Virus record (IMG/VR): IMGVR_UViG_3300009668_000001
From: a virus
Strand: one strand, 5' to 3'
Length of the DNA stretch: 7,308 nucleotides
The notes below the pieces were generated by a model. That model saw only the letters and a program-made list of their open reading frames with translations, was not told the DNA's origin and did no database searches. Of this stretch, positions 1 through 7,308 are shown piece by piece (the first letter of the stretch is position 1; each line of letters starts with the position of its first letter). Position numbers and translations under genes: made by a program.

Positions 1-123
1 CAATTATACGTACCCGCACGGCATAGAAAAAAGCCGCGCTAGCGGCGATCAGACCACCAAGCAGCCCTGGCCCGGTGTCGTAATTCCCGGAAGAAAACCA
101 CGCCAGCGTGCTCGCTATCAGGG
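1..123. repeat. Terminal redundancy, copy 1 (identical to 7186..7308)
   Basis: Base-by-base comparison shows the 123 nt from caattatacgtacccgcacgg to ctcgctatcaggg are identical at both window ends. Confidence 0.97.
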
Positions 124-394
124 CCAGCATAACGGCACGCGACACAAAAGACCGCCAGAACTCGGCCCGCTTGGGGTTCCTTTCCTTCTGGCTTTCCAGG
201 TCGGCAAATACCATCGCAGGGTCTTGATTTAGCGTTATTGCCAGTTTGAAGGCAGCCTCTGCGCTGATATGTTGCTGTCCTAGTCTGTAGGCGCTGATTC
301 TTTGTCGGGTGGTCCCGAGTCTCTGCGCCAGTTCGTTATCCGATGTGATGCCAATCACGGCTTTTGCTGCGTCTAGGTATTCGCTCGGCGTCAT
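1..394 (-). CDS. Xre/cI-type HTH repressor with two predicted C-terminal TM helices (first 131 codons; the ORF continues across the circular junction into 7185..7121)
   Basis: ATG is the reverse complement of 392..394, preceded by GGAAGGA. My translation is MTPSEYLDAAKAVIGITSDNELAQRLGTTRQRISAYRLGQQHISAEAAFKLAITLNQDPAMVFADLESQKERNPKRAEFWRSFVSRAVMLALIASTLAWFSSGNYDTGPGLLGGLIAASAAFFYAVRVRII... The segment NELAQRLGTTRQRISAYRLG is a typical Xre helix-turn-helix. AVMLALIASTLAWF and LLGGLIAASAAFFYAV are hydrophobic helices. The ORF is missing from the supplied track because it runs off the window edge. Confidence 0.75.
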   Translation of the reverse strand, partial: MTPSEYLDAAKAVIGITSDNELAQRLGTTRQRISAYRLGQQHISAEAAFKLAITLNQDPAMVFADLESQKERNPKRAEFWRSFVSRAVMLALIASTLAWFSSGNYDTGPGLLGGLIAASAAFFYAVRVRII

Positions 395-529
395 GGTTTC
401 CTTCCCCTACTGATTTACTGCGTCAATCCATCCTAGTCCGATTTCTTGGGCTTGCAATGTCCAAGAATTAGGACAAGAATTCGCCTTGTCCGAATTTTGG
501 GACGTCACCTACAGCGAGGAGTCAAGGTC
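395..529. promoter_or_regulatory. Divergent control region between the repressor (-) and the structural/replication operon (+)
   Basis: This is a 135-nt gap between divergent start codons. The palindromic hexamer TTGCAA (452..457) could serve as a -35 on both strands. On the plus strand it is followed by a 17-nt spacer and AAGAAT (475..480). On the minus strand it is followed by a 16-nt spacer and TAGGAT (reverse complement of 430..435). CAAGAATT occurs twice (462..469 and 474..481). Confidence 0.45.
471..491. promoter_or_regulatory. Candidate operator palindrome GGACAAG-N7-CTTGTCC
   Basis: Perfect 7-bp inverted arms (471..477 and 485..491) are centred on GAATTC. The left arm overlaps the putative plus-strand -10 element. 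Confidence 0.4.
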
Positions 530-838
530 ATGCGAGTTACGGTCATCGGGGTTAAGAGAATGTCAGGGGTTGGCAAGGATTCGGGGCGCACGTTTGACTT
601 TGCGCAAGTCGAGGTTATGCGGCCGATGGAACAGTCTGCATCGCCAAAATTCAAGCTTCACGGGTTCGGCTTCGAAACCAGCAAGATCGACCTGGCGCCG
701 GATGTGCTGGAAAAGTTCAGGGAAGTCCGTTTTCCGGCCGTTCTCGATCTGGCTATTGAGACGGTCCCGGCCCGGCAGGGTCTGCGGTCCGTCGTTGTGG
801 GGTTCCGGCCAGCGGCCGACGTCAAAGCGGCGGCGTAG
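530..838 (+). CDS. Candidate ssDNA-binding protein (gene V-like), 102 aa
   Basis: ATG at 530 has GAGGAG (516..521) 8 nt upstream. The protein is small and looks beta-rich. Its N-terminal pattern MRVTVIGVKRMSGVGKDSGRTFDFAQVEV resembles the start of inovirus ssDNA-binding proteins such as Pf3 (recalled from memory). It is the first gene of the operon, next to rep. The function is inferred, not demonstrated. Confidence 0.55.
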   Translation: MRVTVIGVKRMSGVGKDSGRTFDFAQVEVMRPMEQSASPKFKLHGFGFETSKIDLAPDVLEKFREVRFPAVLDLAIETVPARQGLRSVVVGFRPAADVKAAA

Positions 839-840
839 TC

Positions 841-1185
841 ATGGCTACCGCTGTTGAGCGGTCTTGTCTGACTTGCAGGCACGCGCGCAAGGTGTCTCCG
901 GTCGTTGCCGGCCTGTCGCGTTGTCTGCTGTCTGATCTTGTCGGCCCGGTGTCGTCCATCTGTGGTTCGTTCGCTCCGTTGTCCGGTCGTCCGGTGGATC
1001 AGGTGATCGGGTTGTCTGTTGACGGTCGTCCGGTCCTGTTCGGGCAAGAGGTTTCTGCCGTTGCCTTTGATGCGTCGCTGTCCGATCTGCGGCAAGGCCC
1101 TGGCGGCCTGGGCGGTGGGTTGGAAAACGGTACGGTACAGTTACACGTACCGAAGCGGCCAAAAGTGGCCGATTTCGCCGCATGA
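841..1185 (+). CDS. Hypothetical protein, 114 aa
   Basis: It starts 2 nt after the preceding stop, and its TGA overlaps the rep ATG (ATGA at 1182..1185). The composition is unusual: rich in V/G/S/L/P/R/C and encoded by an A-depleted tract. I recognise no family. Confidence 0.5.
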   Translation: MATAVERSCLTCRHARKVSPVVAGLSRCLLSDLVGPVSSICGSFAPLSGRPVDQVIGLSVDGRPVLFGQEVSAVAFDASLSDLRQGPGGLGGGLENGTVQLHVPKRPKVADFAA

Positions 1186-2321
1186 AAACCTCAAGCCTGC
1201 CTTTTTCGTCTGTCTCGCCTGGGGTGGATTTGGCCTGCCCGGTCGGCCTGGATTGCTTCTGCGATTGGCTGACGGCGTATCAGGATCACGCGGAAGGCGG
1301 GCTTCCGGTGCTCAATGATGGCTATGCGGTCCGGTTCGGCCCGGAAGCCCTCAAGCGGGCCATTTGTCAGGATACCGGCGAACTGCGGACGTTCTTCGAT
1401 GCGTCGGAAGCCGAGTACACGGTGAGCCGGCGTATTGAGCACGAGGGGTCTTTCGATACTCGCCTCGCTATCCGGTGCGATGGCACGCGAGTCGAGCTAT
1501 CCGGCAATGTCGGGCGATTCGGACGGCCTGATAACCTCTTCGGCCTGTCGGTGCTGGATACCCTTCTGCGGGCCAACGAGATATTGCAGGCCCTGGGGTT
1601 GCCGGCGTTCTCGCATCTTGAGCGCAACGCGGGTCATGCACGCGATGACGGGTTCCACAAGTCGCACAACGTGGTGATTACCCGCGTCGATCTGACCGCC
1701 AATTTCGCAACGGGGAGCCGTGAGGCTGCGTTTCGGGTGCTGCACTGGATGAGCGGACAGGGCACCAGCCGCAACGCGGGCAAGAATCCCCGGAACTACG
1801 GAAACGGGGTTACGTGGAACGAGGGAAGTGCACGACATTACGAAAAGCTCTATTTCAAGGGTGATGAGCTAGGGCGGCATGTTTCGCCGGAAGTTGCGCA
1901 GTACTGCATAGACAACGGCATCCTGCGTTATGAGGTCAGTCTCAAGTCGAGGGAACTGGCGGATAGAAATCTACAGTCAATGGTCGCGTGGTCACGTGTG
2001 AATCAGGAGGGTTTGAGAATGGAACAGGTCATCTACGGGCGATTCGCCGAAGTACTCACGCGGAATCAGGTCACTGTTACGGAGATACAGGACATTCCCG
2101 GAAAGCTCGGCCTGATCGCTCGGTCGTATCTCAACGGGGAGAACCCCTACGAAACCGGATCGCCGGCCGTGCGCACGCGTCGACGGTGGCGTTCGCAACT
2201 GCTCAAGTACGGCCTGGATATTGCGCAGCCCTGCGACGTGATGCGCTTGACTACTCGGGTCCGGGTGATCGAGCTAGAGCCGGTCAGTGCTCCGGCGTGG
2301 TATTCCCGGATGGCTGCGTAA
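1182..2321 (+). CDS. Rolling-circle replication initiator, phage/plasmid gene II/X (CRI/RstA-like) family, 379 aa
   Basis: Three motifs read from the translation are characteristic of this Rep family: SGNVGRFGRPDNLFG (compare the GN..K...GHN.FG block), VITRVDLTANF, and HYEKLYFKGDEL followed by LRYEVSLKSRE (candidate catalytic Tyr region). Size and position also fit the RstA or gpII analog. Confidence 0.85.
   Translation: MKTSSLPFSSVSPGVDLACPVGLDCFCDWLTAYQDHAEGGLPVLNDGYAVRFGPEALKRAICQDTGELRTFFDASEAEYTVSRRIEHEGSFDTRLAIRCDGTRVELSGNVGRFGRPDNLFGLSVLDTLLRANEILQALGLPAFSHLERNAGHARDDGFHKSHNVVITRVDLTANFATGSREAAFRVLHWMSGQGTSRNAGKNPRNYGNGVTWNEGSARHYEKLYFKGDELGRHVSPEVAQYCIDNGILRYEVSLKSRELADRNLQSMVAWSRVNQEGLRMEQVIYGRFAEVLTRNQVTVTEIQDIPGKLGLIARSYLNGENPYETGSPAVRTRRRWRSQLLKYGLDIAQPCDVMRLTTRVRVIELEPVSAPAWYSRMAA
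2019..2321 (+). CDS. Candidate nested gene X-like product (in-frame internal start in rep, 100 aa)
   Basis: AGGAGG (2005..2010) lies 8 nt upstream of ATG 2019, which is in frame with rep since (2019-1182)/3 = 279. In Ff phages, pX is made in exactly this way from the C-terminal part of gene II. Confidence 0.4.
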   Translation: MEQVIYGRFAEVLTRNQVTVTEIQDIPGKLGLIARSYLNGENPYETGSPAVRTRRRWRSQLLKYGLDIAQPCDVMRLTTRVRVIELEPVSAPAWYSRMAA

Positions 2322-2644
2322 TGGCTTCCTTCGCCTTCTCCGGCGTCTGTTACGAAACGCCAGAAACGGCCCTTGCGGCGTTTTCCCGGTCGCTGCCGAT
2401 AGTGGATGCGGTCGGCGTCACAACGCTGTCGTCTGCGCCTTCTGTGAGTCCTGGCGGGGTCATTACGTGGTCCGTTTCCAACGTGCCGTTTTCAACGGGC
2501 GTTGCCGTTACGAGGTCCGGGACCACACAGTTGTCGACCTGTTCGGTTCCTCTTCTCGATCAGTTTCCAGTCCAGTCCATCCTCTTCGTTGCGGCCGTGT
2601 TCTTTGCGGCCGTGTCGGGTTTTCGTGCGGGGTTCCGGCCATGA
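2321..2644 (+). CDS. Hypothetical protein with C-terminal TM anchor, 107 aa
   Basis: TAATG overlap with the rep stop (2319..2323). The C-terminus is hydrophobic (SILFVAAVFFAAVSGF). The upstream extension of the same frame from 1988 lies inside rep and was not used. Confidence 0.6.
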   Translation: MASFAFSGVCYETPETALAAFSRSLPIVDAVGVTTLSSAPSVSPGGVITWSVSNVPFSTGVAVTRSGTTQLSTCSVPLLDQFPVQSILFVAAVFFAAVSGFRAGFRP

Positions 2645-2757
2645 CTGGCGCCGAAGTTGTCGAGTTCATTGCATACCTGGTATCGGCCTGGTCATCGGGC
2701 TTTGCCGGGGGCTACATCATCACGAAGTACAAAGACGCCATGAGCCAGTGCGGGTAG
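2641..2757 (+). CDS. Small hydrophobic protein, 38 aa (pVII/pIX-like minor coat candidate)
   Basis: ATGA overlap with the upstream gene (2641..2644). The sequence is MTGAEVVEFIAYLVSAWSSGFAGGYIITKYKDAMSQCG, with one hydrophobic helix. It sits immediately before the major coat gene, as gVII/gIX do in Ff. Confidence 0.5.
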   Translation: MTGAEVVEFIAYLVSAWSSGFAGGYIITKYKDAMSQCG

Positions 2758-2763
2758 GTCCAG

Positions 2764-2795
2764 CGGGCGCCCTCTGCGTGAGCGGGGGGCGCCCG
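2764..2795 (+). other. GC-rich stem-loop upstream of the major coat gene
   Basis: cgggcgccc (2764..2772) pairs perfectly with gggcgcccg (2787..2795), giving a 9-bp stem and a 14-nt loop. No T-run follows, so it is not a classic intrinsic terminator. Confidence 0.4.
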
Positions 2796-2837
2796 GTGGG
2801 CGTTCCACCTCTAACCTTTGTCTTGAAAGGACAAGTC

Positions 2838-3071
2838 ATGAACCTCAACATCAAGCCGCGTTTCGGCCGCAAGGCATCTCTGGCCCTCGTTCTGGCCGTC
2901 TCGGCCGCTGCTGCACAAGCTGCGCTCCCGACGGAAGCTGCGGCCGCGTTCACCGGCATCTCCGACAACGTCACGGATATCCTGGCCGTGGTCTGGCCGA
3001 TCGTCGCCACCATGACGGGCGGCTTCGTGCTCATCAAGCTGTTCAAAAAGGGCGCCAACAAAGCGACCTAA
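2838..3071 (+). CDS. Major coat protein precursor (pVIII-like), 77 aa
   Basis: AAGGA lies upstream of the ATG. The signal peptide MNLNIKPRFGRKASLALVLAVSAAAAQA ends in AXA. The predicted 49-aa mature protein has an acidic N-terminus (E,D,D), a hydrophobic core (ILAVVWPIVATMTGGFVLI) and a basic C-terminus (KLFKKGANKAT). This is the classic inovirus coat architecture. Confidence 0.88.
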   Translation: MNLNIKPRFGRKASLALVLAVSAAAAQAALPTEAAAAFTGISDNVTDILAVVWPIVATMTGGFVLIKLFKKGANKAT

Positions 3072-3080
3072 GCAGTATCC

Positions 3081-3359
3081 ATGTCATCGGGTCTTGTCGT
3101 TGCGGCGGTCGTTTCGGCCGTCGCCATTGCCGGCACGAGGGTTCCGCCAGTTGGCTGTGCGGAGTCTTCCTCTGGGGCGCGCCTTTGTCTCTCGGATAAA
3201 CCGATCAGGGATACAAGGGAGCGGCAATACCTCGATGCTCATCCGGCCACTGTCGCACGGCCCGCACGGCCTTTCTATCCGGTCGGTCAGGTAGTCGATA
3301 ACCTTGATGCCGATTCGTTGATCCTGGGCCGATACGGCCAGCAGAGGGCCTACAAATGA
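3081..3359 (+). CDS. Hypothetical protein with N-terminal hydrophobic segment, 92 aa
   Basis: MSSGLVVAAVVSAVAIAG is a signal- or TM-like start. The stop overlaps the pIII-like start (ATGA at 3356..3359). There is no clear SD sequence and I recognise no family. Confidence 0.5.
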   Translation: MSSGLVVAAVVSAVAIAGTRVPPVGCAESSSGARLCLSDKPIRDTRERQYLDAHPATVARPARPFYPVGQVVDNLDADSLILGRYGQQRAYK

Positions 3360-4918
3360 GCGGTGATTTTCAGGCGTCAATGCGGCGCCTGTTGTGGTTC
3401 CTGATCGGTATCCTGATAGCGGCCGTCTGGCTGGTTCCGTCGGCGCGTGCTGAAACATGCTCGGCGGGTGTCTGCACTCAACCGGCAACCGTCGGGAGTA
3501 CGGTTCCCGCTTATCACTACTGGAAATCGGTAGCCAACATCGGACCTGAATACGCTGCGGCGGCCGCGTTGGATTACGCTCGGCTGTGCGGAACGAGGGC
3601 GCCTTCTGGCACTCTGGCTGCGGAGCCGACAAATCCAGCTAACGGTGCGTATTACACAACGGGTCAGTATTGCGTTATCGGCGGTGGCATTTACAACGCT
3701 TCCGTCTCGCATTGGGCGACGTGTAATACCACTCTCGGCGGTCCTGGCGGCACGATGTCAGGCGGCGCGGGTTCATACGTCTGTACCCTTCCAGGCTACT
3801 ACTGTCCGTCAACGGGCGGCTGGACGTTATCCGGCACCAACTGTACCCGGCCGGCCTGTGCGGAAGGCGAAACGAGACAACCTGACGGCACGTGCTTGAA
3901 ACCGTGCAAAATTGCCGAAAACGATCAGGTAGACCCTGGCGGCTACTATGAGGACACCGGGCACGGTGCAGAGGTCACGGACTGCGTTCAGGGTTGCCGG
4001 GTGTATATCGGTGGCAAAATTTTCAAGGAAGCCGGAAAAACCTACGGACAGGCATGGTCCTACGGCACTCCGTGCACAGGTTCCACTACTCCAGGAGTCG
4101 AGACTACCGAGCAAGACGAGGCGTGCGCCAAGCGGGGACTTTGCGGCGGCACGTTCAACGGTAAGCAGGTGTGTACGGCCTGCGACGAAACCAGCCAAAC
4201 CACGAAAACCACGAAAACCGAAACGCCAGAGGGCGGCGGCACGCCTGTTACCACCACCACCACCACCACCGAAATATGCAAGGAGTCCGGCAGTTGTACC
4301 ACCACCACCACCACAAGCTCATCATCGGGCGCGAGTAGTACCACCACCACCACAAAGCCGGGTGGAACAGCCAGTGGTGAGGGAATTACCCCAGGCGCAA
4401 CCGGAAATTGTGATACGGACGCCAGTGCTATCGAGTGCGCCAATTCAGCATACGAGGCTGCGCTCTGTTCAGCGGAGCCGGTCTGTTCAGGTGATGCCGT
4501 GCAATGCGCTCAGGCTCTCGAGGTCTGGAAAACCCGGTGCGAAGTCCTCAAGGCGCTAACGCCTGATGTTGCCGACGATGCCCCGATCAGCGGAGCCGAT
4601 GCAACGAAAGCCTCTCGCACGGCGTACCAGGAACAGATGGATACCATCAAAGATCAGATCACGGGTGCATTGCCTGATCCGTCTGCCGATTCCAAGTCTG
4701 CCTGGGAATCTGCCCTATCTACTGGCTGGTTCGATGCGATTACGATCACCGGCTGTACTGCTCAGGATTACGCCATCGGTCCCTACATCTGGCACTTTGA
4801 TCCATGTCCAACGGCCGAAAAAATCAGCGACATCGGCAGCTATGCGCTCTGGCTGTCTCTGGTTATCGGGGGCTTTGTTTTCGTAACTGGCGGACGTAAC
4901 GCGGGGATGAGTCACTAA
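3356..4918 (+). CDS. Minor coat / host-adsorption protein (pIII-like), 520 aa
   Basis: The signal peptide ends ...VPSARA, followed by ETC. Cys-rich N-terminal domains are joined by Thr/Ser-rich linkers (TTTTTTT, TTTTTTSSSSGASSTTTTT). The C-terminal hydrophobic anchor is YALWLSLVIGGFVFV. It is the largest ORF and lies between the coat gene and the pVI-like gene. An alternative start is M9 at 3380. Confidence 0.8.
   Translation: MSGDFQASMRRLLWFLIGILIAAVWLVPSARAETCSAGVCTQPATVGSTVPAYHYWKSVANIGPEYAAAAALDYARLCGTRAPSGTLAAEPTNPANGAYYTTGQYCVIGGGIYNASVSHWATCNTTLGGPGGTMSGGAGSYVCTLPGYYCPSTGGWTLSGTNCTRPACAEGETRQPDGTCLKPCKIAENDQVDPGGYYEDTGHGAEVTDCVQGCRVYIGGKIFKEAGKTYGQAWSYGTPCTGSTTPGVETTEQDEACAKRGLCGGTFNGKQVCTACDETSQTTKTTKTETPEGGGTPVTTTTTTTEICKESGSCTTTTTTSSSSGASSTTTTTKPGGTASGEGITPGATGNCDTDASAIECANSAYEAALCSAEPVCSGDAVQCAQALEVWKTRCEVLKALTPDVADDAPISGADATKASRTAYQEQMDTIKDQITGALPDPSADSKSAWESALSTGWFDAITITGCTAQDYAIGPYIWHFDPCPTAEKISDIGSYALWLSLVIGGFVFVTGGRNAGMSH
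4199..4354 (+). repeat. In-frame ACC (Thr) microsatellites and a 9-nt tandem repeat within the pIII-like linker
   Basis: accacgaaa x2 starts at 4199. (ACC)7 is at 4250..4270. (ACC)5+ACA is at 4298..4315. (ACC)4+ACA is at 4340..4354. All are in the pIII reading frame. Confidence 0.9.
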
Positions 4919-5289
4919 TGCCATTGCCAATTGTCGGCGGTCTTTTCGCCTGGATTCTGGGCCTTGTCGGAAGCACGGCTACGGCTGTGTTTACCTGGGT
5001 AGTCGCACGGCAAACTTTCACCATTGCCCTGCATTACGCACGCGTGACGGCCTTTGTGATGACAGCGGGCGCGTTGTTCCTGGGCGTGTCTCTGAGCATC
5101 AAGGCGGCGATCTTTGCGGCGCGAGTGGCGATGCCGAGTTCGCTCGGTATGGCGACCTATTTCCTACCCGGCAACATCAATACGGTCCTGGCGATATTCG
5201 TTGTGGTGCGCGTGTCTGCGGCCGTCTATGCCTGGACCTTGCGCAACATCAAAATTTATACCGGGATCGAATCCGGCAAGCTGATGTAA
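4918..5289 (+). CDS. Multi-pass small membrane protein (pVI-like minor coat; the family usually found just upstream of zot), 123 aa
   Basis: TAATG overlaps at both ends (4916..4920 and 5287..5291). There are about three hydrophobic helices. It occupies the gVI/ace position between the pIII-like gene and the Zot-like gene. Confidence 0.7.
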   Translation: MPLPIVGGLFAWILGLVGSTATAVFTWVVARQTFTIALHYARVTAFVMTAGALFLGVSLSIKAAIFAARVAMPSSLGMATYFLPGNINTVLAIFVVVRVSAAVYAWTLRNIKIYTGIESGKLM

Positions 5290-6194
5290 TGGCTGATTAC
5301 GCCATAACCGGGCGCAAGGGTTCCGGCAAAACGCTATTCGCTGTCGGGGTCATCCGGGATGCCCTTCGGGCGGGTCGTCGCGTTGCCACCAACGTCGACA
5401 TTCGCCTGGATGCCCTGCTCGGCCCTCGATCAAAAGCTATTCTCACTCGGTTACCAGACAAGCCAACGGCCGCCGATTTTGAGGCTATCGGACGGGGTCA
5501 GGCCGGCCCGGTCGAGGACGATAACGGGGTCATCGTCCTGGATGAGACGTCCACATTTTTCAACAGCCGCGCCTTTGGCGACAAGGACCGCCAGCCGCTG
5601 CTGGATTGGCTGGTGCATAGCCGCAAGCTCGGGTGGGACGTCTACTACATCTGTCAGGGTCTGGACCAGATAGACAAGCAGCTGCGTACCACCATGATCG
5701 AGTATCACATCATCGTTCGGCGCACGGACAAGTGGCCTATTCCTCTCGTAACACCGATCACGGCCGCACTCGGTTACCGGGTAGGTTTTCCGAAGTGCCA
5801 CATAGGCGTTTGCCGTCATGGTGTCGAGCGCGATGCCCTGATCGTCAAGCGCACGTTCTACCGGGCCAAAGACCTATTCAATGCCTACGACACTCAACAG
5901 CTATTTCTACCTCGCGACCATCCGGCCGCGTGCGGTGTCCATACCCTGCTGTCTGCTCATCTTGTTGCCGGCCGATATCTACCTGAGCCGCGGCCGTGGT
6001 GGTTGCGGTTTGCCTGGGGTCTGTTCGGCCGCGAAGCGCCACAAGTCGAGCCGCCTCGAACACTCAAGCCGAAATTGCCCTGCATTGCCGATCTGGCTAC
6101 CCTACCGCCAGAGCAAGCCATGCAGGAGTGGCGACGCTTGGATGCCCTGGGCGTGCTCGACAATCTCTACTCACGCACCGAACATCCTGGCTAA
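5289..6194 (+). CDS. zot: Zot / gene I-type phage assembly NTPase, 301 aa
   Basis: N-terminal Walker A GRKGSGKT (residues 8-15) and Walker B-like VIVLDE (81-86). The segment HTLLSAHLVAGRYLPEP resembles the SYLTPYLSHGRYF segment that precedes the TM helix of Ff pI (recalled from memory). The position after the pVI-like gene is canonical. Confidence 0.85.
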   Translation: MADYAITGRKGSGKTLFAVGVIRDALRAGRRVATNVDIRLDALLGPRSKAILTRLPDKPTAADFEAIGRGQAGPVEDDNGVIVLDETSTFFNSRAFGDKDRQPLLDWLVHSRKLGWDVYYICQGLDQIDKQLRTTMIEYHIIVRRTDKWPIPLVTPITAALGYRVGFPKCHIGVCRHGVERDALIVKRTFYRAKDLFNAYDTQQLFLPRDHPAACGVHTLLSAHLVAGRYLPEPRPWWLRFAWGLFGREAPQVEPPRTLKPKLPCIADLATLPPEQAMQEWRRLDALGVLDNLYSRTEHPG

Positions 6195-6210
6195 CAGTAT
6201 CAAATAATGA

Positions 6211-6236
6211 TTGACAAGCTCAAATTGTGATATAAT
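6211..6236 (+). promoter_or_regulatory. Sigma70-type promoter for the downstream regulator gene
   Basis: TTGACA (6211..6216) and TGaTATAAT (extended -10, 6228..6236) lie in a sharply AT-rich island. The spacer between these two hexamers is only 14 nt, so the extended -10 is probably the main determinant. AAGGAG (6253..6258) lies 6 nt before ATG 6265. Confidence 0.6.
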
Positions 6237-6264
6237 AGAATCTCAATAACACAAGGAGCCAGTC

Positions 6265-6570
6265 ATGAAAACCGATACCCGTAACCCGCTACGTGTTCAA
6301 CTAGAAATCGCCGAAACGCTGATCGAACCCCATTCCGAATGGTCGGCTGCGGAACTGATCGAGCGTCACGGCGTCAGCCTCGCAACTCTCAATCGCTACA
6401 TCGCCGAACTGCGGCGCATGGGTGCTCGAATCCAGTCCTCTGGCGGCGGCATGAATCCCTGGCATTACCGGATGCTCAACCGTGAGCAATGCGCCAAAAC
6501 TGTTAGCCGCTGGCTACAGTTGGAAACCGCACGGGACTTAACTTTCCTGGGCAAGTACGCCGATCAATAG
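6265..6570 (+). CDS. Small winged-helix/HTH DNA-binding regulator, 101 aa
   Basis: It has a strong SD and its own promoter. WSAAELIERHGVSLATLNRYIAELRRMGARI reads as a helix-turn-helix of the HTH_11/DeoR-N-like kind. It sits in the variable slot downstream of zot. Confidence 0.7.
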   Translation: MKTDTRNPLRVQLEIAETLIEPHSEWSAAELIERHGVSLATLNRYIAELRRMGARIQSSGGGMNPWHYRMLNREQCAKTVSRWLQLETARDLTFLGKYADQ

Positions 6571-6582
6571 TCATGCAATGTT

Positions 6583-6700
6583 CCAGGCGAACTGTATCAA
6601 GCCATGATGCAGACAACCTGGATGCGCAAGTCGGCCCGCTACCAGGCGAACTGTATCAAGCCATGATGCAGACAACCTGGATGCGCAAGTCGGCCCGCTT
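6583..6700. repeat. Perfect 58-nt direct tandem duplication (period 59 nt)
   Basis: 6583..6640 and 6642..6699 are identical: ccaggcgaactgtatcaagccatgatgcagacaacctggatgcgcaagtcggcccgct. They are separated by a single a. The period is not a multiple of 3. Confidence 0.97.
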
Positions 6701-6768
6701 TCCCCCATTCTTTTCTGTAGACCGCTTTGAACGGTGGAACTACGTGCGCACGCGTAGCGCCCGGTTGA

Positions 6769-6871
6769 GCCAGCGGTCGCGTTTTGTGCGGCCGCTGGTG
6801 ATTTACCGGGGCGGCGTCCGGTCGCCCCCAGCGACCGGGCGCCGATGCGGGAGCCGCCTGCAGATCGGCGC
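6769..6871 (+). other. Cluster of three GC-rich stem-loops (candidate packaging signal / minus-strand origin)
   Basis: HP1 pairs ccagcgg (6769..6775) with ccgctgg (6791..6797). HP2 pairs ccggtcgc (6818..6825) with gcgaccgg (6831..6838) around a 5-nt loop. HP3 pairs gcgccgat (6839..6846) with atcggcgc (6864..6871). All lie in the apparently non-coding 6571..7120 region. Confidence 0.4.
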
Positions 6872-6896
6872 GGGCGCCGGCGGCGGAGCCGCGAAA

Positions 6897-6924
6897 TCTG
6901 CCTGCCTACAATGTCTGCCTGCCT
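6897..6924 (+). repeat. Two 11-nt direct repeats tctgcctgcct (iteron-like)
   Basis: Copies are at 6897..6907 and 6914..6924, separated by acaatg and followed by ggggttttt. Confidence 0.6.
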
Positions 6925-7120
6925 GGGGTTTTTCGTTCTTCTCGATCTGCTTTCGTGAGCAATCATCCCATCCCACTTCGAGCGCCAGCAGTCCCGGTTT
7001 AACCTACGGCCGAATCAACAATACGCCTTTGCTTTTGCTGCCCTGGCTGCACAAGATTTCCCGGCTTCACCGGATGCCCTGCCCGGTCAGGGCTTCTGCG
7101 GTCCGTGCTTGCCAGACTCG

Positions 7121-7308
7121 CTACGGGTTCATGATTTGTTGCAATCGTTCATCACGATTTGATACGTATGGTTTATCATAATCGCCAATTATACGTACCC
7201 GCACGGCATAGAAAAAAGCCGCGCTAGCGGCGATCAGACCACCAAGCAGCCCTGGCCCGGTGTCGTAATTCCCGGAAGAAAACCACGCCAGCGTGCTCGC
7301 TATCAGGG
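7121..7308 (-). CDS. 3' part of the same repressor gene (second copy of the redundant segment plus a unique 21-codon tail; stop TAG at 7121..7123)
   Basis: Continuing the minus-strand frame from position 1 into 7185 gives ...RVRIIGDYDKPYVSNRDERLQQIMNP followed by a stop. The full ORF is 152 codons, joined as complement(7124..7185,1..394). Confidence 0.7.
   Translation of the reverse strand, partial: LIASTLAWFSSGNYDTGPGLLGGLIAASAAFFYAVRVRIIGDYDKPYVSNRDERLQQIMNP
7171..7199 (-). other. dif-like XerC/XerD recombination site (candidate attP)
   Basis: The minus strand reads GGTACGTATAA-TTGGCGA-TTATGATAAAC. E. coli dif is GGTGCGCATAA-TGTATA-TTATGTTAAAT. The match is 9/11 in each arm, with a 7-nt rather than 6-nt central region. 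The site sits in one of only two AT-rich patches of the genome. Bases 7186..7199 recur at window positions 1..14. Confidence 0.45.
7186..7308. repeat. Terminal redundancy, copy 2 (identical to 1..123)
   Basis: Same comparison as copy 1. This is consistent with a circular molecule or assembly overlap, or with reading into a second tandem copy. Confidence 0.97.

Follow-up and report, generated by a model that had tools for sequence, protein, structure and literature searches.

Organization of the locus

The window analysed here, the whole stretch of 7,308 nucleotides, is a circular inovirus (filamentous phage) genome of 7185 bp. Comparison of the window ends showed that positions 1..123 are identical to positions 7186..7308, a 123-bp terminal redundancy of the contig, and because the ends repeat, the unit is a 7185-bp circle (circular or tandem template). 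A whole-genome megablast against 50,697 phage records gave zero matches; this phage is therefore not among the catalogued ones, and its homologues were found at the protein level alone. Its host probably belongs to the Rhodocyclales, and the sample is activated sludge.

The gene under study lies on the minus strand and runs across the circular junction. Translation of complement(7124..7185,1..394), without the stop codon, gives 152 aa, exactly as the preliminary description had it, and no other convincing minus-strand gene was seen among the window ORFs, in line with its claim that this is the sole one. A Shine-Dalgarno-like GGAAGGAAA stands just upstream of the ATG in the minus-strand reading. 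Homologues with 81-99% identity to the window repressor are present in metagenomes, and one that is 99% identical (P0001) comes from an activated sludge metagenome. The parts of the gene and the repeat are as follows.

1..394, minus strand: 5' part of the repressor CDS, codons 1-131 plus the first base of codon 132; ATG at 394..392
7121..7185, minus strand: 3' part of the repressor CDS, the rest of codon 132 to codon 152; TAG stop at 7123..7121
7186..7308, no strand: terminal redundancy identical to 1..123, from a circular or tandem template

The layout is divergent, with the repressor gene opposite an RstB-like gene (530..838) and a G2P/RstA-like gene (1182..2321); the intergenic region between the repressor and RstB-like genes spans 135 bp (395..529), and gene order is the same in relatives. 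DUF3653 (XafT/P15) was not found in the window ORFs, nor was a credible minus-strand ORF downstream of the repressor, and close relatives of the phage likewise lack an XafT/DUF3653 partner. Because the window has no adjacent XafT/DUF3653 gene, its gene content agrees better with a phiRSS0-like arrangement than with the strict CTX-I module of three parts.

The N-terminal HTH domain

An Xre HTH had been proposed at residues ~15-60. Pfam HTH_3 (PF01381) matches residues 18-58 with 29.5 bits against a gathering cutoff of 23, which bears out that proposal. In the AlphaFold model the N-domain folds into five helices (3-14, 19-26, 30-38, 45-54 and 59-70; pLDDT about 80-84). A Foldseek superposition on 434 Cro gave an rmsd of 2.6 A over 61 residues, and P22 c2 and C.BclI were matched too. 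Its dN/dS is 0.06-0.2.

185..394, minus strand: Cro/cI (Xre) HTH domain, residues 1-70; HTH_3 match to residues 18-58 at 221..343

The C-terminal half matched no soluble-domain family or fold in Pfam, in a PDB profile search or in Foldseek against PDB and BFVD, the HTH alone being matched, and the repressor carries no LexA-like cleavage domain. Several candidate identities were rejected. Matches of the hydrophobic region to AzlD (E=0.005) and to Na+/H+ antiporter subunit B (E=0.006) in NCBIfam and Pfam are sub-threshold and compositional, and are not evidence of homology. A weak PADLOC match to RmrA is limited to the N-terminal domain and linker, and membership of a defence system was rejected. 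RodZ was discarded as an identity because HTH_25 and DUF4115/RodZ_C are absent from a Pfam scan at E<=1 and there is no periplasmic domain.

A predicted membrane hairpin follows the HTH

Beyond the HTH the 152-aa translation contains the order of parts proposed in the preliminary description, that is, a basic linker, two hydrophobic helices and a tail. The hydrophobic stretches quoted there were also recovered, AVMLALIASTLAWF inside residues 87-103 and LLGGLIAASAAFFYAV as residues 111-126 of the 110-126 segment.

137..184, minus strand: basic linker and juxtamembrane motif, residues 71-86, ERNPKRAEFWRSFVSR
86..136, minus strand: hydrophobic helix 1, residues 87-103, AVMLALIASTLAWFSSG; predicted transmembrane, cytoplasm to periplasm
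68..85, minus strand: loop, residues 104-109 (NYDTGP); predicted periplasmic
17..67, minus strand: hydrophobic helix 2, residues 110-126, GLLGGLIAASAAFFYAV; predicted transmembrane, back to the cytoplasm

In alignments of relatives, linker residues F79, W80, F83 and R86 are almost invariant. The conserved juxtamembrane core reads EFWRSFVSR in the window repressor, and the (L/F/I)W(K/R/E)S motif recurs in Xf109 ORF10, phiRSS0 ORF13 and VGJphi ORF154, and at the extreme C-terminus of PM2 P16.

Two runs of 19 and 20 residues without D, E, K or R follow the linker, separated by SSGNYDTGPG. On a summed Hessa-type scale over 17 residues, a crude stand-in for TMHMM/DeepTMHMM, helix 1 scored 1.5 and helix 2 scored 1.1. 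The phage's own membrane segments gave 1.9 (coat TM), 0.85 (pIII anchor) and 0.4-1.5 (pVI helices) on the same scale, and the best segment in every soluble phage protein scored at least 7. Both helices are Ala/Gly/Ser-rich and moderately hydrophobic, with Kyte-Doolittle 19-mer maxima of 1.61 and 1.64 and slightly positive summed Hessa values, and helix 2 is rich in small-xxx-small motifs. AlphaFold places helices at 74-103 and 111-135, with confidence of 45-63 across the hydrophobic region and pLDDT below 50 at residues 103-115. The C-terminal half is predicted to be a membrane-spanning hairpin.

The hydrophobic region has a dN/dS of 0.6-1.0 against 0.06-0.2 in the HTH, so that residue identity is weakly constrained, and synonymous divergence in the region is unusually low. 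The plus-strand ORF list at 1..136 held no credible overlapping ORF that would account for conservation there.

The gene ends within a dif-like attP

Direct reading of the sequence placed a dif-like attP inside the 3' end of the gene, with its arms and spacer arranged as below.

7171..7199, minus strand: dif-like attP, from base 3 of codon 127 through base 1 of codon 137
7199..7189 (window 14..4), minus strand: attP XerC arm, GGTACGTATAA
7188..7182 (window 3..1 plus 7185..7182), minus strand: attP 7-bp spacer, TTGGCGA
7181..7171, minus strand: attP XerD arm, TTATGATAAAC

The last 21 codons of the gene cross this attachment site. Since the 3' end of the repressor gene crosses attP, integration swaps the tail of the protein. 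The charged 26-aa tail of the preliminary description is thus real (RVRIIGDYDKPYVSNRDERLQQIMNP), but that account had not seen that its coding DNA runs through attP; the part encoded by 7121..7185, GDYDKPYVSNRDERLQQIMNP, is found in the episome form only.

Relatives illustrate the exchange. In an integrated one (L018) both junctions are hybrid sites, attR reading GGGTACGTATAA-TTGATA-TTATGTAAACT and attL reading AACTTCGTATAA-TTGACGA-TTATGATTTGC, and the 21 residues after RII are replaced by DIM*, giving a protein of 134 aa against 152 aa in the window. In L014-L017 the tail is replaced by CIM*. Genome-integrated homologues terminate at dif-like sites, and attP is annotated within the homologous genes in the VGJphi and Xf109 records. 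From these sites we predict that XerCD is used for integration at the repressor attP.

Forms of 131 aa ending in ...RII were considered as contig-end truncations, an explanation rejected on finding that one of them (L019) has a genuine in-frame TGA in the attP spacer. In another integrated locus (L004) searching for the E. coli dif consensus, up to 3 mismatches being allowed, gave no match; a local dif variant, GATAATGTATATTATGTAAAAT, lies at the end of the repressor gene, and no second copy was seen at the opposite prophage border. Overlap with attP and tail exchange have already been published for phiRSS0 and are not new.

Candidate operators between divergent promoters

The intergenic region holds three operator-like sites around putative back-to-back promoters.

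436..451, no strand: operator-like O1, GTCCGATTTCTTGGGC, an imperfect 16-bp palindrome filling the 16-nt spacer of the putative leftward (repressor) promoter
459..474, no strand: operator-like O2, GTCCAAGAATTAGGAC, a 16-bp palindrome (half-sites GTCC/GGAC) within the putative rightward promoter's spacer
488..503, no strand: operator-like O3, GTCCGAATTTTGGGAC, downstream of the rightward -10 element
452..457, no strand: palindromic TTGCAA between O1 and O2, putative shared -35
475..480, plus strand: putative rightward -10, AAGAAT
435..430, minus strand: putative leftward -10, TAGGAT

This three-site layout is kept in six relatives, in which the half-sites vary with repressor type (GTGC/GCAC, GTCA/TGAC and GTGGC/GCCAC). 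Between O1 and O2, five relatives with differing operators keep ATTGCAAG unchanged, and the sixth has TTGTAA. The operators are unique in the window genome, the O2 motif occurring at no other place in it. A consensus promoter scan of the intergenic region left these elements unflagged (score 8 of 12), so we infer the promoters from the conserved TTGCAA and the spacing. A repressor role fits the divergent layout, the three co-varying operators and the published data on phiRSS0 and PM2.

A hydrophobic segment across the family

The repressor matches PHROG 638 (8e-21 over residues 1-102) and PHROG 4441 (2e-17). In tblastn searches, matches with E values from 2e-7 to 1e-3 were obtained to VGJphi orf154 ('putative regulator protein'), VFJ orf154, VCY, fs1, Xf109 ORF10 and phiSHP2. 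The window repressor belongs to the known lysogeny-repressor family of dif-integrating inoviruses that includes phiRSS0 ORF13, VGJphi ORF154, Xf109 ORF10, CTX-I RstR and PM2 P16.

A profile of the N-terminal domain only retrieved 4358 cluster representatives at E<=1e-3, and 136 of them, collected with this query devoid of the C-terminus, were scored for a hydrophobic segment. A 17-residue segment was found in 72% of the 136, as against 24% after shuffling of the C-termini and 7% after shuffling of whole proteins. It starts at a median of residue 90 (IQR 88-96) in these representatives. Across the family representatives, K+R amounts to 2.95 ahead of the segment and 1.17 beyond it, positive-inside flanks that fit a cytoplasmic HTH. 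Among named phages the same segment is present in Xf109 ORF10 (two strong segments), phiRSS0 ORF13 and phiSHP2 ORF150, and the Vibrio members VGJphi and VCY have a borderline segment only, containing Arg or Lys.

The position and character of helix 1 are conserved family-wide, but helix 2 is lineage-specific, two segments being present in about 10% of representatives. Helix 2 is kept in closer relatives (an LGG motif, with G114 almost invariant) and is missing from 123-aa forms. Nor does the window protein stand apart from other inovirus repressors; the family is known, and the hydrophobic segment recurs in several named phages.

The hydrophobic segment is missing from about 28% of family representatives, and PM2 P16 is without one too. 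In PMC12715192, P16 and 'CTX-I RstR' figure as transcriptional repressors of a common lysogeny module. An anchor is therefore not required for repression as such.

Proposed mechanism and alternative explanations

Our preferred explanation, which we judge probable, joins these features: the protein would be an operator-binding lysogeny/immunity repressor of an XerCD-dependent, dif-integrating inovirus, with a membrane hairpin and an exchangeable tail. HTH dimers would bind O1-O3, with O1 and O2 occupying the spacers of back-to-back promoters that have the palindromic TTGCAA -35 in common. Because O1 and O2 lie in promoter spacers, binding would silence the operon of replication and structural genes and place the repressor gene under the control of its own product. 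Helices 1 and 2 would enter the inner membrane and form an N-in/C-in hairpin, with a periplasmic loop of 6-10 residues, and the repressor would act from the membrane in the manner of bacterial transmembrane transcription regulators (TTRs). As the protein has no other oligomerisation domain, the hairpin probably also mediates dimerisation by way of its small-xxx-small motifs. Recombination on the XerC side of attP would swap the tail after ...VRII for a few host-encoded residues, so that an episomal form of 152 aa and a prophage form of about 134 aa would share the HTH and anchor and differ in their cytoplasmic C-terminus.

The hydrophobic helices might instead form the buried dimer or tetramer core of a soluble repressor, like the C-terminal oligomerisation domains of the cI type. 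Palindromic operators call for dimerisation and the repressor has no other domain for it; the hydrophobicity of the helices is only moderate, they contain many small residues of the kind that favours packing, and AlphaFold draws them as continuous helices (74-103 and 111-135). Such a core is hard to reconcile, however, with charge-free runs of 19 and 20 residues that show no amphipathic alternation and score like the proven-type TM segments of the phage itself. Family-wide, the sequence drifts freely while hydrophobicity and position are kept, with positive-inside flanks, which is the signature of a lipid-facing segment and not of a specific protein interface, and the C-terminal half resembles no soluble-domain family or fold. 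We regard a soluble core as improbable. It is even less likely, in our judgement very unlikely, that the C-terminal half is near functionless, a read-through to attP/dif made hydrophobic by GC-rich codons (Ala, Gly, Leu) or by a constraint on attP-adjacent DNA. The dN/dS of 0.6-1.0 and the unusually low synonymous divergence in the region agree with such a read-through, as do the dispensability of helix 2 in many relatives, the many members whose stop position is set by the att site (GCATAA in the XerC arm is one case) and PM2 P16, which stops right after LWRKS yet is described as a repressor. By contrast, shuffled C-termini yield the segment in 24% of cases and not in the 72% observed, and its start is confined to residues 88-96. 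The segment also occurs in lower-GC members and in phages of other genera (Xanthomonas, Stenotrophomonas, Ralstonia), and the frame has stayed open through about 40 further codons in dozens of diverged lineages.

A division of labour may also be considered, in which the HTH represses phage genes and the hairpin serves some other purpose at the membrane, be it superinfection exclusion by interfering with pilus- or Tol-dependent entry, host modulation or toxicity. In other inoviruses small inner-membrane proteins, Pf PfsE for example, perform superinfection exclusion, which speaks for such a job. Lysogens of phiRSS0 resist reinfection and ORF13 alters host virulence; cloning of ORF13 under lacP proved impossible, suggesting that it is toxic (PMC3816273). 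Ordinary repression, however, explains the immunity of lysogens equally well, the 6-10-residue periplasmic loop is poorly conserved and so offers little surface for a specific periplasmic interaction, and similarity to PADLOC defence families does not go beyond the weak, HTH-only RmrA match. We consider a second function of this kind unlikely to be the explanation, and retain the operator-binding repressor with a membrane hairpin as our working model.

A broader proposal, which we advance tentatively and hold to be rather doubtful, is that the lysogeny repressors of a large dif-integrating group are inner-membrane proteins whose XerCD-rewritten tail gives episome and prophage isoforms that sense state at the membrane. 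The episome isoform would bear a conserved RLQxIM tail and the prophage isoform another tail, and both would act at the membrane, the site of filamentous-phage entry, replication and assembly. The phage would thereby possess an inbuilt sensor that tells episome from prophage, tied to a switch confined in space. The group meant here takes in inoviruses of Beta- and Gammaproteobacteria together with corticovirus-like prophages, more than 1000 clusters at 50% identity.

Novelty and significance

Earlier publications already cover the gene family, its role as a repressor and the overlap with attP, and the membrane aspect, a computational prediction, alone appears to be new. We found no description of a TM helix in this repressor family in the openly searchable literature, so an earlier mention elsewhere is possible. 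Virulence and biofilm behaviour of Vibrio, Ralstonia, Xanthomonas and Pseudomonas are shaped by filamentous phages, whose lysogeny switches are poorly understood apart from those of CTXphi and Pf. If the repressor of the dif-integrating group has a membrane tether, control of lysogeny would be restricted to the compartment of phage entry, replication and extrusion. The tether, if true, would also offer a concrete reason for two published puzzles of phiRSS0 ORF13, its toxicity on cloning and its change of behaviour after integration. With a large family (4358 representatives), a simple predicted topology and operators that can be read from sequence, the membrane idea is directly testable.

Comparison with known systems

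CTXphi RstR, lambda cI and 434 Cro have in common with the window repressor the Cro/cI-type HTH fold, a position divergent from replication genes and multiple intergenic operators; they differ in being soluble, with no TM segment. 'CTX-I RstR' has no detectable similarity to the RstR of toxigenic CTXphi (PMC12715192).

phiRSS0 ORF13 is reverse-oriented and about 155 aa long, with an N-terminal HTH, a W linker motif (SLWEVF, against EFWRSF in the window), a hydrophobic segment after the linker (AALLLVLVASATNFV) and a dif-type attP inside its 3' end. The tail motif ERLQQ is common to both proteins. Since phiRSS0 is absent from the tblastn matches at E<=1e-3, the link rests on this architecture and the shared motifs. 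Upon integration ORF13 goes from 156 to 130 aa with loss of a 26-aa tail, and the lysogen shows immunity (PMC3816273). The C-terminus of ORF13 was proposed to have a ligand-binding or regulatory role, and a membrane helix is not mentioned (PMC3816273). ORF13 differs in having one hydrophobic segment, whereas the window repressor has two.

VGJphi/VFJphi ORF154, VCYphi ORF11 and Xf109 ORF10 are homologous over residues 1-103 (25-33% identity, same PHROG). Members of the VGJphi/Xf109 group have attP annotated in the gene and are divergent from the replication genes, and Xf109 ORF10 (Cf1cp8-like) matches the window repressor in the number of its strong hydrophobic segments. In PMC12715192 the VGJphi/Xf109-type repressor goes under the name 'CTX-I RstR', as part of the RstR-XafT-attP lysogeny module. 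VGJphi, Xf109 and PM2 carry the XafT/DUF3653 gene (just downstream in VGJphi and Xf109), unlike the window. P16 (ORF c) of the corticovirus PM2 shares the N-terminal domain family (PHROG 4441) and ends in a homologous LWRKS motif, and it lies within a leftward lysogeny-type operon with a dif-like attP. It differs in length (92 aa), stopping right after the juxtamembrane motif with no hydrophobic helix, and it belongs to a dsDNA, membrane-containing virus.

Bacterial TTRs such as BcrR of Enterococcus and ToxR/CadC join a cytoplasmic DNA-binding domain directly to TM helices, as predicted here, and BcrR has an Xre-type HTH. About 57% of 50,302 catalogued TTRs consist of a DNA-binding domain and TM helices alone, with the HTH as the commonest DNA-binding domain, and among bacteria regulators built solely from an HTH and TM helices form a recognised class that is common (PMC10269533). 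TM regions were predicted by TMHMM in the survey from which the TTR definition comes, and phages are not mentioned there (PMC10269533). With an HTH_3 domain and at least one predicted TM region, here scored by a hydrophobicity scale, the window protein falls under the TTR definition. TTRs differ in that they are encoded on the chromosome and sense signals, and often have periplasmic or multi-TM sensor parts, whereas the window repressor is phage-encoded, has a predicted periplasmic loop of 6-10 residues and would have its C-terminus rewritten by site-specific recombination.

Genome organization and host

The gene content of the window is that of an inovirus. Bases 1-123 recur at its end, so the 7185-bp unit is either circular or present as a tandem copy.

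Plus-strand genes of the window
530-838, plus strand, RstB-type protein (Pfam CTX_RstB)
1182-2321, plus strand, G2P/RstA-type replication initiator
2838-3071, plus strand, Gp8-type major coat protein
3356-4918, plus strand, pIII-like protein
4918-5289, plus strand, pVI-like protein
5289-6194, plus strand, Zot/pI protein, 301 aa
6265-6570, plus strand, HTH_11 regulator (Pfam HTH_11 at 37 bits)

No DNA-level similarity of the window to any catalogued phage was found. Integrated relatives are carried by genomes of Azonexus, Rhodocyclaceae, Rugosibacter and Azospira, and a repressor copy with 99% identity comes from an activated-sludge metagenome; together these point to a host that is probably a member of the Rhodocyclales. 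In an activated-sludge sequence (L028, ERZ937821, 269-2485), a 99%-identical repressor and the RstB-type gene adjoin an MTTB (trimethylamine methyltransferase family) gene rather than a phage replication gene; either the assembly is chimeric here or the element may have been rearranged.

The HTH_11 gene, which has a weak PADLOC match to a WYL-associated HTH, lies in AT-rich surroundings with TTGACA at 6201-6206 and an extended -10 (TGATATAAT) at 6218-6226, and occupies the same place in relatives L007-L010 and L030. Directly downstream, in the non-coding region before the attachment site, is a perfect 59-bp tandem duplication (6583-6699; 2.0 copies, 100% match). VGJphi, Xf109 and PM2 carry a XafT/DUF3653 gene after the repressor, whereas neither this gene nor a credible ORF was found 3' of the window repressor on the minus strand (6571-7120). 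This GC-rich stretch of about 550 bp is probably an intergenic (origin or packaging) region.

An Xre-type repressor with hydrophobic helices

The repressor ORF starts with an ATG at 394 on the minus strand, runs through position 1 into 7185 and stops at 7123-7121. It reads exactly as the preliminary description had it, as a 152-aa gene across the circular junction. The Xre HTH claimed near its N-terminus was borne out by a Pfam HTH_3 match at residues 18-58, above the gathering score (29.5 versus 23 bits). An AlphaFold model built with 36 homologues as input contains five confident N-terminal helices, which align structurally with 434 Cro, P22 c2 and controller proteins of restriction-modification systems. 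Residues 1-102 also match PHROG 638 ('transcriptional regulator') at 8e-21. We regard it as very likely that the gene product is the repressor of its family.

A basic linker is followed by two charge-free stretches, residues 87-105 (19 residues) and 107-126 (20 residues). As a stand-in for a topology predictor, we used 17-residue sums on the Hessa biological hydrophobicity scale, calibrated against proteins that the phage itself encodes. Scores of 1.5 and 1.1 were obtained for the two stretches, compared with 1.9 for the coat TM segment, 2.1 for the coat signal peptide, 0.85 for the pIII anchor and 0.4-1.5 for the pVI helices; the best segment of each soluble phage protein scored at least 7. 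The two hydrophobic helices described earlier are thus confirmed, with scores like those of the phage's own TM segments. On the same scale, the Zot/pI homologue (5289-6194) is without a hydrophobic segment, its best 17-mer being soluble-like at 7.2. Canonical pI is an inner-membrane protein held in place by a TM helix.

Operator-like sites upstream of the repressor gene

The repressor and RstB-type genes are separated by 135 bp, in which three imperfect 16-bp palindromes lie, and their motif is unique to this intergenic region within the window genome.

Operator-like palindromes
436-451, O1, GTCCGATTTCTTGGGC
459-474, O2, GTCCAAGAATTAGGAC
488-503, O3, GTCCGAATTTTGGGAC

The three-site layout is kept in six relatives, with half-sites that vary with the repressor variant (GTGC/GCAC, GTCA/TGAC or GTGGC/GCCAC). 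Between sites 1 and 2, TTGCAA is constant in five relatives and reads TTGTAA in L005. This hexamer (452-457), its own reverse complement, may serve as a -35 element common to back-to-back promoters, with putative -10 elements TAGGAT (435-430) leftward and AAGAAT (475-480) rightward; an automatic promoter scan flagged none of these elements. With this assignment, the leftward spacer would coincide exactly with O1 and the rightward spacer with O2.

Conservation of the hydrophobic part

To keep the C-terminus from biasing the search, the family profile was limited to residues 1-86; it was run against 1.84 billion representatives. This yielded 4358 matches with E<=1e-3, of which 1094 had E<=1e-10. 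Among the best 150 matches, 136 proteins of 105-260 aa formed the hydrophobic test set, and in 72% of them a hydrophobic segment of 17 residues lies beyond residue 78 (median start at residue 90, IQR 88-96). Such a segment appeared in 24% of C-terminal shuffles (maximum 31%) and 7% of whole-protein shuffles. The 12 residues that precede the segment contain 2.95 K+R on average, versus 1.17 behind it, which fits a cytoplasmic N-terminus. Hydrophobicity is kept among the segments, yet their sequences are unalignable between lineages. A second segment occurs in about 10% of representatives; the window's own clade conserves the second helix (LGG...), except in its 123-aa forms. Named phages differ in this respect, with two strong segments in Xf109 ORF10, a single one in phiRSS0 ORF13 and in phiSHP2 ORF150, and a borderline one in VGJphi and VCYphi; PM2 P16 terminates directly after a juxtamembrane LWRKS motif.

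We consider that the helices probably do sit in the membrane, and several observations pull the other way. The dN/dS of the hydrophobic region (0.6-1.0 versus 0.06-0.2 for the HTH) counts against a selected feature, and would suit a C-terminal half that is a by-product with little function; given the excess of segments over shuffled sequences, we find this improbable. AlphaFold confidence in the region, at 45-63, is a further counter-indication. A soluble oligomerisation core made up of the helices is also unlikely, if a little less so, their scores being those of TM segments. Equally unlikely is a hairpin with a separate membrane function beside repression.

Synonymous divergence from relatives (pS) is 0.09-0.55 in the TM-coding part (window 14-136) and 0.44-0.77 in the HTH-coding part (185-394), again a counter-indication, with non-synonymous divergence in the TM-coding part similar to or above that of the HTH-coding part. 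The low synonymous divergence at 14-136 might stem from recombination near the attachment site, from codon bias or from a constraint that acts on the DNA itself.

An attachment site in the gene and a very probable swap of its tail

A feature absent from the preliminary description is the overlap of the repressor gene with a dif-like attP, which comprises an XerC arm, a 7-bp spacer and an XerD arm (window 14..1 plus 7185..7171). On the minus strand it reads GGTACGTATAA-TTGGCGA-TTATGATAAAC, from the third base of codon 127 to the first base of codon 137. L018, an integrated relative (89% identical in protein and about 84% in DNA), has hybrid junctions, GGGTACGTATAA-TTGATA-TTATGTAAACT on the right and AACTTCGTATAA-TTGACGA-TTATGATTTGC on the left, and therefore the crossover adjoins the XerC arm. 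Its protein ends ...VRIIDIM* at 134 aa; in another lineage (L014-L017) the end is ...RIICIM*, followed by host DNA. The charged 26-aa tail described earlier thus holds for the episomal form and not for the prophage form, in which integration has substituted other residues for the 21 that follow RII. Relatives share the tail motif RLQ(Q/E/K)IM, which is RLQQAL in phiRSS0. In several chromosomal homologues the gene terminates at a dif-like site: the TAA within the XerC arm (...GCATAA) serves as stop codon in L005, L020 and L023, and the frame continues into the site in L004, L021 and L022. In VGJphi and Xf109, attP is annotated within the homologous gene. We are highly confident that attP overlaps the repressor gene and swaps its tail.

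Other observations were made around this site. An 8-nt motif, AAATCATG (7130-7137, minus strand), about 33 nt past the XerD arm, is conserved in five relatives (window, L007, L018, L019 and L030; 7/8 bases identical in all), translated or not and in any frame; the repressor ORFs of L007 and L019 stop upstream of it. It may act at the DNA or RNA level, as a signal close to attP, and not belong to a protein motif. In L019 (2500-2580), a TGA in the attP spacer ends the protein at ...RVRII, with DRRLQEIM still readable downstream in the same frame; the tail could have been recently interrupted, or the spacer exchanged by Xer recombination. L004 (JGI 3300021167, a 670-kb contig; 93-10417) is integrated with a phage-integrase/Tn3-transposase cluster on one side and a type VI secretion locus on the other, and has a single dif-like site, at the repressor end, within the 20 kb examined.

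Proposed mechanism and relation to known systems

We propose that the HTH would bind the operators as a dimer, and that bound repressor would shut off the replication and structural operon and autoregulate its own gene. The hairpin would anchor the repressor in the inner membrane (N-in/C-in) and, since there is no other oligomerisation domain, would probably also supply the dimer contact. Integration would then rewrite the cytoplasmic C-terminus. The preliminary description suggested that the anchor might sense coat-protein accumulation or assembly status, or might act in superinfection exclusion; a predicted periplasmic loop of only 6-10 poorly conserved residues offers scant space for a sensor on that side of the membrane. 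Taken as a whole, the statement of a repressor with membrane anchor and attP overlap with tail swap is one we favour, with slightly less assurance than the membrane location itself. The membrane idea, whose support is entirely computational, is directly testable and touches a phage family of very large size.

Earlier publications already describe the gene family, its role and the position of attP within the gene. By tblastn, the repressor matches VGJphi and VFJphi (orf154), VCYphi, fs1, VSKK, Xf109 ORF10 (annotated as 'XRE-family DNA binding protein', Cf1cp8-like) and phiSHP2. A 2025 paper describes the same protein as RstR of 'CTX-I' inoviruses and shows that it makes up, together with XafT and a dif-like attP, a lysogeny module also present in corticovirus PM2, where repressor P16 is its counterpart (PMC12715192). 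The nearest published description is that of Ralstonia phage phiRSS0 ORF13, a reverse-oriented gene whose 156-aa product carries an HTH at its N-terminus; the 3' end of the gene contains attP (dif), integration trims the product to 130 aa, lysogens show immunity, and ORF13 was not clonable under lacP (PMC3816273). No mention of a TM segment in these repressors was found in the searchable literature; the helices may already be flagged by automated database annotation.

Transmembrane transcription regulators number 50,302 catalogued proteins, mostly HTH-based, in a survey that leaves phages unmentioned; 57% consist of a DNA-binding domain and TM helices only (PMC10269533). Under the proposed mechanism, the window repressor would be a phage-encoded example of such regulators.

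Follow-up and report, generated by a model that had tools for sequence, protein, structure and literature searches.

A dif-like attP within the repressor gene of an integrase-less inovirus points to VGJphi-type Xer integration in Candidatus Accumulibacter

Introduction

The use of dif by filamentous phages that encode no integrase is already known from cholera and plant-pathogen phages. Among these, VGJphi, a Fibrovirus of Vibrio cholerae, carries a single 29-bp duplex attP and integrates at dif1 in a reaction that requires both Xer proteins but is catalysed by XerC only, because homology is lacking beside the XerD arm. Replication or repair resolves the Holliday junction, and both flanking sites stay competent for XerC-dependent excision (PMC4246890). 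Read from AY242528, the VGJphi attP is ACTTCGCATTA TGTCGGC TTATGGTAAAA, an arrangement of 11 + 7 + 11 nt. According to the GenBank record, it lies inside the 3′ part of the reverse-oriented HTH gene orf154.

An attP within a regulator gene has also been described for two further phages. For phiRSS0 of Ralstonia solanacearum, which integrates at dif, attP was placed at the 3′ end of the reverse-oriented 156-aa HTH ORF13; integration introduces a new stop codon that shortens the protein from 156 to 130 aa, a state-dependent regulator function was proposed, and the att core was given as a 19-nt repeat only (PMC3816273). For XacF1 of Xanthomonas citri, attP is situated in ORF12, a regulator gene that XerC/D-dependent integration at dif divides in two; an equilibrium is established between integration and excision, and the regulator stabilises the prophage (PMC5666396).

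Here, we analyzed a viral DNA sequence of 7,308 nt (the window, by which we mean this whole stretch). We propose, with a probability of roughly 0.88, that a dif-like site in it is the attP of an integrase-less temperate inovirus of Candidatus Accumulibacter, which inserts at dif by VGJphi-type use of the host Xer proteins. Similar to VGJphi, this phage has no integrase and a single duplex 29-bp attP of 11 + 7 + 11 nt at the equivalent position of a reverse-oriented HTH gene. In contrast, VGJphi has a Vibrio host, shows no nucleotide similarity to the window phage, and differs in the dif and arm sequences involved. With phiRSS0 the window phage shares a predicted betaproteobacterial host and a regulator that would be shortened upon integration (from 152 to 134 aa, compared with 130 aa in phiRSS0). 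XacF1 and Cf have a gammaproteobacterial host and were characterised experimentally, whereas the window phage is known from metagenomes alone. The mechanism and the att-in-repressor layout are already known; the host and the sequences are new, and we found no description of a dif-integrating inovirus of Accumulibacter in the literature searched.

Results

An inovirus genome of 7185 nt, circular in form, makes up most of the window; after it, positions 1-123 recur exactly as 7186..7308, a 123-nt redundancy that we read as an assembler k-mer overlap. Pfam and PHROG scans over 15 ORFs assigned an RstB-like single-strand-binding protein (530-838), a gpII/RstA-type rolling-circle Rep (1182-2321), a Gp8 major coat protein (2838-3071), a Thr-rich pIII-like protein (3356-4918), a pVI-like protein (4918-5289), Zot/pI (5289-6194) and two HTH proteins. 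One of the latter is a small HTH_11 protein of unassigned role (6265-6570); the other is an HTH_3 regulator of 152 codons, encoded on the minus strand across the linearisation point (394..1, then 7185..7121). The original prediction had stated that no integrase or recombinase is encoded, and none of the 15 ORFs carries such a domain in these scans. A whole-genome nucleotide search against 50,697 GenBank phages gave no match; relatives among these phages were found at the protein level only. The Rep and structural genes are only distantly related to those of any GenBank phage (25-30% identity), which for the Rep refers to known inovirus Reps. No sigma-70 consensus turned up in a promoter scan around the repressor and HTH_11 genes.

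The dif-like site occupies 7171..7199 (GTTTATCATAATCGCCAATTATACGTACC) and reads on the minus strand, from 7199 to 7171, GGTACGTATAA TTGGCGA TTATGATAAAC. It comprises a XerC-type arm, GGTACGTATAA (7189..7199, minus strand), which encodes (R)VRI(I) of the repressor, a 7-nt central region, TTGGCGA (7182..7188, minus strand), and a XerD-type arm, TTATGATAAAC (7171..7181, minus strand). Each arm agrees with that of Escherichia coli dif at 9/11 positions, which confirms the 18/22 match counted originally, and the AT-rich patch described at the same time is apparent from a GC content of 34.5% at the site against 58.7% for the genome. It had also been proposed that the match be scored against shuffled sequence. 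When both strands of the genome were scanned as a circle, allowing spacers of 6-8 nt, no other site reached 15/22, the next best score being 14. None of 300 dinucleotide-preserving shuffles reached 18, two of the 300 reached 17, and by calculation 4e-4 such sites are expected per genome. We also considered a 6-nt register (TTGGCG followed by ATTATGATAAA) and rejected it, as it breaks the TTATG with which the XerD-type arm begins; this start is common to attP, the host dif and all relatives but L031.

The host site was first predicted from the junctions of a related prophage (L010, described below) and then found unoccupied. A scan that covered 185,579 species-representative genomes located the empty attB, ACTTCGTATAA-TTGATA-TTATGTAAACT, in a metagenome-assembled genome (MAG) of Ca. 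Accumulibacter propinquus (JADKBU010000011, L016), and the same unoccupied attB is present in a second MAG (L015). In both, it is located between an alpha/beta-hydrolase gene and purM. A third MAG (L017) agrees with them in the centre and XerD arm, but there the surroundings are different. Across the site, GC skew turns from positive on the left to negative on the right, and its cumulative maximum lies less than 0.4 kb away (L016 and L018-L020), as expected for a dif located at the terminus. In L015 the site is 149 nt from the contig end, and only the negative skew to the right is visible. Considering its sequence, its single occurrence and the GC skew, which was followed over only 8-14 kb, we regard this 28-bp host site as a putative dif. 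KOPS motifs number 1-3 per flank, too few to be used for orientation.

The stretch common to attP and the host dif is limited to CGTATAATTG, which lies at 7186..7195 on the minus strand (equal to window 1-10) and is made up of the seven inner bases of the XerC-type arm, CGTATAA, and the first three bases of the spacer. Identity to the host dif on the side of the XerC arm and spacer, as anticipated, is thus found in L016. The remainder of the site diverges: of the central region, only TTG on the XerC side agrees with the host centre TTGATA and its GC-rich XerD side shows no homology; in the XerD-type arm, 7/11 positions agree by eye with the host arm TTATGTAAACT. The crossover must fall inside the identity block. 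Compared by eye, identity to dif is limited to CGTATAA-TTG here and presumably to CGCATTA-TGT in VGJphi.

On these sequence grounds, we assign the phage to Candidatus Accumulibacter, a betaproteobacterium of enhanced biological phosphorus removal in wastewater plants. An uncultured inovirus that is represented by metagenomes only is thereby linked to a putative host with attP, attB and junctions resolved to the base pair.

An exact look-up of the Zot protein retrieved 18 metagenomic contigs from sludge and digester samples, nine of them listed as L001-L009. Circular or head-to-tail contigs predominate for this phage (L001 and L003-L005) and hold attP intact in free or tandem form, while in L002 and L021 it is recombined with the host dif. 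L002 (JGI 3300010340) is 99.99% identical to the window and leaves the phage sequence after position 10, from where it continues for 553 nt into the alpha/beta-hydrolase gene. This flank is 98.4-98.6% identical to the Accumulibacter locus, and the junction reads host-ACTTCGTATAA TTGGCGA TTATGATAAAC-phage. L002 holds an intact attP as well, and it represents either a tandem prophage or a walk round a graph loop.

The reciprocal junction, phage-GGTACGTATAA TTGATA TTATGTAAACT-host, occurs together with the purM-side flank in L021 and L024, of which L021 is 100% identical to window positions 1-6696. Three further contigs (L018-L020), one of them a 653-kb MAG contig, contain another inovirus backbone at this insertion site. 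In this prophage, a stretch of 397 nt (window 1-397, the whole repressor gene) is identical to the window, and the sequence diverges beyond it. Since the L018-type prophage carries this identical repressor module, the phage-side junction of L021 and L024 is ambiguous and could be an assembler walk from the L018-type junction into the present backbone.

It might therefore be asked whether the junction contigs are assembly chimeras, the present phage being purely episomal and only its relatives integrating. The shared module, from which L021 and L024 could have arisen as graph walks, and the predominance of circular or head-to-tail contigs speak for this possibility. Two scans of metagenome_contigs (with TACGTATAATTGATATTATGTAAAC and with GCSKTGYGGGTACGTATAATTG) also returned no junction match; however, these scans carry no weight, because they missed sequences known in JGI contigs (the junction pattern TACGTATAATTGATATTATGTAAAC is present in L018-L020 and the phage-side pattern GCSKTGYGGGTACGTATAATTG in L002 and L004), so that the collection cannot contain these samples. 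Against it stands the L002 junction, the only one that can be assigned to this phage without ambiguity. The phage half, TTATGATAAAC-catacgtatcaa, belongs specifically to the window phage and reads differently in the L018 type; host-specific bases lie within about 15 nt of it, a distance far inside one read or k-mer. Moreover, the centre of the integrated L018-type prophage, TTGGCGA, is the same as that of the window attP. We therefore consider chimeric assembly very unlikely as an explanation and favour integration of the window phage itself.

A complete prophage of an 83%-identical relative (L010) lies between the same two host genes and displays both junctions, hydrolase-ACTTCGTATAA TTGACGA TTATGATTTGC-phage on one side and phage-GGTACGTATAA TTGATA TTATGTAAACT-purM on the other. 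With the window phage, the two prophage flanks differ: a 28-bp dif, composed of the phage XerC arm with the host centre and host XerD arm, is regenerated on the purM side, and a 29-bp attP-like hybrid, ACTTCGTATAA TTGGCGA TTATGAT..., is left on the hydrolase side. Integrated copies at dif had been expected if the site is used, and they are found as L002 with a junction specific to this phage, as L021 and L024 with the other junction, and as complete related prophages in L010 and L018-L020. In one sample, ERZ795029, attP (L005) and the hybrid junction (L021) occur together, and contig ends imply that the empty attB is present there too. This coexistence is compatible with an equilibrium of integration and excision, and also with mixed populations.

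The original prediction had placed window position 1 (equal to 7186) within the 7-nt spacer on the XerC-arm side, and had suggested that this boundary may be coincidental or may reflect a prophage or tandem-copy junction. Counted from the XerC-type arm, position 1 is indeed spacer base 3. It is also where the attP path and the prophage-junction path begin to coincide, which supports the suggested link; L002 diverges after the last common base, and in L021 and L018 the prophage junction falls at position 1. Further contigs end nearby. L003, a MEGAHIT contig (k = 141; 7326 = 7185 + 141 nt), begins on the same base as the window (7308 = 7185 + 123 nt). In L001, a SPAdes-style NODE contig, the first 55-mer ends at 7195, and the last 55-mer of L021 consists of 45 host nt and positions 1-10. 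The Logan contigs L022 and L023 end on the last junction-specific k-mer, if k = 31 for Logan. Contig ends thus sit on both edges of the 10-nt identity block in several assemblies.

De Bruijn assembly of a sample in which integrated and circular forms coexist yields loop contigs that have a branching k-mer at their start and end. We infer that the 123-nt redundancy is an assembler overlap and that its position is probably the scar of the integration junction. The window and L003 may stem from the same reads, in which case their common start base would not represent two independent events. Deterministic k-mer ordering was considered as the reason for the common start and rejected: k differs (123 and 141), the start and not the end is common, CAATTATACG... 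is not lexicographically extreme, and L004, a loop contig of 7185 + 123 nt (k = 123), begins elsewhere. An integration junction can leave its scar in the ends of "circular" metagenomic contigs, and such ends could be mined for att sites.

The site covers codons 127-137 of the 152-codon minus-strand repressor gene, whose product has an N-terminal HTH domain (HTH_3) and two hydrophobic stretches with their centres near residues 91 and 120. Codons 1-131 (1..394, minus strand) remain with the prophage, whereas codons 132-152 and the stop codon (7121..7185, minus strand), which encode the tail GDYDKPYVSNRDERLQQIMNP, are moved to the far prophage end on integration. Because attP lies in codons 127-137, integration exchanges the last 21 residues (GDYDKPYVSNRDERLQQIMNP) for DIM and a stop codon, and the protein is reduced from 152 to 134 aa with the end VRII-DIM. 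An exchange of the repressor tail upon integration had been predicted, and the expected 134-aa hybrid (residues 1-131 plus DIM) exists in public databases: an exact look-up identified it as P0058 (MEF8707741.1) in 6 contigs, annotated from Ca. A. propinquus; L018-L021 and L024 are among these contigs. The location within the repressor tail was thus correct as originally stated; its description as an oddity was not, as such a location has been published for phiRSS0 and XacF1.

Among regulator homologues, VRII, which is encoded by the XerC arm, is kept in all, and divergence begins right after it. Several homologues stop after VRII at contig ends, and others have the three-residue tails DIM or CIM. 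Across 19 aligned homologues, R129 is invariant, and I130 and I131 are conserved in at least 90%. The Ile codons at these positions are ATA in four relatives read as DNA (L010, L011, L026 and L031). ATA is also used in the XerC-type arm of the window phage, where it is the rarest Ile codon (10/85), which argues for constraint at the DNA level. In free-form homologues, a tail motif, Y..x..S....RLQxIM, is conserved down to 45-54% identity. As this motif reaches beyond the att-constrained bases, the repressor tail looks like a functional peptide.

Discussion

Overall, we provide a putative mechanism for the integration of this phage. The replicative double-stranded form would offer one dif mimic, consisting of the XerC-type arm, the 7-nt centre and the XerD-type arm. 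Host XerC and XerD would bind both this mimic and the dif of the chromosome, ACTTCGTATAA-TTGATA-TTATGTAAACT. XerC would then swap one strand pair at the border of arm and centre, where the TTG homology of the spacers would permit religation. The XerD side of the phage centre is one base longer and non-homologous (GCGA versus ATA), so XerD would be unable to complete the reaction or to reverse it through FtsK, and the Holliday junction would subsequently be resolved by replication, as in VGJphi. The proposed involvement of XerC and XerD, and catalysis as assigned here, are deduced from the architecture of the site and from the work on VGJphi (PMC4246890). The VGJphi-type reading fits the single site, the 7-nt centre, the TTG on the XerC side, the mismatch on the XerD side, and the pair of a 28-bp dif and a 29-bp hybrid at the prophage ends. 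The 7-bp centre that had been named for the VGJphi class at the outset agrees with the 29-bp attP described in that work (PMC4246890) and with the sequence in AY242528.

CTXphi and TLCphi, which represent the two other classes of integrative mobile elements exploiting Xer (IMEX) besides the VGJphi type, resemble the window phage in their use of the host Xer machinery, in their dif target and in their RstA/RstB-like replication proteins, and each suggests another route. In the manner of CTXphi, a hairpin attP could form from two inverted dif-like sites in the (+) single strand and integrate irreversibly. The RstB-like protein and RstA-like Rep encoded in the window are as in CTXphi. However, the folded single-stranded attP of CTXphi contains two inverted sites about 90 nt apart, and no such second site exists here: only one site reaches at least 15/22, and the four next-best sites (14/22) are far off and on the same strand rather than inverted. 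Additionally, the junctions have the form that recombination at one duplex site would give, one of them regenerating the full 28-bp dif. We judge this route extremely improbable. In the manner of TLCphi, XerD would act first with the help of a phage-encoded Xer activation factor, and XerC would complete the exchange. Relatives have degenerate XerD-type arms (TTATGATTGCT, TTATGATTTGC and TTCCGTTAAGC), a trait that recalls the degenerate XerD arm of the TLCphi attP, and the small HTH_11 protein (6265-6570) is encoded upstream of attP. TLCphi, however, has a 28-bp attP with a centre near-identical to that of dif (PMC4246890), XerD-first exchange and XafT, whereas the present centre has 7 nt, matches dif on the XerC side only and is non-homologous on the XerD side. 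The XerD-type arm of the window phage is a good one (9/11 to E. coli), and no other Pfam family match suggests a XafT-like factor, although a divergent activator is possible. A TLCphi-type route is therefore unlikely, and we retain the VGJphi-type reading.

In our proposal, the 152-aa tailed form of the membrane-anchored repressor may be made only from circular or tandem genomes, and a single prophage may yield the 134-aa tail-less form. We tentatively speculate, as an idea that we would not yet favour, that the att-in-repressor arrangement is a switch that responds to the physical state of the genome and, in addition, that the repressor and attP form a cassette exchanged between inovirus backbones. 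If true, immunity, prophage stability or virion production would be set by the integration state of the genome. As for the cassette in itself, the repressor and attP appear, from sequence comparison, to move as a unit between unrelated inovirus backbones: two different Accumulibacter inoviruses share the 397-nt module with 100% identity, and one boundary of this stretch lies inside attP. Such a boundary suggests that Xer-mediated recombination between co-resident phages makes mosaics.

The window repressor (residues 1-126) aligns with VGJphi orf154 (residues 1-113) at only 28% identity (E 1e-12), and in both proteins the aligned part ends shortly before the residues that the att site encodes. 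Regulators of Xanthomonas inoviruses are weak homologues (Xf109, 26% identity), and no Ralstonia phage was among the tblastn matches to the repressor at E <=1e-3. Among the phages with attP in a regulator gene, homology to the window repressor is shown by these alignments for regulators of the VGJphi group and Xanthomonas only. The VGJphi design, with its 29-bp attP, homology on the XerC side only and a site within the repressor tail, is common to gamma- and betaproteobacterial inoviruses with regulators as distant as these, which implies that the arrangement is old and conserved and not a peculiarity of Vibrio.

Relatives of the window phage keep the 11 + 7 + 11 architecture with other sequences, namely the centre TTGACGA, GGTGCGCATAA-TTTGGGT-TTATGTTAGTT and ACTTCGTATAA-TTTGGGA-TTCCGTTAAGC. 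Across the family, only the spacer bases on the XerC side fit a dif; the centre of L010, TTGACGA, has TTGA in common with it. Other family members are found at other dif-like sites in other hosts. One such site, AGTTCGTATAA TTTGTA TTATGTAAAAT, adjoins an isocitrate-lyase-like gene; another, AGACCTGATAA TGTATA TTATGTAAAAT, is part of a 670-kb contig.

Apparent exchange of the repressor and attP between two inoviruses

The window phage has its repressor module and part of its attachment site in common with another inovirus. The Ca. Accumulibacter inovirus prophage carried by contigs L018-L020, L022 and L023 differs from it in Zot, coat protein and Rep. Nevertheless, a 397-nt repressor module is 100% identical between the two (window 1-397 versus L018 9998-10394), and so are the 14 nt that span the crossover point, TTGGCGATTATGAT (window 7172-7185 versus L018 4184-4197). 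Past the crossover point, the identity between the window phage and the L018-type prophage ends within the XerD-type arm. Judging from these alignments, the repressor and attP look like a cassette that was swapped recently between the two phages, with one boundary inside attP. Xer recombination, with both phages resident in the same host, is a possible route for the exchange.

In other hosts, more distant repressor-family members are joined to different dif-like sites (contigs L011-L014, and L034 at 10385-10412). One such site, AGTTCGTATAA TTTGTA TTATGTAAAAT, adjoins an isocitrate-lyase-like gene, and another, AGACCTGATAA TGTATA TTATGTAAAAT, lies on a 670-kb contig; on the prophage's far side, this contig encodes a Tn3 transposase and a tyrosine integrase. 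A search for the second junction of L034, requiring a match in at least 15 of 22 positions, did not find it.

Two public contigs of the window phage, L001 (ENA ERZ795065, 13,867 nt) and L002 (1-131), are arranged head to tail: full copies of the genome have one or two intact attP sites between them. Such contigs could derive from tandem prophage arrays, from replicative multimers or from assembler walks round a loop. In CTXphi, tandem copies are required for virion production (PMC4246890).

Scans of metagenome_contigs with a 22-nt pattern and with a 25-nt pattern returned no match, though the former occurs in JGI contigs L002 and L004 and the latter in JGI contigs L018-L020. Therefore, negative scans of this collection are not readable as absence.

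Sequence features around attP and in the pIII-like protein

The repressor coding sequence contains, on the minus strand, a terminator-like hairpin, GCCGCTAGCGCGGC, with TTTTTTCTAT after it (window 33-46 = 7218-7231). This element encodes repressor residues AASAAFFY and is located 18 nt upstream of the XerC-type arm. Its bases are identical in L018 and in L010, the prophage of an 83%-identical relative, and absent from L013, which carries a distant repressor-family member. The hairpin might reduce read-through into host DNA across the junction; alternatively, it may be a chance feature.

Downstream of the HTH_11 gene, non-coding DNA contains a perfect 59-nt tandem duplication (window 6583-6699; 2.0 copies, 100% match), a candidate origin, packaging signal or set of operator repeats. 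Several assemblies break within it: L001 and L005, both contigs of the window phage, stop at 6637, and 6645 is the first position of L005. The public gene calls place a 202-codon plus-strand ORF (6573-7181) that overlaps these repeats and the tail of the repressor; this ORF is probably spurious, because a family search gave no match and its sequence is GC-rich and non-coding-looking.

In the pIII-like protein, ACC and AAACCACGA repeats (window 4197-4270 and 4300-4350) encode Thr-rich linkers of the flexible type that typically separates receptor-binding domains.
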